DNA of 64,000 nucleotides, taken from NCBI GenBank assembly GCA_965224165.1, contig CBDCYM010000011.1, forward strand, positions 1,522,877 through 1,586,876, read 5' to 3'. The position numbers and the translations under genes were made by a program. Of this stretch, positions 1 to 64,000 are shown piece by piece. Source of the DNA: Methyloligellaceae bacterium. GTDB lineage: Bacteria; Pseudomonadota; Alphaproteobacteria; Rhizobiales; CBDCYM01. Under the pieces are notes generated by a model that made no database searches, was not told where the DNA came from, and saw only the letters and a list, made by a program, of their open reading frames with translations. Position 1 is the stretch's first letter. Each line of letters starts with the position of its first letter.

Positions 1-1
1 C

Positions 2-637
2 ATTGATCTTATTGGCTATGCGGGGCACTCGGAAGGTGGCTATATAGCGCCACTGGCAGCTCAGGAAGAGGTCCCCGGTTTCATAATCTTGTTGGCCGGT
101 CCAGCACAAAAACTCTCTGACGTCATTCTTCAGCAGCAAATTGATATTGCGAAAGCGCATAACAAAGACGAAGCCGAGTTTAAGAAAATCCATGTGGTGA
201 TCGGCGGGTTGGTTCGAATTCTGAAGTCTTCATCGACCCCAGAGGAAGCAAGGAAAAAACTTCAAGCCTTTCTGAAAAAAAATGATCTTTCACGCGAACA
301 GATCGATGCGACCATTGATTTGTTTGCGACAAAATGGGGGTTATGGATCATCGACCGTGACCTTATGCCATCCATCAAAGCCTATAAGGGACCCGTCCTC
401 GCGGTTTTTGGTGGGAAGGATTTGCAAGTCTCAGCCGAGATAAATGCGCCGATCATAGAAAAAGCCCTATCTCACAAAGCCTCCCAAGTGGTGACGTTTC
501 CTGAGTTAAACCATCTTTTTCAACCAGCAAAAACGGGTTCCCCGGAAGAGTATGTTTGGATAGAAACAACCTTTGATGAAAGCGCGCTAAAGGTAATTGC
601 TGATTGGTTGAAAGGTGTTATCGCGCGGGGTCGGTAA
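2..637 (+). CDS. alpha/beta hydrolase, 5'-partial; the reading frame is open from window position 2
   Basis: The frame of ORF 89..637 stays open back to nt 2. The upstream translation contains GHSEGG, a GxSxG nucleophile elbow. The C-terminal part resembles an alpha/beta hydrolase fold. Confidence 0.55.
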   Translation: MDLIGYAGHSEGGYIAPLAAQEEVPGFIILLAGPAQKLSDVILQQQIDIAKAHNKDEAEFKKIHVVIGGLVRILKSSSTPEEARKKLQAFLKKNDLSREQIDATIDLFATKWGLWIIDRDLMPSIKAYKGPVLAVFGGKDLQVSAEINAPIIEKALSHKASQVVTFPELNHLFQPAKTGSPEEYVWIETTFDESALKVIADWLKGVIARGR

Positions 638-720
638 AAGCAGTAGCGATAGCTGTGTCAATTATATCTTTAATCATTTCGGGCATACCATTGTATTGTG
701 TTGAGTAGAATTTTGAGACA

Positions 721-1103
721 GCATTAGGTCACGAACTCATAAATGTGGTTAAAAATGGTATGAGTCAATCTGTTCGAATACAAGAAGCAAAGGTGCAGGA
801 AATGTGGTGCATTTTCTAACCTTTGCGACGCTGTAGTTGGACAGATTGGCCATATCCTCCGGACGCTGAAACGGCTTCAATCTGCAGCGTCGAAGCGCTT
901 GAAAAGGGAAACAACCCTTGTCTGCACGCTTCTCCTAGATCAACCCACGTTCAAGTAAATTCACTTGAACGTGGTAAAGTTGATCGATATCAAAAAATGA
1001 GAGCATCCAAGCGATTCCATCTAAACGCAGGATGCTCTAGCATCCTTTTGCCGTTTCTAGCGCCATTTTCAGCGCATTTATGAGTCCGTGACCTAGCGTG
1101 GAT
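721..1103. mobile_element. MITE-like unit of about 380 bp bounded by imperfect 20-22 bp inverted repeats (726-745 aggtcacgaactcataaatg; 1076-1095 catttatgagtccgtgacct)
   Basis: The reverse complement of the right end matches the left end at about 19 of 20 positions. The unit encloses the two-hairpin repeat copy A. No credible coding sequence lies inside; ORF 823..1083 is composed of repeat sequence. Confidence 0.4.
947..1056. repeat. Two-hairpin intergenic repeat, copy A. Hairpin 1 is 956-985 with a 12-bp stem. Hairpin 2 is 1011-1049.
   Basis: About 75% identical to 29341-29450. Both hairpins are kept in the second copy through compensatory substitutions. Confidence 0.7.
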
Positions 1104-1209
1104 AATGTGATGATAAATCATCGTTGGGGCTGAGTTTTCTTGTCATATCCATCGCTATTATTCAAACTGCCGAGGCATCGAAACAAATTGATTACTTCGG
1201 GGAGAGGGC

Positions 1210-2466
1210 ATGGAGGCGTTAGGGCATCTGGCATTGATTTGGGCAGCGGTGTTTGTCGCCAACGTCTTGGCGCAGAGGACTAGGCTCACCTCAGTCCTCT
1301 GGTTCCTGGGCCTGGGTGCCGTCATGGTCAATGTCGGTCTGATGCCTAAAACCAGCGATCCGTTTATCTCTGGTCTTGCGAACCTTGGCATCATCCTGGT
1401 TATGTTTGCGTTGGGTTTTGAGGAAAAGACCAACAACTTCATCCAAAGCATAAAGAAGAGTTGGGGCATTGCCTTATTTGGTGCCGGTGCACCATTTCTC
1501 GCGGCTTTCTTGGTGGCAGAATATTTCTGGAATGATGTAAATGTCGCGCTGATGTGTGGTTTGACAATGGCAGCTACCGCCGTATCGCTGACCATGGTAT
1601 CTCTGAAAAGTGTGGGGTTGCATCACTCACGTTCCGCCACGCGCATTATGACGTCGGCAGTTCTGGACAGCATTACATCACTTACACTGGTGGCAATTCT
1701 CGTGCCGCTTGCGACCGGCCAAGGTCCGTTAGACATCAAGCAGCTTGCCACGATTCTCGGCAAGGCTATCGCCTTCTTCCTGGTTGTCACGGCGCTTGGG
1801 GCTGCGTTACTGCCGCACGAGGCTCGCGGATGGTTGCGGCATATACCACTGGTTAGGAGCTACGGCATGCGGCATCTGCTGGCATTCGGCCAGCATTCGA
1901 CGCTGACGGTTCTATTGCTTGCCGTGCTGGTCGGTCTGCTCGCCCATGAATTCGGTTTGCATCCAGCAGTCGGTGCTTATATGGCGGGATTGATCATCAA
2001 GCAGGAATATTTCCAGCGTAAAGATGAAAAAGGTTCCTACGAAGATACAAAACGCATTATTGATAATGTGGCCTTCTCATGGATCGGTCCGGTGTTCTTT
2101 GTCACGCTTGGCACCAAGCTCGTGTTTGACTGGCAAATTCTGATTTCGGTAATCCCGCATATCGCTATAATGGTGACGAGCGTGGCCGTGGCACAAATCA
2201 CTTTCGCGACACTTGCCGCCCGCTTCACGGGCGGGATGGACTGGCCGGGCAGTATTTTGATAGGCTTTGGAATGCTTGGCCGTGCTGAATTAGCGTTTGT
2301 GGTTATGGATATCGCTTACGTGCAGAATTCAATTTTGAACACTCAAGCCTTCTACACCTTAATGGCGACGGCGTTCATCCTAAACATTTTGGTTCCAGTT
2401 ACGATTACGCTTTGGAAGCCCTATTATTCTGTATCGCACGCGCCGGGTTCTGCACCATCGCATTAG
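1210..2466 (+). CDS. cation:proton antiporter (CPA/Na+-H+ exchanger family) membrane protein
   Basis: 418 aa with about 11-12 hydrophobic helices and a glycine-rich transporter-like composition, typical of the Na_H exchanger family. Family assignment is by overall resemblance only. Confidence 0.5.
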   Translation: MEALGHLALIWAAVFVANVLAQRTRLTSVLWFLGLGAVMVNVGLMPKTSDPFISGLANLGIILVMFALGFEEKTNNFIQSIKKSWGIALFGAGAPFLAAFLVAEYFWNDVNVALMCGLTMAATAVSLTMVSLKSVGLHHSRSATRIMTSAVLDSITSLTLVAILVPLATGQGPLDIKQLATILGKAIAFFLVVTALGAALLPHEARGWLRHIPLVRSYGMRHLLAFGQHSTLTVLLLAVLVGLLAHEFGLHPAVGAYMAGLIIKQEYFQRKDEKGSYEDTKRIIDNVAFSWIGPVFFVTLGTKLVFDWQILISVIPHIAIMVTSVAVAQITFATLAARFTGGMDWPGSILIGFGMLGRAELAFVVMDIAYVQNSILNTQAFYTLMATAFILNILVPVTITLWKPYYSVSHAPGSAPSH

Positions 2467-3095
2467 CTATGTCGGCGCTGTCCGATAACAGAAATGGCAG
2501 GTACGGGTTTTAAGAAGAGTTCCTCGGTGCGAAGGACCTTAAATCCAACATCTTTCATACTTTTTGTCACATTTTCAGCCATTCGCAGGGCGTCATTCCG
2601 TTTTGGATTTTTGTGTCTTGGTTGGTAGGTTGTTGCACACATGCCGCCTTCTGTGAGGTGATTATAGACGCATGTAAAGAAAACATTCATGTCAGGAAGA
2701 AACTGGATGACGTTAACAGAAAAAATTCGGTCAAATTGGATATCAAGGCTTTCAATTCTATCAAAGCTACCATGATACAGCGCAACCTTATTCGCTTGGA
2801 TTTCTTCGGAGAGGCGCTTCTGTGCCTGCGTAATCATAACCTTTGAATGGTCTACACCGATTGCGCACCCTGTCATCAGTTTTGAAGCGCATGCCTTCAA
2901 GGAAAGGCCTGGACCACAACCAAGCTCCAATACGTGGTGACTGGGATCTAAGTCAAGAAGATCAACAGTCCATAAATTCCGTGCACGGTTGGAACCGCGG
3001 CTGGCCATGATAAAACCAGCCACATGGCCCAGAAGACCATGTGGCTGTTTGAACTGGCCTGTGATTTTAGAGTGTATGGTCACTACGGTCCTCAC
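2463..3095 (-). CDS. class I SAM-dependent methyltransferase
   Basis: Contains VLELGCGPG, the SAM-binding motif I. The 210-aa length fits small-molecule or RNA methyltransferases. Confidence 0.7.
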   Translation of the reverse strand: MRTVVTIHSKITGQFKQPHGLLGHVAGFIMASRGSNRARNLWTVDLLDLDPSHHVLELGCGPGLSLKACASKLMTGCAIGVDHSKVMITQAQKRLSEEIQANKVALYHGSFDRIESLDIQFDRIFSVNVIQFLPDMNVFFTCVYNHLTEGGMCATTYQPRHKNPKRNDALRMAENVTKSMKDVGFKVLRTEELFLKPVPAISVIGQRRHS

Positions 3096-3340
3096 GGGGC
3101 GTGATGGCGTGTGTGACCCGATGATAACCGCAAAGTCAGCCCGAATATCGCTGCTATAGATGCAGCTAATAATTCAATGGCAAGGGCGTGGCGGAATTGC
3201 ATTTTTGGTGCTTGGAATAGATCTACTGCAAAGGTGTTCCAAGACCATAAAATCAGCACGCCGCTGACAAACAAAACGCCTATCGCCACAAGGATAGCTA
3301 TTGTCATCTTATAACCCTTATTATCAGTTTCTTCAGTCAT
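3092..3340 (-). CDS. small hypothetical membrane protein, 82 aa, two predicted TM helices
   Basis: The ORF shares start and stop overlaps with its neighbours, an operon-like arrangement, and is hydrophobic. There is no recognisable motif. Confidence 0.35.
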   Translation of the reverse strand: MTEETDNKGYKMTIAILVAIGVLFVSGVLILWSWNTFAVDLFQAPKMQFRHALAIELLAASIAAIFGLTLRLSSGHTRHHAP

Positions 3341-3794
3341 CTTGAGGTCCTTTCTCCTGTTCCTTAATAAGACTGTGGTTCAAAGTCGTGAGCGCCAATT
3401 CTGCCGCTTTTAGTGTTTCAAGCGGCAGCTCTTCAGCCAGCCGTTCAAGCACTTTGATTTCTCGTTTACGAATTGCAGCAAATGTATTTTTGCCCTTTTG
3501 TGTCAGGGCATAGAGCGGCGATCTTTTATGAGCCGGGTTTTGCAGGCGCTTGACAAAACCGCAGCTAAACAACTCGTCCATGTTGACTTGGATATGCTGA
3601 CGCGAAACGCCTTTGGGCCGAGCGATGTCAGGAACAGTGTGAGGCCCATCTTCCGCCAAGAACTCCATCACAGCTCTCATTGAAGCGCTTACGCCGATAT
3701 CCCTATGCATTTCGTCAGCAATGTTCTTGAGCCGATTAAAGCTTGTGCGGATCCGTGCAATGACGGCATATAATTTTTGTGCTTTCGGCGACAT
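3333..3794 (-). CDS. MarR family transcriptional regulator
   Basis: 153 aa with a winged-helix region (…VSRQHIQVNMDELFSCGFVKR…) typical of MarR, and a palindromic operator-like sequence immediately upstream. Confidence 0.75.
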   Translation of the reverse strand: MSPKAQKLYAVIARIRTSFNRLKNIADEMHRDIGVSASMRAVMEFLAEDGPHTVPDIARPKGVSRQHIQVNMDELFSCGFVKRLQNPAHKRSPLYALTQKGKNTFAAIRKREIKVLERLAEELPLETLKAAELALTTLNHSLIKEQEKGPQDD

Positions 3795-3810
3795 GACACA
3801 TCAGCCTCCT

Positions 3811-3857
3811 TATTGACAACAAGATTGTCATATATAAAATGACAACTTAATTGTCAA
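3811..3857. promoter_or_regulatory. Two adjacent inverted repeats of the form TGACAA-N4-TTGTCA (ATTGACAAcaagATTGTCAt and ATGACAACttaATTGTCAAT). These are candidate MarR operators in the marR promoter region.
   Basis: Read directly from the sequence 17-60 bp upstream of the marR start codon on the - strand. Confidence 0.4.
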
Positions 3858-3963
3858 TATGTGTGGAGTAACTATTTTGTCATGACCGTGAATTATCTAA
3901 GCGTAGATGAGACGACAGATATTTAGTGAGCAGAAAATTTTTGGCTATAATTATCGCTAATCG

Positions 3964-6900
3964 CTAATCGCTAAAAATGAATTCTTCTTCAGGCTCCGGC
4001 TCGCGTTTACGACGAGGAGGTCTCCGCCGGCGCTGAGTTGGTTGTTCAATAGTAATTGCATCCGCTGGTGTTTCAAGCAAATCCGTCGGCAATTTTTCTG
4101 GCGCTAAAATAGAATTTTCCGTCAAACCAGTTGGTGGCAACACCCCTTGAGGGAGGGGGTCTGCAGATTGTCCCGCACCTGTATTGGCGGGCTGTTGCTC
4201 GAATGTGGGCTGGCCGGTATTTGATTGTCCGGGAAGAATAAAACCACCTTGTCCGTTGCGTGGCGCTTCTTGCGGGATGCGTGGTATCTCTTGTGGGATA
4301 CGCGATGTCTCTTGTTGAATGCGCGGAGGTTCTTGAGGAATGCGAAGTGTTTCCTGTTGGATGCGAGGTGCCTCTTGCGGTATGCGTGCGGCGACCCCAT
4401 CTTCACGCAAAGCTTTCTGACGCTTTTCGCGTTGGCGTTGGCTCCAGTATTGTTGTTCTTCCCGTTCCTGCTTTTCTAAACTTTTTTGGATCTGTTCCAA
4501 TTTCTGAACATTTTGCTCTATTTTGCGGACGGTCAAAAAGCGTTCCAATGGTTTGGTATCGATTTGAGGTGTGAGTTGGCCAAATTGTGATAGGGGACCT
4601 GAAAAGGCGAGTGTGACAGGAGGTAGCTTTTCTGCACCTCCGGGAAGTGGCGCCAAGAGTTGCCAATCGCTACTAAGTTTTAGATTGGGAAGTTCCAAAG
4701 AACTTTTCACTTTCAGGTCTGTTTTGGCGGCGGTTAATTTGATCTGTTGCAACCGGATAACGCCATCGCGGATGACAAATGTTGTATTAAACGGTGATAC
4801 AGGAAATGTTCCGTCTTTGAATTTCTGAGGGAGGCGTGTCGATAAGTTCGGAGATTTATCTTTTGGGTCCCCCATGCTTTCCGCGGCGAGTTTGGATATG
4901 GCATAAGGTGAAAATCTCAAAATCTGGCCTTGACCGACAGAAAGTTTCCCTTTGCCCTGCAAAACAGATATGAGTCCGTGGGGGCTAAGCCCTTCACCAT
5001 TGACCGAAAAATCTAAATTGACAGTGCCGCGTGCCAAGGCTTTCCCTTGGTTGCCTTGTGTCAATGTGCCGAGTTTCGCCTGTTTGATGTGCCCAGCTCC
5101 AGTAAGCTTAAATCTGCCATTAGCGCGCATGAGCTGTCCGGTGGCGGAGAAATCGCCTCCATGTAATTTTCCCTTTAATGTTTTGAGATATAGCCCCCCT
5201 CCTGCAAGTTCGGCTGCTAAGGTACCACCTTTCAATTTAAGACCGCCACCGATATCAAATTTTTCGGCGTTCACGGCAATACGCCCCTGATATCCCTTCA
5301 GGACTTCTTTATCAAAAGGCTGGTTTGGCCAAAATGATGCTGATTGGTTGGCAACGGCGTTTGAAGCAATTTCCAATATGGATTTGTCTTTCCACTGAAC
5401 GACAAAGCCCAGAAGCGTAGGTAATGCCGCCTCGGTAGAGGTCATCGAAACATCAATACGGGCGGGGGTGGAGCTTGAATCAACGACTGCATTTCCTTGG
5501 AGACTGCCAGCCCCCAAACGTCCAGAAATATTGCTTAAACGGTAGGTATTCTTTGTCTTGTTTAGATCTGCCCGGATATTAAGAGCATCTTTCATATCAT
5601 TTGATGTATTGCCAAATCCAATCAAAGCCAAAGGAACCGCTGCCGTTTTTGATGAGACTTTTACGGTGCCGTCCATCTCTGTTATGTCACCGTCATCTGA
5701 CATTTGCACAAGCCCGTCAAAGTTGAACCGGGTGTCTGCGGCATCAAGGGAGAGAGTTGTTTTTACGCCTTTGTTTGGTACTCCATGCCCATGGAAGACG
5801 AGTCTTCCCGCACTCGAAGCCAGAGCATTTTTAGAAAGCGAAGCGGACGCCATTTGCCGGATCAGTTCTGCCCCTTTGGGGTTTTCAGCCGTCATGGAGA
5901 TATTTAAGGGCTTTGCACCCAAATCAGCAAACCTGCCTTCATGATGCATTTTGAGTGAAATATGGCTATCGGCCGCCATGCCATCGACTTTGAATTCAAA
6001 GCCAGAGCGTGTTTGGTTACCTGTATTGAGAGATCCAGCCAGTCTAAGAGGGCTAAGGGTTCTAAGGCGTTTTGGATTCTTTAAGAGAGCGCTCGGCAGT
6101 GCGATCATTTCACCAAGTTGATGAAGGGCTACCGCGCTCTCCGCCTCAACCATAAAATTAATGGCGCCTTTAGAGGCTGCATTTGATTGATCAATCTGTC
6201 CATCTGCACGGATTAAAATGCCATCCTCCGATGCCAGATGAAGCTTATTGATGGCAAGCCTGCCATCCTTCATTTGTAAGTCGGCATCCAAGTCGCGCCC
6301 ATTAAAGCCGGACATCAAAAGATGGCCTACCCGAAGTTTGATACGCGCATTAGCTTGATTTAGAAAATCCGCCGTGGAATTGCCATCTATAGTTGCTGCC
6401 CTTGCATTGGTAATCAGTTGGCGTTTTGATTGTTTTTGAAGCTGTTGCCCCCCGGTGTCGAGATATTTCTTAATGAGTTCCCGCGGTGAAGATTGGGGGC
6501 CCAATATATCGACAAGATTGAAGCGATCACCGTCAAGCGTGAGTTCGAAGTTTTTCTTATCACCAAACTCATAGTGTAAGGCGGCCGAGAAGGCTGATCC
6601 GGCGGCCTCCCCACGCAATTGTTTGACCCGAAGTGCGTTTGGCCTGAGGGTCAAATGCCCTTGTGCAAAATAATGCTCACTGCGCACTGCTTGGGGCTTT
6701 TCCCTTCGAGAAAGCGCCCAACGTGTCAGTAGTCCAAGGTTGCTCCCTCTCAAGGAAAACGGTCCTGAAAACGCAATGCCCTTCTCTCCGGCTTGAAGTT
6801 GACCATTTAAGTTCAACTCGCTAGCACCCGGAAGACCGGCACGCATGTTAGTAATCTTAAAAACATCGCCAGTCTTGGTCAGGCGTAGTTTAAAATTCCT

Positions 6901-8016
6901 CACAAGTTCGCCGCCTAGGCTAGCTTGCTCCACACTGGCTTGAAGTGATCCACGAGAAATAGCAGGTGCCAGGTCATGCAACGTCCAAGCGAACAATTCA
7001 AATGCTTCTTGAGGAGCGCCTTCCCCGGTTTCGCCACGGCCAAGGGATTGGTCGAGATCAAGCCAACGTGCCTGAACCTGAGCATTTACATTGAAGCCGT
7101 CGTTCCAATCGACCGCTGCTTTGCCTTGGAGGTTTTGCGGTCGGTTTTTACTTTCAAAAGCAATTGTTAGGTCATCAAGAACAGCCTGTTTCAGTGAGGC
7201 GTTCACTTTTGCTTTCATTTCAACCGGACGGATATCTTTTCCAATGGGAATTTCCGCAGTTAATTCTCCGGTAAGTCGAGGGGCCTTATTGGGTGTGCTG
7301 AGATGCCCATCAAATGTGTAAACGTTGCCGGATTGCGTGATTTGAACCACGGACTTTACGCGCATTACGCCGCCTTTTTGCCAGCGTCCTGTCGATAAGC
7401 GAATCTCACGCCGTTTGCCTTGTCCATTGACATGACCGGTAAATTTGTAGGGGCCTTCTAGGGTACCTGCAGAAAGCGTTCCGTTGAAATCATTCAAAGT
7501 AAATGTTTTCTTGCTACCGATTTGACGGAAGAGTAATCGGCCATCAGTAATCTTAACTGAATTAAGCGCGACTTCTTTGGGCATAAAGGGGACGTTTGCA
7601 TTGGGGTTTCCAATGCCGTGCCAATTTCCCGTGCCGTTTTTTTGAACGTCTAAGCGAATTTCCGGCCGAGTTATCTCAATTTCTTTGGCTACAACCGTCC
7701 CCCTCAGGAGCGGTGAAATCGAAAGCCAAATGGTAAAATCATCTGCTTCGAGGAAGGGGTTCTGAATACCCCCTCGTTTCAAATCGGCAATGCGAACTTT
7801 CTGAAAACGCATAAAGGGAACTGGCAAAAGCCTCATGCTGACCGAGCCGTCGACTTTCACAGTACGGCCAATCAATTTTGAAGCGTGGGCCTCGAACACA
7901 TGGCGATAATTGTTCCACTCTACAAAGTGAGGGACTGCAAAAAGGACGCCGACCACAAGGATGAGAAGGCCTGCCAGAATATTTAGGAAGGAGTTCAAGG
8001 GGCTCTCCACCTCCAT
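3964..8016 (-). CDS. AsmA family outer-membrane biogenesis protein, 1350 aa, with a C-terminal proline/glutamine-rich 7-aa repeat region
   Basis: N-terminal signal-anchor (LILVVGVLFAVPHFVEW), very large size, and AsmA-like beta-rich composition. C-terminal repeats read RIPQE(A/P)PRIQQET. Confidence 0.75.
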   Translation of the reverse strand: MEVESPLNSFLNILAGLLILVVGVLFAVPHFVEWNNYRHVFEAHASKLIGRTVKVDGSVSMRLLPVPFMRFQKVRIADLKRGGIQNPFLEADDFTIWLSISPLLRGTVVAKEIEITRPEIRLDVQKNGTGNWHGIGNPNANVPFMPKEVALNSVKITDGRLLFRQIGSKKTFTLNDFNGTLSAGTLEGPYKFTGHVNGQGKRREIRLSTGRWQKGGVMRVKSVVQITQSGNVYTFDGHLSTPNKAPRLTGELTAEIPIGKDIRPVEMKAKVNASLKQAVLDDLTIAFESKNRPQNLQGKAAVDWNDGFNVNAQVQARWLDLDQSLGRGETGEGAPQEAFELFAWTLHDLAPAISRGSLQASVEQASLGGELVRNFKLRLTKTGDVFKITNMRAGLPGASELNLNGQLQAGEKGIAFSGPFSLRGSNLGLLTRWALSRREKPQAVRSEHYFAQGHLTLRPNALRVKQLRGEAAGSAFSAALHYEFGDKKNFELTLDGDRFNLVDILGPQSSPRELIKKYLDTGGQQLQKQSKRQLITNARAATIDGNSTADFLNQANARIKLRVGHLLMSGFNGRDLDADLQMKDGRLAINKLHLASEDGILIRADGQIDQSNAASKGAINFMVEAESAVALHQLGEMIALPSALLKNPKRLRTLSPLRLAGSLNTGNQTRSGFEFKVDGMAADSHISLKMHHEGRFADLGAKPLNISMTAENPKGAELIRQMASASLSKNALASSAGRLVFHGHGVPNKGVKTTLSLDAADTRFNFDGLVQMSDDGDITEMDGTVKVSSKTAAVPLALIGFGNTSNDMKDALNIRADLNKTKNTYRLSNISGRLGAGSLQGNAVVDSSSTPARIDVSMTSTEAALPTLLGFVVQWKDKSILEIASNAVANQSASFWPNQPFDKEVLKGYQGRIAVNAEKFDIGGGLKLKGGTLAAELAGGGLYLKTLKGKLHGGDFSATGQLMRANGRFKLTGAGHIKQAKLGTLTQGNQGKALARGTVNLDFSVNGEGLSPHGLISVLQGKGKLSVGQGQILRFSPYAISKLAAESMGDPKDKSPNLSTRLPQKFKDGTFPVSPFNTTFVIRDGVIRLQQIKLTAAKTDLKVKSSLELPNLKLSSDWQLLAPLPGGAEKLPPVTLAFSGPLSQFGQLTPQIDTKPLERFLTVRKIEQNVQKLEQIQKSLEKQEREEQQYWSQRQREKRQKALREDGVAARIPQEAPRIQQETLRIPQEPPRIQQETSRIPQEIPRIPQEAPRNGQGGFILPGQSNTGQPTFEQQPANTGAGQSADPLPQGVLPPTGLTENSILAPEKLPTDLLETPADAITIEQPTQRRRRPPRRKREPEPEEEFIFSD
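4255..4400. repeat. About seven tandem 21-bp repeats (cttgNgggatgcgNNgtNtct) encoding the heptad RIPQExP in the asmA C-terminus
   Basis: Periodicity is visible in the nucleotide sequence and in the translation RIPQEAPRIQQETLRIPQEPPRIQQETSRIPQEIPRIPQEAPR. Confidence 0.8.
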
Positions 8017-8176
8017 CCAAAAAGTTTTACCACTGATGCGAACTTAACACGTAGTGTTATCAACGCCTCAGTTTTCCCCCCTATTCCATATTTTGGAATA
8101 TTTAATCAGATTATTCGTTTATTTTTGGTATTTAGGAGCTTTTTGTAACAAGCTTTTGATATTTAATGCAATTATT

Positions 8177-9589
8177 TCAGGATACAGATACCACTTTTCC
8201 AGGATTGAGGATATTGAGAGGATCAAGCGCCTTTTTTATGGCAATCATAACATCAATGCCATCACCGTGCTCAGCCCTCATATATTTCAATTTCCCATGT
8301 CCAACCCCATGTTCGCCTGTACATGTGCCATCCATTCGCAAAGCACGATCAACCAGCCTATCCAAAAATTCATCTATAATGGCTCGTTCAGCCTCATTAT
8401 CCATATCGATCATCGCCTGAACATGAAAATTGCCATCACCTACATGTCCGACAATCGGGGCTACTATGTCCAATCTTTTAATATCATCATGAGTTTCAGC
8501 AACGCATTCTGCAAGACGCGAGATCGGTACGCAAACATCCGTGACCAGTGGTTTTGCACCAGGCCTTAATTCACGAGCCGCCCAATAGAAATGATGTCGT
8601 GCAGCCCAGAGACGATTGCGCTCTTCATGATCTGCCGCCCAATGCAGATCGCCACTGCCTTGCTCTCGGGCCAGCTCCTCAAAAATCTCGACCTGCTCCT
8701 TAGTCCCGCTTTTTGTTCCATGGAATTCTAGAAACAGTGTCGGCGTTTCTTCAAGCCCAAGGTTTTCTGACATATTGGCAGCTTTGATGCTTAAAGGGTC
8801 CAATAACTCAATGCGTGCCGGGCTAAGGCCCATTTGGATGACGGAAATGACCGTGTTACAGGCACCGTCAAGGGTCTTAAAGGGACAAATAGCTGAAATG
8901 ATGGAATCTGGAACGCCGTGTAATTTGAGCGTTAACTCAGTGATAACACCAAGCGTGCCTTCCGAGCCAATAAGCAAATGAGTAAGGTCGTAGCCTGCAG
9001 CCGACTTTTTTGCCCGTCTTGCGGTTCGTACAATCTGCCCATCAGCCATGACCGCGGTGAGGTTCAAGACATTTTCGCGGATTGTCCCGTATTTAACTGT
9101 GGTGGTACCTGAAGCTCGAGTGCTGGCCATGCCTCCAAGCGTGGCATCCGCACCAGGATCGACTGGGAAAAAGAGCCCTGTATCCCTTAGGTGTTCATTA
9201 AGCTGTTTGCGGGTGACGCCAGCTTCGATAACGCAATCAAGATCCTCGCTATTCACAGACAAGATATTGTTCATACGTGTCATGTCGATAGTGATCCCAC
9301 CCAATGGCGCATTAAGATGGCCTTCGAGGGAGGTGCCTGCCCCAAATGGAATAATCGGAACATGATGATGCGCGCAAAGCCTTACGACCTCGGCAACTTC
9401 GTCGGTTGTTTCTGGGATGATAACCGCGTCGGGCGGTTCGTTTGGTAGCCATGTGAGCGTGTGTCCGTGTTGTTCCCTCACGGTTTGGCTGGTTGAAATC
9501 CGATCTCCGAAACGCTCCTTAAGTTTTTGAATTGCCGAATCATAAGCCCCGGTCGTTGTGTGCCCAATATTTTCCTTAGCAGTAGCCAC
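8177..9589 (-). CDS. FAD-linked oxidase (GlcD / D-lactate dehydrogenase family)
   Basis: 470 aa with an FAD-binding PCMH-type N-terminal domain (…IPFGAGTSLEGH…) and a C-terminal oxidase domain with a conserved HGVG motif. Confidence 0.8.
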   Translation of the reverse strand: MATAKENIGHTTTGAYDSAIQKLKERFGDRISTSQTVREQHGHTLTWLPNEPPDAVIIPETTDEVAEVVRLCAHHHVPIIPFGAGTSLEGHLNAPLGGITIDMTRMNNILSVNSEDLDCVIEAGVTRKQLNEHLRDTGLFFPVDPGADATLGGMASTRASGTTTVKYGTIRENVLNLTAVMADGQIVRTARRAKKSAAGYDLTHLLIGSEGTLGVITELTLKLHGVPDSIISAICPFKTLDGACNTVISVIQMGLSPARIELLDPLSIKAANMSENLGLEETPTLFLEFHGTKSGTKEQVEIFEELAREQGSGDLHWAADHEERNRLWAARHHFYWAARELRPGAKPLVTDVCVPISRLAECVAETHDDIKRLDIVAPIVGHVGDGNFHVQAMIDMDNEAERAIIDEFLDRLVDRALRMDGTCTGEHGVGHGKLKYMRAEHGDGIDVMIAIKKALDPLNILNPGKVVSVS

Positions 9590-9864
9590 TATCTGGCCTC
9601 TCCTTCACTATGCATATACTAGGAGATGTCCATAATATTCGAATAGATTCTTGGGCTGCAATGGCATCCCACCATATAATCATATTCGATGGATAAGTTT
9701 AGCAAACTAAGCTCCTATATCCATCCTATACCAAAGAAAAAAAGACTTTATTTTAAATGTTGCATATCTGGCCTTGGAGCGAGCGGCACTGCCGACTACT
9801 TTATTAATCAGATCAAGATATGATCTTACTATATGCAAACCCATAGAAGACTCTTAGGAAGACT

Positions 9865-11598
9865 ATGTCCGCTGACCGGAGACCAGCACCCCCGAATAAG
9901 AAGGGAAATATGGTTCCTCAGTATGAGAGAGATGTTCCCACGATATCGCTGAAGCTAAGCTCATTAAAAGCCTTTATTGTCTTGGTGCGCCACGCCATTG
10001 AAGAGCGTGTTGTCCCAAATCTCAGAGCCTTCCTAAAAGACCGTCAACCGTTTGTTTGGCTGCTCGCCGTGCTTATTGGCTTTGGCGTTGCCTATTTTGC
10101 AATTGCGTTCCGAAAGCTAATCGGTTTTTGTCAATATTTTTGGCTAGGCATAACATCAGAACGTGTTTATGAAGCCGCCGTCACGCAGGCTTGGTGGGTT
10201 CTTTTATTTGCACCTGCTATCGGGGGGCTTTTGGTTGGTTTGCTTTTACATCATTTCATGCCTGGCCGACGGGCTTATGGCGTTGCAGATGTTATTGAGG
10301 CCCGTGCCATAAAGGGATGTAAAATCCCGGCAAAAACAGGCTTTTGTAGCGCCATCGTTTCCGCAGTTTCTCTCGGCTTTGGTGGAAGTGCAGGCCGCGA
10401 AGGCCCCATGGTGCATTTAGGCGCCATGCTTGCCTCACTCATTGAGGACCTCTTTAATCTGCCCAAGAGTGCACGCCGTACATTACTTGCTTGCGGGGTG
10501 GCTGCTGCTGTATCGGCTTCTTTTAATGCGCCTATTGCCGGTGTGCTATTTGCCCATGAAGTCATTCTCGCTCATTATGCTTTGAGTGCTTTTGTGCCAA
10601 TTGTTATTTCGAGTGTGATTGGGACAGTGATTGCCCGTATTCATTTTGGCGATTTTCCAGCCTTCATTATTCCACAATATCAAATCACGTCTTATTGGGA
10701 GTTTCCGGCATTTGCACTTCTAGGCCTTACTTGCGCCGCTGTAGCGATTATTTTCCAATTCTCTATCATCACAACAGATCGGGTCGCGCGCAATATTCCA
10801 ATGCCTCTTTATATACGGCCAGTGATTGGAGGTTTGATGATTGGGGGCATCGCCGTTTTCTTTCCGCAGATTTTGGGTGTTGGCTATGATTCAACGGATG
10901 CCGCCCTCAAGCAGCAGTTTTCGCTCGAAATTCTTTTTGCACTTCTCTTTGCGAAAACAGCTGCTACCGCCATTACCTTGGCAAGCCGTTTTGGCGGCGG
11001 TGTTTTTTCACCGTCCCTTTACCTTGGCGCCATGACCGGTGGTGCTTATGGCATGATCGCCGCAATGGCGTTCCCTGAAATTGCTTCGAGCCATGGTCTT
11101 TATGCTATTATCGGTATGGGAGCTGTCTCTGCGGCGGTCCTTGGAGCGCCAATTTCGACAACCCTCATTGTCTTTGAGCTAACCGGTGATTATGAGGTAA
11201 CAATCGCGCTGTTGCTTGCGGTCTCCATGTCATCCGGATTTACGCAGGCCATACATGGCATGAGCTTTTTCCATTGGCAGTTGTCAACGCGTGGTCTTTT
11301 CTTACAAGAAGGTCAGCACAAACAAATTTTGCGTTCTCTTTGTGTGCGAGACTTTCTCACCCCCCTGGATCCGGACGAAGAACCTGAACAAATTGATATG
11401 GAAAATGGCGCTCCATGGCTTACACCTGAGGACACGCTTGAAACAACTCTGCGAACTTTCGATAAGTATGGTTGCCATAAAATCACAGTTGTTGATGCTA
11501 AAGATGTCAGCAAAATCATTGGTTGGGCGGATCATTGGGCCGCGCTTGATGCGATGAACAAGGCCCTTATTGAAGTCCATGTGGAAGAGCATCGGTGA
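9865..11598 (+). CDS. ClC family voltage-gated chloride channel / H+-Cl- antiporter with a C-terminal CBS pair
   Basis: Selectivity-filter motifs GSAGREGP and GGVFSPSL, about 10 TM helices, and CBS-like C-terminal domains. Confidence 0.85.
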   Translation: MSADRRPAPPNKKGNMVPQYERDVPTISLKLSSLKAFIVLVRHAIEERVVPNLRAFLKDRQPFVWLLAVLIGFGVAYFAIAFRKLIGFCQYFWLGITSERVYEAAVTQAWWVLLFAPAIGGLLVGLLLHHFMPGRRAYGVADVIEARAIKGCKIPAKTGFCSAIVSAVSLGFGGSAGREGPMVHLGAMLASLIEDLFNLPKSARRTLLACGVAAAVSASFNAPIAGVLFAHEVILAHYALSAFVPIVISSVIGTVIARIHFGDFPAFIIPQYQITSYWEFPAFALLGLTCAAVAIIFQFSIITTDRVARNIPMPLYIRPVIGGLMIGGIAVFFPQILGVGYDSTDAALKQQFSLEILFALLFAKTAATAITLASRFGGGVFSPSLYLGAMTGGAYGMIAAMAFPEIASSHGLYAIIGMGAVSAAVLGAPISTTLIVFELTGDYEVTIALLLAVSMSSGFTQAIHGMSFFHWQLSTRGLFLQEGQHKQILRSLCVRDFLTPLDPDEEPEQIDMENGAPWLTPEDTLETTLRTFDKYGCHKITVVDAKDVSKIIGWADHWAALDAMNKALIEVHVEEHR

Positions 11599-11697
11599 GG
11601 TGAAAGATAGCGCTTTTTGTGTTCTTTTGAGTGCTATACTCCTTATCCATGAAGAAGATTCGTAAAGAGGCGGTTTCTCTACGCAACCGAGTGTGCT

Positions 11698-13992
11698 GTG
11701 TCTGAGCCTGCGGAAAAATTACCATTGTCAGCGCGGGCATCAGCCAGCCCTTCCTATTTGGAGGCGCTGAATGAGGAACAGCGGGCGGCTGTTGAAAGCC
11801 TTGATGGCCCTGTTCTTGTGCTGGCAGGCGCGGGTACGGGTAAAACCCGGGTCTTAACTACACGCATTGCTCATATTCTTGCGACACGGAGTGCGCGCCC
11901 ACATCAGATTCTCGCGGTCACTTTTACCAATAAAGCGGCTCGTGAGATGAAGGAGCGCGTTGGCGAACTCGTTGGCGGGGCGGTCGAGGGGATGCCTTGG
12001 CTGGGTACGTTTCATTCCATCGGTGTCAAAATTTTGCGCCGTCACGCGGAGCTTGTCGATCTAAAATCCGGTTTCACCATTCTCGATTCCGATGATCAGA
12101 TCCGCCTTTTGAAACAACTCATTCAAGCGGAAAATATTGACGAAAAGCGTTGGCCCGCACGTCAGCTTGCTACTTATATCGATGGGTGGAAGAATCGTGG
12201 CCTTGTACCTGAAAAGGTTTCAGGTGAAGATGCTTTTGCTTTCGCAAATGGCCGAGGGGCTGAGCTTTATGCGGCTTATCAATGCCGCCTTAAGGACTTG
12301 AACGCGGCAGATTTCGGAGACCTCCTCCTTGAGTGTCTGAGGCTTTTTCAGAACAACCCCGATATTCTCAACGAATATCATGATAGGTTTGCTTATCTTC
12401 TGGTAGATGAATATCAGGACACCAATGTAGCTCAATATCTGTGGTTGCGGTTGCTTGCCCAAGGGTCAAACAATGTTTGTTGTGTGGGGGATGATGACCA
12501 GTCGATCTATGGATGGCGGGGGGCAGAGGTTGATAACATTCTGCGCTTTGAACAGGACTTTGCTGGCGCCAAGGTCATTCGTCTTGAACGCAATTACCGC
12601 TCAACCGGACATATTCTCGGGGCAGCCGCAGGATTAATTGCTCATAATGAGGGGCGGCTTGGCAAGACATTACGCACGGATGGTGAGGAGGGGGAAAAAG
12701 TTGTTGTTCAGGGAGCATGGGATGACGAAGAGGAAGCCCGGCTTATTGGTGACGATATCGAGCAGTTGCAACGCCAAGAGCATCCTCTAAACGAGATTGC
12801 GATTTTAGTGCGCGCAAGCTTTCAGATGCGTGCATTTGAGGACCGCTTTGTCACCCTTGGCCTCGATTACCGGGTAATCGGTGGCCCGCGTTTTTACGAA
12901 CGCCAAGAAATAAAGGATGCCATTGCCTATCTGGATGTGACGCTTAATCCTGCAAATGATCTGAAATTCGAGCGGATTATCAATACACCAAAGCGTGGCC
13001 TTGGTGATGCAACCCTCAAGCTTGTTCACGGCCATGCCCGTTCACGTGGCGTTCCCTTACTGCAGGCTGCACGCGAGTTAGTTGAAACAGAAGAGTTGAG
13101 ACCTAAAGCTCGGAAATCACTTTCAGATGTTATTGCCATATTTGACAGATGGCGTGCGCAAATTGACGCCATGCCACACACGGAACTCGCGGAGATGATT
13201 TTGGATGAGTCCGGTTACACAGCCATGTGGCAAAACGATAAGAGCCCGCAAGCCCAGTCTCGGCTTGAAAACCTGAAAGAGCTTATCCGTTTCATGGGGG
13301 ATTTTGAAGGTTTGGCGGAATTTCTAGAGCATGTTTCTCTCGTAATGGATACTGAAACAGACGAAGCTACGGATAAGGTCAATCTGATGACACTCCATTC
13401 AGCCAAAGGCCTCGAGTTTACGACGGTATTTTTGCCAGGTTGGGAAGAGGGTGTTCTACCTCATCAGCGCCATTTGGATGAAGCCGGACAAGCCGGTTTG
13501 GAAGAGGAGCGGCGCCTAGCTCATGTGGGTTTAACGCGTGCAAAAAAGCGCGCCAAAATCACGTTTACACAGAACCGACGCATTCATGCGCTTTGGCAGT
13601 CAGCTATTCCATCCAGATTTATTGACGAATTACCGGAAGGGCATGTGGAATTGGCTGAGGGGCAAAGTCAATATGGCGGTTACGGCATAAGCCGTTTTGA
13701 TAAACAAAAAGCTGCTTTCTCGGGAGCCTATGACACCCCCGGTTGGCAACGGGCAAAACGTAACCAGCGCGAAAAGGCAGCTCCTCGTAAAGTAAGTCCT
13801 CCTCTCACGATCGAAGGTGAGATTGTCAGCTCTGACACCGCACAGAATTCAGGCTTCTCGATAGGGGAACGCGTTTTTCATATCAAATTCGGCTATGGTC
13901 ATATCGCACAGATTGACGGTGATAAACTTACTGTCGATTTTGAAAAGGCCGGTCGTAAGAAGGTTGTTTCTTCATTTGTCGAGCGGCATTAA
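11698..13992 (+). CDS. uvrD: ATP-dependent DNA helicase of the UvrD/PcrA/Rep family (GTG start)
   Basis: Walker A GAGTGKT, helicase motifs (VDEYQDTN, TLHSAKGLEF), 764 aa. Confidence 0.88.
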   Translation: MSEPAEKLPLSARASASPSYLEALNEEQRAAVESLDGPVLVLAGAGTGKTRVLTTRIAHILATRSARPHQILAVTFTNKAAREMKERVGELVGGAVEGMPWLGTFHSIGVKILRRHAELVDLKSGFTILDSDDQIRLLKQLIQAENIDEKRWPARQLATYIDGWKNRGLVPEKVSGEDAFAFANGRGAELYAAYQCRLKDLNAADFGDLLLECLRLFQNNPDILNEYHDRFAYLLVDEYQDTNVAQYLWLRLLAQGSNNVCCVGDDDQSIYGWRGAEVDNILRFEQDFAGAKVIRLERNYRSTGHILGAAAGLIAHNEGRLGKTLRTDGEEGEKVVVQGAWDDEEEARLIGDDIEQLQRQEHPLNEIAILVRASFQMRAFEDRFVTLGLDYRVIGGPRFYERQEIKDAIAYLDVTLNPANDLKFERIINTPKRGLGDATLKLVHGHARSRGVPLLQAARELVETEELRPKARKSLSDVIAIFDRWRAQIDAMPHTELAEMILDESGYTAMWQNDKSPQAQSRLENLKELIRFMGDFEGLAEFLEHVSLVMDTETDEATDKVNLMTLHSAKGLEFTTVFLPGWEEGVLPHQRHLDEAGQAGLEEERRLAHVGLTRAKKRAKITFTQNRRIHALWQSAIPSRFIDELPEGHVELAEGQSQYGGYGISRFDKQKAAFSGAYDTPGWQRAKRNQREKAAPRKVSPPLTIEGEIVSSDTAQNSGFSIGERVFHIKFGYGHIAQIDGDKLTVDFEKAGRKKVVSSFVERH

Positions 13993-14030
13993 ATTGGGCT
14001 CAAACTAAATTGAATGATGTGAGAACCAAG

Positions 14031-14372
14031 CTACCAGCCTGGCCTTGTCCTGATTTTGCAAGGCTTGGAGGGTTCTAACGCGTCACAAGAATCGCATTTT
14101 CTCAAATCAATCGGATCTGAAATACAAATTCCCCAGGTCGAGGTCGGCGGAGTCGTGATGATATTTTTGTTGCGGCTGGTAAAGAACAGTCTTCCGGCCA
14201 CGCATCGCCAAGCTTGAATGCATCCTGTATTGATAATATGAGAAAAATTATCTTTTACCCAGTAGCCCTTATATTCTGACACACGCTTCTGCGCATGAGC
14301 ATTTTCAAAATCTGCAATAAAATGCATTGCAAAAAATAAGAAAATAGTTGTGAGGAAGTGACGATGACACAT
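14031..14372 (-). CDS. hypothetical small Cys-rich secreted protein (113 aa), doubtful
   Basis: Signal-peptide-like N-terminus (…FLFFAMHFIADFENAHA), 7 Cys, AT-rich codon usage, sitting in an 890-bp gap. No homology is recognisable. Confidence 0.25.
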   Translation of the reverse strand: MCHRHFLTTIFLFFAMHFIADFENAHAQKRVSEYKGYWVKDNFSHIINTGCIQAWRCVAGRLFFTSRNKNIITTPPTSTWGICISDPIDLRKCDSCDALEPSKPCKIRTRPGW

Positions 14373-14881
14373 GCTATATCATTACTTGAACAAAAATCCC
14401 CATCTACTAGTAATAGCAGAAAATTCTTATTTCAGAAAGAATTCCGTTAGCTGTTTGGATGCGGGTGTAAAATGCCCCATAATCATGTTTTATATTGGAT
14501 AGCATGAGCACTCGAAGGCCAAACCAACAAAAGAGTTCTTGCTCGCGGGCTCACCATCAAACTCCTGCCGAATTTCGCCCTATCCACACCCCTTAATCGA
14601 TCGATTGATTGACGGCAAACGTGAACAGTAAGATTGTGATAGTGCGGTTTGTTAAATTGGAGGTTTCTGTTCTAATAAACATTCCGACGAAATTCTAAAA
14701 ACGCTAACTAACGAAATCTAAGCTGTAGCAAAGTATTTTACTAACCATAAGGATCAAAATCCGGCCACAGGTTCAGTTTAATGGGTAAACGTCATCTCTG
14801 AGACTTGACAAATTTCAACAAGTTCCAGAGCCATACGCGGGTATAAGATTGTTCTTTTGATATTTCTCGGAATTTCTCACA

Positions 14882-16270
14882 ATGAGTCAAACTGCTGCGT
14901 TAGAAACATTACAAGATTCAGACTCGGTTTCAGAAGCGACTGCAAAAGATGTCGCTGCGCCCACGCCTGTGGCTGAGCCTGCTGCAATCTCTACGACAGA
15001 AAAAGAGAAATTCATCCCCGTCACCCGTTTTGCGATTTTGGATAGGCTTGATCGTGAAGAGGTTTGGCGTGAGGGGGAGTATGAGTCGATACGCACGTTT
15101 TTAGCTTATTTCAATGCATGGCGTCATCAAGGCTATAGCGAGCAGTTGTTGAGACTCAAGGAAGCCTACCTTCCGTTCAGTCCGGATCGCGATACCGTCC
15201 GTGTTTTACGATACACCGACAAAGAAATGGCCAAAATGCAAAAGAGGGTCACCAAAGCCATTACTGAGCTTTTGACCCAGGCCAATTATCAAGAAATTAC
15301 ACAAGATGATATCAACGCATATTTTGCAGCAAAATCACCCTACAGTCTTGAGCTGAAAGTGGATTTAAGCGAGTTCGATGAGGTTATAGTTTTTTGCCGT
15401 GGTTCAGATAACATCACACGGTACCAGCGCACGGCTAAATCGCTTTATCTAAAAAAAGAAGCGCTTGAGATCCCTATTTTTCAACGGCTTTTCCTCCTCC
15501 TTAAATTGAAGCCGGAAGAAGAGCGTGTTCGGGAGATTATGAGTGCGAAAAGCGTTAATGAGGTTCGTGCCCGTAGGATCCTTCAGAAGAACAGAAAAAA
15601 TCTGCCTAAGAATGCCTCCCCAAACCATATTTATCTCAAACTTTTTAAACGTATTCATCAATCCGACTTGGAGATGTTGTTTCCGAACACCAAGGTAGCA
15701 TTTAAGCCTTTTGACAAAATAAAATTTGCAGTTACCGCAGGTGGTGGCACGGCCACAAGCATTGTCGGTATCATGACGAAAATATTCGCCGCAACCAATC
15801 CTATCGCTCTTCTGGGAGCACTCGCCGCATTGGGTGGGCTGATCTTCCGCCAGATCATGAGTTTTTTCAACCAACGTGCAAAATATATGATGGTGCTTGC
15901 GCAAAATCTTTACTTTCATAATTTGGCAAACAATCGCGGTGTCCTGACACTACTTGTGGATCGGGCAGAGGAGGAAGACGTAAAAGAAGACCTCCTGCTT
16001 TATGCGTATCTTTCCCAATATAAAGTGCCCAAACAGTGTCTGATGCAGGCGAAAATGGCGATTGAGCAATTTCTCGAAAATGAGTTTAACGTTTCGGTGG
16101 ATTATGACATTGAAGACTCTCTCGGACGGCTTTTGCATGATGGGCTTGTTAGAGAGACGGAAGATGGAGTGCTTACGTCCTTGCGTCCTCCAGAATGTGC
16201 TAAGCATCTTGAGACGCTCTGGAAAGAATGCGTGCAGAAAAAAATAGATGAACAGAACGGAGAAGGATAA
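14882..16270 (+). CDS. conserved hypothetical protein, 462 aa, with a Gly/Ala-rich transmembrane hairpin near residues 285-330 (possibly DUF3754/TMEM143-like)
   Basis: Clean long ORF with good codon usage and a hydrophobic segment AVTAGGGTATSIVGIMTKIFAATNPIALLGALAALGGLIF. Domain assignment is from memory and uncertain. Confidence 0.55.
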   Translation: MSQTAALETLQDSDSVSEATAKDVAAPTPVAEPAAISTTEKEKFIPVTRFAILDRLDREEVWREGEYESIRTFLAYFNAWRHQGYSEQLLRLKEAYLPFSPDRDTVRVLRYTDKEMAKMQKRVTKAITELLTQANYQEITQDDINAYFAAKSPYSLELKVDLSEFDEVIVFCRGSDNITRYQRTAKSLYLKKEALEIPIFQRLFLLLKLKPEEERVREIMSAKSVNEVRARRILQKNRKNLPKNASPNHIYLKLFKRIHQSDLEMLFPNTKVAFKPFDKIKFAVTAGGGTATSIVGIMTKIFAATNPIALLGALAALGGLIFRQIMSFFNQRAKYMMVLAQNLYFHNLANNRGVLTLLVDRAEEEDVKEDLLLYAYLSQYKVPKQCLMQAKMAIEQFLENEFNVSVDYDIEDSLGRLLHDGLVRETEDGVLTSLRPPECAKHLETLWKECVQKKIDEQNGEG

Positions 16271-17159
16271 GGCCTGCACGTTGTTTAAATTAAGTCTCAT
16301 TCTAGAAAGGGATGAGGCTAGAGCTTGGCAAATTGTTGATTTTCTTGAAGAAGTAATGGTGCCTTCAGCATCGGCCATAAGTCTGTTTGAGCAGGCCGAG
16401 AGAGCAATCCAGGTGGAGGCTTATTTTGAGAAAAAACCTGATCCGATAACATTTAGCGCAGATTTGAAAAATGAGTTGGGTTTTGTTATTTCCCCTTCTC
16501 TTATCCGTGTAGAAGCAGTTAAAGACCGAGGTTGGGTCGCAGAATTTGAACGCACGTTATTTCCTGTTCGCTCGGGACGTTTTCTAATTCATGGTAGTCA
16601 TCACCGTCATTGTGTGCTTGCCCTCAGAACCAAAATCGAAATAGATGCCGCCCAAGCATTTGGTACAGCTCATCATGGTACAACACAGGGCTGTCTTTTG
16701 GCTCTTGATAGGCTCATGCATGCGCATTTTTTCGAAACGATTTTAGATATTGGAACCGGAACAGGAGTGTTGGCCATAGCTGCGGCTAAAGCTCTACCAT
16801 CAGCATCGGTCATAGCGACCGATATTGATTCCATTGCTGTCGCTATCGCCCGTGAAAATTGTAAGAAAAACCAAGTCGCATCAAATGTGACCGTCATCAA
16901 AGCTGCAAACCTTCAACATCAGATGCTTCGTGCTTTGCCTCCCCATGACCTGATAATGGCGAATATTTTGGCTAACCCACTTCGCATGCTTGCCCAGGAC
17001 ATCACTAGGAAGCTCAAACGTGGAGGTTTTGCTATTCTTTCAGGCATGCTGGATGAGCAAGCTCGCTGGGTTTTTTCAGCCTATGGTCAGTTTGGTTTTT
17101 CTATGATGAAACGCATTTCATTAGATGGCTGGACAACACTGATCATAAGAAAGCGATAG
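16248..17159 (+). CDS. prmA: ribosomal protein L11 methyltransferase
   Basis: SAM motif ILDIGTGTGVLAIAAA, PrmA-like N-terminal region, about 300 aa. The start overlaps the upstream ORF by 23 nt. Confidence 0.85.
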   Translation: MNRTEKDKACTLFKLSLILERDEARAWQIVDFLEEVMVPSASAISLFEQAERAIQVEAYFEKKPDPITFSADLKNELGFVISPSLIRVEAVKDRGWVAEFERTLFPVRSGRFLIHGSHHRHCVLALRTKIEIDAAQAFGTAHHGTTQGCLLALDRLMHAHFFETILDIGTGTGVLAIAAAKALPSASVIATDIDSIAVAIARENCKKNQVASNVTVIKAANLQHQMLRALPPHDLIMANILANPLRMLAQDITRKLKRGGFAILSGMLDEQARWVFSAYGQFGFSMMKRISLDGWTTLIIRKR

Positions 17160-17166
17160 GTGACTA

Positions 17167-17279
17167 TCTCTAAATACTCCCTTCGGACCATCCACCATCT
17201 ACCATCCCCCGCCACCCGCCATATTCTGCGATAATTAGGCGGGTGCAGGGGATGGTAGATGGTGGATGGTTTTTAGAGG
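17167..17279. repeat. Long palindromic repeat element, copy 1 (family with copies 2 and 3 at 29171-29257 and 59424-59536)
   Basis: Shares the core gccacccgcc-atattctgcgataattag-gcgggtg with the other two copies. Both arms carry the same extra 'atctacc' segment relative to the other copies. The left arm has a tactcccttcgg segment that the right arm lacks. Confidence 0.85.
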
Positions 17280-17627
17280 TATCGAGGTGCCTACCATCCG
17301 TTAATCGACCTTCGTATAAAGGATTTATAGTCGTCGAAAGTAATGCGTTGTATTTTTGCACCCATTCAAATCATATTTGTATGTTGGTGCTCCGCAAGAA
17401 CTTGTCGCCGTCTTAAAATAAAATTAAACCTCTTCATGTAATTTGATTCAAACTTTACTTGACGACTCCTGGGGGGGGAGACATGGAAAATATGACACCG
17501 GGCGAACATAGCGACTATCCTGAGCATCCACTTGACGGACCTATCCCAACGGATTGAGAACCGGATAGTTCAAAATCAGGCGCTGCTGGGAAGCAGTGAT
17601 TGCAAATTGCAATAATAAAAACGGCTG

Positions 17628-19172
17628 TCAGTTTGGCGGTCGTTTTTGCATTAATTTGGAGCGCAACTCCGTCTTTAGAACTTTGCCATAGTTATTTTTT
17701 GGCAATGTTGTTTCTTGAAGATAAGTTTTAGGTCGCTTGAACCGGGCGATGTTTTCCAGGCAAATCCTGTCGAGTGATGAAGGGTCCATATTCCGCCCTG
17801 GCTTCATCACCACAAAGGCGACTACATCCTCTCCCCAGTCAGGGTGAGGGCGTCCGACAACCGATACTTCCAGCACATCCGGGTGAAGTAGAAGAGTTTC
17901 TTCTACTTCTCTCGGATAGATGTTACTGCCTCCTGAAATGATAATGTCTTTCGACCGATCATGCAGAGTGAGGAAACCATCTTCATCGAGTGACCCCATA
18001 TCCCCGGTCCATAACCACCCCTCTCGCAAAGTGTCGGCTGTCGCTGCCGGTTGCCGCCAGTAGCCCGCCATAACAGATGGACCGCGAACCAGAACTTCAC
18101 CAATCTGTCCAGGTGATAATAATCCGCCGTCCGGATTGCCAATCTGAATTTCAACACAGGACTGAGCAATCCCAACGGATGAGAGACGCGCCTCCCAACG
18201 CGGGTGCTTCATGTCTGCATGAATGTTCCGGCTGAGTGCGGTGATTGTCATGGGCGATTCACCCTGACCATAAATCTGGACAAAGCGTTGCCCCATCACG
18301 TTCATAGCTTCTTTTATGTCAGCCAAGTACATTGGCCCACCGCCATAAACAATCGTCTTAATGCCGTCACCATAGGAGCCTTCGTTTAGAGCTTGATCAA
18401 CTAAACGGCGGACCATAGTGGGTGCGAGGAACATCGAAACATTTCTTAGTGAACGCGACAGATTAAGCAGAGTTTGAGGGTTAGAGGAGCTTTGCTCCGG
18501 CACCACGTGACGTGCGCCTTTCAGAACGAACATAAAGTTGTAAAGGCCGGCGCCATGAGACATTGGCGCGGCATAAAGTTTCGCACCATCCCTTTCAACG
18601 GTATCGACATCGGCGAAATAGCTATGGGTCATGGCGGCAAGGTTTGCGTGCGTAATCATTACGCCTTTCGGCCGCCCAGTTGTTCCGGAAGTATAAAATA
18701 GCCATGCCAAATCATTAGGACCTTTCGGACATACCTTGCTTAAAGGGTCTTCATTGTAAAGCGCGGTGAATTCAGAGCGGTCAGTAGAAATAACTTCTCT
18801 GAGTGTCTTACAGTCATCCAACTGGCCATAGAGAGCATCACCTCCATTATCGGATATGAAGGCAAGTGTGGCTTGAGCATCCTGCAAAATCCAAGCGGCT
18901 TCCTTGGGATGGAGTTTTGCATTAATGGGGACAACCGCAGCTCCGGCCCACCAAGCACCGTAAAGAACCTCTAAATATTCCGTACAGTTACTCATAAAAA
19001 GGGCGATGCGGTCTCCTTCGCGGATGCCGTAACTAGTGCGGAAGGTGGCTGCCATGGATGCGGCTCTCAGAGCAAAGTCATTATATGTTGCCTTTAACGT
19101 TTCGCCTGAGAGGAGCGCAGGCGAGTGGGGGGCTATTTTTGCCGTACGCGCCAACCATGTGCACACATTCAT
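17628..19172 (-). CDS. AMP-binding acyl-CoA synthetase / fatty-acid-CoA ligase. The likely start is the internal Met (MNVCTWLARTAK…), while the longest ORF extends to 19247.
   Basis: AMP-binding signature FYTSGTTGRPKGV, about 515 aa, ANL superfamily layout. Confidence 0.8.
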   Translation of the reverse strand: MNVCTWLARTAKIAPHSPALLSGETLKATYNDFALRAASMAATFRTSYGIREGDRIALFMSNCTEYLEVLYGAWWAGAAVVPINAKLHPKEAAWILQDAQATLAFISDNGGDALYGQLDDCKTLREVISTDRSEFTALYNEDPLSKVCPKGPNDLAWLFYTSGTTGRPKGVMITHANLAAMTHSYFADVDTVERDGAKLYAAPMSHGAGLYNFMFVLKGARHVVPEQSSSNPQTLLNLSRSLRNVSMFLAPTMVRRLVDQALNEGSYGDGIKTIVYGGGPMYLADIKEAMNVMGQRFVQIYGQGESPMTITALSRNIHADMKHPRWEARLSSVGIAQSCVEIQIGNPDGGLLSPGQIGEVLVRGPSVMAGYWRQPAATADTLREGWLWTGDMGSLDEDGFLTLHDRSKDIIISGGSNIYPREVEETLLLHPDVLEVSVVGRPHPDWGEDVVAFVVMKPGRNMDPSSLDRICLENIARFKRPKTYLQETTLPKNNYGKVLKTELRSKLMQKRPPN

Positions 19173-19820
19173 GAAACCAGTCCCAGACATCGGAAGAGTA
19201 GAGAGTAGAAACAAAGTTACGACAGAAGGTGTGCCTATGTCGAACATACTATTTATTGTCTTATACCAATGATCTTTGAGTTTGATTCATCGGTATTCCT
19301 AATGGCCAACGGCATATATGATTTTCTCGAGTTGCTGATTGCTGAATGGTTTGTGGGCGGAAATCCGCTTATAAACAAACCACAGGCCGGCCAAATCGGC
19401 ATGTTTATGTGCTGGGCGGGTTTTTCATTTATATGTAGAGAATTCTTATCAGTCGAGCTGTGCAGCGATTGAAAAGTAGCGAAGCTTGTTGCCTCTTAGA
19501 TCACAGACTTTCTGCCTAATGACGAAACATGATAGCTATTATCTCTGGAAAAAAGCTCGACCAGTTGATTACGGCCTTCAGCTCCATTTTGAATCACAAA
19601 ATTTCCCTCTTCGCCAGTAAGCAATTTTGCTGTCAGCAATAATATATCTCTCCCAGGAGGGGCGTGATGAACTTGCAGATCAGGTGAAGAAAGACCTATT
19701 AAGAGAGTGGTCCGGTATGGACCCATGAAATAATGGCGCGCCTCGAGGGAGAAACCTCGAACACAACCCAAGCTATCCCCAAGCACCCGACGTCTACCAA
19801 AATAAAGCACACGAAGTGTG

Positions 19821-19896
19821 TGGCGCCCCCAAGGGGACTCGAACCCCTGTTTCCGGCGTGAGAGGCCGGCGTCCTAGGCCACTAGACGATGGGGGC
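19821..19896 (-). tRNA. tRNA-Glu (anticodon CUC), 76 nt including an encoded CCA
   Basis: Reverse complement is GCCCCCATCGTCTAGTGGCCTAGGACGCCGGCCTCTCACGCCGGAAACAGGGGTTCGAGTCCCCTTGGGGGCGCCA. It has a 7-bp acceptor stem, anticodon stem CCGGC/GCCGG with loop CTCTCAC, and T-loop GGTTCGAGTCC. Confidence 0.88.
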
Positions 19897-19963
19897 TAGT
19901 GGATAGGATGCGATCATAATACCAACAGGTTGAGATCACCAGTGCTTTCATGGACATAAATCT

Positions 19964-20347
19964 TTATTGAGGTTTTAAACGGATCCGGCGAATGACCTTG
20001 CCGGTTTGGAGATCAAGGATCGTAATCTCATCACCTTTTTGATTTTCAAGATGCAAAACTAAGTGGGTGCCATTTAGAGACATAGCTTTGACCTTGCTGC
20101 CTTGGGGCACAGATAAGTCAATATCGCTAGTCCTGGCGTTGGCCTTAGACTTTACAATCGCAGGATGATCAGTCTTACCTTTACCGAGCTGCGCAGCCTG
20201 ATAAACAAGGGCTATAATCATGACAGTAAAACCGATGACCAAAAGGAGCCCCATGACAATGACAATAACTTTAAGTATGCCTACTTGGCGCGGGGTCATG
20301 ACGGTCCCTTCCAAGGGCTGATTATCTGCGTCGATATTCTCTGTCAT
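19964..20347 (-). CDS. hypothetical membrane-anchored protein, 127 aa, single N-terminal TM helix
   Basis: Hydrophobic segment ILKVIVIVMGLLLVIGFTVMIIALV, good coding statistics, divergent from rluD. Confidence 0.5.
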   Translation of the reverse strand: MTENIDADNQPLEGTVMTPRQVGILKVIVIVMGLLLVIGFTVMIIALVYQAAQLGKGKTDHPAIVKSKANARTSDIDLSVPQGSKVKAMSLNGTHLVLHLENQKGDEITILDLQTGKVIRRIRLKPQ

Positions 20348-20366
20348 GACCTTATATCCATAGATA

Positions 20367-21392
20367 ATGCTCCACTCCGAAAATATGACATCCGCTCGTC
20401 CAGAAAAACACGCCTTCGTAGTTGATGATCATCAACAGGGAGTGCGCCTGGATCGTTTTCTCTCAGAACAACTCAGTACGTTGAGTCGCTCGCGTGTCAA
20501 AACCCTCATCAAAGAGGGACATGTGACTATTGACGAGCGCACCATAGAAGAGCCTAATTATCGGGTCAAACCCGGTGAGACCTTCACTATTAGTTTGCCT
20601 GCCCCTGAACCGGCCATTCCGCGCGGGGAACCTATTCCACTTAATGTCGTTTTCGAGGATGACGCCATTATTGTTATTGATAAGCCTGCCGGCCTGGTCG
20701 TTCATCCTGCCGCGGGCCATTGGACCGGCACGCTGGTCAATGCGCTTATTGCCCATTGTGGCGACAGCTTGTCAGGCATTGGTGGCGTGAAACGGCCGGG
20801 CATCGTGCATCGCATTGATAAAGAAACAAGCGGGCTTATGGTCGTAGCAAAAACAGATGCGGCACATAAGGCCTTAAGCAAGCAGTTCGCTAACCATGGC
20901 CGCGATGGTCAGCTTGAGCGAACTTATGCCGCTCTCGTTTGGGGTGTCCCAGAAAGGCCCAAGGGTACTATTAGCGCTCCACTTGGTCGCAAAGTAACCA
21001 ATCGGCAGAAAATGGCGGTTGTCGCTGAAGGCGGCAAAGAGGCCATCACGCATTATCAGGTTGTGAGGCGGTTTCCTGAACCGCCAGAAGCCCCTCCTCT
21101 CGTCAGCCTTATTCACTGTAGTTTGGAGACCGGCCGCACCCACCAGATCCGGGTGCATATGGCCCATATTGGTCATCCGCTTTTAGGAGATGCAACTTAT
21201 GGTGCAGGCTTTTCCGCCAGTGCACGCAAATTGCCTCAACTTGCCCAAGATGCTCTAACGGCTCTGGGCAGACAGGCCCTCCACGCCCAAACCCTCGCCT
21301 TTGTTCATCCTATTAAAGGTGAAAGATTGAGTTTTGAAAGTGAACTACCTAATGATTTTCAGGTAGTTTTTGATGCCCTAAGTCATTTGTAG
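20367..21392 (+). CDS. rluD: 23S rRNA pseudouridine synthase, RluA/RluD family
   Basis: S4 domain at the N-terminus, catalytic motif HRIDKETSGLMVVAKT, about 330 aa. Confidence 0.85.
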   Translation: MLHSENMTSARPEKHAFVVDDHQQGVRLDRFLSEQLSTLSRSRVKTLIKEGHVTIDERTIEEPNYRVKPGETFTISLPAPEPAIPRGEPIPLNVVFEDDAIIVIDKPAGLVVHPAAGHWTGTLVNALIAHCGDSLSGIGGVKRPGIVHRIDKETSGLMVVAKTDAAHKALSKQFANHGRDGQLERTYAALVWGVPERPKGTISAPLGRKVTNRQKMAVVAEGGKEAITHYQVVRRFPEPPEAPPLVSLIHCSLETGRTHQIRVHMAHIGHPLLGDATYGAGFSASARKLPQLAQDALTALGRQALHAQTLAFVHPIKGERLSFESELPNDFQVVFDALSHL

Positions 21393-21572
21393 GCTGATTA
21401 AATATAACATTACGATATATTCATTTTATATCCCCTGGAAACTTGGATAAAATAACATATCTATATGCAGCGAAAGATTTTTTTCATCATCGCGATTGAT
21501 ATAGTTTATGCATGACGATGGACACCGATAAGGATATTTTCGCAACAGAAATGTTGCGTTGATACAGTTTTT

Positions 21573-22457
21573 ATGGCGACAAGATCTCTCCCCACCGTCT
21601 CCTCCAGCCAAGGCGGGTTGTCACGTTATCTTCAGGAAATCCGGCGTTTTCCGATGTTGGAGCCTCAGGAAGAATACATGCTGGCCAAATGTTGGCGTGA
21701 GCACGGAGACCGCGATGCAGCACATAAACTCGTGACGAGTCATCTGAGACTTGTCGCGCGTATTGCTATGGGATATCGCGGTTATGGACTTCCGATAGGT
21801 GAGGTTATCTCTGAGGGAAATGTCGGCTTAATGCAGGCTGTGAAGCGTTTTGAACCCGAAAAGGGGTTCCGCCTTGCTACCTATGCCATGTGGTGGATAC
21901 GGGCCGCTATTCAGGAGTACATTCTCCGATCCTGGAGCCTGGTAAAGATGGGCACCACGGCAAGTCAGAAAAAGCTTTTTTTTAATCTGCGCAAAATCAA
22001 AGGACAAATACAGGCACTTGAAGATGGTGACCTTAAGCCTGACCAAGTGAAACAGATTTCCGAACAGTTGGGAGTTTCCGAAGATGATGTCGTCTCAATG
22101 AACAGACGGCTCTCTGGCGATAGTTCTCTAAACGCTCCGGTCCGCAATGATAATGAAAGCGGTGAGTGGCAAGACTGGCTTGTGGATGACAAACTCGACC
22201 AGGAAACTGTGTTGGCCGAGTCGGAAGAATTAGAGCAACGTCGCGAACTTTTAAAAGATGCCATTGCAACTTTGAATGACCGGGAAAAAAGGATTTTCAC
22301 GGCGCGTAGACTGGCGGAAAGCCCGCTAACGCTTGAGCAATTGTCAGGAGAGTTTGACGTGAGTCGTGAACGGATTCGTCAAATTGAGGTCAGAGCGTTT
22401 GAAAAAGTACAGGCAGCGGTTCAGAAGGCTGCTGCTGATAGTGCCCCCGCTGAATGA
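21573..22457 (+). CDS. rpoH: RNA polymerase sigma-32 heat-shock factor
   Basis: RpoH box QEYILRSWSLVKMGTT, sigma-70 regions 2 and 4, 294 aa. Confidence 0.9.
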   Translation: MATRSLPTVSSSQGGLSRYLQEIRRFPMLEPQEEYMLAKCWREHGDRDAAHKLVTSHLRLVARIAMGYRGYGLPIGEVISEGNVGLMQAVKRFEPEKGFRLATYAMWWIRAAIQEYILRSWSLVKMGTTASQKKLFFNLRKIKGQIQALEDGDLKPDQVKQISEQLGVSEDDVVSMNRRLSGDSSLNAPVRNDNESGEWQDWLVDDKLDQETVLAESEELEQRRELLKDAIATLNDREKRIFTARRLAESPLTLEQLSGEFDVSRERIRQIEVRAFEKVQAAVQKAAADSAPAE

Positions 22458-22734
22458 TGGCTATTGATTGTTAAGTTATCCCCCGTAACCCCTGACTGTG
22501 ATTTAAGTTGTTGACCAATTGCTCCAAATCATGTGATTTGGCTTTAAATGCGGTTTTCGCCACGATCCCGCCGCCTTTGGGCTACAAAGGGGGAGTAGGT
22601 AGGTCATTCGGAAGGAATGCACTTTGTATTGCGGTGACCAACTAACAAATGAATACAACCGCAAGAAAAGTAGAAATTGAGTCTCCGTCCTCAAATTGTT
22701 TTTGTAATTGTTTGTTCGGGTTAGGTGTTATGTG

Positions 22735-23361
22735 ATGCGCATTATTTTTCTGCTTCTTATGGGGGCACTGCTGTCAGCTTGCTCTAATCAAGCAGAAACC
22801 GCTTCAAATTTTGGTCCCATATCACCTGAAAGCTCCTTTTCACTTAATAATATTTTTGGTGGATCGTCGGACAAAACCAAGAGGACCGCCAAAGGGTCAA
22901 AGCTTGCTGCTTGTGTTAATAAAAAGATATCTTCAACTAAACCAACAACACTGCTCGGGGGGCTTTTTGGCCAAATAAGCGCTGAAGGCATATCTAAAAC
23001 TGTGACGGTTGGCCCCGAAATTCTCACCGCTTATGTGACAACACTGTTCAAGGCTCATAAAGATGATCCCTCCAAAGTTCGTGCAAATATCATCAGTCAT
23101 CGAAAGATTGATAAGACCTGCTTCGACCGGCAAATCGCTTATTGGTCGTTAGAAAAAAAACAGGATGTACAGCCAACATCTGCCAGCGGACCATCCCCGC
23201 TTCTTACAGGTGTTGAAGCAGCCGAGCAATATAAGCGTTCGCAAGATTTACTAATGCAGCTTTATGATAAGCTCGTAATATATATCAGTGATTCAAATGT
23301 TAACGTGGTCTCAGAACGAATCGCTCGTGATTACGTACCAACTTTGATTGAGCTGTTCTAA
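22735..23361 (+). CDS. hypothetical lipoprotein. Start taken at MRIIFLL…, while the longest ORF begins at 22708.
   Basis: Signal peptide plus lipobox LLSAC|S. No recognisable domain. Confidence 0.5.
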   Translation: MRIIFLLLMGALLSACSNQAETASNFGPISPESSFSLNNIFGGSSDKTKRTAKGSKLAACVNKKISSTKPTTLLGGLFGQISAEGISKTVTVGPEILTAYVTTLFKAHKDDPSKVRANIISHRKIDKTCFDRQIAYWSLEKKQDVQPTSASGPSPLLTGVEAAEQYKRSQDLLMQLYDKLVIYISDSNVNVVSERIARDYVPTLIELF

Positions 23362-23502
23362 ATCCTATCCCTCACGGAAACTTTTCTTATTTACGCTTTC
23401 ACCATATAGGATGGCGCACCGTAAGCTCGAGCCTCCTATGACCACCTCATATCTAAAATATTTTCGCTTAAAGCGGAAAGCTTCTAAAGGAATAAAGTCC
23501 GC

Positions 23503-24936
23503 ATGGATACTTCTCCGGATAAAAAATCGGCAAACACCAACAATGCCAAGTTTGTGACCGGGTCCACCATGCGGCACATCTTAGTGATGACGTCAACGGC
23601 CTCGGTCGGTTTGATGGCTATTTTTCTTGTTGATTTCGCCGATATGTACTTCCTGAGTCTTCTAGGCGAGGTCGAAGTAGCCGCCGCCATTGGCTATGCC
23701 GGATCGATACTGTTTTTCACAACATCGATCGGCATTGGTCTTTCGATTGCAGCTACAGCTTTGACATCACGCTCAATTGGGGCTGGCGAGTGGGAAAGAG
23801 CTCGCCGTACGGCCGTTAATTCTCTGCTATTTGCAACCGTGACCACACTTGTTCTTTCTTTGATCATTTGGCTATTTCTGTCGGACCTTCTAAAACTGCT
23901 TGGAGCAACAGGACGGGCCCATGAATTGGCTTTAGGCTATCTCCGCATCATTGTGCCTTCTATGCCGCTTTTAGCTCTCGGCATATGTTCGTCGGCTATT
24001 TTAAGATCTGTTGGAGATGCCAAAAGATCCATGTATGTGACGCTTGCTGGTGGCATGGTGAACGCTGTCCTGGATCCTATCTTCATTTTTGCTCTTGGTT
24101 TTGGCGTTGATGGTGCTGCAATTGCCTCGGTTTGCGCACGCATTGTCGTACTTATAGTAGGTTTGCACGGCGTTATCCGTGTCCATGATCTCATTGCACG
24201 ACCGGATTGGGAAAAATTTATTGATGACATTCTACCAATTTCGAAAATAGCGTTGCCAGCAATTCTCACCAATATTGCAACGCCTATCGGTAATGCTTAT
24301 GTCACCGCCGCCATAGCTCCTTTCGGTGATAGCCCGGTCGCCGGATGGGCGATTATCGGGCGTATTATCCCTGTCGCATTCGGAACAATTTTTGCGCTTT
24401 CCGGAGCTGTAGGTCCTATTCTTGGGCAGAATCTCGGTGCAAAACAATATGCCCGCGTACGACGTACTTTAACAGATGCTCTCATTTTTACCGGCTGTTA
24501 TGTCCTTATTGCTTGGGGCGTGCTTGCCCTGATTCATACGGAAATTGCCGCTCTCTTTGGCGTCGGTGGAGAAGCCAGAGAATTGATTAGATTTTTCTGT
24601 TTGTGGCTTGTCCCAACATTTACTTTTTTGGGTGCACTTTTTGTCACCAATGCCGCCTTTAATAATTTGCACCGTCCGCATTATTCTACCATCTTCAACT
24701 GGGCCCGTGCGACCCTTGGAACAATTCCCTTTGTCTATTTCGGCGGCCAATGGTTCGGCGCGGTCGGAGTAATCGCTGGAAATATGGTGGGTGGGCTTAT
24801 CTTCGGAACCTTGGCTGTTATTGTTTGTTACCTGCTGATAGACAAGCTCGCCGTCCACCCGGAACCAATGAAGACCGATGAGATTAAGTTACAGCGCCGC
24901 TGGCCTCTTTGGCCCTTCACGACCCCCAGAGGATGA
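23503..24936 (+). CDS. MATE family multidrug/sodium-driven efflux transporter
   Basis: 477 aa, 12 TM helices in a 6+6 arrangement, NorM-like composition. Confidence 0.75.
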   Translation: MDTSPDKKSANTNNAKFVTGSTMRHILVMTSTASVGLMAIFLVDFADMYFLSLLGEVEVAAAIGYAGSILFFTTSIGIGLSIAATALTSRSIGAGEWERARRTAVNSLLFATVTTLVLSLIIWLFLSDLLKLLGATGRAHELALGYLRIIVPSMPLLALGICSSAILRSVGDAKRSMYVTLAGGMVNAVLDPIFIFALGFGVDGAAIASVCARIVVLIVGLHGVIRVHDLIARPDWEKFIDDILPISKIALPAILTNIATPIGNAYVTAAIAPFGDSPVAGWAIIGRIIPVAFGTIFALSGAVGPILGQNLGAKQYARVRRTLTDALIFTGCYVLIAWGVLALIHTEIAALFGVGGEARELIRFFCLWLVPTFTFLGALFVTNAAFNNLHRPHYSTIFNWARATLGTIPFVYFGGQWFGAVGVIAGNMVGGLIFGTLAVIVCYLLIDKLAVHPEPMKTDEIKLQRRWPLWPFTTPRG

Positions 24937-25223
24937 TGAGCGGATCTTCACTCAATGTTAAAGAATTCCATTCAATAACTTCGTTAATAATGATAAGCTT
25001 ACGCATGTTAGTTAATTTTTGAGATGCGGATTTACAGAATGTCGTGCTTCTGCCATATTACTGATTTTATAAGGTATTAGAGCGGCAATCAGAGTAGTTA
25101 GTTGTGTAGGGAGACCGGGAGAAATACCGCACTTTAATTAGGGCAGGTGTGGCGTTAGCATCGCTCTAAGTGCCGCATCTTACAAACAAAGTGCAAGAAC
25201 CGGCTCCATGAGTAGGAGCGCTT

Positions 25224-25850
25224 ATGCTCTTTGACGTTATTGCCACTGCTCAAGGTGGACGTGCCATTGTCAATCTTGGATATCATTTTGGCTTGACCGA
25301 GGCACAAGCTGCAAACGCACTTTATCATGTGGTCCCAGAAATTGAATTTGGCTTGAGGCGCAGGTCCTCAAGTGATGAAGGTCTTGTTCGTCTGCTCCGT
25401 GTTTTGGGCACTGGGCGGTATGCTCATTGCTATGACGATCATAAGATCTTTTCGGATATCCATGTGGGCTATGATGGCGGATCAATTGTTGAGAGTGTGA
25501 TAGGGCCGGAACCAATTCAAAGAAGGCTTGTCAATCGCGTATCTCAGGTTACCGCTATTCATCCCGAAACATTGATGCAAATGCTTCCCTTCATAGCAGC
25601 CCTAACCATGGGCGCGATTGACCACAAAGCTCGTGTAAAGATAACGGCTCTTCTTAGGCGAGTCACTTCGGATCCTGCTAGGCGTGGTGCACTTACTAAG
25701 GATCCGTTTGGCACTGTTGCGAATATTATTTCGAGCAATGTTATGCATCGAGCTCGTAGCCGTGGTTATAAGAGCCTTGGCAGCAGGCTTCGTGATGTCA
25801 CGCCGGAGCGTTCTGTCCCAGCACCTGTATATGAAGGCGACACAGCTTAA
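25224..25850 (+). CDS. hypothetical protein, 208 aa (possibly DUF937-like)
   Basis: Clean ORF with typical codon usage and no diagnostic motif. The domain guess is weak. Confidence 0.45.
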   Translation: MLFDVIATAQGGRAIVNLGYHFGLTEAQAANALYHVVPEIEFGLRRRSSSDEGLVRLLRVLGTGRYAHCYDDHKIFSDIHVGYDGGSIVESVIGPEPIQRRLVNRVSQVTAIHPETLMQMLPFIAALTMGAIDHKARVKITALLRRVTSDPARRGALTKDPFGTVANIISSNVMHRARSRGYKSLGSRLRDVTPERSVPAPVYEGDTA

Positions 25851-27223
25851 TATGCATAGTCTCTAAAAACTGGGTCGACATGTCCTTCCCATTCTGTGTC
25901 ATATTGGGCGAGCATCTTTTCAGCGGATGTCCGCCCATCTTTAATAATGGCCTCTAACTCAGCTAGAAAAAGATTTTCTTCCGAAGCATCATTATTGATT
26001 AGCTTACGTGCTTTTAGTCCCTCTTTGGCAAGGATGATCGAGGCCCGCGCAACATCAAGAACGGTTCCCCCTCTAAAAGGTGTTGCCAACGCCATTTTCG
26101 GAACTGTGTCTCGCAACATTTGACGCTCTTCGGCAGTCCAATCTTTTACGAGCGCCCATGTAGCATCAAGGGTCGCGCTATCATAAAGCAATCCCACCCA
26201 AAATGCCGGAAGGGCACAAAGTCGCCGCCATGGCCCACCATCCGCGCCGCGCATTTCAAGAAATTTTTTCATGCGAACTTCAGGAAATAACGTTGTTAAA
26301 TGGTCAGACCAATCCGTTACTGTCGGTCGCTCATCCTTCAACGCTTCATGCCGTCCGTCTAAGAAAGCTCGAAACGTATTACTGGTCGCATCAATATACC
26401 GTCCACCGCGGTAAAGAAAATACATGGGCACATCAAGGGCATAATCCACATAGCGTTCGAACCCCATTCCGTCTTCAAAGACAAATGGCAACATGCCTGT
26501 CCGGTCAGGGTCCGTATTGCGCCAGACCTCGCTTCGATAGGAAAGGAAGCCGTTTGGTTTGCCGTCGGTAAAAGGTGAGTTCGCAAAAAGTGCCGTCGCA
26601 ATTGGTTGCATGGCCAGGGCCACGCGGAACTTTTTGCGCATATCCGCTTCATTTGCGAAGTCAAGATTTACTTGTACAGTGCAAGAGCGATACATCATGT
26701 CCAGACCAAGACGCCCGACTTTTGGCATATGGGCCGTCATGATGTCATAACGCCCTTTTGGCATGCGCGGCGTTTCCTCCAACCGCCATTTTGGAGAAAA
26801 GCCAAGCCCGAGAAATCCGATACCAAGTTGATCACCAACCCTGCGGACTTGTGAAAGATGTTCCTCCACCTCCCGGCATGTCTCATGTAGGCTGACGACT
26901 GGGGCACCTGAAAGTTCGAATTGTCCGCCAGGTTCAAGTGTAATTGACCCCCCTTGTGGACAGTCCCGTTGTTTAAGGCCAATGATGTTTGCCCCTTCCA
27001 TGATAGGTTCCCAGCCGAAACTTTGTGAAAGCCCCTCAAGCAGGGCTCGCACACCGCGCGGTCCTTCATAGGGAAGGGGGGTTAAGTCGTCCGTATGAAA
27101 TCCGAACTTTTCGTGCTCGGTTCCGATCCGCCACTCAGGACGTGGCTTGCATGCAGCTTCAAAATAACCGACCAGTGTGTCACGTGACTCGATCGGCAGG
27201 CTTTCGCCAACGCTGTCTGCCAT
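25847..27223 (-). CDS. gshA: glutamate-cysteine ligase, plant/alphaproteobacterial GCS2 type
   Basis: 458 aa with strong overall similarity to GCS2-family gamma-glutamylcysteine synthetases (…RMPKGRYDIMTAHMPKVGRLGLDMMYRSCTVQVNLDF…). Confidence 0.85.
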   Translation of the reverse strand: MADSVGESLPIESRDTLVGYFEAACKPRPEWRIGTEHEKFGFHTDDLTPLPYEGPRGVRALLEGLSQSFGWEPIMEGANIIGLKQRDCPQGGSITLEPGGQFELSGAPVVSLHETCREVEEHLSQVRRVGDQLGIGFLGLGFSPKWRLEETPRMPKGRYDIMTAHMPKVGRLGLDMMYRSCTVQVNLDFANEADMRKKFRVALAMQPIATALFANSPFTDGKPNGFLSYRSEVWRNTDPDRTGMLPFVFEDGMGFERYVDYALDVPMYFLYRGGRYIDATSNTFRAFLDGRHEALKDERPTVTDWSDHLTTLFPEVRMKKFLEMRGADGGPWRRLCALPAFWVGLLYDSATLDATWALVKDWTAEERQMLRDTVPKMALATPFRGGTVLDVARASIILAKEGLKARKLINNDASEENLFLAELEAIIKDGRTSAEKMLAQYDTEWEGHVDPVFRDYAY

Positions 27224-27287
27224 ATAAATCTCCTTGGCATCTGCTCAGCCAATTGCACTTAGGCTTTGGCTACAGCCCCTTTAAAGA

Positions 27288-28046
27288 TTATTTCTGCCAG
27301 TCGCCTAGCACAGCATTGACAAGTGCAAGTGCTGCAACGCCGGCTGTATCTGCCCTCATGATACGAGGTCCGAGCGAAATTGCCGTTACAAACGGCAAGC
27401 CCTTAAGCCATGTCTGCTCCTCTGTTTCAAAACCGCCTTCCGGCCCTATGAGAACTGCAAGTGGTCCTGGTTTTATGTCCCGGAGCTGATCAATAGGTGC
27501 CGCAATTTCTGCGCTCTCATCGCAATAAATCAGCGGCCGTTCATGTGTCCAACCCTTTAACGCCTGGGTGAGCTTCTGAGGCTCTTCAATGTCTGGAACA
27601 TGAAGAATGCCGCACTGTTCCGCCGCCTCAATAGCATTGGCGCGCATACGTTCCAAGTTTACACGAGCAACCTGGGTGCGGCTGGTGATCACAGGGTTCA
27701 GGACAGAAACACCCATTTCAACGGCTTTTTGAACCATATAATCCATGCGTGCACGCTTTAAAGGGGCGAAAAGGTAATGGATATCCTGTCCATTTTCTTG
27801 AGGACGAATCTGAACGACAATTCTTAATCGGCAATGGCCTTTACGAACTTCAATGAGGTGAGCGCGCCACTCACCGTCTTTGCCGTTAAAAACCGACACG
27901 TCATCTCCTTCCCGCAGCCGAAGGACATTGACTAAATAATTTGTCTGGTTTGCTGTACTTATATGCTCAGCATTGGAACTAAGGGGAGTTTCCACAAAAA
28001 GCCGGGGCGCAGAAAAATCAAAGCGGGGCACTAGGCCGCTTTCCAT
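27288..28046 (-). CDS. rsmE: 16S rRNA (uracil1498-N3)-methyltransferase, RsmE family
   Basis: RsmE-like N-terminal PUA-like region and C-terminal SPOUT domain, about 250 aa. Confidence 0.75.
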   Translation of the reverse strand: MESGLVPRFDFSAPRLFVETPLSSNAEHISTANQTNYLVNVLRLREGDDVSVFNGKDGEWRAHLIEVRKGHCRLRIVVQIRPQENGQDIHYLFAPLKRARMDYMVQKAVEMGVSVLNPVITSRTQVARVNLERMRANAIEAAEQCGILHVPDIEEPQKLTQALKGWTHERPLIYCDESAEIAAPIDQLRDIKPGPLAVLIGPEGGFETEEQTWLKGLPFVTAISLGPRIMRADTAGVAALALVNAVLGDWQK

Positions 28047-28585
28047 TTTATGGAGCAGCCCATGGAAGGAATTTGTTCTTTAGGACCGATGCCGGTTTCA
28101 GCCACCTGCTTCATTGCTTCAAAAAGGTCACGTCTAACATCCGTAGGCGCGGTTTCTTTCCGGCTTGCATCAAGTCGTCCGCGATATTGCAATTCGAGGT
28201 CCTTGTTAAAACCAAAAAAGTCCGGCGTACAAGCAGCATTATAAGCTTTTGCAACAGCCTGGGTTTCATCGTGCAAATAGGGAAATGTGAAGCCGTGCTC
28301 ATCGGCAAACCGTTTCATATTTTCAAATGAGTCATCCGGATAAGCTTCCGCATCATTTGCGCAGATGGCCACAGAGCGAATACCTAATGGTTCGAGGGCA
28401 GCAACTTCCCGTACAATCCGGTCAATCACCGATTTCACATAGGGGCAATGATTACAAATAAACATGATCAGCAAGCCCCGCTCACCCAGCATATCATCTC
28501 GACGGTATATATTGCCGTCTGTTCCGGGCAAGTGAAAGTCAGGTGCTGTCCAACCAAAATCACATATCGGTGTTTCTACAGGCAT
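28031..28585 (-). CDS. thioredoxin-fold thiol-disulfide oxidoreductase (CNHC active site)
   Basis: Active-site motif ICNHCPYV within a thioredoxin-like fold, 184 aa. Confidence 0.7.
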   Translation of the reverse strand: MPVETPICDFGWTAPDFHLPGTDGNIYRRDDMLGERGLLIMFICNHCPYVKSVIDRIVREVAALEPLGIRSVAICANDAEAYPDDSFENMKRFADEHGFTFPYLHDETQAVAKAYNAACTPDFFGFNKDLELQYRGRLDASRKETAPTDVRRDLFEAMKQVAETGIGPKEQIPSMGCSIKWKAA

Positions 28586-29101
28586 CGTGTTTCCTAGCAG
28601 AATTTTTCCAGTTTAATAGGTGGATGTTGATATTTGAAGGTGAAGCTTAGGTGAGTATCACATCTAATGCAATTCAGAGTTGACGCGGAAGGGTTTTTCA
28701 TATCATAATCCAAATATAGATATGAACGGAGGTTTAAGAAAATGACCCCTCCAAAAAGGTTCGAGCTATCCTGAGCGTGCTTTATTACAGCTTTTCCTTA
28801 GGATGGCATAATATTCCATAAGAAAGATCTTTGCGAAAGTTTAACTCCGAACGTATGGTGGGAGAGTATGCTTGTGGTATAGTTCCGAATACATTCAATT
28901 TCCACCTTTTGTTTGGAGTGATGCTTGATAGACCTGATGTGATCAGGTGGGCCATATGAGGCAGTAGTTACAACGTATGCTGTGCTGACATGGGGTTATC
29001 CGGGCGGAGCAACGTAAAGGACCTGCAAAATCGCGAGAGGCCCGACATCACTGAGTTAGGACTGTATCAAACGTAAGGAATTCAGTAAAAGTCAAGGAGG
29101 G

Positions 29102-29138
29102 GGCCTCGTGAACATGGACTCACGAGGCCCTTTTCTTG
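29102..29138 (+). terminator. Rho-independent terminator-like hairpin (ggcctcgtga-N8-tcacgaggcc followed by CTTTTCTT) with no annotated + strand gene upstream
   Basis: 10-bp perfect stem plus a T-rich tract on the + strand only. It is preceded by about 500 bp with no credible ORF. Confidence 0.4.
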
Positions 29139-29170
29139 CAGTATTTTTATACGAGTTGGACATCTTTAAG

Positions 29171-29257
29171 AACCATCCACCACCCCCTGCCACCCGCCAT
29201 ATTCTGCGATAATTAGGCGGGTGGCAGGGGGTGGCCCGAAGGGAGTATTTAGAGATG
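29171..29257. repeat. Long palindromic repeat element, copy 2 (each arm differently truncated)
   Basis: The core ctgccacccgcc-atattctgcgataattag-gcgggtggcag is identical to copy 3. The right arm keeps cccgaagggagtatttagagatgccc. Confidence 0.85.
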
Positions 29258-29340
29258 CCCAGTTGATTTATACCAATCCAACCTACAAGCTTGCCGGAAA
29301 TAATTGACTATCGAGGTTATTTTGTACATTTGATCCTTAT

Positions 29341-29450
29341 TGAGAGTCACTAGATCAATCTGCGTTCAAGTGGATTCACTTGAATGCAGAAAAATTGATC
29401 GATATCAAAGAAGTAGAGCATGTTAAGCGAACTCACTTGAGCGCAACATG
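29341..29450. repeat. Two-hairpin intergenic repeat, copy B (hairpin 1 at 29350-29379, hairpin 2 at 29404-29445)
   Basis: Aligns with 947-1056. Stem differences are compensatory: ccacg/cgtgg against ctgcg/tgcag, and catcc/ggatg against catgtt/aacatg. Confidence 0.7.
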
Positions 29451-29519
29451 CTCTAGAATGTGGGATGATACTCCCCGGTGACAGTATGATGTTGGGCGAA
29501 ATATTGGAGATCATATTTC

Positions 29520-30386
29520 ATGGGTATTTCAGCCTTTATGCATAGGGGGAGGGGCGCATTTTTGTGTGTCTCTCTGATTGTCATGCAAGCATCGTTAGCA
29601 TGGGGTGAGAAGACGCCTTCCCATCCCTGGCCGACAACATCAAAGACGTTTGTTTCTCTTGCGACGCATATAAAGCCTCCCAAGGGTTACCATCGCATCA
29701 AAGCTGAACCTGGAAGTTTTGCCCACTGGCTCCGCAGCTTGCCTTTGAAGCCATCAGGAAGTTTTGTCCGCCTCTATAACGGCAGTTTCAGATTTAATCA
29801 GCTCGCCCATTATGCGGTTATAGATATGGATGTCGGTAAACGCGATTTGCAGCAATGCGCCGATGCCGTCATGCGTCTCCGTGCCGAATATCTATATGCT
29901 CAAGGGCGACGGAATGAAATTGCCTTTAATTTCACAGGCGGGTCTCGCATTCCGTTTTCCCGTTGGAGCAAGGGGTGGCGGCCGCACGTCAAAGGTAAAC
30001 GCGTGAGTTGGTCACGGCGCGGCAAAAGAGGGGCCCATTACAAGAGTTTTCGGAAATATATGGACATTATTTTTGCGTATGCGGGAACATACTCGCTTGA
30101 ACGTGAGATGATCTCGGTCTCAGTTAAAGACATGGCCATTGGAGATGTTTTTATCCAGGGTGGTTTTCCAGGTCATGCCATCCTTGTTGCGGACATGGTG
30201 AAGAACCCAGAGACAGGCGAAAAACGCTTTCTTCTGATCCAAAGTTTCATGCCTGCGCAAGATATTCATGTTTTGCGTGATCCGAAAAATCCGCTTACGC
30301 CTTGGTATGGTCTTGATTTCAGCAAAACACTCATAACACCGGACTGGATCTTCCGGGCTAAAGATTTGCGGCGGTTTAAGAATTGA
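29520..30386 (+). CDS. hypothetical secreted protein, 288 aa (possibly DUF4846-like)
   Basis: N-terminal signal peptide (LCVSLIVMQASLAWG), basic, no catalytic motif recognised. It lies just downstream of two repeat elements. Confidence 0.5.
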   Translation: MGISAFMHRGRGAFLCVSLIVMQASLAWGEKTPSHPWPTTSKTFVSLATHIKPPKGYHRIKAEPGSFAHWLRSLPLKPSGSFVRLYNGSFRFNQLAHYAVIDMDVGKRDLQQCADAVMRLRAEYLYAQGRRNEIAFNFTGGSRIPFSRWSKGWRPHVKGKRVSWSRRGKRGAHYKSFRKYMDIIFAYAGTYSLEREMISVSVKDMAIGDVFIQGGFPGHAILVADMVKNPETGEKRFLLIQSFMPAQDIHVLRDPKNPLTPWYGLDFSKTLITPDWIFRAKDLRRFKN

Positions 30387-30403
30387 AATGTGGCTTGAAC
30401 GGT

Positions 30404-31279
30404 TCAGGACGCAAATAAATAGTCTCTATACTCAGCGAAATCGGATTTAGCCGAACCACACCAAAACAAACTTGGCCAATTCACTAAGTACAGACAATTT
30501 TCACTCATAAATGACTCAATTTCTGGCTCAATCTCATCAACATTAGCGTTTTCTGCTTCCCTCAAGTTGAGGGCAATAATATTGCCGGAAACGTCTACTT
30601 GCCCCCACAACAACCAACCTGATTGCGTCTCAAGCGCAAAACCGTTGACTATAGCTGCCGCAATATTATTGAAAGCCACGCCAGAGAAAGTCCTTTTAAT
30701 TGAAAAAAGATGTTTTATCCGGTCAAAATGGAGGAACTTATCACGAAGAGGCTCTTTTATTATTTTTCGCACATGTATTTGATTAAAACCAATACCTTCT
30801 CTGTGATTTTCATATATCGACTTAATCGCTTTCATTTCCTCGTCAATTGATGAGTTAAAACTGTTGGATATAAACTCAAATTGCCTCCAATCATCTTCTA
30901 AAACAATCAAGGCATCTTCCAATGATATTTTGGCCTCCTTAACTGCTGCGATGTCATCATTTATCGTAGGCAAACTGAACAAGACTGTATTCGGGTCAAT
31001 ATCAAGGATTTCAACCTTTACGAGGGATAATTTTAGATTTCCGGATTTTATGAATTCAGATTTCTTCGGCGGCGATGCATTCAGAACACGCCAATCCTGA
31101 TCCGCCAAATTTATTGTCGTTTGAATTTCGAAGGTATCTGGAAGATCATCTACGGCAATGTTTGATACGGCAAACGGTTGAGAATTATCCCCCTCAAAAA
31201 ATTCTACTTTTATTTCATTCGGATTATTTTTAGATTCAAACATGACAGCTCCAAAAGTCAGGCATTCATAATTAAACAA
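30404..31279 (-). CDS. hypothetical acidic protein, 291 aa, AT-rich (GC clearly below the surrounding genes)
   Basis: Long clean ORF convergent with 29520..30386. Asp/Glu/Asn-rich. No recognisable domain. Confidence 0.45.
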   Translation of the reverse strand: MFNYECLTFGAVMFESKNNPNEIKVEFFEGDNSQPFAVSNIAVDDLPDTFEIQTTINLADQDWRVLNASPPKKSEFIKSGNLKLSLVKVEILDIDPNTVLFSLPTINDDIAAVKEAKISLEDALIVLEDDWRQFEFISNSFNSSIDEEMKAIKSIYENHREGIGFNQIHVRKIIKEPLRDKFLHFDRIKHLFSIKRTFSGVAFNNIAAAIVNGFALETQSGWLLWGQVDVSGNIIALNLREAENANVDEIEPEIESFMSENCLYLVNWPSLFWCGSAKSDFAEYRDYLFAS

Positions 31280-31412
31280 ATTTTGGGTTATTCCTCCGCT
31301 AGCCTGGGCCTGTAATCTGTCAATTTTACTTACGCCGCAATATCAAAAAACAGGATGTTCTTTCGTAACCGCTGGCATAAACGGTTCAGTTCGTTTTAGC
31401 AGATGCAATGCG

Positions 31413-32588
31413 CTAGCGATCTTCTTCACTTGAGGAAGCCTGATCATCTTCTTGCCTCGGTGCTTTTTCAAGGTGCAAGAGGTTATGGAGAAGACTGTCG
31501 AAACCTCGGGCTTCACCACCTGTGACCAGCTTGATCTTACCGACCTTTTCGGTCAGCTTCTCAAGCGCTTCAATTTCTTTCAGACGCAAGAGTAATGGAT
31601 TGTTTTCCATAAGCCGTGCTGTATTGAGCAGTGAGCGCGTGGCGGCTGTTTCTTCGCGGCGGCGGATCAGATTAGCTTGTGCCACCTTTTCCGCTTCTAC
31701 GACCTTGTTAATCAACTCACGCATCTCGCCGGGAAGGATAATGTCCTTCAAGCCAAGCTCGTTGACCGAGACACCTATGTCACCTAGATGCACGTCGACA
31801 TAGGTGCGAACTTGGTTGTCAACAGTCTCACGGTTATTCAGGATCTGATCGAGAGTGCGTGTCGATACGGCTTCCCGCACCGCAAACTGAGTAAGGCGAT
31901 AGATATATGTTGCATAATCAGATGTTTCCTGAACGGCCTTTTCAGGATGCGTCACCTGCGTAAAGGCTGTCAGTGTCACACGCAGTGAGACGCGGTCTTT
32001 GGTCAGGATTTCTTGCGCTGTAATTTCATGCGGGATCGGACGCAGATCTAGTGTCTCCACGCGCACTTGATGATGCACAGCCCAAAAAGCATGCCGGCCG
32101 GGGTCGAGCTCTTCCTTGAGTTCGCCATCGACAAAGAGGAGGCCGGCCTCATGCTGGTTAACCGTCACATCTTGAACAAGAGTCGTCGTGCTGGTCTGGA
32201 TCGCATTCAGATCTTCTTTTTCCACCTTGATGTCTTTTGACGTATCGATCATCTTGACCGTTACGGTGTTCAATGCTTTCCAAAAGACTCGCTTTTTCCA
32301 TGGGCCCATTAAATGAGTAGGCACACCGTCAAATGAGACAATGGCGACCTCGCCTTCACCTGTTTGAACGATTTCAAAATGTTCCTCGGCAATATCAGGA
32401 TGGTTCTTTTCAATAACGGTTGCTATCGCTTCGGGTACTTCGGCCTTCAGGACTGAATGGCGATCAATTTCAATTTTTTGCGAAAAATTAGCAAAACGAT
32501 AACGTCCCGGGCCAAGCACCCGGCTGAATTTTCCATTCTCAAACAAAAAGGCGCGTTCACCTTCGCGCACTGTAACGACGCGGTACAT
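31413..32588 (-). CDS. SPFH/band-7 (stomatin/flotillin-like) domain protein with an about 190-aa N-terminal region of unknown function
   Basis: C-terminal half shows SPFH-like features (…ILTKDRVSLRVTLTAFTQV…ILPGEMRELINKVVEAEKVAQANLIRRREE…) followed by a coiled coil. No TM helix is apparent. Confidence 0.65.
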   Translation of the reverse strand: MYRVVTVREGERAFLFENGKFSRVLGPGRYRFANFSQKIEIDRHSVLKAEVPEAIATVIEKNHPDIAEEHFEIVQTGEGEVAIVSFDGVPTHLMGPWKKRVFWKALNTVTVKMIDTSKDIKVEKEDLNAIQTSTTTLVQDVTVNQHEAGLLFVDGELKEELDPGRHAFWAVHHQVRVETLDLRPIPHEITAQEILTKDRVSLRVTLTAFTQVTHPEKAVQETSDYATYIYRLTQFAVREAVSTRTLDQILNNRETVDNQVRTYVDVHLGDIGVSVNELGLKDIILPGEMRELINKVVEAEKVAQANLIRRREETAATRSLLNTARLMENNPLLLRLKEIEALEKLTEKVGKIKLVTGGEARGFDSLLHNLLHLEKAPRQEDDQASSSEEDR

Positions 32589-32939
32589 CGGTCTATCCTA
32601 AAAACTTTTTATTTCGAGTTGAGCCATCTGGCTCACCTACCAATCACAATCAAAAGTCTTGGAGGACTGGATGGCTACCGATTTCGACGAAAACGGAAGC
32701 AATCCAACTGCATGATATGAAGCAATCCAACTGCATGATATTATGTGACAAAAGGTAGCGGCAGGTACGCGTGCTGTGTGGCGAAATAATGGCCTTAAGC
32801 AAAAAAACTGTTGTATGGATTGATAATATCTATTTTTCTTCATCTAATATCTGATCAAAATAACTCCCACCTGTTAAATGAGCCCAAGAACTTGGGCGGC
32901 AAGGATTTTATATTGATCCCTTGAGTTGAGGTTATTGCA

Positions 32940-33232
32940 CTTTCCTAAACAGGTCACCGGAGGCTTGACCTCGACACGTCATGTGCGGGCCCTTGCTTGA
33001 GGTGCTGCGAGCCCGCCCGCGCCACAAGCACCGCGAGACGAACGCACTCTGGGGCCCGAAGGCCCAGAGCCGCTCATCCGGCAGACCTGTGCGCCAGGCT
33101 TCGCGCAGCACCGGTATCCGCAAGGGCACAAAGCCCATGTCGTGCCTGCCACAATCCGGGTACTCATTTTGGCCGAAGCCGCCACGAGCACCTATCATGT
33201 GGCGTGAGCCCAAACCTCCGGCTCCCCAATAA
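32940..33232 (-). ncRNA. candidate structured ncRNA of about 290 nt. It is GC-rich with two C(UUCG)G tetraloop hairpins on the - strand. Its identity is unknown.
   Basis: GC is about 64% against a local 45-50%. No protein-like ORF is present; the six-frame ORFs here are Arg/Pro-rich and overlap on both strands. On the - strand there are hairpins gggcc-TTCG-ggccc and ggc-TTCG-gcc. The ends are complementary (gccggagg … cctccggt). Confidence 0.35.
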
Positions 33233-33279
33233 GTATTTGAGCCAGATTATCAGTCTGGTCCAGGTTATGAGCCTGGTCG

Positions 33280-33351
33280 ATCAGATAGAAGGAATCGAAC
33301 CTTCGTCCCATTGGGGGAAACCCAATTGCTCTACCTCTGAGCTATATCCGA
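33280..33351 (-). tRNA. tRNA-like cloverleaf, 72 nt, with an aberrant anticodon arm (6-bp stem with a 5-nt loop, or loop GUUUCCC reading UUC). Possibly a tRNA pseudogene or tRNA-derived element.
   Basis: Reverse complement is TCGGATATAGCTCAGAGGTAGAGCAATTGGGTTTCCCCCAATGGGACGAAGGTTCGATTCCTTCTATCTGAT. D-arm and T-arm are canonical (TAGCTCAGAGGTAGAGC; GAAGGTTCGATTCCTTC). The acceptor stem has a G3·U70 wobble and no CCA is encoded. The anticodon loop is not a canonical 7-nt loop with a purine at position 37. Confidence 0.4.
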
Positions 33352-33605
33352 GTGGCGGATCGGCACTGGAACACGGCATCCGCAGCGCGGCCCGCGCCGG
33401 AGAGGTCTCAGCGAGCCCCAACCAAAGTGCGACAATCCACCAACAGGTCTAGCTGATAAAGTAGCAAAAGCAAAGCCGCCTCTTGCACAAAAGTCCGTAC
33501 CATGCGACCAAAATAGAGGTTTAGGAGAGAGATTCGCGGATGCAGCGCAGTTGGTACCTTCTACGAAAGTCGTCATTGCGACCGAGCATTTTAGATGTGC
33601 TATCG

Positions 33606-33664
33606 GCTAACGCCTACTTGAGCACTTGATATTTTGTGCTAACGGCCAGCGCCTACTTGAGCAC
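33606..33664. repeat. Direct repeat of gctaacg…cgcctacttgagcac (perfect 15-mer at 33611-33625 and 33650-33664) in the parE upstream region
   Basis: Read directly from the sequence, about 150 bp upstream of the parE start. Confidence 0.5.
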
Positions 33665-33806
33665 AAGTGAGCGTGGCAATCCAGATGTGAGGCAAATCAA
33701 GCCTAAAACAGGATTGCGTCGTCGGCTAAAGCCTCCTCGCAATGACGGGGAATCTATTTCGTGGAGAAATCCGGTTAGGAGTAACGCTGTCTAAGATGAT
33801 GAGACG

Positions 33807-35840
33807 ATGGGAAAAGTAGGCGATCTTTTCGCAAGATTAGAAGAAAAAATGGAACAAGCTCCGATCAGCCGCCGCGGGTCGAAAAAAGGCCGGGAGGGTG
33901 AAGCAAAATATACGGCTGCCGATATTGAGGTGCTCGAAGGGCTGGAACCCGTGCGCCGCCGTCCTGGCATGTATATTGGTGGCACGGATGAAAAGGCGCT
34001 GCATCATCTCTTTGCCGAAGTTATCGATAATTCCATGGATGAAGCCGTTGCCGGGCATGCGAGTTGGATTGAGGTTGCGTTGGACAAAGACGGCTGGTTG
34101 ACGGTAACGGACAATGGCCGGGGTATTCCTGTTGACCCTCATCCAAAATATAAAAAGAAATCCGCTCTTGAAGTCATTATGACCACGCTGCATGCAGGCG
34201 GAAAATTCAACTCTAAGGTTTATGACACATCAGGCGGTTTGCATGGCGTTGGCGTTTCGGTGGTCAATGCCCTTTCCGAAAAGCTTGAGGTTGAGGTTGC
34301 GCGCGATAAGCAGCTTTACCGGCAAATCTACAGTCGTGGCAAACCGCAAGGAGCGCTTAAAAAGCTAGGATCTATAAAGAATCGCCGTGGTACCAAAATC
34401 CGCTTCAAACCGGATGAGAAAATCTTCGGCAAAAAAGCGGCTTTTAAGCCTTCGCGATTATTCCGCATGGCGCGATCCAAAGCCTATCTCTTCGGCGGTG
34501 TGGAAATTCGTTGGTCCTGTGCGCCAAGCCTCATTGACGCGAAAGATGAGACACCGCCGCAAGCGGTTTTTCATTTTCCGGGAGGTCTAAAGGACTTCTT
34601 GGCGTCGCGCATTGAAGGGCGGACATATGTTGCCCGCGATGCTTTCTTTGGCAAACACAACCAGGATGGCGGTCATGGTTCCGTGGAATGGGCCATCGCT
34701 TGGATTGGCGATGCGGACGGCTTTTTAAACTCTTATTGTAACACTGTGCCGACGGCTGACGGCGGCACGCATGAAGCCGGATTGCGCGCTGCTCTCACCA
34801 AAGGGTTGAGGGCCTATGGTGAGCTAACGGGCAATAAAAAGGCGGCGCAGATAACGGCTGATGACGTTTTGTCTTCCGCTGCGGCTATGCTCTCAGTTTT
34901 CATTCGGGAACCAGAGTTTCAAGGCCAAACAAAGGATAAACTCGCCACGCAGGAGGCGGCTCGTATTGTCGAGAGCACGCTGCGCGATGCATTTGATCAT
35001 TGGCTGACGGCGAGCCCTCAGCAAGCGAACAAACTCTTGGAATGGGTTATTGACCGCTCAGAAGAACGCCTGCGCCGCCGTCGCGAAAAAGAAGTAAACC
35101 GTAAAACCGCGGCCCGCAAACTGCGTCTGCCTGGGAAACTTGCTGATTGTTCAAAGTCGGCAAAGGATGGAACGGAAATTTTTATCGTTGAGGGGGACTC
35201 AGCTGGTGGTTCAGCCAAACAGGCGCGCAATCGTGCGACCCAAGCCGTCTTGCCTCTGCGTGGCAAAATTCTAAACGTTGCCAATGCCAGCTCCGCCAAG
35301 CTTGCGCAAAACCAGCTTTTGTCGGACCTCATTCAGGCTTTGGGCTGTGGAATGGGAACAAGTTACCGGGATGATGATTTGCGCTACGAGAAGGTTATCA
35401 TCATGACCGACGCCGATGTGGACGGTGCCCATATTGCGTCTCTACTCATCACCTTTTTTTACCGGCAAATGCCGGAACTCATCGAAAATGGCCATCTTTA
35501 TCTAGCCGTGCCGCCGCTTTATAAAATTACGCAAGGCGCTAAATCGGTCTATGCCCGTGATGATGCGCACAAAGATAGTTTGCTTGAGAGCGATTTTACA
35601 GGGCGCGGTAAGATCGAAATTTCCCGCTTTAAAGGCCTTGGTGAAATGATGCCGGCCCAGCTTAAAGAAACCACCATGAATCCGGAGACGCGCATTCTGC
35701 TTCGTGTTGAAGTGGATGAAGATGATCGCACCCAAACCTCAAAAGCAGTTGATCAACTTATGGGAAATAAGCCGGAAGCGCGCTTTAAGTTTATCCAGGA
35801 CAATGCTGAATATGTCAGTGGTGAGGAGCTGGATATTTAA
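33807..35840 (+). CDS. parE: DNA topoisomerase IV subunit B
   Basis: GHKL ATPase, TOPRIM and GyrB C-terminal motifs. The 677-aa length is the ParE size (short against GyrB, about 800 aa). Confidence 0.88.
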   Translation: MGKVGDLFARLEEKMEQAPISRRGSKKGREGEAKYTAADIEVLEGLEPVRRRPGMYIGGTDEKALHHLFAEVIDNSMDEAVAGHASWIEVALDKDGWLTVTDNGRGIPVDPHPKYKKKSALEVIMTTLHAGGKFNSKVYDTSGGLHGVGVSVVNALSEKLEVEVARDKQLYRQIYSRGKPQGALKKLGSIKNRRGTKIRFKPDEKIFGKKAAFKPSRLFRMARSKAYLFGGVEIRWSCAPSLIDAKDETPPQAVFHFPGGLKDFLASRIEGRTYVARDAFFGKHNQDGGHGSVEWAIAWIGDADGFLNSYCNTVPTADGGTHEAGLRAALTKGLRAYGELTGNKKAAQITADDVLSSAAAMLSVFIREPEFQGQTKDKLATQEAARIVESTLRDAFDHWLTASPQQANKLLEWVIDRSEERLRRRREKEVNRKTAARKLRLPGKLADCSKSAKDGTEIFIVEGDSAGGSAKQARNRATQAVLPLRGKILNVANASSAKLAQNQLLSDLIQALGCGMGTSYRDDDLRYEKVIIMTDADVDGAHIASLLITFFYRQMPELIENGHLYLAVPPLYKITQGAKSVYARDDAHKDSLLESDFTGRGKIEISRFKGLGEMMPAQLKETTMNPETRILLRVEVDEDDRTQTSKAVDQLMGNKPEARFKFIQDNAEYVSGEELDI

Positions 35841-36209
35841 CTACTGGCTCTCCGGCCCTCTATAGACGCATCCCTCCTGACAAGAATCGCGCGACACTGC
35901 AATTTCAGCTAAGCCAGGGAATTCACCTTCAAGCCTCTTCCATAGCCACTTGGTAATGTGCTCCAAAGTCGGGAGTTCAAGCCCTGGAATATCGTTTAGG
36001 TAGCGATGGTCAAGCTCTGCACGAGCCTTGTTCAACGCTTTGGTCATCTCATCGAAATGCACAATAACACCGGTTTCAGGGTCCGGTTCACCATCAATGG
36101 TAACGCGCACGCGGAATGAGTGCCCATGCATCCGGGCATTGGGATGGCCTTCCGCGGCGGTTGGCAGCAAATGGGCCGCCTCAATATGAAATTCCTTATA
36201 GATACGCAT
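35841..36209 (-). CDS. queD: 6-carboxy-5,6,7,8-tetrahydropterin synthase
   Basis: Begins MRIYKEFHIEAAHLLP… with the Zn-binding His/Glu pattern of QueD. Start taken at the internal Met of ORF 35841..36269. Confidence 0.85.
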   Translation of the reverse strand: MRIYKEFHIEAAHLLPTAAEGHPNARMHGHSFRVRVTIDGEPDPETGVIVHFDEMTKALNKARAELDHRYLNDIPGLELPTLEHITKWLWKRLEGEFPGLAEIAVSRDSCQEGCVYRGPESQ

Positions 36210-36372
36210 GGAATGCTCTTTATGCGATTTTTGCGTCCGCGTCACCCTGGCAAATTTACGCAATGACATTTATAAGACGGCAATAATCTTAGCTTATGAG
36301 CTAATGTTATAGGGTCTTGCGGACTAAGTCCTATTTGCCCGTTTCACAATTGGACGTTATTGCTGTCTGGCA

Positions 36373-37026
36373 TTACGCAATGCCGATGAGCTTATGGGTC
36401 TGCAGGCTTAAACGCCATTGGGGATGCGCAAGGCAATAGCGGATTGCAACACGGGTATTCTCTTCTTTTAAGGCGTTATCCATCGGCTGCAAAAAGAAAT
36501 GATCAAAGCTCAACGCGCTCACTTCTTCGGGGCTTATACCATCTTGAGGGTAAACAAGCTTAAGTTCATTGCCGGATGTTTGAACAAGGTCTGCTCCTGC
36601 TTTCGGGCTCACGCAAATCCAATCAATGTCACGGGGAACAGGCAATGTCCCGTTTGTCTCAATGGCAATCTCGAATCCGACGTCATGAAGGGCGGTAATC
36701 AGCTTTTCGTCAATCTGTAACATTGGCTCACCGCCAGTGAGGACGACAAAGGGCGTACCCGGCCGATCATCCCATATGTTTTTACATGCCAAAGCTAAAT
36801 CTTGGGCCGCCTTAAATTGACCACCACCCGGTCCGTCCGTGCCAACAAAATCCGTATCACAAAACGAGCAGACGGCACCTTCACGGTCTTCCTCCCGGCC
36901 TGACCAAAGATTGCATCCCGCGAAGCGACAGAATACTGCCGACCGGCCTGTATTGGCCCCTTCACCTTGCAAGGTATGATAGATTTCTTTGACTGAGTAC
37001 ATATTCTGAAACTGCAACAACCTCAC
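36373..37026 (-). CDS. queE: 7-carboxy-7-deazaguanine synthase (radical SAM); the true start may be the Met at 37002
   Basis: …LQGEGANTGRSAVFCRFAGCNLWSG… with the QueE-type Cys cluster, about 210 aa, immediately upstream of queD on the same strand. Confidence 0.8.
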   Translation of the reverse strand: MRLLQFQNMYSVKEIYHTLQGEGANTGRSAVFCRFAGCNLWSGREEDREGAVCSFCDTDFVGTDGPGGGQFKAAQDLALACKNIWDDRPGTPFVVLTGGEPMLQIDEKLITALHDVGFEIAIETNGTLPVPRDIDWICVSPKAGADLVQTSGNELKLVYPQDGISPEEVSALSFDHFFLQPMDNALKEENTRVAIRYCLAHPQWRLSLQTHKLIGIA

Positions 37027-37128
37027 CTAATAGGTAAAGGTTAAATTCTTGCCAGCCAAATTTTTTCGCCTATTGCAGCGCAGGTTGTTATTGCCGTTTG
37101 ATAAAGCACGTTATTTGACTGGCACAGT

Positions 37129-37443
37129 CTAAGTCGAAACCTCATGTAAAGGTGTCAACGACTTCTGATCGATTTTACGCTGAGCATGCCACAGATCGTG
37201 AGCGTTTTGCATTTTAAGCCAACTCTCGGGCGAGCGCCCAAAAACAATGCTCATGCGAACAGCCATTTCAGGCGTGACCGCTTGTTCTTCATTGAGCAGA
37301 TCATAGAGGGTTTGCCGCGAAACACCTAAAGCCCGCGCGATCGCTGCTTTGGACACATCAAGCGCAGGCAAAATAATTTCATGCAAAATCTTACCAGGAT
37401 GTGCTGGGCATCGATTTGGGCTTCTGAGTAATTTTTTTGTCAT
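37129..37443 (-). CDS. higA: HigA-type antitoxin (XRE-family HTH)
   Basis: HTH sequence AAIARALGVSRQTLYDLLNEEQAVTPEMAVRMS. Start chosen at the Met preceded by GGAGGTGGTG. It lies directly downstream of higB. Confidence 0.8.
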   Translation of the reverse strand: MTKKLLRSPNRCPAHPGKILHEIILPALDVSKAAIARALGVSRQTLYDLLNEEQAVTPEMAVRMSIVFGRSPESWLKMQNAHDLWHAQRKIDQKSLTPLHEVST

Positions 37444-37465
37444 GGCACCACCTCCAACACAATAC

Positions 37466-37744
37466 TTAGTGGTAGTCTTCAAGGTCGATAGCAATTGCAT
37501 CTCCATCTTCCCAGGCAAAGGTTACCCTCCAGTTACCCTGCACGTCCACAGCATAACGACCTTTCATATTACCTTTAAGGGGATGAAAATTCAGGCCAGG
37601 AACATTCATGTCTTCCGGCACGATACTTGTGTCCAACAAATCAAGGATCATTGCGATTTTATCGACCCATTCAGGGGAGAGTTTGCTGGCATCGTCTTTC
37701 TCCCAAAAACGGCGGAGACGCCGACTCTGAAACGAAACAATCAT
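37466..37744 (-). CDS. higB: HigB-type toxin (RelE/ParE superfamily mRNA interferase, 'plasmid maintenance system killer')
   Basis: 92 aa. The N-terminal RRLRRFWEK… and C-terminal …GRYAVDVQGNWRVTFAWEDGDAIAIDLEDYH are typical of HigB. It is the upstream partner of the HTH antitoxin. Confidence 0.8.
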   Translation of the reverse strand: MIVSFQSRRLRRFWEKDDASKLSPEWVDKIAMILDLLDTSIVPEDMNVPGLNFHPLKGNMKGRYAVDVQGNWRVTFAWEDGDAIAIDLEDYH

Positions 37745-37884
37745 TGTTATATTGCCCCCGCAATTCTGTTTGTGACATCGTCATCCCCATATTTCCCCAC
37801 CGTATTTCTATTTGTAAGGAGAGTCTTTACACATGTCAAGTGATGGCTGACATTGTTGTTGCTTTGAATTAGGAATAGAACCAA

Positions 37885-38604
37885 TTAGGCTCTGCTTGCC
37901 TTCGCCCCCTGCTCCCACCAAGCCTGAAACCCCTTCGCACGTAACTCGCAAGCCGGACATGTTGCACACCCATAGCCCCATACGTGGCGTTCCGTACGTA
38001 CACCATTATAGCAACTGTGGGTGTGTTCAACGATGAGATCAATGAGATCTTGCCCACCAAGTTCTTCAGTCAAAGCCCAAGTTGCCGCTTTATTGTGCCA
38101 CATCAGGGGCGTTTCGATGTGGAATTCTGTATCCGTTCCTAGATTGATGGCTTTCGCGAGAGTTAGCAAAGTATCGTTTCGGCAATCAGGATAGCCGGAA
38201 TAATCTGTTTCACACATACCGCCCACTAGGGTTTTGATATCCCGTCGGTAACCTAGCGCTGCGGCATAGGTAAAAAACAAAAGGTTTCGCGCAGGAACAA
38301 ATGTGTTGGGCAGGCCTGCTTGGCTCATCTCGATTTCAACATTCCGGGTGAGGGCGGTATCTGAAATCTGCCCTAACGCGGTCAGGTTTAATAGGTGATC
38401 CCGACCAAGCTTCGCAGTCCAGTTCGGAAATTGCTTTTTTAGGGCAGTTAAAATCACGTTGCGGCACTCAAGCTCAATCTTATGGCGTTGGCCATAATCG
38501 AAGCCGATAGTTTCAACGGCCTTATAACGGTTTAAAGCCCAAGCAAGGCATATTGTTGAATCTTGGCCCCCAGAAAAGAGAACAAGTGCCTTATCGCCTA
38601 TCAT
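37885..38604 (-). CDS. queC: 7-cyano-7-deazaguanine synthase
   Basis: PP-loop motif [14 protein letters not shown] and C-terminal Zn-binding cysteines (CATCPAC). Confidence 0.9.
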
Positions 38605-38916
38605 GGAACATTATCCTGTACTTACGAAATCCTGTACTTACGGACAATTAACTTCTATCAAGCTCATACCATATACCCGTGGTATTTCTGGTCAAAAAAA
38701 TGACCGAAGAGCATTCAAGCGCTATGCGGGCTTATACGCCAAAAGGCGCGATGTGCGGTCGACCTTGTCAATGGTTCATGAAACAAACTCAAACACCATT
38801 GGTATAAATCATATGGTTTGCAGTTTCAGGTGAGATGTTGACGAATCGTTAACTTTGAGAAGCTAGAAATAAAAAGGTTTTTTAAGTTTTCCAGTAGTTT
38901 GCGTAATTAAGAGACC

Positions 38917-39255
38917 ATGCCAGTTCAAGAGCGTTCTAAACATTTTTCAAGCATTCTTTTTCTGCTCGTTTCATTGGGGCTGATTTCCTATTTTATCTAC
39001 CATGCCCTTCAAGGGAATCACGGATTAAAGGCGCGAACACATCTCAAATGGCGTGTCGAAAGGCTAGAGCGTCAACACGCTGAGCTAAGCAAACTACGTA
39101 CGCAAATTGAACGTGATGTAGCACTCCTAAAGCCGGAAAAAATTGATCCGGACATGCTAGATCAACAAGCGCGAAAACTTCTCAATATCGTGCATTCCGA
39201 TGATATAATTATCCTGAGGCCGAGAGTGAAAAAAGAAAAGGCAGTGATGCCCTAA
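38917..39255 (+). CDS. ftsB: septum formation initiator (FtsB/DivIC family)
   Basis: N-terminal TM helix followed by a coiled coil, 112 aa. It sits directly upstream of pdhA, as is conserved in alphaproteobacteria. Confidence 0.65.
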   Translation: MPVQERSKHFSSILFLLVSLGLISYFIYHALQGNHGLKARTHLKWRVERLERQHAELSKLRTQIERDVALLKPEKIDPDMLDQQARKLLNIVHSDDIIILRPRVKKEKAVMP

Positions 39256-39454
39256 TCTTAAATCCTTAAACAAGGACTTCACTAGAACGCCCCGTCTCAT
39301 AAATTGGATCATTTTGTTTCATTTGATGAAAATGTGCGTGATAAGTGATAAATTGCCTTTGGAAAAGTGATAAAATTTGGCATGCTTAGCTGAGATAAAT
39401 TTACTACATATTGCATAAAGCAAAAAAATGGGGTGGATCGACAAAGGAGGCCTT

Positions 39455-40537
39455 ATGTCTGACAATGAGGTTAAGGCTGACAAAAAGAAGTCAGCAGATG
39501 ATAAACCGGATTCTCAGCCATCCAAAACCAAAGCAAAAACCAAAACAAATGGGAAATCTGCTGAAGTCTATTCTTTCTCCAAAGAAGAAGAGCTCTTTGC
39601 TTATCGAGAAATGCTCCTGATCCGACGGTTTGAAGAAAAGGCCGGGCAACTTTATGGCATGGGCTTCATTGGTGGTTTCTGCCACCTATATATCGGTCAG
39701 GAAGCTGTCGTGGTCGGTATGCAGATGGCCATACGGGATGGGGACCAGATCATTACCAGTTATCGTGATCATGGTCATATGTTGGCTTGCGGTATGGATG
39801 CGAACGGGGTTATGGCCGAGCTAACAGGCCGCAAAGATGGATACTCCAAAGGCAAGGGTGGCTCGATGCACATGTTTTCCGTGGAGAAAAGCTTCTATGG
39901 CGGACATGGTATTGTTGGAGCATCTGTCCCTTTGGGAACAGGGCTTGCCTTTGCCAACAAGTATCGTGGTAACGATCAGGTTTCCCTCACCTATTTTGGT
40001 GACGGTGCTTCAAACCAGGGACAGGTCTATGAAAGTTTTAATATGGCCAAGCTCTGGGGGCTGCCGGTTATTTACATTATTGAGAACAACAAATATGGCA
40101 TGGGAACAAGCGTGGAGCGTGCGTCCTCAACGACAGATCTCTCGCAAAGAGGGGTGAGCTTTGGTATACCCGGCGAACAGGTCGATGGCATGGATGTACG
40201 GGCTGTCAAAGCTGCGGCCGATAAAGCAGTGAAATCAGCACGCGAAGGTAATGGCCCGCAAATTCTTGAAATGATCACTTACCGCTATCGCGGCCATTCC
40301 ATGTCCGATCCGGCCAAATATCGATCTAAAGAGGAAGTTCAAAAAGTTCGCCAAGAGCATGATCCGATTGAGCAAGTGAGGATCCGTATTCTGGAACAAG
40401 GTTATGCGAGCGAGGATGAATTAAAAGCTATAGATAAAAGTGTCCGAGCAATCGTAAATGAATCCGCTGATTTTGCCCAAGTCAATCCTGAACCACCAGT
40501 TTCTGAACTCTATACAGATGTTCTGGTCGAAGCCTGA
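39455..40537 (+). CDS. pdhA: pyruvate dehydrogenase E1 component, alpha subunit
   Basis: TPP-binding motifs (GDGASNQG) of the E1-alpha family. Start chosen at the Met preceded by AAAGGAGG; the longest ORF starts at 39428. Confidence 0.9.
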   Translation: MSDNEVKADKKKSADDKPDSQPSKTKAKTKTNGKSAEVYSFSKEEELFAYREMLLIRRFEEKAGQLYGMGFIGGFCHLYIGQEAVVVGMQMAIRDGDQIITSYRDHGHMLACGMDANGVMAELTGRKDGYSKGKGGSMHMFSVEKSFYGGHGIVGASVPLGTGLAFANKYRGNDQVSLTYFGDGASNQGQVYESFNMAKLWGLPVIYIIENNKYGMGTSVERASSTTDLSQRGVSFGIPGEQVDGMDVRAVKAAADKAVKSAREGNGPQILEMITYRYRGHSMSDPAKYRSKEEVQKVRQEHDPIEQVRIRILEQGYASEDELKAIDKSVRAIVNESADFAQVNPEPPVSELYTDVLVEA

Positions 40538-40589
40538 TTGATTTGCGCCATAGGTTAGAGAGAAACGCCCAAATTTAAGAGATAAAGAT

Positions 40590-41966
40590 ATGGCCACCGA
40601 AGTCTTGATGCCAGCCCTATCCCCTACGATGGAGGAGGGCAAACTTGCCAAATGGTTGGTAAAAGAGGGAGATGAGATCACTGCAGGAGATGTGATCGCA
40701 GAGATTGAAACAGATAAAGCGACCATGGAGGTTGAGGCGGTGGATGAGGGGACCGTCGGTAAAATCCTCATTAATGAGGGAACTGAAAACGTTAAGGTGA
40801 ATACGCCAATCGCTGTCATCCTACAGGAAGACGAACCAAGCGATAAAACAATATCAACCGAAAAGACATCACCCACAGATGTCGTGGATGTGCCTGTCGA
40901 AAGCGACAAATCCGGTGCATCGCTCGCCAAGCCGGATTATTCAGCGTCACTAGCAGCTGAGCCTGACATTCCGGCAGGGACTCAGATGGTTAGTCTCACG
41001 GTTCGTGAAGCTCTGCGCGACGCCATGGCTGAAGAAATGCGTCGTGACGAGGATGTATTTGTAATGGGTGAAGAAGTTGCAGAATATCAAGGGGCTTACA
41101 AAATCACCCAGGGGTTGTTGGATGAGTTTGGAGACCGGCGCGTTATTGATACACCGATTACCGAGCACGGGTTTGCCGGTGTTGGGGTTGGGGCTGCCTT
41201 TGCAGGCCTTAAGCCCATCGTTGAGTTCATGACGTGGAATTTTGGTATGCAGGCCATCGACCATATCATTAATTCGGCGGCAAAAACCCTCTACATGTCG
41301 GGCGGTCAGATGCGCTGTCCGATCGTATTTCGTGGTCCAAATGGCGCTGCTTCGCGGGTGGCGGCGCAACATAGCCAATGCTATTCAGCATGGTATTCGC
41401 ATGTGCCTGGGTTGAAAGTTATTTCTCCCTTTACGGCGGCGGACCATAAGGGATTGCTTAAAGCTGCCATTCGCGATCCTAATCCGGTTGTTTTTCTTGA
41501 AAACGAAATACTCTATGGCCAAAACTTCGATGTTCCGGACATTGAGGATTGGGTTGTGCCGATTGGCAAGGCAAAAGTGGTTCGAGAAGGAAAGGACGTT
41601 ACAATTGTCTCCTTTTCCCGGGGAATGGCCTATGCGTTTGAGGCGGCTGAAATATTGACCGGTGACGGCATTGACGCTGAGATTATTGATTTGAGAACTT
41701 TGAGGCCGTTGGACATCCCAACACTTATCAATTCCGTTAAAAAGACCAACCGGATTGTAACTGTTGAAGAAGCCTGGCCTGTTTGTTCAGTCGGTTCTGA
41801 AATTTGTTCAACCATCGCTCGTGAGGCCTTTGATTATCTTGACGCCCCACCTACAAAGGTTTCTGGTGCAGATATTCCTATGCCCTATGCCGCTAATCTT
41901 GAAAAATTGGCGTTGCCATCGGCGGATCAAGTGGTCAAAGCAGTCAAATCTGTTTGTTACGTATAG
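40590..41966 (+). CDS. pdhB: pyruvate dehydrogenase E1 component, beta subunit, with an N-terminal lipoyl domain
   Basis: Lipoyl-attachment motif [10 protein letters not shown] at the N-terminus followed by transketolase-like E1-beta domains, 458 aa. Confidence 0.9.
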
Positions 41967-42078
41967 TCATTACGTGTCAGTCGAGTGTGTTATTGCGTCT
42001 ATTATTAAGCACAGAAGTTCAACCCAGATATTGCGTTCATATTAAGCGTTATATCTTGGTGATAATCGGGGAATAGAC

Positions 42079-43440
42079 ATGCCTATACCTATTCTTATGC
42101 CCGCACTTTCACCAACCATGGAAGACGGCACACTTGCCAAGTGGTATGTGAAGGAAGGTGATGAAGTGACATCCGGTGATGTCATTGCAGAAATTGAAAC
42201 CGACAAAGCCACCATGGAGGTGGAAGCTGTTGATGAGGGAACTGTGGGGAAAATTCTTATCGTTGAAGGTACGGAGGGGGTCGCGGTTAATGCACCAATC
42301 GCTGTGCTGTTAGAAGAGGGCGAAGATAGTGGTGCGCTTCAGGCTTTTAATGCCGAAGGGGCCAAACACGCGACCCCAACGGCGGCTGCGACAATTATTG
42401 AGACAACGTCTGATCAGCCAGTTGAGTCAAAAGAGGCATCTGTAGAAGTGGTAGAACAATCAACACAAACAGCGTCACTTAACGGACAAGGTGGACGAAT
42501 TTTGGCAAGTCCTTTAGCTCGAAGGATTGCCAAGGATAATGAAGTTGATATCGCGGTTGTTTCAGGCTCAGGCCCTCACGGGCGCGTGGTCAAGCGCGAT
42601 ATTGAACGCGCGGTCAAAGAGGGCGTGCAGGCTGATACCGGTAGGGCGGTGGTCGCCCCAGGTGCTGGCGACCAGTCGAAAGCAGGGCCGTCTCTTCCCA
42701 TAGGGATGAGTGATGATCAAATCATGGCTCTTTATGATTCCGGCAGTTATGAGGTCGTGCCTCATGACAATATGCGTAAAACGATTGCGCGGCGCTTGGT
42801 TGAATCCAAAATTACCATCCCGCATTTTTATCTTTCAATTGAATGTGAGCTGGATGCACTTTTAGCTGCTCGCAGGCGCATGAATGATATTGCACCTCAA
42901 GAGGGACCCAAAACCTATAAGCTTTCAGTCAATGATTTTATTATCAAAGCAATGGCGATGGCCCTGCAACAAGTGCCGCATGCAAACGCAACTTGGACGG
43001 AGCAAGGTATTTTGCGCCACAGAAGTTCCGATGTGGGTGTTGCTGTTGCTGTTGATGGCGGGTTGTTTACACCGGTTCTCCGACATGCGGAATTAAAAAG
43101 CCTTTCGGAAATCTCAAACGAGATGAAGGATCTGGCCGAACGGGCTAGAAATCGACGGCTAGCGCCACATGAATATCAAGGTGGCACGACATCAATTTCC
43201 AATCTTGGCATGTTTGGAATTAAGAGATTTGACGCGGTTATTAATCCGCCTCATGCCACCATTTTGGCCGTGGGAGTGGGCGAGCGCCGACCGGTTGTAA
43301 AAGGTGATGCCGTACAAATTGCAAATATCATGTCTGTCACGCTTTCTTGTGATCATCGTGTCGTTGATGGAGCATTGGGGGCGGAATTGTTAGGTGCGTT
43401 TAAGCGGTTCATCGAAGAGCCAGTCTCCATGTTGGTTTAG
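42079..43440 (+). CDS. pdhC: dihydrolipoamide acetyltransferase (E2)
   Basis: Lipoyl domain ([11 protein letters not shown]), E3-binding domain, and catalytic domain with the …DHRVVDGA… motif. Confidence 0.9.
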
Positions 43441-43492
43441 TATCTGGTGAAATGTTTTTGCACGTTGATTTAGATGGAGACTATAAGAAAAA

Positions 43493-44893
43493 ATGGCTGA
43501 GACTTCCTTCGATCTTGTAATCATTGGTGCAGGACCGGGAGGCTATGTCACAGCCATCCGAGCGGCACAGCTTGGCTTAAAAACGGCCATAATAGAGGAA
43601 AAGCACCTTGGCGGCATTTGTCTGAATTGGGGATGTATTCCAACCAAGGCATTGCTCAGAACCTCTGAAATTTATCACTATATGCAGCATGCGAAAGACT
43701 ATGGGTTGTCCGTTAAAAACCCTAGTTTTGATTTAAGTGCTGTTGTGAAGCGTTCACGCAAAGTATCTAAGCAGCTTAATCAGGGGGTTGCACATCTCCT
43801 GAAAAAGAACAGAGTCACCGTTATTGACGGGCGGGGAACTCTGGTAGCGCCTGGCAAGGTATCTGTTGTCAAAGATAGCAAACCTATTGGCGAATATGCA
43901 GCAAAGCATATTATTCTTGCCACTGGCGCCCGGCCGCGAGCACTTCCAAATATTCAACCTGATGGCAAACTCATATGGACTTATTTTGAAGCCCTTGTTC
44001 CTAAGGAAATGCCGAAATCATTACTTGTCATTGGATCTGGTGCTATCGGAATTGAGTTTGCTTCCTTCTATCTCACAATGGGTGCCGATGTAACGGTTGT
44101 TGAAGTAATGGATCAGATCATGCCCGTTGAGGACGCTGAGATTGCCGCTGCGGCCCGTAAACGCATGGAAAAGCAGGGCATGAAGATTATAACCGGTGCT
44201 ACCGTGAAGTCTGTAAAGAAGGAGGCTGACTCGGTAACCTCTACAATTGAAGACAGCAAAGGCAAAACCAACGAAATCACGACCGACCGGGTTATCTCGG
44301 CGGTTGGTGTCAGTGGCAATATTGAAGCGCTGGGTCTCGAGAGCCTTGGTGTGAAAACAGATAAGGGGTGTATTGTCACTGATGGTTTTGGGCAAACTAA
44401 TGTCAAGGGGATTTATGCAATCGGCGATGTTGCAGGGCCACCGATGTTGGCTCATAAAGCAGAGCATGAAGGTGTGATTTGTGTTGAAAAGATTGCTGGG
44501 CTTAATGTTCATCCATTGGAAAAAGAAAAAATCCCAGGGTGCACCTATTGTCATCCGCAAGTGGCCTCCGTTGGGCTAACAGAGGCAAAAGCCAAAGATG
44601 CCGGATATGATGTGAAAGTTGGCCGCTTTCCCTTTATCGGTAATGGTAAGGCCATTGCCCTTGGTGAGCCAGATGGTCTCATAAAGACGGTTTTTGATAG
44701 TAAGACGGGCCAGCTTCTTGGCGCTCATATGGTTGGTGCTGAGGTGACCGAGCTTATTCAGGGTTTCGTAGTTGCTATGAACCTAGAAACCACAGAGGAA
44801 GAGCTGATGCATACGGTCTTCCCGCATCCAACGCTATCTGAAATGATGCATGAGTGCGTGCTCGACGCTTATGATAGGGTTATTCATATGTAG
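43493..44893 (+). CDS. lpdA: dihydrolipoyl dehydrogenase (E3)
   Basis: FAD motif GAGPGGY, redox-active disulfide [13 protein letters not shown], 466 aa. Confidence 0.9.
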
Positions 44894-44937
44894 CGGACGT
44901 ATCCCTATATATTAAGGGAAACGGAAAGACTAAAAGT

Positions 44938-45912
44938 ATGCCAACACTTCTTGATACGGTCTCGAAAGATAAGGATACGGAGTCTGAGCGCCCGCGCCAT
45001 CCGGAAAAAGCACATCGGCCGGACAGCCCGCTATTGCGCAAGCCCGATTGGATACGTGTAAAAGCGCCTGGTTCACCGGTCTATCATGAGACACGCAAGC
45101 TTATGCGTGACAACAGTCTGCATACCGTTTGTGAAGAAGCAAGTTGTCCGAATATTGGTGAATGCTGGTCCAAAAAACACGCGACCATGATGATCATGGG
45201 TGATACATGCACGCGCGCATGCGCCTTTTGTAATGTACGCACCGGTGTGCCCGGGCCGCTCGACAGCCAAGAGCCAAAGAATGTCGGCGATGCAGTTGCC
45301 AAACTCGGCCTTGAGCATGTGGTTATTACATCCGTCGACCGTGATGATCTTCATGATGGTGGTGCCCAGCATTTTGCCAAGGTCATCCATGCCATCCGTG
45401 AAGCAACTCCGAAGACAACAATCGAAGTTCTAACACCTGATTTTTTACGCAAGGATGGTGCGTTAGAAATCGTTGTTGAGGCCAAACCAGATGTTTTCAA
45501 TCATAATCTGGAAACTGTGCCCAGGTTGTATCTGACCATCCGGCCGGGAGCACGTTATTTTCATTCTCTACGGCTTTTACAACGGGTCAAGGAGTTAGAC
45601 CCGTCCATGTTTACCAAGTCTGGTATTATGGTTGGTCTTGGTGAAGAGAGGAATGAGGTGCTCCAACTTATGGATGATCTGCGTTCAGCCGATGTCGATT
45701 TTCTCACAATTGGCCAGTATCTTCAGCCAACCCGTAAGCATGCCCCTGTCGATTGCTTTGTAACGCCTAATGAGTTTCAGGCCTTTGAGCGGGTGGCGTA
45801 CACAAAGGGATTTCTGCTGGTTTCTTCTAGTCCGCTTACGCGTTCTTCTTACCACGCAGGTGATGATTTTGAGCGGCTTCGCGAGGCACGCATGCTTAGC
45901 CTTGGACGTTAA
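44938..45912 (+). CDS. lipA: lipoyl synthase
   Basis: Radical-SAM cluster CTRACAFC and auxiliary-cluster cysteines [12 protein letters not shown]. Confidence 0.9.
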
Positions 45913-45927
45913 TATCAAACTATACTT

Positions 45928-46383
45928 ATGCCAAGTTTTCACACAACACGGCGCGTCCAACATTCCGCAGAAAATATGTTCTTTCTGGTGGCGGATATTG
46001 AGCGTTATCCGGAATTCGTGCCTTTGTGCGAGGCTTTGACAATCCGCTCAAGACAAGAAGACGCCGGTCATGAGATTCTCATTGCGGATATGACGGTTGC
46101 TTACAAGTTTCTCCATGAGACCTTTACAAGTCGGGTGAGGCTTAATCGTGCGTCTTTGGAAATTGTAAGCGAATATATTGACGGTCCCTTCCAGATGATG
46201 GAAAACCGATGGCATTTTCGAGACCTTGGTGAAAAGAATTCTGAAGTGGATTTTTATATTGATTATGAGTTTCGCTCGCGGTCTTTCCAGCTTCTTGTCG
46301 GGGCATTGTTTGACAAGGCTTTCCGCAAGTTTTCTGGTGCTTTCGAAAAACGTGCAGATGAGATTTATGGTCGTTCGTCATAA
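45928..46383 (+). CDS. SRPBCC-fold protein (RatA/COQ10-like; type II toxin RatA family)
   Basis: 151 aa with the START/polyketide-cyclase-like fold pattern. It follows lipA, as is conserved in alphaproteobacteria. Confidence 0.65.
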   Translation: MPSFHTTRRVQHSAENMFFLVADIERYPEFVPLCEALTIRSRQEDAGHEILIADMTVAYKFLHETFTSRVRLNRASLEIVSEYIDGPFQMMENRWHFRDLGEKNSEVDFYIDYEFRSRSFQLLVGALFDKAFRKFSGAFEKRADEIYGRSS

Positions 46384-46480
46384 AATTGTTTATGCTTAAT
46401 AATAATTCTTTTTTACTTGAAATAAATTTTCATAGACCAATGTTATTGTCATATTCAACGGGCTTGCTGGATCATCATCC

Positions 46481-48043
46481 ATGTTGAGGGATAATGAAGA
46501 GCTAGAGATCAAGTTTGAGCTGACGGGTGATGAATTAGAGGAAATCCGTTCAAATCAGACACTCGAAGACCTCGCGGTCAAGAAACCTATCACAAAAACC
46601 CTACACTCAATCTATTTCGATACACCTGACCATTCACTGCGCTCCCAGAGCATCTCATTAAGGGTGCGCCAAGTTGGGAAGGAGTGGATTCAGACGATAA
46701 AATCGAAAATTGGTGTGACGGCGGGCGTATCTCATCCCGTAGAATTTGAAGTGAAGGTGGAGAATTCTGAGCCTGATCTTACATCTATCTCAGATACGAG
46801 CCTGCGTAAAAAAATTACAAAGCTCACGAGTAAGGACGCGCTTATTCCGGTATTTGAAACTGTCATCCGGCGCACGACACGGCTCCTGCGAGCGCCGGAT
46901 GGGAGCGAGATCGAAATTGCACTTGATAAGGGCGATATTCTTGCTGGAAAACGTTCAGCAGAAATTTATGAAGCTGAACTTGAGTTAAAATCAGGGACGG
47001 TCCGTTCCATACTCACCCTGGCGGAAGCTTTGATGGGCAGCAAAGCAATGAAGCTTTCAAAAATGAGTAAGGCTGAACGCGGTTATCGTCTCGTCGAAGA
47101 GAGTCAGGCATTTGCAGACCTAAAACCTCAAACGTCAAAAAAGCCGAACTTGAAATCCCGGCATACCGCTGAGGAAGCTTTAAAGCATATTTTACAATCT
47201 GTTGCAGGTCAGGTGACGCATAACCTGGGCGTTACACGTCATTCGGAAGTGCCGGAGGGAGCACACCAATTGCGCATTGGCCTTAGAAGATTGCGTGCCG
47301 CACTCCGAGCTTACCGTCCAATCACAGATTGCGAAATGGTGCGCTGGCTTGGCCGCGAAGCGCGTGATTTGGCACAGCTTGTCGGCGAACAACGGGATAT
47401 TGATGTTCTCATTTCAGATATCGTAATGCTGGCATCTAAGAATGCTCCCCCAGACCTTGGCGCGGAAAAAGTTTTGAAGAAATTAGAGCGTCACCGCCAA
47501 GGCATAAGGTCACATGTTTGTCGCGCATTGCGGGATAAGCGATGGACTATGTTTGAGCTGAAGCTTGGAATGTTTATCGAGATGGCGGGGTGGCGGCTAG
47601 ATAATAATTTGAAAGCGGAGAAAGTTTTGCGGGCACCTGCCCACAAATATGCCCGTACAGCCCTTAATAAGAGTTGGCGGCGTGCGGAAAAATTGGGGGG
47701 CCGGATTTCAGAACTCAGTATTAGTGAGCGCCATGATTTGCGGAAGGCTCTCAAAAACTTACGCTATCTCGTGGAGTTTTTTTCAAGCCTTTACCCTGCA
47801 AAGAAAGTACGCCCCTTCCTCAAACAACTTAAACAGGCGCAAAACGTGTTTGGCTATCTGAACGATGTAGCTATGGCAGAGCAATTGCTACACATTTTTC
47901 AGGATGCGGATGGTCAGCTAAAAGATGCCAGGCTAACCACAGGATATGTATTGGGGTGGCATATGGCTGAGGCAGAAAATGCTTGGAAAGACGCGGTATC
48001 CCGTTGGAAATCTCTTAGCAAAGCGGAACGTTTTTGGAAGTGA
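46481..48043 (+). CDS. CYTH (triphosphate tunnel metalloenzyme) plus CHAD domain protein
   Basis: N-terminal EIKFEL… CYTH signature (ExExK) and a helical C-terminal CHAD-like region, 520 aa. Confidence 0.65.
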   Translation: MLRDNEELEIKFELTGDELEEIRSNQTLEDLAVKKPITKTLHSIYFDTPDHSLRSQSISLRVRQVGKEWIQTIKSKIGVTAGVSHPVEFEVKVENSEPDLTSISDTSLRKKITKLTSKDALIPVFETVIRRTTRLLRAPDGSEIEIALDKGDILAGKRSAEIYEAELELKSGTVRSILTLAEALMGSKAMKLSKMSKAERGYRLVEESQAFADLKPQTSKKPNLKSRHTAEEALKHILQSVAGQVTHNLGVTRHSEVPEGAHQLRIGLRRLRAALRAYRPITDCEMVRWLGREARDLAQLVGEQRDIDVLISDIVMLASKNAPPDLGAEKVLKKLERHRQGIRSHVCRALRDKRWTMFELKLGMFIEMAGWRLDNNLKAEKVLRAPAHKYARTALNKSWRRAEKLGGRISELSISERHDLRKALKNLRYLVEFFSSLYPAKKVRPFLKQLKQAQNVFGYLNDVAMAEQLLHIFQDADGQLKDARLTTGYVLGWHMAEAENAWKDAVSRWKSLSKAERFWK

Positions 48044-48094
48044 CGAGTGGTTGGTAAGATTTGTCCCAATATTAGTTCCCAGCCCCCATTCTGC

Positions 48095-49387
48095 TTAATT
48101 GAAGTTATTTTTTTGCGTCATTCGATTGTGCGAGGAATTCATGAGCCAGCGGATCAAAAAACGTCGCGTGCCAGAATAAAAAATCTCATGGCCACCTTGT
48201 TCCAGTCCAAAGGATAGTTTCTCCGGATCGTCCCTCCAAAACTTAGAGATTTCTTTCACGGCCGCTTCAGCACTGCCAGATCTTGGCTGGTCTTGTGCTC
48301 CAGCCTCAAGAAAGAATGGACGGGGTGCGATGAGCCAGGCAAAACGTTCATGATCAAATTCCGGTAAAAAGCCAAAATTATTCGCCCAAATTCCGTGAGG
48401 GAACTTCCAATATGCGTGTTTTGCATATTGGTGTTTTCTCCCTATCCATTTGTGTACGAAATTTTGGAAGAATTGGCTGACAACAACAACATCAATTGTT
48501 TTATCAATAGCTGAAAGGTAGAGGGCGACTTGGCCGCCTAGGCTGATCCCGTAAGTGCCGGTGTTTGCAGAAGGAATGTTGAGATGATTCCTTAGGGCAT
48601 TGAGAGCGCTCGAGATGGCACCGATCTCAAGCCCAATCAACCTTAGGCCGGAACTCATTATTCGGCGGTCCACCTTATCGCGGAACTCATTAGACTTAAA
48701 AACTTTGTGCCTTTTTAACTGCGTAATGATGTACGGAGCGAAAACTGTAAAACCATCCTGTACAAGTTTGCTTCCAAGTTCCTTATGGTAATCTTTAAGT
48801 TTATAATCTGAGGGTTTTTCAAGTCCGAAAAGAAACTCTGGACTCCCCGCTGTTCCATGCACAGCAACCACAAGCGGAGAGGTGGGTAAACTTTTCTTTT
48901 TATATCCGAGTAAACCAGCTAATCTGAATTGGCTCATGCAAACTTCAAATTCAAGATATTCGATTTTCACATCCTGGGTTTCATATATTTTTCTCTTTGA
49001 AATAATCCGTGCAGAATTATTATGCGCTCGTTGAACTGGTATTGATGGAATGCAAGAAGCTGGGACACCCATTCGTTTCATTAGGATTTGACGAGCATCT
49101 GTTTTCGAGCCACTAATTTTTTCCCTTTTCTCAACTTCAATCTTATTTGCTTCTTTATCCATATACTCGTGGATTGAGTCATAAAAAATGTTTGCCCCTA
49201 ATGTCATTGCAAACTCGGGCTTTTGTGGTTTTAATAGATTTCTATACTTAATTTTTTCAGTGGTGCGGCCGATGAAAAAACCGAGACAGGAACAAATGAT
49301 AAGACTCAACAATAGCCCGGCTATTTTTTTGTTACGCGGATTAATCACAATATTCTCCTGCTTTACAGGCCGGTACGATTTAATCAA
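48095..49387 (-). CDS. alpha/beta hydrolase (esterase/lipase-like) with an N-terminal membrane anchor, in an AT-rich gene
   Basis: GxSxG motif GISLGGQVAL, N-terminal TM (LLLSLIICSCLGFFIG), and low GC against its neighbours. Confidence 0.5.
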   Translation of the reverse strand: MIKSYRPVKQENIVINPRNKKIAGLLLSLIICSCLGFFIGRTTEKIKYRNLLKPQKPEFAMTLGANIFYDSIHEYMDKEANKIEVEKREKISGSKTDARQILMKRMGVPASCIPSIPVQRAHNNSARIISKRKIYETQDVKIEYLEFEVCMSQFRLAGLLGYKKKSLPTSPLVVAVHGTAGSPEFLFGLEKPSDYKLKDYHKELGSKLVQDGFTVFAPYIITQLKRHKVFKSNEFRDKVDRRIMSSGLRLIGLEIGAISSALNALRNHLNIPSANTGTYGISLGGQVALYLSAIDKTIDVVVVSQFFQNFVHKWIGRKHQYAKHAYWKFPHGIWANNFGFLPEFDHERFAWLIAPRPFFLEAGAQDQPRSGSAEAAVKEISKFWRDDPEKLSFGLEQGGHEIFYSGTRRFLIRWLMNSSHNRMTQKNNFN

Positions 49388-49573
49388 ATCCTGAATCTAA
49401 ATGCGCTTGATTGTCACTTTAAATATTAATCTAGATATTTTTCTAAATGCAACAAGATGATGAAATAAGTATATTTTATAGGATTATTATAAAATCAATT
49501 TTCTATTTTGCGAGCTTCAGGCAAATAACGATCTCGCCTATATTGATCTAAGTTTATAAGGAGGGGCGAAAGC

Positions 49574-50737
49574 ATGGTGCATTTTGCGCAAAATATGGAG
49601 CGCCTTGGGACGGAGACAGCCTTTGAAGTTCTTGCTCGCGCGGGTGAACTGGAGCGCCAGGGCCGTAGCATCATCAATCTTGGGATTGGTCAACCAGACT
49701 TCAAAACGCCGGAGCACATTGTTGAAGCGGCGGTTAAGGCTCTTCGTGACGGGCATCATGGCTATACCCCCAGTCAGGGCATTTTGCCGCTGCGCGAGGC
49801 GGTCTCTACGGATTTGCATAAGCGCTATGGTGTTGAAGTTAATCCTGACCACATTGTGATTATGCCGGGTGGTAAACCCACGATGTTTTTTGCAATCTTG
49901 ATGTTTGGAGTACCTGGCACGGAAGTCCTTTATCCCGATCCCGGTTTTCCCATTTACCGGTCCATGATCGAATATACCGGTGCTACCCCTGTGCCTATTG
50001 CGCTTCGTGAGGAGAATGGATTTTCCTTTAGTGCCGAAGAGGTGCTTGAGCAAATCACGGAAAAGACAAGACTGATTATTCTCAATAGTCCAGGAAATCC
50101 AACAGGAGGCGCTGTTCCGGAAGAAGAGATGACCCGTCTTGTCGAGGGGCTGTTAGCCCACCCGGATGTGGCTATTTTGTCTGATGAGATTTACAGCCAA
50201 ATGCTCTATGACGGACGAGAGCATGTGACCTTGCTACGTTATCCGGAAATTAGAGACAGACTGATCCTTCTCGATGGTTGGTCAAAAACCTATGCCATGA
50301 CGGGATGGCGCCTTGGTTTCAGCGTTTGGCCGCAAGCGTTGGTAGAAAAGATTGTTCGGCTTGCCGTCAATTGCCATTCCTGCATTAATGCGCCAACGCA
50401 ATATGCGGGCATTGCCGCCCTTGAGGGACCGCAGGATGAGGCCCGGAAAATGGTGCAAGCCTTTGATGAGCGCCGCCGGATCATTGTGCCGTTGCTCAAC
50501 CAACTTCCTGGGCTTAGCTGTGTCGAGCCTGGCGGGGCGTTTTATGCATTTCCTAATGTGACAGGAACAGGGTTCAGCGCAAAGGAGTTGCAGAACAAAA
50601 TGTTGGAAGAGGCTGGTGTGGCAACAGTGGCAGGCACAAGCTTCGGTGAATTCGGTGAAGGCTATATCCGCTTTTCGTATGCCAATTCGGTTGAGAGTAT
50701 CAAAACTGCAATTGAGCGTATTGGTGGGCTGCTCTAA
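49574..50737 (+). CDS. pyridoxal-phosphate-dependent aminotransferase (class I, aspartate/aromatic aminotransferase-like)
   Basis: 387 aa, fold-type I aminotransferase pattern with conserved Lys region (…DGWSKTYAMTGWRLG…). Confidence 0.85.
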   Translation: MVHFAQNMERLGTETAFEVLARAGELERQGRSIINLGIGQPDFKTPEHIVEAAVKALRDGHHGYTPSQGILPLREAVSTDLHKRYGVEVNPDHIVIMPGGKPTMFFAILMFGVPGTEVLYPDPGFPIYRSMIEYTGATPVPIALREENGFSFSAEEVLEQITEKTRLIILNSPGNPTGGAVPEEEMTRLVEGLLAHPDVAILSDEIYSQMLYDGREHVTLLRYPEIRDRLILLDGWSKTYAMTGWRLGFSVWPQALVEKIVRLAVNCHSCINAPTQYAGIAALEGPQDEARKMVQAFDERRRIIVPLLNQLPGLSCVEPGGAFYAFPNVTGTGFSAKELQNKMLEEAGVATVAGTSFGEFGEGYIRFSYANSVESIKTAIERIGGLL

Positions 50738-50797
50738 CTGTTTATTGCCGCATATCTTTTTTTCGCAAAACCAGTACCCGCTTTTGCGAGATATGCT

Positions 50798-51334
50798 TTA
50801 ATTTTTGAGAAGTTTCCAAATAAGCTTGAATGCTGTTTCGACCGTTTTTATGCGGACTTCACTTCGGCCAATATCCCCAAAGAGGCATTTACGATGAACA
50901 TATCCGCCCTTACGTGTCGCTGCGGCAATGTGCACTAAACCAACAGGCTTTTTTGCGCTACCACCGCCAGGACCCGCAACGCCTGTAACCGCAACAGTTA
51001 CATCCGCATCTGAATGAGCCAAAGCGCCTTTGGCCATAGCGCGTGCGGTTTGTGCGCTGACAGCACCGTATTTTGTGAGCATATGGTCAGGAACGTCTAA
51101 GAGGGCCATTTTTGCTGGGTTTGAGTAGGTCACGAATGCCCGGTCGACGACATCTGAGGACCCGGGAACCTCGGTTAACACGGCCGCGATTAATCCGCCT
51201 GTGCAGGATTCAGCTGTCGCAAGCTTTAGTTTAGCACGTCTTAGATCCTTAAGAAGGTATTTTGCCTGTTCTATAAGATTATCAGTCAGCACGGCAGAAT
51301 CTCTCTGAGAAAGCCTATAATTGCACCAGTTCAA
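50798..51334 (-). CDS. CinA family protein (nicotinamide-nucleotide amidohydrolase PncC-like C-terminal domain)
   Basis: …LATAESCTGGLIAA… motif typical of the CinA C-terminal domain, 178 aa. Confidence 0.75.
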   Translation of the reverse strand: MNWCNYRLSQRDSAVLTDNLIEQAKYLLKDLRRAKLKLATAESCTGGLIAAVLTEVPGSSDVVDRAFVTYSNPAKMALLDVPDHMLTKYGAVSAQTARAMAKGALAHSDADVTVAVTGVAGPGGGSAKKPVGLVHIAAATRKGGYVHRKCLFGDIGRSEVRIKTVETAFKLIWKLLKN

Positions 51335-51404
51335 ATCACATGAGGAATGATATGTAAAATAGTGTTGCCCATTGAGAGAAAAGAAAGGTTAAAGGCATAG
51401 TTTC

Positions 51405-51935
51405 TCAATGAACGGCAACACATGTACGCAAAGTGGTACGGCAAACTTCCTGAGAGACGCTGCCAAATGTCATGGCTTCAATCTGACGCAACCCGCGCAT
51501 GCCCATAATGATGGTGTCTGCATCAATTTTATCCGCGGCGGCAACAATGGCGGCCGCTGGGGGACCATCCGTCAATTCCAAAACCTCAACTGACACGTCC
51601 CGTTCAAGGGCTTGTGCCTTGGCACGTTTTAAAACATGATCCCCAATTAAACGCAGAACTTTTTCTGACACCGGCCGTTTCACAGCAAATGCCATTAACT
51701 TCTCAGCAGAAAGCTCTATTGCCGGTCCCTGCTTCAAGCTGTTTAACTTACTTACGATTTCTTCATCGGCGCTTGATACACCTGGAAGACGTAATAATTC
51801 GTCCGGCTCTTTATCGCGCAGCAAGACATGCAATAGCTTAATCTCTGCACCATGATGTTGGGCCAAATCCAACGCCAGATTAGTGGCTTTTTCAGCGGCC
51901 GCTGATCCGTCAGTAGGTACGAGAATTATCTTCAT
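51405..51935 (-). CDS. universal stress protein (UspA family)
   Basis: N-terminal MKIILVPTDGS… and C-terminal …GSVS… ATP-binding-like motif, 176 aa. Confidence 0.75.
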   Translation of the reverse strand: MKIILVPTDGSAAAEKATNLALDLAQHHGAEIKLLHVLLRDKEPDELLRLPGVSSADEEIVSKLNSLKQGPAIELSAEKLMAFAVKRPVSEKVLRLIGDHVLKRAKAQALERDVSVEVLELTDGPPAAAIVAAADKIDADTIIMGMRGLRQIEAMTFGSVSQEVCRTTLRTCVAVH

Positions 51936-52091
51936 CGGTTTCTTCGTGTTCCGTCATTTTCTTAGGTCACACCATCTTGGATATAAAGCTTTTTACAATT
52001 GGTGCATTGACATAGCTCAAGCCTACATGGCCTTTGAACACTTTTCGGTTGTCAAAATGGCTTATATGAAAAATGAAAGCATCCACAACCT

Positions 52092-52751
52092 ATGCCCGCT
52101 AATATACGTGTGCAATCGCTGCAAATAAGAGGGTACGATCCTCTATCCTTTGTCCTTGATGGTGGGACATGTCTTGCTGTGCAGGGACCATCTGGAACAG
52201 GTAAGTCCCTGCTGCTACGCGCTATCGCTGATCTTGACCCAGCCCATGGAAAGATCTTTTTGAATGGCCGAGAGCGATCAGAGGTGACTGGTCCGGAATG
52301 GAGGCGGTGTGTTCGTTACGCTGCGGCGGAGCCGGGCTGGTGGGCGGAGACGGTGCGGGCGCATTTTTCAGAAAATAATAAATCTGTGTTTTCGGAAAAT
52401 AATAAATCTGTGGGTGCTGAGACGGAAAATCTAGATGTTGAAAACATGACTACTGCACTTGGACTTTCCGTTGATTTACTTGATCGGCCGGTTAGCGAAC
52501 TCTCGACCGGAGAGCGTCAGAGATTTGCATTGATCAGAGCCGTTGCGGACTCGCCGCAGGTTTTACTACTTGATGAACCAACGGGTGCGTTGGACAGCAA
52601 GGCGGCGGCCTATGCTGAGACATTGATCAAGAAACAGCTTGAAAGAGGGTGCGCCATTATGCTTGTGACGCATGATCCAGACCAAGCTTTGCGGCTCGCT
52701 AACCGGCGACTTCATCTTGAAAACGGCATCGCGCGCCTGGAGGACATATGA
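52092..52751 (+). CDS. ABC transporter ATP-binding protein (FetA/YbbL-like putative iron exporter) carrying an in-frame 8-aa tandem duplication
   Basis: Walker A GPSGTGKS, ABC signature LSTGERQRF, Walker B LLLDEP. Partnered with a UPF0014-type permease downstream. Confidence 0.75.
   Translation: MPANIRVQSLQIRGYDPLSFVLDGGTCLAVQGPSGTGKSLLLRAIADLDPAHGKIFLNGRERSEVTGPEWRRCVRYAAAEPGWWAETVRAHFSENNKSVFSENNKSVGAETENLDVENMTTALGLSVDLLDRPVSELSTGERQRFALIRAVADSPQVLLLDEPTGALDSKAAAYAETLIKKQLERGCAIMLVTHDPDQALRLANRRLHLENGIARLEDI
52365..52412. repeat. 24-bp tandem duplication (ttttc[a/g]gaaaataataaatctgtg, two copies) inside the ABC ATPase gene, encoding FSENNKSV twice
   Basis: Read directly from the sequence. 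The duplicated segment is AT-rich and out of character with the codon usage of the rest of the gene. Confidence 0.85.
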
Positions 52752-53551
52752 GTTACGTTCAACTCTCATTGTGGGATTTGGCTCTAGCGGCGTCGCTTGT
52801 CCTACTTAACGGTGGTCTGTCGCTTGCTTTTAGTCTTGGCTTAGAGCGCACACTTGCTTGGGCGATGCTTCGCATGGCGGTGCAGCTAGGGGCTATCGGC
52901 TTTGTTTTAAAATTCATATTTGCACAGACCTCGCCACTTTGGACGGCAGGGTTGGCGTTGATCATGATTTTCATGGCTGGGTATGAGGTGCGAGCTCGCC
53001 AATCAGTGCGCTTCAAAGGTTGGCAAGCATATGGTCTTGGAACAGCGACGCTCTTTTTTGTGGGAACCGTTGCGACACTTTTTGGCGTTGGCGTTATTAT
53101 TGGCCCAGATCCCTGGTATGCGCCGCGTTATATCTTACCCATACTTGGTATGATGCTTGGCAACACGCTCACGGGCATTAGTCTTGGACTTGAAAGTTTA
53201 ACGACGTCAGCCAAGCGAGAACGCGCTGCAATCGAGGCCAGGATTGCGCTTGGAGCCGCGCGGCTTGAAGCCCTTGACCAGGTCCTAAGGCAGGCGCTGA
53301 AAACCGGCATGATGCCCATTATCAATGCCATGGCAGCTTCCGGCATTGTTGCCCTGCCGGGCATGATGACTGGTCAGATCTTGTCTGGAGTGGATCCGGT
53401 AGACGCAACGAAATATCAACTCATGATTATGTTTTTAATTGCAGGGGCAACCGCGCTGGGCGTTTTTCTTGCAGTATTTGGGGCTGTTCGGTTGTTAACA
53501 GATGAGCGCCACCGTTTGCGGTTGGACCGGTTGCTAAATAATAGCAGATGA
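52748..53551 (+). CDS. ABC transporter permease (FetB/YbbM-like, UPF0014 family)
   Basis: 267 aa with about 7 TM helices. Its start overlaps the ATPase stop, indicating translational coupling. Confidence 0.7.
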   Translation: MSYVQLSLWDLALAASLVLLNGGLSLAFSLGLERTLAWAMLRMAVQLGAIGFVLKFIFAQTSPLWTAGLALIMIFMAGYEVRARQSVRFKGWQAYGLGTATLFFVGTVATLFGVGVIIGPDPWYAPRYILPILGMMLGNTLTGISLGLESLTTSAKRERAAIEARIALGAARLEALDQVLRQALKTGMMPIINAMAASGIVALPGMMTGQILSGVDPVDATKYQLMIMFLIAGATALGVFLAVFGAVRLLTDERHRLRLDRLLNNSR

Positions 53552-53567
53552 CAAAGATAGGGTTATT

Positions 53568-54095
53568 TCAGGTGCCCACGAAGTGATGGCGGAGCCGGTC
53601 TATTGCATGTTCGACCACATCTGATGCTGTTCCGTCGGCTTTAGCGACAGTTTGGAGCATATTAATCAATTCTCTCTTTTCTCGATCAGAGCAAATCTGG
53701 TCGATGGGTGGTGTTAAACGGCGGAGAAATGACGAGATATCTCCGACATCTTTTGCAAGCCAGCGGCCGCGGGCTAGGAGTTCGCCAGCTAGTTTTTCAT
53801 CGATCTCGAAATTGTCCATCATTTGAGAGATAATGACATCCCGTTCGCGTTCACTAAGGGTTCCGTCAAACTCGGCGATGGCCATCATCATCGCGACCGC
53901 TGCTTCCCTGGGATCATCGATTGCAGCTAAAAGATCTGCATCATGTTTGCGTTGCCATCGCCAGCGTCGAAACAAACCCTTTGCATCCCGTGCTGCACCT
54001 GCAAGTTCATTTGCTGTATTTGCCGCCATATTAATCCGCCAAAGAATGACACCAATGACGCCAATAGCGCTCAATATTCCTAGAAGTATATGCAT
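53568..54095 (-). CDS. hypothetical protein with a TerB-like (tellurite-resistance/DjlA N-terminal) domain and an N-terminal TM helix
   Basis: TM helix ILLGILSAIGVIGVILW, then a helical domain with …DGTLSERERDVI… and …VAKADGTASD… patterns reminiscent of TerB. Confidence 0.45.
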   Translation of the reverse strand: MHILLGILSAIGVIGVILWRINMAANTANELAGAARDAKGLFRRWRWQRKHDADLLAAIDDPREAAVAMMMAIAEFDGTLSERERDVIISQMMDNFEIDEKLAGELLARGRWLAKDVGDISSFLRRLTPPIDQICSDREKRELINMLQTVAKADGTASDVVEHAIDRLRHHFVGT

Positions 54096-54228
54096 GGGTA
54101 AAACCCTCTAATGGGAAACCGTATTGCAAATTTCTATCGTTCACATTTGCCAATGATTTGTAGTCGTTACTAGAGCTGGAATGGTTCAGAAAAATGACAT
54201 TTCCTTTTTAAGGCAGTAGAGGAAAATA

Positions 54229-54936
54229 TCACATGTTCCAACCGAGACTCGAAAAAAGCTCAGAAAGTTTATCGAGCGTAGCAAACTCTTCATCCGGCGT
54301 ATAGTCAGGCAGGGGTTTGCGGCCGGTTCCACGGTTGATCCAAATGCAACGGAACCCCATATCACGCGCGGCGGCGAGGTCGAGGTGCGGGCTGGCGCAG
54401 ATATGAACAATATCGTCTTTGGTCACGCTCAAAGCCGAGTGGGCATGATCAAAGATTTTAGGCGACGGCTTATAGGCTTGAGCTTGCTCCGCGGTAATCA
54501 CCCGGTCAATGTATCCTCCCATTTGGTCGACATTACCGGCAATGATGTCATCATCTGTATTTGAGATAATACAAATTTTGAAATCCATCTCTTTCAGACT
54601 TTTCAGTGAAGTAATAACTTCCGGAAAAGGCGGCATCTTTGAAATGCCAGACGTCAGGGTCTCGATATCTTCGCTGGTGAATGGCAGACCAAGCTCCTCC
54701 ATTGCCATTTTGAGGGCCGTTCCGGCAACAATACGAAATGGCTGGTGAGGCTTTTTTTGCTTAAGCTTATGTTCGTGAGTATCATAGATGTTTATCAAAG
54801 TGTCTGCATTAATATCGGAACTATTGTGGCGTCCCAGTATCTCTTGCACTGCCCTAAGCAGCCCCTCATCCCATTGGATCAGAGTGCCGTAGCAGTCAAA
54901 GGTCAGCCAATCAGGTTTTGGTCCTGAGAGAGGCAT
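54229..54936 (-). CDS. HAD-superfamily hydrolase, haloacid dehalogenase type II-like
   Basis: Motif I FDCYGTL near the N-terminus and HAD motifs II-IV, 235 aa. Confidence 0.75.
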   Translation of the reverse strand: MPLSGPKPDWLTFDCYGTLIQWDEGLLRAVQEILGRHNSSDINADTLINIYDTHEHKLKQKKPHQPFRIVAGTALKMAMEELGLPFTSEDIETLTSGISKMPPFPEVITSLKSLKEMDFKICIISNTDDDIIAGNVDQMGGYIDRVITAEQAQAYKPSPKIFDHAHSALSVTKDDIVHICASPHLDLAAARDMGFRCIWINRGTGRKPLPDYTPDEEFATLDKLSELFSSLGWNM

Positions 54937-55101
54937 CTATTTCTCCATATTATCATCTGTGGTTTTTTAGAACCAAAATATCACTTTATTCCATTGTTTC
55001 TTACGATCCTATCCACATAGAGGGCGTGTATAAAAAGGTGAGGCTTGCTTGAGACGTGAGAATCATACGGATTTACCTGATAAGATATAGGACAGGATTT
55101 T

Positions 55102-58100
55102 ATGGCATCAAAAATAAGTAATCTTGGTTTTGTACATTTGCGGGTGCATTCCGCCTATTCGTTGCTTGAAGGGGCGCTACCAATTGCGAAACTGGTGGAG
55201 TTGGCGAAAGCTGACAAGATGCCAGCATTGGCGCTTACGGATACGAACAATCTTTTTGGTGCTTTAGAATTTTCAGAAGCGCTGGCAAAGTCCGGCATCC
55301 AACCCATCATTGGTTGTACTCTTGCAATTGATTTGTGCGAAGGGGAGACGAATGACCCCATTTACGACGCTGCACGCATGGGGGACGGGCCCAAGGCGGG
55401 TATCAATGGTTTAATCGCACTTCTGGCAAAAGATAAAGCAGGCTATGAGAACCTTATGTGGCTTGCGAGCCAGGCCTTTCTGGTACACAGCGATCAGGGT
55501 CAAACCCACATTAAATTGGACGAATTGAAGGACCGTAATGAAGGGCTTATTCTTTTATCAGGTGGGCCAAGCGGACCTATTAATCGTGCGCTTATTGAAG
55601 ATGGTGAGACACTTGCCCGCACACGTCTTGGCGAGTTAAAGGCAGCTTTTAGCGATCGTTTTTATGTGGAATTGCAACGCCATGGCAGAACTGAAGAGCG
55701 GGACATTGAACGCCAGCTTATCGAAATTGCCTATGATATGAAATTGCCCTTGGTTGCAACCAATGAACCTTATTTCCCCACACGTGATGATTATGAAGCC
55801 CATGATGCTTTGATTTGTATAGCGGAAGGCAGCTATGTTTCTGAGGATGATCGCCGCCGCTTAACACCGGAACATCATTTCAAGAGCCGGGAAGAAATGA
55901 TGGCGCTGTTTTCAGATCTCTCGGAAGCTTTGGAAAATACGATTGAGATTGCTAAGCGTTGCGCTTACCGACCGTTGACGCGCGGACCAATTCTGCCGCA
56001 ATCAGTGAAGGTCGCTAAAGGACAAAAGGCAGAAGAGATCGAGAAGGCGGAAGCAAAGGAGCTTAAGCGTCAAGCCACCTCCGGGCTTAAAGAGCGACTT
56101 GCCGCTCATGGCTGCGCCCCGGGTTACAACAAAAAAGATTACGAAACTCGCTTAGCTTACGAACTCGATGTTATTACCGGTATGAAATTTCCAGGGTACT
56201 TTCTTATCGTTTCTGATTTTATCAAATGGACAAAAGCACAGGGCATTCCCGTTGGACCGGGGCGCGGTTCGGGTGCCGGGTCCGTGGTTGCATGGTCTTT
56301 AACGATTACCGATCTTGATCCAATGCGTTTTGGGCTGCTTTTTGAGCGCTTCTTAAATCCTGAACGCGTTTCCATGCCTGATTTCGACATTGATTTCTGC
56401 CAAGACCGTAGAGACGAAGTCATTCGTTATGTTCAGAAAAAATACGGTACGGACCGTGTGGCGCAGATTATTACTTTTGGAAAATTGCAGGCGCGGGCCG
56501 TTTTGCGTGATGTAGGGCGGGTGCTTTCCATGCCCTATGGACAGGTTGATAAGCTTTGTAAAATGGTTCCCAATAATCCGGCTAATCCGGTTACTTTAGC
56601 GGAGGCCATAAATGGTGAACCAAAACTGCAAGAAGCTCGCGACAGCGAGCCCATCGTCGCCCGGTTGCTTGATATTGGTCAGAGACTTGAAGGGCTTTAC
56701 CGGCACGCGTCAACCCATGCGGCAGGCGTGGTTATTAGCGATCGCCCATTAACAGAGCTTGTCCCTCTTTATCGTGATCCCCGCTCAGACCTGGCTGCAA
56801 CGCAGTTCAATATGAAATGGGTAGAACCTGCCGGGCTCGTAAAATTTGACTTTCTTGGTCTTAAAACCCTCACAGTTATTGAAAAAGCCGTGCAACTCAT
56901 TGCTGGGCAGGGTGTTGAGATTGATATGGCTGCCTTGCCACTCGATGATAGTAAAACTTATGAACTTATGGCGCGGGGTGACACGATAGGCGTCTTTCAA
57001 TTGGAAGGATCGGGGATGCGCGAGAGCTTACGCAAACTCAAACCCGATCGCTTTGAAGACATTATCGCTATGGTTGCGCTTTATCGGCCTGGCCCGATGG
57101 ATAACATTGAAACCTACATAAACAGAAAATATGGACTGGAGGAGCCCGACTATCTGCATGCCCTTATTGAGCCAATTCTAAAAGAGACTTATGGGGTTAT
57201 TATTTATCAAGAGCAGGTCATGCAGGTAGCCCAGCAGCTTTCGGGCTATTCACTTGGTGAAGCGGATCTTTTGCGCCGGGCTATGGGCAAAAAGATCAAG
57301 GCTGAAATGGATAAGCAGAAAACGCGTTTTATTGAAGGGGCTATCGAGAACGATGTAGAGAAAGCGCAGGCAGAGTACATTTTTGAACTGGTAGCAAAAT
57401 TTGCAGGCTATGGTTTCAATAAGTCACATGCGGCAGCTTATGCACTATTGGCCTACCAAACGGCCTATCTCAAGGCGAATTATCCGGTTGAGTTTATGGC
57501 TGCGATTATGACCCTTGACCAGGGCAATACAGATAAGATCAATTTATTCTATCAAGAGGGGCAAAAACTTGGCATTGAGATGAAGCCGCCATGTGTGAAC
57601 GCCTCAAGGCAAGAGTTTCTGCCTGAAGATGGCGGCATTCGCTATTCTCTTGCAGCGCTAAAAAATATCGGCCAACAGGCCGTTGAGCATATTTGTGAGG
57701 AACGTGAAAAAACAGGAGGCTTTGCCAGCCTTAGTGAATTCGCCCAGCGAATTAATCCGCGTATGCTCAATAAACGCGCATTAGAGACTTTGGCCGCGGC
57801 AGGTGCATTCGATGTGCTCGAACCGGATCGGGCGGCAGTTTACGGTAACATTGATAAATTGCTAGGTGAGGCCAACAGATCATCGGAGGATCGCGCCCAC
57901 GGTCAAAGTGATCTTTTTGGAAATGGCGGTAAGCCTCCACCAATGGAACTTCGCCGAACAGAACCCTGGCTGCCCATGGAAAAACTGACGCGGGAATTTG
58001 ACGCTGTCGGGTTTTTCCTCTCCGGGCATCCATTGGATGAGTATGAAGCGGCGTTGACGCGTCTTGGTGTGGAGCACTGGGTGGACTTCGAAAATGAAGT

Positions 58101-58593
58101 GCGCTCAGGACGCACAGCCGGTGTTTTAGCAGGGACCGTGACCTATCGCCAGGAACGCAAATCAAAGTCCGGTAACCGGTTCGCTTTTGCCGGTTTTTCA
58201 GATCAAACAGGACAATTCGAAGCGGTCATTTTTTCAGATACCTTAGCTGTATCACGTGAGCTTCTTGAGCCAGGTACACCGGTATTTCTGCGCGTCGAGG
58301 CCGAGCTCGATGGTGATAATGTAAAGACCCGTGTGCAAAGTATCGACTCTCTCGACCATGCAGCCCAAGGAGTCCAAAAGGGGCTTTGTCTACGTGTTGA
58401 CAGTTCAGCCAGGCTTCAAGAGATCGCCGGTAAGATCGAAGAAAAGGGCGCTGGCGAAATTCGCTTACTCGCGACCCTGGATGATCTGGACCGAGAGGTC
58501 GAATTTACTTTACCCGGTCGTTTTAACGTATCGCCTCGCCAAGCAAGCCTATTTCGGACACTTTCTGGTGTTATATCTGTATACGAAATCTAG
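55102..58593 (+). CDS. dnaE: DNA polymerase III subunit alpha
   Basis: 1163 aa with PHP domain at the N-terminus, polymerase core motifs and an OB-fold. Confidence 0.95.
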   Translation: MASKISNLGFVHLRVHSAYSLLEGALPIAKLVELAKADKMPALALTDTNNLFGALEFSEALAKSGIQPIIGCTLAIDLCEGETNDPIYDAARMGDGPKAGINGLIALLAKDKAGYENLMWLASQAFLVHSDQGQTHIKLDELKDRNEGLILLSGGPSGPINRALIEDGETLARTRLGELKAAFSDRFYVELQRHGRTEERDIERQLIEIAYDMKLPLVATNEPYFPTRDDYEAHDALICIAEGSYVSEDDRRRLTPEHHFKSREEMMALFSDLSEALENTIEIAKRCAYRPLTRGPILPQSVKVAKGQKAEEIEKAEAKELKRQATSGLKERLAAHGCAPGYNKKDYETRLAYELDVITGMKFPGYFLIVSDFIKWTKAQGIPVGPGRGSGAGSVVAWSLTITDLDPMRFGLLFERFLNPERVSMPDFDIDFCQDRRDEVIRYVQKKYGTDRVAQIITFGKLQARAVLRDVGRVLSMPYGQVDKLCKMVPNNPANPVTLAEAINGEPKLQEARDSEPIVARLLDIGQRLEGLYRHASTHAAGVVISDRPLTELVPLYRDPRSDLAATQFNMKWVEPAGLVKFDFLGLKTLTVIEKAVQLIAGQGVEIDMAALPLDDSKTYELMARGDTIGVFQLEGSGMRESLRKLKPDRFEDIIAMVALYRPGPMDNIETYINRKYGLEEPDYLHALIEPILKETYGVIIYQEQVMQVAQQLSGYSLGEADLLRRAMGKKIKAEMDKQKTRFIEGAIENDVEKAQAEYIFELVAKFAGYGFNKSHAAAYALLAYQTAYLKANYPVEFMAAIMTLDQGNTDKINLFYQEGQKLGIEMKPPCVNASRQEFLPEDGGIRYSLAALKNIGQQAVEHICEEREKTGGFASLSEFAQRINPRMLNKRALETLAAAGAFDVLEPDRAAVYGNIDKLLGEANRSSEDRAHGQSDLFGNGGKPPPMELRRTEPWLPMEKLTREFDAVGFFLSGHPLDEYEAALTRLGVEHWVDFENEVRSGRTAGVLAGTVTYRQERKSKSGNRFAFAGFSDQTGQFEAVIFSDTLAVSRELLEPGTPVFLRVEAELDGDNVKTRVQSIDSLDHAAQGVQKGLCLRVDSSARLQEIAGKIEEKGAGEIRLLATLDDLDREVEFTLPGRFNVSPRQASLFRTLSGVISVYEI

Positions 58594-58744
58594 CGGTTAT
58601 TACCCTAATTACATGTGGAAGATTTTGCTCATACTATTGCTTCCAAGTAGGCTTTAGATGTGAGATAAACTTATATCGTTTGGTGGGGTCTAGAGTTTAT
58701 GGCTTCTTATGAAGCCATAACAGTAATTCTAAGTATAAATCAAA

Positions 58745-59272
58745 ATGAGTTCAATTGTATTTATCGGAATTTTGGTTTTACTTCTAGCTGCAGCGGATTT
58801 TTCTGGCTGGTTTTCCAGAATTGAAATCTTTTTGAACCGGCTTAGCTTGAAATCACAAGCTTTTTTCAAATGGACTAAGAGTTTTATATCTCTCATTTGG
58901 ACGAATGAATTCGGCGATTGGGTCTTCAAAATTTGGATATACGGTTTCATTTTATCAGCAATTATTATGATGGGAGTTGTCATAGTAAAAGGTCCAGTTG
59001 GAATATCATTAAATGATGACAACTCATCTTTTGTAATAAATTTGCTTATATACTTCTATTATGCATTCGGAATTTTCTTGCTGGTCAATATATACTTCGT
59101 TATTGCTGTGTATCTTTTAATCTATCCTGCGACAGTTATTCTTTCTTGGCTTGTAAAAGCGTTCCATTTTATGAGTAAAGCCCCTAGAGGAATTGTTAGC
59201 AGAGCAGCCTTAGTTTTGGCTTTGGCCGTCTTTTTAGGTCGGTTTGTTTTTAGTCAGCTAATATTTATTTGA
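58745..59272 (+). CDS. hypothetical integral membrane protein, 175 aa, AT-rich
   Basis: Four or five hydrophobic helices. GC is clearly lower than dnaE. It is followed by palindromic repeat copy 3. Confidence 0.4.
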   Translation: MSSIVFIGILVLLLAAADFSGWFSRIEIFLNRLSLKSQAFFKWTKSFISLIWTNEFGDWVFKIWIYGFILSAIIMMGVVIVKGPVGISLNDDNSSFVINLLIYFYYAFGIFLLVNIYFVIAVYLLIYPATVILSWLVKAFHFMSKAPRGIVSRAALVLALAVFLGRFVFSQLIFI

Positions 59273-59423
59273 TAGTGTGTTAAGATTGCCACGTCAGGTG
59301 TTGCAAGTGCAGAAACCTTGCTAACAGTATTGAAATCTACCACAAAAATTACTCTCTAAAACCAATTTGCCATTGATAATCAATAAGTTAGTGCTATTTG
59401 GCAATTAACAATACGATTGGATA

Positions 59424-59536
59424 CCTCTAAATACTCCCTTCGGGCCATCCACCATCCCCTGCCACCCGCCATATTCTGCGATAATTAGGCGGGTGGCAGG
59501 GGATGGTGGATGGCCCGAAGGGAGTATTTAGAGATG
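59424..59536. repeat. Long palindromic repeat element, copy 3. This is the most complete copy, with perfect 47-bp inverted arms around an 18-nt centre (atattctgcgataattag).
   Basis: The left arm tctctaaatactcccttcgggccatccaccatcccctgccacccgcc equals the reverse complement of the right arm. Confidence 0.9.
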
Positions 59537-59587
59537 CCCGATTAGACAACCCTTTACACCAAACAAGCGTTTGTTTAACATCGCTTT

Positions 59588-60265
59588 ATGACACAGCAAG
59601 CCACGGCTCGAAAAAGCATCAAGCAAAAGAATACGCAAAGGAAGCCAAATAAGAGGCCCAAACTCGGTGATGGCGCGCAAACACGCGCCTCCAACCGGCA
59701 TGCCCAACTTTTAGATGTGGCTGCGGAGCTTTTTGCGACAACCGGATTCCGAGGTACAACAATGCGGGACATTGCAGCCCGAACGAAAATGCTACCGGGC
59801 TCGATCTATTATCATTTTCCGTCAAAAGACCAGCTCCTCGTTGCCGTTTATGAGGAGGGGGTTAAGCGTCTTATGGCCCGCATTGATGAAGCCGATCCAG
59901 GGGTATCGAGCGAGCCGTGGTTACGTTTAGAGGCGATCCTTACGGCTCATCTCCAGTCTATCCTGGACGACTCTCCCTATGCACGGGTTCTTATTCGGGT
60001 CCTTCCCGATGTAACGCCAACGGTGTCTGAGCGTTTGATAGAGCTACGCGATTCTTACGAGCAAGTTATTGCTGATATTATTGCCGAATTGCCATTGGCT
60101 CCGGGATTTGACCAGCGGCTGCTTCGCCTTTTTCTTATTGGTGCTGCAAATCATGTCCACATTTGGCGACGTGAGGGACAACATTCACCTGAAAAGATTG
60201 CTGTTGAATTGGTTCGCATGTTCCGCCTGCCCGTTGGCGCGGAGGAGGGGAGATTTGAACAATGA
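59588..60265 (+). CDS. TetR/AcrR family transcriptional regulator
   Basis: N-terminal HTH LLDVAAELFATTGFRGTTMRDIAARTKMLPGSIYYHFPSKDQLL, 225 aa. Confidence 0.8.
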   Translation: MTQQATARKSIKQKNTQRKPNKRPKLGDGAQTRASNRHAQLLDVAAELFATTGFRGTTMRDIAARTKMLPGSIYYHFPSKDQLLVAVYEEGVKRLMARIDEADPGVSSEPWLRLEAILTAHLQSILDDSPYARVLIRVLPDVTPTVSERLIELRDSYEQVIADIIAELPLAPGFDQRLLRLFLIGAANHVHIWRREGQHSPEKIAVELVRMFRLPVGAEEGRFEQ

Positions 60266-60681
60266 TGGATTATCCTGAGCGGGTGCTTATCACCAAGATC
60301 GGCCTTGATGGTCACGACCGTGGCTCCCGCATCGTTGCCGCTTACCTGCGCGATGCGGGCATGGAGGTGATTTACACACCGCCCTGGCAAGCCATTGATG
60401 CCGTTGTTGCTCTCGCAATGCAAGAAGACGTGGATGTAATCGGTGTGAGTTCACTTGCCACCGACCACCTGATTGTCCCGGATCTTATGGCAGCCCTGAA
60501 AGCTGCTAAGCTTGAGCATATAGGTGTGATCGTTGGGGGTATTGTGCCGGACACGGAGCATGCCATGCTTGAACAAGCCGGCGTGCACAAAATTTTTGAG
60601 CCCGGTGTTGCCCGGAGAGAGATTGTCGAGGCTGTCCGTATGTTAGCTAAAGACGCCCGCCGCGCACGGGAATTTGCGTGA
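60262..60681 (+). CDS. cobalamin-binding (B12) small subunit of a split acyl-CoA mutase (methylmalonyl-CoA mutase family)
   Basis: B12-binding motif DGHDRG (DxHxxG) in a Rossmann-like domain, 139 aa. Its start overlaps the TetR stop and its stop overlaps the large-subunit start. Confidence 0.8.
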
Positions 60682-62372
60682 GGAGAGACCCAATGAATGA
60701 GATGCCACACCAACTTAAAGACGCGGAATTTAAGGATAGGCGGGAGCAATGGCAAAGCGACTACGATCGCCAGATTGGATCAGATAAGCAGGTGAAAAAC
60801 CGGTCAGGTTTTGAGATTAATCCGCTTTACACATCTGCTGACTGGTCGGACGCACGTTATTCCGAAGACCTGGGGTTTCCAGGTCAGGAACCTTTTACCC
60901 GCGGAATTTATCCAACCATGCACCGCGGGCGAACTTGGACACAACGCCAGCTCATCGGGCTGGGAACGCCGCAAGATTATAATGAGCGAGTTAAAAAGCT
61001 TCTCGATCTTGGCACGACGGCAATCAGTCTTATTCCCTGTAACTCAGGCTTTCGCGGTGTGGACTGCGATGAGGTTCCGACGGCGTTGCTTGGTACTTGT
61101 GGGACGGTCGTCAACACATTGGATCATATGGATCAAGCCCTAAGCGACGTGCCTATCGATCGGATCTCGACGGCCATGAATGACCCGTCTCCTTTTACCT
61201 TATTTGCGTTTCTTTTGGGCGTGGCTAAGCGGCGCGGTATTTCTTGGAACAAAGTGACAGGCACCGCCAATCAATCCGACTATATTTCGCATTTCGTCGC
61301 CAATCACATGTTTTTCCGCTTGTCATTACCGGGAGCTAGGCGCGTGTTTCTTGATCACGTTGCGTTTTGCCGGGAGCATGTGCCGGGTTGGAATCCGGTT
61401 TCAGTTGTTGGGCAGCACATGCAACAAGCGGGTGCCACACCGGCCGAGGCCATGGGCTTTGCGCTCTCAACGGCAATTCAATATGCGGGTGATTGCATAG
61501 ATCGTGGCATGGATCCCGATATGGTTTTGTCGCGTTTTACATTTTTCTTCGATATTTCGATTTCATTTTTTGAGGAGATAGCCAAGTTCCGCGCGGGGCG
61601 ACGCATTTGGGCACGCATTGCGCGGGAAAGACTTGGTGCAAAAGATCCGAAATGCTGGAGGTTCAAATTCCATGCCCAAACGTCCGGTGTGGATCTGACG
61701 CGGCAGCAACCGCTGAATAACATCGCACGCGTTACCACACAAGCCATTGCGGGGATCTTAGGCGGGCTGCAATCCCTGCACACCGACAGCTATGATGAAG
61801 TCATTGCCGTGCCAACCGAAGAGCCAGCAAAAATTGCCGTCGCAACGCAAAATATTTTGCGCGAAGAAGCCCATCTCTGCGATGTCATCGATCCCCTTGG
61901 CGGTTCCTATTATGTGGAAGCCCTGACTAATCAAATGGAAGAAAAAATTCTTGAGGTCATAGAGATAGTCGACAAAGCCGGTGGGATGTACCAGGCGGTG
62001 GAGGGTGGTTTGGTTCAGCGCATGTGCGGCGCATCAGCCCTGGCTTATCAGGAAAAGGTCGACCGCGGTGAAGAAAAAATTGTCGGTGTCAATTGTTATA
62101 CCGATACGGAGGATGAAACAGAGCCGCCGCCTTATCGACCTGACCGGCCAGCGATGGAGGCCCATGTTGCCGCCTTCAAAGCCTATAAAGCTGAGCGAGA
62201 CAACCACGCTGTAACAACAGCTATCGATGCGCTTTCCAAGGGAGCTAAGAGCGAGACGGAAAATATTTTCGCCCGTATTGTGGAGGCGGCTGAAGCAGGG
62301 GTCACACATGGCGAAATCATCTCCCGGTTGCGAGAGGATCTCGGAGACGGCCAGCCTTTGATTGTTGCTTAA
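60678..62372 (+). CDS. acyl-CoA mutase large (substrate-binding TIM-barrel) subunit, methylmalonyl-CoA mutase family
   Basis: 564 aa with the methylmalonyl-CoA mutase N-terminal-domain pattern (…[19 protein letters not shown]…). It lacks a fused B12 domain. Confidence 0.85.
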
Positions 62373-62699
62373 CCTGTGTGTGGACGGTGGAGTTGTAGGC
62401 AAGCGATGTTTCTCCGAAGTTACTACAGACCCTGGTCATCCCCACGAAGGTGGTGATCCAAATGTGAAGTTACTTTAAGAAAGAGTGTATGTTTGAGCCA
62501 AAAGGATCGTTGAAATTTGTTTGCTTAGGATGGGTATATTCAAACGAAAGAATAGAGAAGCTTGGACAGGCCGATTTAGATTCCCGCCTTCGCGCATTGG
62601 TGTCCGGGGAATTTTTAGGTGAAGGTGAAAAGTGGTTGATATAAAAAGACATAACGCTATCTTGGAGTATCGGGACTTGGTTCTGACGGTGCCACTTGC

Positions 62700-62880
62700 G
62701 CTCCTTCCCCCTCGAGGGGGGAAGGCCAAACGCCACTGGCTTAGCCCCTCAGGGCTAAGGCGCATGGTGTTTGGGATGGGGGTGACGGTGACGGAGGCAG
62801 ATTCAAGTGTATAGGTTTTCTCATGAATCCCCCCCACCCGGCACTCCGTGCCGACCTCCCCCTCCAGGGGGGAGGTTATT
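62700..62880. repeat. Cluster of four GC-rich perfect or near-perfect palindromes (cttccccctcgaggggggaag; cttagcccctcagggctaag; cggcactccgtgccg; cctccccctccaggggggagg) in the gap between the mutase and meaB
   Basis: Read directly from the sequence. The run-of-C then run-of-G stems resemble REP/MITE-type hairpins. Confidence 0.5.
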
Positions 62881-63084
62881 GGAGTATGCTGTCAAACCTC
62901 ACGACACGACAAGTGGAGATGCATTTCCAAATTTTCCCGGACAGCAGTGCGCCTTCGCGGGAATGACGAAGTTTGTGGCAAATCTGCTGATAAATTTCAT
63001 TCTGTTCTCATCTATAGCTAAGCTCAATCCTAACAAAGCAGATATAGTTTCTTATCCATATAAATCGGGTTTTCTTAGGTGGAG

Positions 63085-64000
63085 ATGGAACAAACCAAAT
63101 TAACGCCCATCGTGCGTTTGGCAGAAGCTGTTCTTGACGGTGATATTGGAGCTCTTGCCCGTGCGATTACACTTGTTGAAAACCACCAGCCAGGTTCGGA
63201 CGAGCTGTTAAGTATGCTTCGTCCTAAAGCTGAGGGGGGTGCCATCATCGGCATTACCGGTCCACCAGGTGCGGGGAAATCAACGCTTGTTGATGCTTTG
63301 ATCAAAGAGGTCCGCCAGACCGGTCGGAAAGTGATGGTGCTGGCTGTTGATCCCTCAAGTCCCATCACCGGTGGGGCGTTACTAGGCGATCGCACCAGGA
63401 TGGGGTCACACAGTGTTGATAGCGGTGTTTTTATTCGCTCTCTCTCCTCACGCGGCTATCTTGGCGGATTGTCAGAGGCTACTTTCGATGTCATTGATCT
63501 GGTGAATTCCGCCGGTTGGGATATGACGATTATCGAAACGGTGGGCGCTGGGCAATCAGAAACCGATCTCGCGGCCGTGGCGGATATTAAACTCTTGGTT
63601 TTGCCACCAGGCCTTGGAGATGAGGTTCAGGCGATCAAAGCCGGCATTCTTGAAATTGCGGATATCTTGGTGGTCAATAAAGCCGATAGAGAAGGTGCCG
63701 ATCAGTTGGTGCGTCAGCTTCAGGGCATGCTGGATCTGAGACCCGAAGATGAGCAGAGGGTTGAGATATTAAAAACTATTGCGACGGAAGGCGAAGGTGT
63801 TGCCGAACTTCTGATGGCGATTGAAGGATGTGTGTCGTCATCTGAGGAAGGTGACTTACGCAAACGCCAGATCGCCCGTACACGTGCCGCCCTGGCAGGA
63901 TTAACAGCGGATCTGGTCCGCCGCAGGATAGATGATGAAACAGATCCTGCGTTAGAAGGCGTGTTGACGGATATTGTTGATGGCCGTGTCACGCTTCGTG
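63085..64000 (+). CDS. meaB: methylmalonyl-CoA-mutase-associated GTPase MeaB/ArgK (G-protein chaperone), 3'-partial at the window end
   Basis: Walker A GITGPPGAGKST after an RBS aggtggag; MeaB-like N-terminal region. The frame is open to nt 64000. Confidence 0.85.
   Translation, partial: MEQTKLTPIVRLAEAVLDGDIGALARAITLVENHQPGSDELLSMLRPKAEGGAIIGITGPPGAGKSTLVDALIKEVRQTGRKVMVLAVDPSSPITGGALLGDRTRMGSHSVDSGVFIRSLSSRGYLGGLSEATFDVIDLVNSAGWDMTIIETVGAGQSETDLAAVADIKLLVLPPGLGDEVQAIKAGILEIADILVVNKADREGADQLVRQLQGMLDLRPEDEQRVEILKTIATEGEGVAELLMAIEGCVSSSEEGDLRKRQIARTRAALAGLTADLVRRRIDDETDPALEGVLTDIVDGRVTLR

Follow-up and report, generated by a model that had tools for sequence, protein, structure and literature searches.

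The window analyzed here is the whole 64,000-nucleotide (64-kb) stretch of a Methyloligellaceae bacterium genome (contig CBDCYM010000011.1, positions 1,522,877 to 1,586,876), and positions refer to it unless another sequence is named. Near the left end of the window, a 572-nucleotide spacer separates a truncated alpha/beta-hydrolase ORF, which ends at position 637, from a co-directional cation:proton antiporter ORF at positions 1210-2466 (Pfam Na_H_Exchanger). The spacer contains an element of 367 bp (727-1093), or 265 bp when a unit nested within it is left out. Promoter and terminator scans stayed at or below shuffle expectation and gave no terminator. Rfam searched over the whole window at gathering score returned only two tRNAs, neither of them within 721-1103, and at E values up to 10 the region 600-1250 gave only spurious snoRNA and miRNA matches. 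Two tRNA-Glu genes with different anticodons (CTC and TTC) are located on the minus strand at 19821-19896 and 33279-33351. Also on the minus strand is an ORF of 1350 residues (3964-8016). Its end consists of a run of short, nearly identical repeats (RIPQEAPRIQQETLRIPQEPPRIQQETSRIPQEIPRIPQEAPR) and, after them, a charged tail.

The outer boundary of the element is a real inverted repeat. A repeat search of the window returned two arms of 30 nucleotides each (725-754 and 1066-1095) that are 87% complementary and have 311 nucleotides between them. The terminal core, GGTCACGRACTCATAAATG, is 19 nucleotides in length and is found at 727-745 and 1075-1093. Written as GGTCACGAACTCATAAATG, it matches 727-745 on the plus strand with no mismatch and 1075-1093 on the minus strand with one (18 out of 19). 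When up to three mismatches are allowed, these are the only two matches in the 64 kb, and shuffled sequences lead one to expect 0.01. A preliminary description of this DNA had put the arms at 726-745 and 1076-1095; the left arm is exact on the plus strand, and the right arm is off by one on the minus strand and measures 1075-1094. The segment 721-1103 has a fold z-score of about -13 on either strand. This extreme predicted fold arises because the segment is composed of nested palindromes.

Read from left to right, the outer element starts after a TA at 725-726 (context cat-TA-GG) with the left terminal inverted repeat, GGTCACGAACTCATAAATG, at 727-745 on the plus strand; beyond this core, imperfect pairing extends the arm as far as position 754. 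An internal hairpin module follows at 761-852 (plus strand). It is composed of a stem, in which 764-777 pairs with 837-850, and an apical hairpin at 787-830. TA brackets the module (759-760 and 853-854), whose ends are TGAGTCAATCTG and CAGATTGGCCA, and the module may itself have been inserted at an earlier time. The central and right interior located 5' of the more recent nested unit (858-935, plus strand) is conserved across the family in alignments and includes the hairpin GGGAAACAACCC. On the far side of that unit, the right subterminal part, GCATCCTTTTGCCGTTTCTAGCGCCATTTTCAGCG (1040-1074, plus strand), base-pairs with both 861-875 and the left subterminal arm. The element is closed by the right terminal inverted repeat at 1075-1093, which reads GGTCACGGACTCATAAATG on the minus strand, and is followed by a TA at 1094-1095 (context CC-TA-gcg).

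The sequence GGTCACGNACTCATAAATG was scanned against one genome per prokaryotic species, a collection for which about 17 chance matches were estimated. The terminal 19-mer was found at 63 or more loci, almost all of which are alphaproteobacterial. Among the matches listed are Ensifer, Rhizobium, Roseibium, Parvibaculum, Magnetovibrio, Rhodobacteraceae, Roseovarius, Sulfitobacter, Acidimangrovimonas, and Rhodospirillales. Many other genomes thus carry the same terminal repeats, which the preliminary description had proposed searching for, and the surroundings of the copies are unrelated. No paper that prints the terminal-repeat string turned up in a literature search. The matches can be sorted into two classes: full-length insertion sequences (IS) and short elements without a transposase. 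Many matches of the first class lie 76-95 nucleotides from contig ends or within whole contigs of 850-880 bp, and they extend into an 877-bp element.

The full-length class is represented by an 877-bp IS that carries the same left end (L024, 297-1173; L020, 5937-6813; L056, 2169-3044; and L036) and is also found at many contig ends. This IS has two ORFs in different frames, with the Pfam domains DUF4096 (PF13340) and DDE_Tnp_1 (PF01609). Its transposase scores 267 bits (cutoff 110) with the NCBIfam model NF033580, IS5 family transposase. A tblastn search of plasmids with the IS confirmed that label, and megablast of the IS against the plasmid collection gave no match. The left and right ends of the IS are GGTCACGCACTCATAAATG and GGCCACCGACTCATAAAC, respectively, and C-TA-G flanks both. 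The left repeat of the window element differs from GGTCACGCACTCATAAATG once only, at an N position. Members of the IS427 group measure 832-865 bp, carry a 2-bp direct repeat, and encode a frameshifted transposase in two ORFs (PMC3281130, Table 2). The size, two-frame transposase, and flanks of the 877-bp IS thus fit the IS427 group of the IS5 family. A transposase-bearing element with matching ends, also proposed earlier as something to look for, is accordingly available in other genomes.

A tblastn search of the window with the IS proteins identified no transposase within the 64 kb. The best 120 OrfB relatives (identity of at least 69%) include none from the 4,226,890-bp source contig, which is a weak negative. 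On these two results, the window copy may be an orphan that lacks a resident transposase. The IS end was also seen in L024 and L042, which are MAGs labelled Opitutaceae and Pyrinomonadaceae; this is either cross-phylum transfer or binning contamination.

The short class consists of elements in which plus- and minus-strand copies of the 19-mer are 157-271 bp apart with no transposase. Positions 725-936 and 1037-1095 of the window are colinear with elements of about 262 bp at approximately 71-80% identity (BLAST, MAFFT). These homologues occur in Ensifer, Roseibium, Magnetovibrio, uncultured Alphaproteobacteria, and two Phyllobacterium plasmids, and the plasmid records have no feature annotated at these positions. 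The 64-kb window has a single copy. Elsewhere, among the matches listed, a Roseibium MAG has at least four copies and an Ensifer MAG has them at no fewer than 10 loci. The copies lie between long ORFs beside unrelated neighbour genes, in at least six genera. Similarity between these elements and the IS extends over the terminal 19-25 nucleotides or so, and the interior of the window element (746-1074) is unlike the IS interior. Both ends of the window element resemble the left end of the IS; the right end, GGCCACCGACTCATAAAC, is different. Because the homology is confined to these terminal nucleotides, the element is no simple deletion derivative of the IS. The family is instead one of non-autonomous transposable elements (MITEs) that match the IS in their ends and not in their interior.

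One unannotated family copy is located on plasmid p_1 of Phyllobacterium sp. 628 (L075, 1504-1771), with a racemase gene on one side and msrB on the other. Both of its terminal repeats have co-varied (GGTCGTACACTCATAAAT and ATTTATGAGTGTACGACC), and its TA flanks are kept. An empty-site search found no related plasmid without the insertion.

TA is present on both sides of the element, outside the GG...CC, in 14 of the 21 copies, and the other seven deviate by one base. The wider flank context of the copies is YTA...TAR. The window copy has TA at 725-726 and 1094-1095, so that the target-site duplication sought outside the repeats following the preliminary description has a counterpart both here and in most of the family. 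TA is palindromic, and in any single copy it is inseparable from two extra bases of inverted repeat; it is presumed to be a target-site duplication rather than repeat sequence. TA flanks in a YTAR context are consistent with the 2-bp duplication of IS427-group elements.

An ORF of 86 codons (823-1083) is present mechanically within the element, and its C-terminal half crosses the nested unit. It has no Pfam match. The homologous frame contains stops in 6 of the 18 copies, and length differences between copies are not multiples of three. The earlier opinion that this ORF is not a gene agrees with these results. It is an accident of the repeat sequence, and the outer element encodes nothing.

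The nested unit, GATCAACC...GGATGCTC, is a 100-bp two-hairpin repeat at 938-1037 (plus strand). Hairpin 1 spans 938-983, hairpin 2 spans approximately 1000-1037, and the linker between them is GATATCAAA. CTAG brackets the unit at 935-938 and 1037-1040. The TA inside each CTAG (936-937 and 1038-1039) would be the left and right duplication copies of the nested insertion, and the family reads CTTCTCCTTGCATC at the left position. The ends of the unit, GATCAACC and GAGCATCC, are weakly inverted and match at 6 of 8 positions. The preliminary description had placed this repeat, its copy A, inside the inverted repeat, and it is indeed located there (935-1041), with a second copy at 29350-29457. Its further suggestion that the two-hairpin element is the cargo of the MITE has to be given up, as positions 938-1037 are missing from all 17 of the full-length homologous copies compared. 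The family sequence across the junction is CTTCTCCTTG followed by CATCTC, versus CTTCTCC-TA-[G938...C1037]-TA-GCATCC in the window. When 939-1040 is deleted, the result is CTTCTCCTAGCATCC, which has the family length and differs from the family by one base within that junction. The absence from all 17 homologues, the deletion that restores the family sequence, the CTAG/TA bracket, and the recurrence of the unit elsewhere together indicate that a second small structured repeat was inserted later into the MITE, an order of events that we infer from these comparisons. The 17 uninterrupted copies serve as empty sites and thereby show that the unit is insertable. By this comparison, the two-hairpin unit is an independent repeat that entered a resident MITE.

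The second copy in the window (29350-29457, plus strand) is 76% identical to copy A. It is bracketed by CTAG and lies outside any MITE, in an unrelated spacer of 935 nucleotides. A metagenome scan with the conserved linker gave five matches. Two are true further copies (L068, 2033-2141, and L069, 854-961), and three (L067, L070, and L071) were rejected as chance matches to the linker pattern. A covariance model, R1, was built from four copies (938-1037, 29350-29457, L068, and L069), and 29350-29457 scores 120 bits with it. The four copies share GATCAA/TTGATC, the linker GATATCAAA, and AGAGCA/TGCTCT. Their inner stems differ in sequence and keep their pairing, with compensatory changes in 13 of 29 pairs. 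A weak R1 match at 50691-50799 of the window was discarded, as neither the conserved linker nor the conserved stems are present in it. Searching the plasmid collection with the unit gave no match.

Model R1 also identified a distant relative at 1014-1132 of L044 (45.7 bits). The MITE copy in L044 directly adjoins this relative with its right end, and a CTAG is common to both. From this arrangement it seems that TA/CTAG sites serve both element types and that the two tend to accumulate together. TA/CTAG is present on both sides in three of the five two-hairpin copies; in the remaining two, one or both flanks deviate.

The MITE family is itself variable in its internal make-up. A 157-bp Ensifer variant is without the 104-bp internal module and is otherwise 91% identical to a 262-bp Ensifer copy. 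Short variants of 157-176 bp with the same terminal repeats were found at L021 1831-1987, L026 2731-2887, and L037 130-305; apart from the Ensifer variant, these have only the arms in common with the family, and their interiors are unrelated. Given the variant without the module and the arm-only variants, the family is a mosaic.

Structure is conserved across the family. In an alignment of 18 copies, 91.5% of the cells of the consensus structure are paired, compared with 32-42% with slid partners, and compensatory changes are present in 33 of the 55 pairs, compared with 12-17 in the slid controls. Much of this covariation comes from the internal module, that is, from the pairing of 764-777 with 837-850 and the apical hairpin; helices 2-4, which make up this module, have compensatory changes in 22 of their 26 pairs. 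G-U pairs outnumber A-C mismatches by roughly 61 to 28 in the orientation shown. This is a biased count, since that strand was the one used for predicting the structure and the copies share a phylogenetic history. The G-U excess is a weak hint of constraint at the RNA level. The covariation could come from selection on an RNA or single-stranded DNA (ssDNA) structure, from maintenance of the palindromes, or from nested palindromic insertions.

The gene neighborhood was compared in the contigs of five antiporter homologues (P0002, P0006, P0007, P0008, and P0011; amino-acid identity of 75-81%, which places them among the closest found). In all five the upstream genes are entirely different, the spacers are short, and the contigs are free of the terminal repeat. 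The same arrangement conserved at this locus in relatives, which the preliminary description had named as part of what would speak against a mobile insertion, was not seen in these contigs. No empty orthologous site was found among them either, because the nearest antiporter homologues (at most 81% amino-acid identity) are not syntenic.

On this evidence, the segment 727-1093 is very probably a non-autonomous transposable element with IS427-group-like ends into which a second repeat was later inserted. The preliminary reading of a MITE-like insertion stands, with the match to the IS end, the TA flanks, the dispersed homologues, and the lack of conservation at the locus in its favor. Mobilization would have been in trans. 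A transposase of the IS427-group type, supplied in trans, would bind both 19-bp ends, which are copies of the left IS repeat. The outer element would have been inserted at a YTAR site in the spacer between the alpha/beta-hydrolase and cation:proton antiporter genes, and duplication of the central TA would have given 725-726 and 1094-1095. Later, the unrelated 100-bp repeat with two stem-loops would have entered the MITE at a CTAG in its interior, with TA/CTAG on both sides, enlarging the element from 265 to 367 bp. The empty hydrolase-antiporter site is predicted to read ...gacagcatTAgcgtggat... within a spacer of about 203 nucleotides.

It is unlikely, though compatible with the MITE reading, that the MITE is in addition a mobile module of structured RNA or ssDNA, with hairpins selected for acting on neighbouring transcripts through stability, processing, or termination. 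The covariation of helices 2-4 would fit such a role, as these internal helices do not bind transposase, and so would the ratio of G-U pairs to A-C mismatches. Other bacterial MITEs, for example MITEPye1, are likewise predicted to fold as RNA (PMC11578231). On the other side, palindrome maintenance at the DNA level or nested palindromic insertions could give the same covariation, the G-U count carries the strand bias and relatedness noted above, and the orientation of the copies relative to neighbour genes has no clear bias in the few interpretable cases. A wider form of this idea is similarly doubtful. It would make the terminal inverted repeat family a mosaic mobile platform, with selected hairpins (including those of the nested unit) that influence neighbour genes as RNA or ssDNA, and with small palindromic repeats that home into each other's TA/CTAG sites.

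Far less probable is a regulatory hairpin or structured noncoding RNA specific to this locus, which would control the antiporter or terminate the hydrolase transcript and would be conserved in place and immobile. The fold on both strands, the position between two co-directional genes, and the strong covariation of the family would suit such a regulator. However, the same element is found several times per genome and beside unrelated genes in at least six genera, and the copies are not systematically upstream of antiporter-like genes. This dispersed distribution contradicts a locus-specific regulator. The antiporter homologues of relatives have other neighbours and no element, the locus gave no Rfam match, no terminator, and no promoter pattern above chance, and the ends of the element are identical to the end of an IS. 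An in-situ remnant of a full-length IS427-group IS, decayed by internal deletion and with no transposing MITE family behind it, is slightly less probable still. Such a remnant would account for terminal 19 nucleotides equal to the left IS end, but not for two ends that both resemble that left end, for an interior (746-1074) unlike that of the IS and with no remnants of a transposase gene found in it, or for homology over the whole length to transposase-less elements of other genomes. A chance match between the arms is discounted altogether, given two occurrences where 0.01 were expected and the extended homology in other genomes.

The MITE reading explains both the 572-nucleotide spacer and the spurious 86-codon ORF; both call for annotation as repeats, in place of a gene or an RNA gene. 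A MITE family that had gone unannotated, common across Alphaproteobacteria and with a clear IS427-group partner, is defined in the process, together with a clear case of one small repeat nested in another. Work on structured mobile DNA or RNA gains a modest lead from the strong covariation in both repeat families. The element class is already well known as an ordinary parasite of bacterial genomes, and the finding is of modest interest.

The closest known elements are the IS of the IS427 group (IS427, IS1248, ISPpa2, and the 877-bp IS of L024, L020, and L056). They share with the window element the 19-bp terminus, the TA duplication, a YTAR/CTAG-like target, and alphaproteobacterial hosts. The window element differs from them in having no transposase gene, a length of 367 bp compared with approximately 850-880 bp, and an unrelated interior.

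Correia/NEMIS elements of Neisseria are approximately 100-155 bp in length and have terminal repeats, a TA duplication, and folded transcripts. Bacterial MITEs such as these and MITEPye1 are, like the window element, small, non-coding, and intergenic, with terminal inverted repeats, a short duplication, long stem-loops, and ends that match an IS. MITEPye1 of Paracoccus yeei is paired with IS1182 (PMC11578231). Unlike MITEPye1 and Correia, the window MITE has an IS427-group partner and a second repeat nested inside, and its sequence is unrelated to theirs.

Intergenic palindromic repeats named in rhizobia include RIMEs (Rhizobium-specific intergenic mosaic elements), Sm-repeats, and AB/C motifs (PMC2573895). 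The nested 100-bp unit is like RIME by description, as an alphaproteobacterial intergenic repeat with two large palindromes, conserved linkers, and covarying stems. RIME was reportedly described by Osteras et al. in 1995 as an element of about 100 bp with two large palindromes. Its mosaic character is common to both element families described here. REPs are 20-40 bp long and are linked to RAYT (IS200/IS605-like) transposases. The REP/BIME sequences of enterobacteria are also short, dispersed, structured extragenic palindromes and are often targets of other insertions. In contrast to them, the window element has no RAYT-type signature.

The 935-nucleotide spacer that contains the second two-hairpin copy lies between divergent ORFs and has further structure of its own. 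A terminator-like hairpin is located at 29093-29138 and is followed by a T run, and a GC-rich inverted repeat at 29180-29234 has 24-nucleotide arms that are 92% complementary. These extra hairpins are odd between divergent ORFs and may belong to a small RNA, a small gene, or more repeats.

Follow-up and report, generated by a model that had tools for sequence, protein, structure and literature searches.

A putative, previously unrecorded palindromic MITE family from an alphaproteobacterium, with mirrored and unmirrored arm changes and a candidate role for short-patch template switching

Bacterial MITEs are recognised by their small size, their terminal inverted repeats and target-site duplications, a long stem-loop and their presence in several copies (PMC3184786). 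REPINs, another kind of hairpin-forming repeat, are described as travelling via single-stranded intermediates by an IS200-like mechanism (PMC3116915). The arms of inverted repeats can also be altered in place: template switching homogenises them through a single multi-nucleotide change, and the spacer between them can become inverted (PMC8604942); in E. coli it is a recognised source of mutational hotspots at quasipalindromes (PMC7202029). The window, that is, the whole 64-kb stretch of DNA analysed, holds three copies of a hairpin-forming element, located by pattern search and sequence comparison at about 17.2, 29.2 and 59.5 kb. The first of them extends beyond the limits of 17167–17279 given in the preliminary description, its true span being 17162–17284. 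The copies and their loop are as follows.

17162–17284: copy 1, palindromic MITE of 123 nt (left arm 17162–17220, loop 17221–17237, right arm 17238–17284)
29158–29260: copy 2, 103 nt, with the left arm in a short form, the right arm without one heptad, and a mirrored T>C
59419–59539: copy 3, 121 nt, with two heptads per arm; its arms agree over the 46 nt that separate each terminal hexamer from the loop
17221–17237, + strand: loop or spacer of copy 1, ATATTCTGCGATAATTA, with the same sequence and the same orientation in all three copies

Read from either end, the element consists of a terminal hexamer, CTCTAAA, TACTCCCTTCGG, one to three heptads of the form ACCATCY, the inner stem CCCCTGCCACCCGCC and the 17-nt loop, after which the mirror image follows. 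Its arms are complementary from the CTCTAAA beside the ends up to the loop, so that terminal inverted repeats are present. The 34-nt core, which comprises the inner stem and the loop, is identical in the three copies, and in copy 3 arms of 60 nt show 90% complementarity. The terminal hexamers can differ within one element, as in copy 3 (GGATAC vs GGGCAT). Folding predictions give a single long hairpin for every copy, both as single-stranded DNA (dG of -41.6, -31.4 and -65.2 kcal/mol for copies 1, 2 and 3, with z of -11.8, -7.3 and -15.9) and as RNA of the + strand (-76.1, -57.9 and -111.1 kcal/mol).

On the + strand, the loop contains TGCGATAAT (17227–17235, 29205–29213 and 59477–59485), which resembles a rightward extended -10 promoter element, and + strand genes lie downstream of copies 2 and 3 (29520 and 59588), rightward of this -10-like sequence. 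GC skew is positive or near zero throughout positions 1–64000, without a strand switch; the three loops therefore share their orientation relative to replication, which at n=3 is not significant. A palindrome unrelated to the element, with 21-nt arms (TATTGACAACAAGATTGTCAT / ATGACAACTTAATTGTCAATA), lies at 3811–3859 between two - strand ORFs and looks operator- or terminator-like.

All three copies are intergenic, and each is flanked by short direct repeats.

17158–17161: left target-site duplication of copy 1, AGGT (five-nucleotide reading AGGTG, 17158–17162), overlapping the prmA stop codon
17285–17288: right target-site duplication of copy 1, AGGT (AGGTG, 17285–17289)
29154–29157 and 29261–29264: target-site duplications of copy 2, AGTT(G)
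59415–59418 and 59540–59543: target-site duplications of copy 3, (C)GATT

These 5/5 direct repeats stand at matching offsets from the element ends in every copy, for which the chance is 0.004 per copy. Copy 1 begins 2 nt past the prmA stop codon TAG (17157–17159; prmA occupies 16248–17159 of the window). For annotation, it is worth recording that copy 1 was inserted at this stop codon and that the AGGT(G) duplication preserved it. Copy 2 sits about 20 nt after a terminator-like hairpin (29093–29138), and 48 nt separate the end of copy 3 from a downstream ORF that, from the look of its sequence, we take to be a putative TetR-type regulator. The hairpin before copy 2 has 19 pairs followed by a T-rich tail and lies in a stretch of about 900 nt without an ORF of at least 80 aa; it may mark a small gene or sRNA.

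With 103–123 nt, the copies are far too short for a transposase gene. Stop codons interrupt most of the six frames, with two or three frames left open in each copy, and no protein relatives were found for the two open frames searched, including a search for ORFs running through other copies. The ten ORFs scanned in the 64-kb window included neither a transposase nor a RAYT gene; Pfam assigns domains of housekeeping or general function to eight of them and has no match for the other two. On account of its size, inverted repeats, duplications, stem-loop and several copies, we file the element as a MITE, and its variable duplications of 4–5 bp at all three copies argue for spread by ordinary staggered-cut transposition instead of fold-back copying. 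REPINs are not known to leave target-site duplications, and the duplications found here likewise argue against a REP/RAYT or IS200-type single-strand element.

Searches for further copies returned nothing that we accept as a relative. Patterns for a 27-nt core and a 19-nt arm had no match in 185,579 species genomes, two patterns had none in viral contigs, and copy 3 gave no blastn match against plasmids. No parent IS or other sequence sharing the ends of the element turned up in the genomes, metagenomes, viral contigs and plasmids covered. The 23-nt loop pattern GCCATATTCTGCGATAATTAGGC matched the JGI metagenomes once exactly, in Ga0163110_10187787 (L001 427–449), a marine-looking contig of 29.5% GC in which the match is not flanked by arms; well below 1 match of this kind would be expected. 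Since this match is armless and lies inside an ORF that we presume, by eye from its translation (...EPNYRRIWLD...), to be recF-like, we set it aside as a further copy and regard it as probably due to chance. The nearest PrmA relatives outside the source genome, including those in Methyloligellaceae and Hyphomicrobiaceae MAGs, are 47–48% identical; with the best of them at only 48%, the host is, as far as PrmA indicates, an isolated alphaproteobacterial lineage. The element itself is, judged by its sequence, a lineage-specific and almost fully palindromic bacterial MITE of a previously unrecorded family.

Other identities were considered and dropped. No copy matched Rfam at the gathering threshold. 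In E-value mode, 59423–59534 drew dozens of sub-threshold matches of up to 73 bits, nearly all of them to eukaryotic miRNA precursor models, which we reject as a generic artefact of a long perfect hairpin; membership of a curated RNA family is rejected with them. A terminator scan made no call on copy 1, copy 2 or copy 3. Copy 1 has TTTTT after the heptad stem and copy 3 is without a T-run. Termination may at most be a secondary property of copy 1 and is not supported as a property of the family. The possibility that the extra heptad of copy 1 derived from a flanking template or an older degenerate copy was also discarded: CTACCATCC at 17291–17299 equals the junction specific to copy 1 (17199–17207), which we judge to be chance, and alignments of the six flanks to the element were no better than those of shuffles (p 0.13–0.97, with p 0.17 for the right flank of copy 1).

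The arms of the three copies are set out below in the direction from flank to loop, each right arm being given as its reverse complement. Event counts were taken from this manual alignment; automated pairwise arm alignments misplaced some gaps.

Left arm of copy 3: flank CGATT, hexamer GGATAC, then CTCTAAA, TACTCCCTTCGG, G CCATCC ACCATCCCC TGCCACCCGCC
Right arm of copy 3: flank (AATC)G, hexamer GGGCAT, then CTCTAAA, TACTCCCTTCGG, G CCATCC ACCATCCCC TGCCACCCGCC
Left arm of copy 2: flank AGTT, hexamer GGACAT, then CTTTAAG, A, A CCATCC ACCACCCCC TGCCACCCGCC
Right arm of copy 2: flank AACT, hexamer GGGCAT, then CTCTAAA, TACTCCCTTCGG, G CC ACCCCC TGCCACCCGCC
Left arm of copy 1: flank AGGT, hexamer GACTAT, then CTCTAAA, TACTCCCTTCGG, A CCATCC ACCATCT ACCATCCCC CGCCACCCGCC
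Right arm of copy 1: flank ACCT, hexamer CGATAC, then CTCTAAA, A, A CCATCC ACCATCT ACCATCCCC TG-CACCCGCC

Within copy 1, the segments compared between its arms are the following.

17175–17186, + strand: TACTCCCTTCGG, confined to the left arm, with a single A standing in its place on the right (CTCTAAA-A-ACCATCC)
17187–17209, + strand: heptad tract of the left arm, ACCATCC-ACCATCT-ACCATCC(CC), with three units where copy 3 has two
17248–17270, + strand: right-arm heptad tract, the exact reverse complement of 17187–17209

The sequence ACCATCCACCATCTACCATCCCC stands at 17187–17209 of copy 1 and its exact complement at 17248–17270. A pattern search with GGGGATGGTAGATGGTGGATGGT matched 17248–17270 on the + strand and 17187–17209 on the - strand without a mismatch, which defines a perfectly complementary tract of 23 nt; 0.03 chance matches are expected for this pattern, and none of 100 shuffles gave two. 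Each arm of copy 3 has GCCATCCACCATCCCC, i.e. GCCATCC-ACCATCCCC, and each arm of copy 1 has ACCATCC-ACCATCT-ACCATCCCC, so that copy 1 exceeds copy 3 by 7 nt per arm (ACCATCT, equivalently ATCTACC) with the same C>T variant on both sides. The preliminary description had reported an extra atctacc segment on both arms of copy 1, which the 23-nt tract confirms, and had noted that the left arm keeps TACTCCCTTCGG and the right arm has lost it, which also holds, the right arm being shorter by a net 11 nt. What it called an indel is a change in the unit number of a tandem heptad, ACCATCY, and not an arbitrary insertion: counting left and right arms, copy 1 has 3+3 units, copy 2 has 2+1 and copy 3 has 2+2.

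Three differences are mirrored between arms. One is the number of heptads, copy 1 having 3+3 and copy 3 having 2+2. The second is a T>C in ACCA(T/C)CCCC, present in both arms of copy 2 (ACCACCCCC / GGGGGTGG); it is derived by parsimony, since all four arms of copies 1 and 3 have T. The third concerns the pair beside the heptads, A:T in copy 1 where copy 3 has G:C. Changes without a mirrored counterpart are more numerous, at least six over the three copies. The left arm of copy 1 has a T>C of its own and the right arm a 1-nt deletion; the right arm of copy 1 and the left arm of copy 2 share an identical net 11-nt deletion; and copy 2 has lost one heptad from its right arm and has two substitutions in its left arm (CTTTAAG). 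In a simulation of independence, in which 7–12 independent substitutions were dropped on 3 x 2 x 46 stem positions, at least one mirrored pair arose with a probability of 0.02–0.07 and at least two with a probability of 1e-4 to 2e-3, the expectation being about 0.03 mirrored pairs per 8 substitutions. The low probability of two or more mirrored substitutions argues that the arms are not independent, and the earlier proposal that they change in concert stands on this value together with the mirrored heptad, the T>C of copy 2 and the A:T versus G:C pair.

How the arms came to change together is a separate question, for which the preliminary description had offered selection for the hairpin or the templating of one arm from the other. 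This choice omits a third reading, in which three heptads per arm are ancestral and were kept by copy 1, and the other arms lost the T-bearing unit independently by slippage. The additional 7 nt of copy 1 correspond precisely to one unit of a tandem repeat and are thus a slippage substrate, and loss from one arm only does occur, the right arm of copy 2 having lost a unit that its left arm keeps. Moreover, the direction of the heptad change is not polarisable from three copies, and three units could be ancestral. This history would nevertheless need four to five independent deletions (one in each arm of copy 3, one in the left arm of copy 2, and the loss of two units from the right arm of copy 2), each of them taking the T-bearing unit, against one gain, one templating event and one loss in the alternative. 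Nor does it account for the mirrored T>C of copy 2 or the A:T versus G:C pair (P <= 2e-3). We consider independent slippage losses rather unlikely as the source of the mirrored heptads.

Selection could act on the DNA, where the element may form a hairpin or cruciform, or on a structured RNA that serves as a terminator, an mRNA stabiliser or an RNase target; mutations that disrupt pairing would then be offset by independent second mutations favoured by selection. The folds predicted above are very stable for DNA and RNA alike, and copy 1, placed directly behind prmA, ends its right arm in the terminator-like GGATGGTTTTT. There are precedents in that compensatory changes are reported as common in REPIN hairpins (PMC3116915) and MITE RNAs can modulate mRNA stability (PMC3184786). 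However, in a stem of about 50 bp with a dG of -40 to -65 kcal/mol, a mismatch or a 7-nt bulge is cheap, so that selection on a single copy would be negligible, and copies 1 and 2 in fact tolerate bulges of 11, 7 and 1 nt as well as a mismatch. That the identical 7 nt, C>T variant included, were inserted a second time independently is very unlikely, and neither the consensus terminator scan, which did not call copies 1 or 3, nor the comparison with curated RNA families lends a function to the fold. Compensation under selection is therefore, in our estimate, an improbable origin of the mirrored changes. Of the two causes named in the preliminary description, templating is the more economical and, with slippage added to the comparison, it remains the most economical of the three.

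If one arm is templated from the other, the question arises whether this belongs to the way the element propagates. The short arm is informative here. The form seen in the right arm of copy 1 recurs in the left arm of copy 2 (CTTTAAG-A-ACCATCC), so that a net one-arm deletion of 11 nt is common to the two copies, with the junction TAA(A/G)-A-ACC in both. The short arms can be arranged as a series, with CTCTAA-GG-ACC once ATACTCCCTTC is deleted, then CTTTAAGAACC in the left arm of copy 2 and then CTCTAAAAACC in the right arm of copy 1. Because copies 1 and 2 have the same short-arm junction, an asymmetric element appears to have been copied faithfully, and the arms are not regenerated in every round. 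Relative to the loop, the orientation of which is the same in both copies, the short arm is on the right-hand side in copy 1 and on the left-hand side in copy 2, which suggests that the loop was flipped with respect to the arms in one of them. We put this flip between copies 1 and 2 forward tentatively, as it would rest mainly on one character, the shared short arm. The hexamers agree with it in part: CGATAC of the right arm of copy 1 resembles GGATAC of the left arm of copy 3, and GACTAT of the left arm of copy 1 is ambiguous.

Mirrored complex changes, the identity of the copy 3 arms over 46 nt and a loop that seems, between copies 1 and 2, to have flipped with respect to the short arm are what would be expected of fold-back (hairpin-primed) copying as a propagation step, in which one arm is templated in each round and loops flip and flop as at parvovirus termini. 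We nevertheless regard such a step as very improbable. Variable target-site duplications in three of three copies indicate that a double-stranded element was integrated at staggered cuts; the occurrence of one arm asymmetry in two copies means that asymmetry passes through copying; the terminal hexamers of copy 3 differ; and the perfect tract of copy 1 covers only a short stretch of about 24 nt inside the arm, bounded on the loop side by the T>C and a deleted C and on the outer side by the 11-nt indel. The suggestion that the symmetry is a clue to how these elements propagate is accordingly not upheld, given the 4–5 bp duplications of all three copies and the unchanged copying of asymmetric elements. 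Taken together, the duplications, the shared asymmetry and the bounded patch favour occasional copying of short patches between arms over the regeneration of whole arms.

Based on these considerations, we propose, with moderate confidence, that the element is a MITE whose mirrored arm changes come from occasional short-patch template switching at the quasipalindrome. In this hypothetical scenario, (i) a staggered-cutting transposase of the DDE type, with its gene at another place in the genome, would act on the MITE in trans; (ii) changes would start in one arm, as heptad slippage, point substitutions or the 11-nt deletion; (iii) during replication, the nascent strand would switch template within the quasipalindrome (a Ripley-type switch), so that a short patch is copied to the other arm; and (iv) perfect complementarity would thereby be restored and the arms would appear to change in concert. 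An intermolecular form of template switching inverts the spacer and would explain why the short arm stands on the right in copy 1 and on the left in copy 2. The mirrored heptad of copy 1 is then best explained as a by-product of palindrome maintenance and not as a trace of transposition.

A more novel possibility is that the family acts as a multi-copy reporter of very frequent switching within the palindrome, or that it multiplies by a hairpin-primed, rolling-hairpin-like step that resets symmetry and loop orientation; we give this only a slim chance. To our knowledge, neither a reporter of frequent arm homogenisation or flip-flop nor a hairpin-primed step has been described for a bacterial MITE. 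Under the preferred reading of occasional short-patch switching, the contribution is incremental and involves no new mode of propagation, as MITEs and template switching at quasipalindromes are both already established. The new MITE family offers a compact natural case in which mirrored multi-nucleotide arm changes stand beside unmirrored ones. If the genome has tens of copies, arm homogenisation and spacer inversion could be counted against ordinary mutation in a bacterial chromosome.

In comparison with described systems, the element resembles the Correia/NEMIS elements of Neisseria, ERIC of the Enterobacteriaceae, RUP of S. pneumoniae and Nezha of cyanobacteria in being noncoding and intergenic, about 100–130 bp long, folded into a long stem-loop, flanked by duplications and present in several copies (PMC3184786). 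It differs from Correia and ERIC in its duplications, AGGT, AGTT and GATT, which are variable and of 4–5 bp, against TA in those families. In contrast to the palindromic MITEs named, it has a variable tandem heptad in its arms, and searches of plasmids and genomes with the element sequence gave nothing. Foldback (FB) elements have long inverted arms that consist partly of short tandem repeats, the number of which varies between copies while the arms stay similar; with FB elements being eukaryotic and of kilobase scale, the likeness is one of analogy only. With REPINs, the element shares the nature of a hairpin-forming intergenic repeat in which compensatory changes across the hairpin are common (PMC3116915). 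The closest parallel for the arm changes themselves is Ripley template switching, which leaves the two signatures seen here, a complex indel mirrored on both arms and a loop that appears turned round with respect to the asymmetric arms. This process is known from short inverted repeats in genes and reporters of E. coli and yeast, whereas in the family described here it would act on the arms, about 50 nt long, of a mobile element.

What the first reader, a model, noticed from the sequence alone, without database searches (positions are those of the whole stretch)
29341..29450. Second repeat family: a two-hairpin element whose copies differ by compensatory base-pair changes, as in a structured RNA
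Loci 947-1056 and 29341-29450 align at about 75% identity. Hairpin 1 reads ccacgttcaagtaaattcacttgaacgtgg in copy A and ctgcgttcaagtggattcacttgaatgcag in copy B. Hairpin 2 reads agagcatcc…ggatgctct in A and tagagcatgtt…aacatgctcta in B. The stem differences are matched on the opposite strand, so both helices survive while the loops diverge. Covariation of this kind is the classic signature of a functional RNA structure: an sRNA, a transcription attenuator, or a RIME/REP-type structured repeat.
Basis: seen in the sequence. Interest (0 to 1): 0.65.

Follow-up and report, generated by a model that had tools for sequence, protein, structure and literature searches.

The report
Small mobile two-hairpin intergenic repeat
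The two look-alike 106-107-base stretches are copies of a small, non-coding, probably mobile repeat with two hairpins, common in soil and marine relatives of rhizobia. It is a known kind of element, not a new regulatory RNA.

Summary
The two copies lie at 935-1040 and 29350-29456, both on the + strand and both intergenic. Each starts and ends with CTAG and folds into two hairpins. They differ by five compensated base pairs and one G-U pair, and no pair is broken.

The copies belong to a large family: at least 180 copies in Hyphomicrobiales genomes and marine or sediment metagenomes. Across 102 distinct copies, 96% of stem positions pair, against 81% after shuffling. All 12 upper-stem pairs of hairpin 1 covary.

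The evidence points to a mobile repeat rather than an RNA gene:
- Subfamilies are specific to each genome.
- Copies show no preferred orientation towards neighbouring genes.
- Neither window copy carries a promoter or a terminator.
- Tandem arrays share their CTAG.
- A homologous 108-nt element on Sinorhizobium plasmids is present or precisely absent at the same site in related strains. Empty sites have one CTAG and filled sites have two.

The closest known elements are RIME1/RIME2 of rhizobia and Bru-RS1/2 of Brucella. I could not obtain their reference sequences, so membership by sequence is untested. The enzyme that moves the element was not identified.

Verdict: new member of a known kind, of modest interest.

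The parts
935..1040 (+). Copy A of the element (106 nt), from CTAG to CTAG. It is intergenic, between ORF 89-637 (+) and the cation antiporter-like ORF 1210-2466 (+).
   Evidence: (covariance model 109.9 bits).
935..938 (+). Left boundary CTAG of copy A. This is the presumed target-site tetranucleotide.
   Evidence: CTAG is conserved at this position across the family.
938..985 (+). Hairpin 1 of copy A. Lower stem GATCAAC (938-944) pairs with GTTGATC (979-985). Upper stem 945-956 pairs with 963-974. The loop is 957-962 and the 4-nt 3' bulge TAAA is 975-978.
   Evidence: Folds. Family covariation.
986..999 (+). Single-stranded linker of copy A (GATATCAAAAAATG). Its first part is conserved in sequence across the family.
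   Evidence: per-column conservation.
1000..1038 (+). Hairpin 2 of copy A. Outer stem AGAGCATCC pairs with GGATGCTCT, and there is a short inner stem GCG/CGC.
1037..1040 (+). Right boundary CTAG of copy A.
29350..29456 (+). Copy B of the element (107 nt), from CTAG to CTAG. It is intergenic, between ORF 28031-28585 (-) and the DUF4846 gene 29520-30386 (+). A copy of the window's other palindromic repeat (29173-29234) ends 115 nt before it.
   Evidence: (covariance model 119.9 bits).
29353..29400 (+). Hairpin 1 of copy B. Lower stem 29353-29359 pairs with 29394-29400. Upper stem 29360-29372 pairs with 29377-29389, including one G-U pair. The loop is GATT (29373-29376), within GGATTC, which contains GANTC. 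The bulge is 29390-29393.
29401..29413 (+). Linker of copy B (GATATCAAAGAAG).
29414..29455 (+). Hairpin 2 of copy B. Outer stem TAGAGCATGTT pairs with AACATGCTCTA. The reverse complement of its 3' half resembles the 5' half of hairpin 1, giving an imperfect terminal inverted repeat of about 32 nt at about 72% identity.
   Evidence: (the whole element can also be paired end to end), plus direct reading of the sequence.

Best explanation
The two loci are copies of a non-autonomous, MITE-like intergenic repeat, about 107 bp long, of the RIME / Bru-RS kind found in Hyphomicrobiales.

Anatomy: CTAG; a 7-bp lower stem (GATCAAN / N'TTGATC); a 12-13-bp upper stem of free sequence topped by a GGAATC-type loop; a 4-nt bulge (WYAA) on the 3' side; a linker conserved in sequence; a second hairpin (AGAGCA... 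/ ...TGCTCT); CTAG.

Shown:
- The element is multi-copy and intergenic.
- Subfamilies are genome-specific.
- Orientation towards neighbouring genes is random.
- Tandem copies share a CTAG.
- In its Rhizobiaceae homologue, insertion is precise at a CTAG, which is then found on both sides.

Inferred:
- The element spreads by insertion at CTAG. This could be a TA or CTAG duplication by an IS630/IS5-type transposase acting in trans. It could also be hairpin-guided single-strand insertion next to CTAG.
- The hairpins, ends and linker are what the mobilising enzyme needs. That would explain why founders of new subfamilies keep the fold while individual copies slowly decay.
- Any effect on the neighbouring genes, such as RNA stability when the element is co-transcribed, would be secondary.
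For: 1. Family size. A pattern scan found 15 further copies in 6 alphaproteobacterial genomes. A metagenome scan hit its 120-locus limit, and profile searches give about 180 copies.

2. Sharp boundaries. Copies run from CTAG to CTAG and their flanks are unrelated.

3. Genome-specific subfamilies. Identity of the variable stem is 0.77-0.90 within a genome or sample and 0.55 between them.

4. Structure is conserved, stem sequence is not. 96.0% of cells pair against 81.1% in shuffles. 18 of 26 pairs show double changes. Register-shifted controls pair at 28-38%. Hairpin 2 folds as a single hairpin in 100 of 102 copies.

5. Copies decay. Within genomes there are 65 disrupted pairs, 49 one-sided changes that still pair, and 34 compensated pairs.

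6. No orientation rule. Gene contexts are >E< 37, <E< 32, >E> 23, <E> 18. Convergent contexts outnumber divergent ones, as for REP-type repeats.

7. Tandem arrays have a period of 102-104 nt and share a CTAG.

8. Homology to a 108-nt Sinorhizobium element. BLAST gives 77.5% identity over 70 nt and the covariance model scores 78 bits, E 8.5e-17. That element occurs in 70 Rhizobiaceae plasmid or chromid records, up to 14 places per record, and is unannotated in all but one of the listed records.

9. Two independent filled/empty site pairs for that homologue. The first is S. chiapasense against Ensifer adhaerens, NGR234 and Shinella. The second is S. fredii NXT3 against CCBAU 83666 and SMH12. Empty sites carry one CTAG. 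Filled sites carry CTAG, 104 nt, then CTAG.
Against: - No transposase or full-length parent element with matching ends was found, or systematically looked for. The ten large window ORFs scanned against Pfam are housekeeping genes with no transposase domain; the other window ORFs were not scanned.
- Empty sites were shown only for the Rhizobiaceae homologue. For the window's own subfamily I found none among the fetched loci, and the source genome has no close relative in the protein collection searched (next best homologue 66% identical).
- A classic DDE-type MITE does not need internal hairpins, so the strong stem covariation is not explained by that model alone.
- The single-strand (IS200/IS605-like) alternative predicts a replication-strand bias. 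None is seen: 61 against 84 by GC skew, and 34 same against 34 opposite within loci.
- G-U pairs exceed A-C mismatches 69 to 34 on the + strand. That could mean an RNA or top-strand function, although the excess comes mainly from two positions in one subfamily.
Confidence: 0.72

Rival explanations
1. A family of structured small RNAs, or RNA elements co-transcribed within mRNAs. The two hairpins would act at the RNA level, for example in protection against RNases, RNase III processing, or base-pairing by a trans-acting sRNA. Multiple copies would exist because the RNA gene has duplicated.
For: - Covariation is strong.
- G-U pairs exceed A-C mismatches 69 to 34 on the + strand.
- 43% of one-sided stem changes within genomes keep pairing through a wobble pair, against roughly one third expected.
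- Repeat elements of this general class show transcriptional activity in S. meliloti (PMC2873474).
- An Rfam family built on a Brucella sRNA candidate confirmed by RT-PCR (BASRCI27, RF02600; PMC9751625) shows the same architecture in a sub-threshold alignment to the Sinorhizobium homologue.
Against: - Neither window copy contains a promoter-like site or a terminator, and flanks are not conserved.
- Orientation towards neighbours is random.
- Copies decay, with 65 disrupted pairs within genomes.
- The number of pair positions with any G-U (18) equals the number with any A-C (18), so the strand signal is weak.
- Insertion polymorphism and tandem arrays sharing a CTAG are transposon features.
- No Rfam family reaches its threshold.
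Confidence: 0.1
2. A host-domesticated DNA-level element. The extruded hairpins, or the conserved GATC/ATCAA-rich linker and the GANTC loop, would serve as binding or methylation sites. Candidates include nucleoid proteins, gyrase and CcrM, as proposed for REP/BIME elements. On this view the sites are kept by the host rather than by transposition.
For: - The lower stem, the linker and the loop (GGAATC; GANTC in 61 of 102 copies) are more conserved in sequence than the upper stem.
- Copies are enriched between convergent genes (37) over divergent genes (18), as for REP elements.
- The same conserved blocks occur across several genera.
Against: - No binding protein is known for this element.
- The conserved blocks are equally what a transposase would recognise.
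- Genome-specific subfamilies and insertion polymorphism show active spread rather than conserved positions.
- GANTC is missing from 40% of loops, including copy A.
Confidence: 0.13
3. The compensatory pattern is a by-product of mutation, with no selection on structure. Template switching within quasi-palindromes during replication would copy one arm onto the other and so produce 'compensated' changes.
For: - The stems are long and nearly perfect.
- Three of 102 copies have lost the 4-nt bulge altogether, which is the outcome that arm-to-arm correction predicts (alignment rows L100:12657, L138:971 and L095:5863).
Against: - The asymmetric 4-nt bulge and the loop persist in 99 of 102 copies across distant genomes. 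Arm-to-arm correction would erase them.
- The conserved internal loop in hairpin 2 also persists.
- Within genomes, disrupted pairs (65) outnumber compensated ones (34). Correction is therefore not efficient, yet subfamily founders are all well paired.
Confidence: 0.05

Closest known systems
RIME1 / RIME2, Rhizobium-specific intergenic mosaic elements (Osteras, Stanley and Finan 1995, J Bacteriol 177:5485). The description is recalled from the abstract; the paper is not held in the library.
   Same: Size: RIME1 is 108 bp and RIME2 is 109 bp, against 106-107 bp here. Both are 'characterised by two large palindromes', intergenic and multi-copy, and their hosts are in the same order (Hyphomicrobiales). 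A 108-nt two-palindrome repeat on Sinorhizobium, Ensifer and Rhizobium replicons is homologous to the window element (78 bits). Its Rhizobiaceae-wide distribution matches what was reported for RIME1.
   Different: The lower stem and linker sequences differ: GATCAA/TTGATC here, AGCATC/GATGCT in the Sinorhizobium form. The host is not a member of Rhizobiaceae; it is close to Hyphomicrobiaceae or Methyloligellaceae. I could not compare with the published RIME sequences, so it is not shown that the Sinorhizobium element is RIME1.
Bru-RS1 / Bru-RS2 palindromic repeats of Brucella (Halling and Bricker 1994), and the Rfam family RF02600 BASRCI27 (Brucella sRNA CI27)
   Same: [quoted passage not shown] They are hot spots for IS711, which inserts at YTAR and duplicates TA (PMC3163539; PMC10800456). 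The BASRCI27 consensus printed has the same layout: a lower stem, an upper stem with a GGAAC loop, an AUAA 3' bulge, an A-rich linker, then a CUAAAGCG...CGCUUUAG hairpin. BASRCI27 is multi-copy in Methylorubrum (bioRxiv 10.1101/2022.01.24.477521).
   Different: The match is far below threshold: 18.4 bits against 59.8. It is seen only for the Sinorhizobium homologue, not for the window copies. The Brucella consensus has TTAA/CTAA/TTAG where this family has CTAG. Whether BASRCI27 overlaps a Bru-RS copy could not be checked.
Bacterial MITEs with TA or CTAG targets: the pneumococcal RUP element (107 bp, linked to IS630-Spn1) and Neisseria Correia elements (own knowledge; RUP is cited in PMC2267715)
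   Same: All are about 100-150 bp, lack an ORF, have imperfect terminal inverted repeats and insert at a TA-containing target. All are intergenic, can fold into stable stem-loops and occur in many copies. IS630 inserts at CTAG and duplicates TA (own knowledge).
   Different: This element has two separate local hairpins with strong covariation, plus a conserved asymmetric bulge, rather than one long pairing of its terminal repeats. No cognate IS was identified.
REP/REPIN elements moved by RAYT, and hairpin-ended derivatives of IS200/IS605 (single-strand HUH transposition)
   Same: In both, hairpins with conserved structure and variable stem sequence sit next to a conserved tetranucleotide. Copies are intergenic and enriched between convergent genes. 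Insertion next to a fixed tetranucleotide would also leave CTAG on both sides.
   Different: The tag here is CTAG, not GTAG or CGTC. The unit is about 107 nt with two unlike hairpins. There is no bias in orientation relative to replication strand. No RAYT or TnpA gene was examined.

Membership tests
RIME (Rhizobium-specific intergenic mosaic elements) | Repeat of about 108-109 bp characterised by two large palindromes | tested here: met
   The copies are 106 and 107 nt, each with two hairpins. The Sinorhizobium homologue is 108 nt.
RIME (Rhizobium-specific intergenic mosaic elements) | Intergenic and present in several copies per genome | tested here: met
   Both window copies are intergenic. 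Related contigs of 8-15 kb hold up to 5 copies, and one Sinorhizobium replicon has 14 places.
RIME (Rhizobium-specific intergenic mosaic elements) | Sequence similarity to the published RIME1 or RIME2 sequences | not testable with these tools
   The paper is not held and no paper in the library prints the sequence. The only indirect evidence is the covariance-model match to a Rhizobiaceae 108-nt repeat.
RIME (Rhizobium-specific intergenic mosaic elements) | Distribution limited to Rhizobiaceae | tested here: not met
   ParE of the window is 76-79% identical to Hyphomicrobiaceae, Methyloligellaceae and Methyloceanibacter proteins. Family members occur in diverse alphaproteobacterial MAGs.
Rfam RF02600 BASRCI27 / Bru-RS repeats of Brucella | Score at or above the Rfam gathering threshold (59.8 bits) | tested here: not met
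   The window copies give no hit at E up to 10. The Sinorhizobium homologue scores 18.4 bits. Sixteen related loci give no hit.
Rfam RF02600 BASRCI27 / Bru-RS repeats of Brucella | Sequence identity to Bru-RS1 or Bru-RS2, and use as an IS711 insertion site | not testable with these tools
   No Brucella chromosome and no Bru-RS sequence is available here. Descriptions come only from PMC3163539 and PMC10800456.
MITE (non-autonomous DDE transposon) | Short element with no coding capacity | tested here: met
   The copies are 106-107 nt. Only spurious ORFs overlap them.
MITE (non-autonomous DDE transposon) | Terminal inverted repeats | tested here: inconclusive
   In copy B the ends match imperfectly, about 72% over 32 nt by direct reading. 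Sub-threshold Rfam hairpin models (WsnRNA46, mir-1781) can pair the whole element end to end. Pairing between the two ends was not tested for covariation.
MITE (non-autonomous DDE transposon) | Target-site duplication, shown by filled and empty sites | tested here: inconclusive
   This is met for the Rhizobiaceae homologue at two independent sites: one CTAG when empty, two when filled. For the window's own subfamily I see only CTAG on both flanks and CTAG-sharing tandem arrays. No empty site was found.
MITE (non-autonomous DDE transposon) | A cognate autonomous IS with the same ends | not tested
   No transposase was found among the ten large window ORFs scanned. The other genomes were not searched.
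IS200/IS605-type or REP/RAYT single-strand elements | Orientation bias relative to the replication strand | tested here: not met
   The top strand lies on the G-rich strand in 61 of 145 copies. Pairs of copies within a locus are 34 in the same orientation and 34 opposite.
IS200/IS605-type or REP/RAYT single-strand elements | GTAG or CGTC tag next to a 20-40-nt palindrome (REP) | tested here: not met
   The tag is CTAG and the unit is about 107 nt with two different hairpins.
Intrinsic terminator or attenuator | GC-rich hairpin followed directly by a T-run | tested here: not met
   No terminator-like site lies within either copy. Hairpin 1 is followed by WYAAGTTGATC, and hairpin 2 by unrelated flanks.
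Cis-regulatory 5' leader or riboswitch | Fixed sense orientation upstream of a recurrent gene family | tested here: not met
   In 69 of 110 copies the downstream gene is on the other strand. The neighbouring genes of the two window copies are unrelated.

The most novel reading that the evidence does not exclude
The element may be moved by a mechanism that reads DNA or RNA structure rather than the sequence of terminal repeats. On this reading a hairpin-recognising enzyme, possibly of a type not yet linked to these repeats, cuts at CTAG. RIME, Bru-RS, the Rfam 'sRNA' BASRCI27 and this marine/sediment family would then form a single order-wide superfamily of structure-guided mobile elements. The conserved GGAATC (GANTC) loop could tie their activity to CcrM methylation and the cell cycle.
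Probability: 0.15. Interest if true: 0.65.

Novelty: new member of a known kind. Interest (0 to 1): 0.35.

Why it matters
First, this explains a striking covariation signal that could be mistaken for a new regulatory RNA. Covariation alone does not tell an RNA gene from a hairpin-bearing mobile repeat, and sRNA or motif screens in Alphaproteobacteria should mask this family.

Second, it extends a repeat type first described as specific to Rhizobium to free-living marine and sediment Hyphomicrobiales. It also supplies a covariance model, a clear anatomy and two insertion/empty-site pairs.

Third, it hints that at least one catalogued Brucella 'sRNA' family (BASRCI27) is the transcript of a related repeat.

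Fourth, the enzyme that moves RIME-type elements remains unidentified, as far as I know and in the papers I could read. The combination of a CTAG target, a structure that is kept and stem sequence that is free gives concrete constraints for finding it.

Tried and rejected
**Retrieving the source genome.**
- Exact-protein look-ups failed three times, although the identical protein sits on a 4.23-Mb contig in the collection.
- Genome-wide copy number and a search for a parent IS in the host were therefore not possible.

**Obtaining the RIME and Bru-RS reference sequences.**
- The papers are not held.
- A full-text search for sequence fragments found nothing relevant.
- A search on 'RIME1' returned only unrelated papers.

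**Rfam.**
- No match reaches threshold.
- The WsnRNA46 match (18.8 bits) only reflects that the two ends can pair. I set it aside as noise.
- The BASRCI27 match (18.4 bits) is kept as a lead only.

**Looking for an empty site for the window's own subfamily.**
- Joining the flanks of each copy and searching the fetched loci found only tandem arrays.

**Strand tests.**
- The G-U against A-C asymmetry is suggestive by cell counts but vanishes when counted by position.
- Orientation against GC skew and between copies shows no bias.

**An IHF-site reading of the linker** (WATCAANNNNTTR) was checked by eye and does not hold across subfamilies.

**A coding origin** was rejected. The copies are intergenic, and their differences are compensatory in the stems rather than at the codon level.

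Full report
**1. The observation**

The two loci are real and homologous. Copy A is window 935-1040 (106 nt) and copy B is 29350-29456 (107 nt). Both are on the + strand, and each begins and ends with CTAG. Similarity stops exactly at those tetranucleotides.

A search for the hairpin-1 core finds only these two places, where 0.01 matches are expected by chance. Each copy folds into two hairpins, at about -44 to -48 kcal/mol and z-scores of -6 to -7 against shuffles on either strand.

In the first 62 nt, 11 positions differ between A and B:
- six form three compensated pairs;
- one turns G-C into G-U;
- two lie in the loop, one in the bulge and one in the linker.

Hairpin 2 adds two more compensated pairs. 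No pair is broken.

Both copies are intergenic. A lies between ORF 89-637 and an antiporter-like gene at 1210-2466. B lies between the divergent ORF 28031-28585 and a DUF4846 gene at 29520-30386.

**2. A large family**

A pattern anchored on the flanks of hairpin 1 found 15 further copies in six alphaproteobacterial genomes. Up to six of these copies were in a single genome.

I built a covariance model from the 17 sequences. It finds no third copy in the window, but it finds extra copies in the fetched loci.

A second pattern run on metagenomes reached its 120-locus limit. Model and profile searches then gave about 180 copies, mostly from marine and sediment samples.

The window's host belongs to Hyphomicrobiales. 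Its ParE is 76-79% identical to proteins named Hyphomicrobiaceae, Methyloligellaceae and Methyloceanibacter.

**3. Anatomy**

The anatomy below comes from 102 distinct copies, read 5' to 3':
- CTAG.
- A 7-bp lower stem, GATCAAN pairing with N'TTGATC. Its seventh pair covaries.
- A 12-13-bp upper stem in which every pair covaries.
- An apical loop, GGAATC or a close variant. GANTC is present in 61 of 102 copies.
- A 4-nt bulge (WYAA) on the 3' side only, present in 99 of 102 copies.
- A linker conserved in sequence.
- A second hairpin with outer stem (T)AGMGCAW pairing with WTGCKCT(A). It folds as a single hairpin in 100 of 102 copies and comes in two length classes, about 42 and 65 nt.
- CTAG.

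Covariation statistics:

| Measure | Observed | Control |
|---|---|---|
| Cells forming a standard pair | 96.0% | 81.1% after shuffling |
| Same, with partners slid by 1-3 columns | - | 28-38% |
| Pairs with changes on both sides | 18 of 26 | - |
| Cells with changes on both sides | 368 | - |
| Shuffles reaching the observed value | 0 of 500, on every measure | - |

**4. What it is not**

- It is not a terminator or attenuator. No T-run follows either hairpin, and the scan finds no terminator-like site in either copy.
- It is not a 5' leader. With crude gene calls around 110 classifiable copies, the arrangements are convergent 37, co-directional antisense 32, co-directional sense 23 and divergent 18. 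Orientation towards neighbours is therefore random, and the downstream gene is on the opposite strand in 69 of 110 copies.
- It does not match any Rfam family at threshold.
- It has no promoter-like site of its own, and its flanks are not conserved.

**5. Evidence that it is, or was, mobile**

- Subfamilies are specific to a genome or sample. Identity of the 30-nt upper hairpin is 0.77-0.90 within groups and 0.55 between groups.
- Within a group, deviations from the group consensus are mostly damaging or neutral: 65 disrupted pairs, 49 one-sided changes that still pair, and 34 compensated pairs. Most of the compensated ones separate sub-subfamilies. The fold is therefore kept in lineages that found new copies, while individual copies drift. 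That pattern is expected if the fold is needed for spreading rather than for a function at each locus.
- Tandem arrays occur with a period of 102-104 nt, and neighbouring units share one CTAG.
- The decisive evidence comes from a homologue. The window element matches a 108-nt repeat on Sinorhizobium plasmids, by BLAST at 77.5% over 70 nt and by the covariance model at 78 bits, E 8.5e-17. That repeat has the same layout with a different lower stem: CTAG-AGCATC-hairpin-GATGCT-CTAG-AATCAAAGTG-CTAG-AGCG...CGCT-CTAG. It occurs in 70 Rhizobium, Sinorhizobium, Ensifer, Martelella and other records, in up to 14 places per record. It is unannotated in all but one of the listed records.
- At two independent loci this repeat is present in one strain or species and precisely absent from the orthologous site in others.
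  - Downstream of mocE, S. chiapasense is filled, while E. adhaerens, S. fredii NGR234 and Shinella are empty.
  - In S. fredii, strain NXT3 is filled, while CCBAU 83666 and SMH12 are empty. The sequences read GCCTAG|AGCGAATTCC (empty) against GCCTAG[104 nt ending CTAG]AGGCGGAATCC (filled).
  - Empty sites hold one CTAG and filled sites hold two. This is the footprint of insertion at CTAG with duplication of TA or of CTAG.

**6. Mechanism**

Shown: a non-coding repeat bounded by CTAG, with conserved ends, linker and fold, that has spread within genomes and whose homologue inserts at CTAG.

Inferred: mobilisation in trans. Two routes fit the footprint.
- A DDE transposase of the IS630 or IS5/IS427 type. 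From my own knowledge, IS630 inserts at CTAG and duplicates TA, and IS5 duplicates YTAR. IS711 inserts at YTAR in Bru-RS1 (PMC3163539).
- A hairpin-guided single-strand enzyme that cuts beside a fixed tetranucleotide.

The first route does not explain why the internal hairpins covary. The second predicts a replication-strand bias that is absent: 61 against 84 by GC skew, and 34 same against 34 opposite within loci. I therefore commit to 'mobile RIME-type repeat that inserts at CTAG' at 0.72 and leave the enzyme open.

The strand signal is weak. G-U pairs number 69 against 34 A-C mismatches on the + strand, but the numbers of pair positions showing each are equal (18 and 18). Two positions in one subfamily supply most of the excess.

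**7. Comparison with known families**

RIME1 (108 bp) and RIME2 (109 bp) were described in 1995 as Rhizobium repeats 'characterised by two large palindromes'. I recall this from the abstract; the paper is not held. The size, layout, intergenic habit and the Rhizobiaceae distribution of the Sinorhizobium homologue all fit. The reference sequences could not be compared, and the 'Rhizobiaceae only' criterion fails for the window's host.

Bru-RS1/2 of Brucella are palindromic repeats of 103-106 bp.

The Rfam family BASRCI27 is a Brucella sRNA candidate confirmed only by RT-PCR, and it is multi-copy in Methylorubrum. It aligns to the Sinorhizobium copy at 18.4 bits, far below its threshold of 59.8. 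Even so, its printed consensus shows the same lower stem, upper stem with GGAAC loop, AUAA bulge, A-rich linker and CUAAAGCG hairpin. I treat this as a lead, not as membership.

S. meliloti sRNA screens routinely mask RIMEs and related repeats and detect transcripts from some of them.

**8. Verdict**

The best reading is a new, widespread subfamily of a known kind of small mobile intergenic repeat. It is not a new regulatory RNA.

Interest is modest. The open points are the enzyme, the reason the fold is required, and whether RIME, Bru-RS and BASRCI27 form one superfamily.

Noticed in passing
window 17165-17256, 29173-29260, 59422-59539: A second, unrelated palindromic repeat family has three copies at 84-97% identity. 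Its core is CCACCCGCCATATTCTGCGATAATTAGGCGGGTGG, flanked by inverted GGGAGTATTTAGAG arms. One copy ends 115 nt upstream of copy B, so that intergenic region holds two different repeats.
   Followed up: no
window 28680-29138 (+): A possible small transcription unit. A promoter-like site (TTGACG-18-CATAAT, 10 of 12) lies at 28680-28709, and a strong terminator-like hairpin with a T-run lies at 29093-29138. Only a 42-aa ORF lies between them. It could be an sRNA or a small-protein gene.
   Followed up: no
L006 7671-7783 (+), contig CAVVOX010000007.1: An element with the same architecture but a different sequence: CTAG-TGCATCGA-hairpin-CAAAAA-TGATGCA-linker-CTAGTGC...GCACTAG. It sits directly beside two copies of the main family. 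This suggests a wider superfamily with interchangeable modules ('mosaic').
   Followed up: partly
L002 1363-1422 (+): A short form: hairpin 1 joined directly to the right end (…GTTGCTCAAG), with the linker and hairpin 2 missing. It is either a deletion derivative or a single-module element.
   Followed up: no
Family alignment A3, hairpin 2 (e.g. L006 7284-7419, L114 7572-7707): About a third of copies carry a 23-nt nested mini-hairpin (ATCCCCGCCTTCGCGGGGACATGC) inserted in the loop of hairpin 2. This gives a 65-nt class alongside the 42-nt class of hairpin 2.
   Followed up: partly
Apex of hairpin 1 (window 29371-29376; family-wide): The loop is GGAATC or a close variant whatever the stem sequence. 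It contains GANTC, the CcrM methylation motif of Alphaproteobacteria, in 61 of 102 distinct copies. Copy B has it (GGATTC) and copy A does not (AAATTC).
   Followed up: partly
L177 5931-6246; also L119 9424-9634 and L146 103-315: Head-to-tail tandem arrays of two or three elements, with a period of 102-104 nt. Adjacent units share a single CTAG.
   Followed up: yes
window 33596-33664: Two 30-nt direct repeats (TGTGCTAWCGGCYARCGCCTACTTGAGCAC, 90% identical) start 39 nt apart. They lie between a tRNA gene (33280-33351, - strand) and parE (33807-35840).
   Followed up: no
window 40590-44893: Three adjacent ORFs of similar size (458, 453 and 466 aa). DNA similarity between the first two (40608-40835 against 42097-42324, 72%) suggests tandem paralogues.
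   Followed up: no
L057 1501-1608 and L183 701-807 (Sinorhizobium plasmids): In both insertion/empty-site pairs, the target CTAG appears to contain the TAG stop codon of the upstream gene (annotated only for the mocE site in Shinella). The element therefore sits immediately after a coding region.
   Followed up: partly

What the first reader, a model, noticed from the sequence alone, without database searches (positions are those of the whole stretch)
29520..31279. AT-rich, repeat-flanked pair of convergent hypothetical genes: a likely horizontally acquired cassette of unknown function
A 288-aa secreted protein (29520-30386, +) and a 291-aa highly acidic protein (30404-31279, -) converge with only 17 bp between their stops. 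The second gene has visibly lower GC than the chromosome backbone. Both are preceded by two different repeat elements (29171-29257 and 29341-29450) and followed by an SPFH-domain gene. Neither protein shows a motif I can tie to a known function. A secreted basic protein paired with a cytoplasmic acidic partner is a common layout for toxin/immunity or effector/chaperone modules. This makes it the most plausible location in the window for an uncharacterised two-component system.
Basis: partly seen in the sequence, partly recalled or inferred. Interest (0 to 1): 0.6.

Follow-up and report, generated by a model that had tools for sequence, protein, structure and literature searches.

The report
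Two unrelated neighbours, not a cassette
The two convergent genes are not a functional pair: one is a resident, secreted NlpC/P60-like cell-wall hydrolase (DUF4846), and the other is a stand-alone gene of an unnamed family that was probably acquired from Gammaproteobacteria and landed in a variable slot beside it.

Summary
Both ORFs are real, but they do not form a module.

- **ORF1 (29520-30386, +):** a full-length DUF4846 protein (Pfam E 2e-96) with a signal peptide. Its AlphaFold model matches NlpC/P60 and CHAP cell-wall hydrolases. Cys113, His219 and the GD motif are invariant. A 2023 survey had already classed DUF4846 as NlpC/P60-like. Its GC matches the backbone. It holds the same position (AhpC, DUF4846, ParE) in two related metagenome contigs, at a divergence like that of AhpC.
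- **ORF2 (30404-31243, -; true start ATG 31243, 279 aa):** the only AT-rich gene of the pair (GC 0.38 against 0.49). It belongs to an unnamed family of about 1,250 clusters. A confident model finds no match in the PDB. It nests among gammaproteobacterial sequences (bootstrap 98/100).
- **No linkage:** none of 83 homolog loci has a DUF4846 or SPFH gene within 10 kb, and no neighbour family recurs.
- **Repeats:** the upstream "repeats" are dispersed elements with other copies in the window, and they lie on one side only.
- **The slot:** the DUF4846-ParE interval is variable. It is empty in one relative, holds a TIR gene in another, and holds ORF2, SPFH, a structured block and tRNA-Glu here.

The toxin/immunity reading is refuted. 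Horizontal transfer holds for ORF2 alone, and ORF2's function remains unknown.

The parts
29520..30386 (+). ORF1: secreted DUF4846 protein, 288 aa. It has an NlpC/P60-like papain fold. The predicted catalytic residues are Cys113 (nt 29856-29858) and His219 (nt 30174-30176), and the GD motif is G208-D209. The signal-like segment covers roughly residues 1-29.
   Evidence: - Pfam PF16138 at E 2.1e-96, 322.5 bits against a 37-bit cut-off, covering the full profile.
- C113, G208, D209, H219, Q241, S242 and H250 are invariant in 40 homologs.
- AF2 model with pLDDT 89. Cys113 lies at the N-terminus of helix 112-127 and His219 at the start of strand 219-228.
- The literature classification agrees.
- GC is 0.488, like the backbone.
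30404..31243 (-). ORF2: acidic stand-alone protein, 279 aa, of an unnamed family. The alternative TTG start at 31279 would give 291 aa. It is probably horizontally acquired.
   Evidence: - No Pfam, NCBIfam, PADLOC or PHROG hit.
- 1,246 clusters at 50% identity, nearly all 250-290 aa and single-architecture.
- Invariant motifs LP(91-92), EDDWRQxE(116-123), HxR(157-159) and W256.
- GC 0.379, z = -2.6.
- Nests in a gammaproteobacterial clade, bootstrap 98/100.
31413..32588 (-). SPFH/Band_7 ('slipin') gene, 391 aa, with no predicted transmembrane segment. It shares the variable slot but is not linked to ORF2.
   Evidence: - Band_7 at E 7e-34.
- GC 0.496.
- Closest homologs are 65-71% identical and come from Methyloligellaceae and Hyphomicrobiaceae.
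- In those relatives it lies in unrelated contexts.
- No SPFH gene occurs in any of the 83 ORF2 loci.
32941..33278 (-). GC-rich (0.618), strongly structured non-coding block immediately 3' of the tRNA-Glu on the same strand. It is part of the slot content.
   Evidence: - MFE -186.7 kcal/mol, z = -8.8 on the minus strand against z = -3.6 on the plus strand.
- No Rfam hit at E <= 1.
- No Pfam hit in the overlapping ORFs.
- Absent from L084 and L085.
33279..33351 (-). tRNA-Glu(UUC), inside the DUF4846-ParE interval.
   Evidence: - Found by ARAGORN and by Rfam at 58.5 bits.
- No tRNA lies in the corresponding interval of L084 or L085.
- No tRNA-derived direct repeat of 12 nt or more occurs in 27001-33255.
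29159..29261 (.). Copy of dispersed palindromic repeat A, with a truncated left arm.
   Evidence: - Other copies lie at 17165-17283 and 59416-59542, at 84-97% identity.
- The full copy has 60-nt arms.
- The inner hairpin spans 29180-29234.
29350..29456 (.). Copy of dispersed repeat B, which contains internal hairpins.
   Evidence: A second copy lies at 935-1006 at 82% identity. Internal inverted repeats were found.
28680..29138 (+). Conserved leader-like element between AhpC and ORF1. It comprises:
- a promoter-like site at 28680-28709;
- an SD-sequestering hairpin, GGAGG at 28728-28732 pairing with CCTCC;
- a mini-ORF at 28742-28774 encoding MTPPKRFELS;
- a second stem with compensatory changes;
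- a terminator-like hairpin at 29093-29138.
   Evidence: - A 37-nt block is about 90% identical in L084 and L085, against about 70% for the neighbouring coding sequence.
- Three-way alignment.
- Five more metagenome loci carry the block.
- Consensus fold has 4 compensatory pairs.
- Promoter and terminator scan.
28031..28585 (-). AhpC/TSA-family gene, the left anchor of the conserved frame.
   Evidence: Pfam AhpC-TSA at E 2.6e-18. It is 65-72% identical and collinear in L084, L085 and L095-L098.
33807..35840 (+). ParE/GyrB-type topoisomerase subunit B gene, the right anchor of the conserved frame.
   Evidence: It is 81% identical to L084 and 75% to L095/97/98, and collinear with them.

Best explanation
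The two genes are neighbours by accident. They lie in a recombination-prone interval between AhpC and ParE.

**ORF1** is an old resident of this locus. It is a Sec-exported, soluble periplasmic DUF4846 protein with an NlpC/P60-like papain fold. Inferred: Cys113, activated by His219, cleaves an amide bond in peptidoglycan peptide stems or a related cell-envelope substrate. That would make it an ordinary cell-wall remodelling hydrolase.

**ORF2** is a separate, stand-alone gene of an unnamed but widespread family. It entered this alphaproteobacterial lineage laterally from a gammaproteobacterial gene pool and landed downstream of ORF1. The same slot holds nothing, or unrelated genes, in relatives.

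ORF2's biochemical role is not established. My best guess, at low confidence, is an autonomous enzyme or ligand-binding protein whose site is built from the invariant E116-D117-D118-W119-R120-Q121-x-E123 and H157-x-R159 residues. I do not think it is a partner of ORF1 or of the SPFH protein.
For: **ORF1 (shown)**
- DUF4846 at E 2e-96.
- Every aligned homolog has a hydrophobic signal-like N-terminus, and C113, G208-D209 and H219 are invariant.
- In the model (pLDDT 89) the Cys lies at a helix N-terminus and the His at a strand start.
- An independent published classification places DUF4846 with NlpC/P60.

**Resident status (shown)**
- GC is 0.488.
- The order AhpC, DUF4846, ParE is collinear in L084 and L085, with DUF4846 at about 66%, AhpC at 65-72% and ParE at 81% identity.

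**No linkage (shown)**
- 0 of 83 ORF2 loci have DUF4846, and 0 of 83 have SPFH.
- 150 flanking proteins hit 148 Pfam families, none recurring more than 3 times, and blast clustering found no recurrent neighbour.

**ORF2 acquisition**
- GC is 0.38, like its nearest homologs at 0.34-0.42, which also fall below the GC of several of their own hosts.
- The best hit is only 54-55% identical and all close named hits are Gammaproteobacteria.
- NJ bootstrap is 98/100 for the window copy plus Gammaproteobacteria. The one alphaproteobacterial MAG homolog among the 80 best loci (L033, 35% identity) falls elsewhere in the tree.
- It is absent from the same slot in L084, L085 and L095-98.

**Variable slot**: empty, TIR plus pentapeptide, cytochrome-like genes, or the window's content.
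Against: - DUF4846 is missing from the AhpC-ParE interval of L095/97/98, whose ParE is 75% identical. Its residency is lineage-limited and could reflect an older insertion.
- There is no integrase, no flanking direct repeat and no plasmid or phage copy of ORF2, so the transfer mechanism is unknown. At 54% identity no donor has been sampled.
- ORF2's synonymous codon usage is not atypical.
- 12% of ORF2-family members carry a hydrophobic or lipobox-like N-terminus. The family may act at the envelope, which weakens the claim of different compartments for the family as a whole.
- No close relative of this genome is available. ParE is a singleton at 90% identity, and the related contigs are short metagenome fragments.
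Confidence: 0.72

Rival explanations
1. ORF1 is a secreted toxin or effector and ORF2 is its cognate immunity protein or chaperone, acquired together as one cassette.
For: - The charges are opposite (pI 10.3 against 4.6) and the genes are only 17 bp apart.
- Some ORF2-family members have export signals, as periplasmic immunity proteins do.
Against: - There is no co-occurrence: 0 of 83 ORF2 loci have DUF4846, and 0 of 5 DUF4846 loci have ORF2.
- The family sizes differ greatly: more than 7,900 DUF4846 proteins scored at E <= 1e-10, against about 1,250 ORF2 clusters at 50% identity.
- The genes are convergent rather than co-transcribed.
- ORF1 has a Sec-type signal, backbone composition and conserved synteny.
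- The window's ORF2 lacks a signal peptide.
- There is no PADLOC hit.
Confidence: 0.03
2. ORF2 and the SPFH gene lie on the same strand 169 bp apart. They form an acquired two-gene module analogous to SPFH-NfeD operons.
For: - They share a strand and both are absent from the slot in L084 and L085.
- ORF2 has a small N-terminal beta-rich domain.
- Some homologs have an N-terminal hydrophobic segment.
Against: - 0 of 83 ORF2 loci contain an SPFH gene.
- Close SPFH homologs sit in other contexts without an ORF2.
- SPFH has backbone GC (0.496) and its nearest relatives are Hyphomicrobiales-type.
- ORF2 gives no NfeD Pfam hit.
- A promoter-like site precedes ORF2.
Confidence: 0.05
3. ORF2 is an orphan immunity or inhibitor protein of a polymorphic-toxin or effector system, kept without its toxin.
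For: - Its distribution is sporadic across phyla rich in such systems, including Myxococcota, Actinomycetota, Planctomycetota and Enterobacterales.
- In Chania and Serratia it directly follows an ankyrin-repeat gene, and in Chania a CbeA antitoxin gene and a transposase gene lie nearby.
- One Thiodiazotropha locus has an M91-like 'effector' peptidase next to it.
- Its GC is foreign to several hosts.
Against: - No toxin domain was seen: none among the 25 commonest Pfam families reported for the 150 immediate neighbours, none among the 20 neighbours scanned individually, and no tandem paralogue arrays.
- The protein is large (about 275 aa).
- It is conserved over its full length with an invariant charged motif, more like an active or ligand-binding site.
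- It gives no hit to any Pfam Imm or SUKH model.
Confidence: 0.12
4. The whole block from ORF1 to the tRNA-Glu, or the ORF1+ORF2 pair, is a tRNA-targeted genomic island.
For: - A tRNA-Glu lies in the interval.
- The interval's content differs among relatives, and DUF4846 is absent in L095/97/98.
- ORF2 has low GC.
Against: - There is no integrase or other mobility gene.
- No tRNA-derived direct repeat was found.
- ORF1 and SPFH have backbone composition.
- ORF1's divergence from the L084 and L085 copies is in line with that of AhpC.
- The upstream repeats are dispersed elements on one side only.
Confidence: 0.08

Closest known systems
DUF4846 (Pfam PF16138), placed in papain-like cluster II with NlpC/P60 by Ozhelvaci & Steczkiewicz, J Biol Chem 2023 (PMC10318531)
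   Same: ORF1 matches the full profile (E 2e-96) and keeps the conserved catalytic residues and the GD motif described for the family.
   Different: Nothing sets it apart. It is an alphaproteobacterial member, whereas the paper lists mainly Bacteroidota, Firmicutes and Myxococcales. The family has no experimental characterisation.
NlpC/P60 and CHAP peptidoglycan endopeptidases/amidases, for example MepS/Spr (PDB 7v6s), CwlO (8wt3) and LytE (8i2f)
   Same: - The fold is papain-like.
- The Cys lies at a helix N-terminus and the His on the following beta-sheet.
- The GD motif is present.
- The protein is exported.
   Different: - Sequence similarity is undetectable by HMM. There is no PF00877 hit, and the profile finds no PDB hit.
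- About 60 extra N-terminal residues and an insertion at roughly residues 130-200 are specific to DUF4846.
- The substrate is untested.
   Different: - Real pairs are co-directional and co-inherited, and the immunity protein is periplasmic.
- Here the genes are convergent and never co-occur elsewhere.
- ORF1 has its own Sec signal.
- The window's ORF2 has none.
Unnamed ORF2 family, annotated only as 'hypothetical protein' in Serratia, Budvicia, Chania, Pseudoteredinibacter, Archangium and others
   Same: The window protein keeps all invariant residues and the full-length architecture.
   Different: It is the only member found in this alphaproteobacterial lineage. It also lacks the hydrophobic N-terminal extension seen in many members of its own subclade.

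Membership tests
DUF4846 (PF16138) | Score above the Pfam gathering threshold over the whole domain. | tested here: met
   322.5 bits against a 37-bit cut-off, covering residues 48-285 and profile positions 2-239 of 239.
NlpC/P60-like papain-fold hydrolases (superfamily level) | A papain-like alpha+beta fold. | tested here: met
NlpC/P60-like papain-fold hydrolases (superfamily level) | A nucleophilic Cys at the N-terminus of a helix, a His on a following beta-strand, and a conserved GD motif. | tested here: met
   C113 is invariant and lies at the start of helix 112-127. H219 is invariant and lies at the start of strand 219-228. G208-D209 are invariant. The paper reports the same for the family. 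Residue-by-residue superposition on a solved enzyme could not be inspected.
NlpC/P60-like papain-fold hydrolases (superfamily level) | Hydrolysis of peptidoglycan peptide or amide bonds. | not testable with these tools
   This needs biochemical assays. No DUF4846 member has been characterised.
NLPC_P60 sensu stricto (Pfam PF00877) | A match to the family HMM. | tested here: not met
   There is no PF00877 hit at E <= 1, and the DUF4846 profile finds no PDB sequence. ORF1 is therefore a superfamily relative, not a member of PF00877.
Toxin-immunity or effector-chaperone two-gene module | Conserved adjacency and co-inheritance of the two genes. | tested here: not met
   0 of 83 ORF2 loci have DUF4846 within 10 kb. 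0 of 5 DUF4846 loci have an ORF2 homolog.
Toxin-immunity or effector-chaperone two-gene module | Co-transcription, meaning the same strand in an operon. | tested here: not met
   The genes converge, with 17 bp between their stop codons.
Toxin-immunity or effector-chaperone two-gene module | The immunity protein is located where the toxin acts. | tested here: inconclusive
   ORF1 is exported. The window's ORF2 has no signal (maximum KD19 is 1.39, at residue 186, with a degenerate N-terminus). However, 27 of 226 family members have hydrophobic or lipobox-like N-termini.
Genomic island (tRNA-associated) | Atypical composition across the island. | tested here: not met
   Only ORF2 deviates (z = -2.6). 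ORF1 and SPFH are at z = +0.1 and +0.3.
Genomic island (tRNA-associated) | An integrase or other mobility gene, and flanking direct repeats derived from the tRNA. | tested here: not met
   No such gene lies between 28586 and 33806. No exact repeat of 12 nt or more from the tRNA neighbourhood was found.
Genomic island (tRNA-associated) | Presence or absence polymorphism among relatives. | tested here: met
   ORF2, SPFH, the structured block and the tRNA are absent from the same interval in L084, L085 and L095/97/98.
Known anti-phage defence systems (PADLOC-DB) | A match to a defence-protein model. | tested here: not met
   There are no hits for ORF1, ORF2 or SPFH at E <= 1.
SPFH-NfeD operon | An NfeD-family partner encoded next to the SPFH gene, with recurrent pairing. 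| tested here: not met
   ORF2 gives no NfeD Pfam hit, and there is no SPFH gene in the 83 ORF2 loci.

The most novel reading that the evidence does not exclude
ORF2 may represent a family (about 1,250 clusters at 50% identity) with a previously undescribed fold and activity. It has no Pfam model, no PDB structural neighbour and an invariant EDDWRQxE / HxR site. It would be a self-sufficient single-gene function, such as a new enzyme, a sensor, or a one-gene defence or immunity factor, that moves between distant phyla and has both cytoplasmic and envelope-anchored versions.
Probability: 0.25. Interest if true: 0.5.

Novelty: new member of a known kind. Interest (0 to 1): 0.22.

Why it matters
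As posed, the finding does not hold, so there is no new two-component system here.

What remains is useful mainly as annotation:
- It assigns ORF1 to the NlpC/P60-like DUF4846 hydrolases, with explicit predicted catalytic residues.
- It shows that the AhpC-ParE interval in this lineage is a small variable hotspot, which holds a TIR gene in one relative.
- It flags ORF2's family as a well-defined piece of protein "dark matter". It has a confident model, no known fold relative and a sharply conserved polar motif, so structural or biochemical work could assign a function to more than a thousand sequence clusters.

Two non-coding elements noticed nearby may be of more intrinsic interest than the gene pair. 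They are a conserved mini-ORF leader and a highly structured RNA-like block 3' of the tRNA-Glu.

Tried and rejected
**ORF2 against family and structure libraries**
- Pfam, NCBIfam, PADLOC and PHROGs gave nothing for ORF2.
- Scanning all 47 aligned ORF2 homologs against Pfam at E <= 5 gave only scattered weak hits. BBL5 matched 4 of 47, with no consistent remote family.
- PDB sequence searches with the single sequence and with the profile gave nothing meaningful.
- The AFDB library was not available, so AlphaFold-database neighbours could not be checked.

**ORF1 and the source genome**
- The ORF1 single-sequence PDB search gave only a spurious repeat-protein hit, and the profile search gave nothing.
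The source genome could not be named.

**Neighbourhood and mobility tests**
- Neighbour clustering and bulk Pfam annotation around ORF2 homologs looked for a conserved partner and found none.
- An SPFH-ORF2 module was rejected.
- tRNA-derived direct repeats were searched for and none found.
- Plasmid and phage carriage of ORF2 was searched for and none found.
- The GC-rich block next to the tRNA was tested as coding sequence and gave no Pfam hit. Rfam at E <= 1 gave only chance microRNA-type hits on the repeat A hairpin.
Full report
**1. Observation**

The two ORFs exist as described. ORF1 (29520-30386, +) encodes 288 aa. A convergent ORF on the minus strand ends at 30404, leaving 17 bp (30387-30403) between the stop codons. 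ORF1 is basic (pI 10.3) with a hydrophobic, signal-like N-terminus, and ORF2 is acidic (pI 4.6). The next gene (31413-32588, -) is an SPFH/Band_7 protein.

ORF2's start is better placed at the ATG at 31243, giving 279 aa. That form matches the homologs' N-termini (MFGFGK...), has a GGAG 5 nt upstream, and is the sequence held in the public collection.

Per-gene composition over 54 window ORFs shows that only ORF2 deviates:

| Gene | GC | z |
|---|---|---|
| ORF2 | 0.379 (GC3 0.368, z = -1.8) | -2.6 |
| ORF1 | 0.488 | +0.1 |
| SPFH | 0.496 | +0.3 |

The two upstream repeats are real, but they are copies of dispersed elements. Repeat A also occurs at 17165-17283 and 59416-59542, and repeat B at 935-1006. 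Both lie on the same side of the pair, so the pair is not repeat-flanked.

**2. ORF1**

- ORF1 is a full-length DUF4846 domain protein (PF16138, E 2.1e-96).
- More than 7,900 homologs were scored. The named close ones include Hyphomicrobiaceae, Filomicrobium, Leptospira and Calditrichaeota.
- In an alignment of 40 homologs every sequence has a hydrophobic N-terminal segment. C113 (DLQQCADA), G208-D209, H219 (GGFPGHA), Q241-S242 and H250 are invariant.
- The AlphaFold model (pLDDT 89) puts C113 at the N-terminus of helix 112-127 and H219 at the start of strand 219-228. That is the geometry expected of a papain-like catalytic dyad, which I state from general knowledge of clan CA enzymes.
- The only paper in the library that mentions DUF4846 reached the same conclusion computationally. 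[quoted passage not shown]

ORF1 is therefore a secreted NlpC/P60-like hydrolase. The fold and the residues are shown. The peptidoglycan substrate is inferred.

**3. ORF2**

- ORF2 has no match in Pfam, NCBIfam, PADLOC or PHROGs.
- It still belongs to a real family. There were 100 clusters in the first search. The exhaustive profile search found 1,246 clusters at 50% identity, 498 of them at E <= 1e-30, nearly all 250-290 aa and covering the whole profile.
- Conserved features are LFSLPTIND, an invariant E116-D117-(D118)-W119-R120-Q121-x-E123, H157-x-R159, P165 and W256.
- The model is confident (pLDDT 91.9). It has a beta-rich N-terminal part (about residues 10-76) and a larger alpha/beta C-terminal part.
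- 27 of 226 family members carry a hydrophobic N-terminal extension. Many of these are in the window protein's own subclade, and two have lipobox-like sequences. The window copy has only a degenerate remnant.

**4. Linkage tests**

A scan of one genome per species found relatives in 221 species. They spread over Gammaproteobacteria, Myxococcota, Planctomycetota, Verrucomicrobiota, Chloroflexota, Actinomycetota, Cyanobacteria and Bacteroidota.

- In the 83 loci held, with +-10 kb where available, a DUF4846 HMM found no hit and an SPFH query found no hit.
- Clustering of neighbours found no recurrent family beyond generic regulators.
- Pfam annotation of 150 immediate neighbours hit 148 families, none present more than 3 times.
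- Individual neighbours were heterogeneous: ankyrin, DUF7832, DUF2625, STAS and an M91-like peptidase.
- ORF2 has no relative on 72,556 plasmids or 50,697 phages.

ORF2 is therefore a stand-alone gene with no conserved partner.

**5. Synteny of the locus**

The window's proteins, including ParE, are singletons at 90% identity, so no close genome is available. Related metagenome contigs are still informative.

| Contig(s) | ParE identity to window | AhpC identity | Gene order |
|---|---|---|---|
| L084 | 81% | 72% | AhpC(-), DUF4846(+), 317 bp, ParE(+); DUF4846 66% identical |
| L085 | N-terminal fragment only | 65% | AhpC, DUF4846, a TIR_2 + pentapeptide gene, a 72-aa ORF, ParE |
| L095/L097/L098 | 75% | 72% | AhpC and ParE adjacent, no DUF4846 |
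| L096 | contig ends before ParE | 65% | AhpC, then cytochrome-like genes |

- More distant Hyphomicrobiaceae and Filomicrobium carry DUF4846 elsewhere, next to DUF1489.
- The SPFH protein's closest homologs (65-71%; Methyloligellaceae, Hyphomicrobiaceae) lie in unrelated contexts.
- The AhpC-ParE interval is thus a small variable region. DUF4846 is an older occupant, shared by three lineages at a divergence like that of AhpC.
- ORF2, SPFH, a GC-rich structured block and tRNA-Glu(UUC) are specific to the window.
- No integrase and no tRNA-derived direct repeat is present.

**6. Origin of ORF2**

- Its GC (0.38) resembles that of its nearest homologs (0.34-0.42). Those homologs are also AT-rich relative to several of their own hosts, for example Thiodiazotropha at 0.39 against 0.53.
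- In a neighbour-joining tree of 27 representatives, the window sequence groups with the Gammaproteobacteria in 98 of 100 bootstraps. The one alphaproteobacterial MAG homolog among the 80 best loci (L033, 35% identity) falls elsewhere.
- Lateral acquisition of ORF2 alone is therefore well supported. At 54% identity to the best hit, no actual donor has been sampled.

**7. Verdict**

The toxin/immunity or effector/chaperone cassette is refuted by the absence of co-inheritance, the convergent orientation, and ORF1's backbone character. What is present is an ordinary, computationally pre-classified periplasmic NlpC/P60-like hydrolase. Beside it sits a laterally acquired orphan gene of an uncharacterised family.

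ORF2's function is unknown. The sharply conserved charged motif, the full-length conservation and the lack of any partner favour an autonomous enzyme or ligand-binding role (a low-confidence inference) over an orphan immunity protein.

**8. Side observations**

- **Leader-like element (AhpC/ORF1 intergenic region).** It contains a conserved promoter-like site and an invariant GGAGG...ATG...CCTCC block. The block is about 90% identical where coding DNA is about 70%. It encodes a mini-ORF beginning MTPP(K/D), followed by a stem with four compensatory pairs. In the window the element ends in a terminator-like hairpin. It accompanies AhpC and ParE even where DUF4846 is absent.
- **Structured block.** The 338 nt immediately 3' of the tRNA-Glu fold with z = -8.8 on the tRNA strand against -3.6 on the other strand, and match no Rfam family.

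Noticed in passing
window 28680-29138 (+); also L084 5340-5800, L085 3660-4120, L094-L098: A conserved leader-like element lies between AhpC and the downstream gene. It has a promoter-like TTGAC..CATAAT site and an invariant GGAGGTTTAAGAAAATGAC[CT]CCTCC block, in which the SD can pair with codons 3-4. The mini-ORF begins MTPP(K/D) and runs 10-13 codons. A stem pairs the ORF's 3' end with downstream sequence and has 4 compensatory pairs. In the window the element ends in a terminator-like hairpin. It has no Rfam family. It is present whether DUF4846 or ParE follows. It may be a proline-stalling attenuator or a small RNA.
   Followed up: partly
window 32941-33278 (-): A GC-rich (0.618) 338-nt block lies directly 3' of tRNA-Glu(UUC) on the same strand. 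It forms a long imperfect hairpin with MFE -186.7 kcal/mol. The z-score is -8.8 on the minus strand but only -3.6 on the plus strand, which suggests RNA-level structure. It has no Rfam hit, no Pfam hit in overlapping ORFs, and is absent from related contigs.
   Followed up: partly
L085 5330-7123: In a related genome the slot downstream of DUF4846 holds a 597-aa TIR_2 + pentapeptide-repeat protein, which looks like a defence gene. The AhpC-ParE interval may be a small hotspot for accessory or defence genes.
   Followed up: no
window 17165-17283, 29159-29261, 59416-59542: A dispersed palindromic repeat of up to 127 nt, with 60-nt arms, has three copies in 64 kb. The full copy at 59416-59542 directly follows the lowest-GC ORF of the window (58745-59272, GC 0.343), which is another candidate foreign gene.
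   Followed up: no
window 32696-32741: A perfect 23-nt tandem duplication (GAAGCAATCCAACTGCATGATAT x2) lies about 110 nt upstream of the SPFH start codon.
   Followed up: no
ORF2 family (P0003, P0017-P0023, P0030, P0042, P0376, P0415 and others): 27 of 226 homologs carry a hydrophobic N-terminal extension, typically MNK-ILIFVLAMGVS-MFGFGK, and two have lipobox-like sequences. The family therefore seems to have both cytoplasmic and envelope-targeted versions. The window copy keeps only a degenerate remnant.
   Followed up: partly
window 31413-32588 (-): The SPFH ('slipin') protein has no predicted transmembrane segment (maximum 19-residue hydropathy 0.82) and about 140 residues ahead of the Band_7 domain. 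This is unusual for the normally membrane-anchored SPFH proteins.
   Followed up: no
window 40608-40835 and 42097-42324: A 228-nt direct repeat at 72% identity lies within two adjacent same-strand ORFs (40590-41966 and 42079-43440). They are probably tandem paralogues.
   Followed up: no
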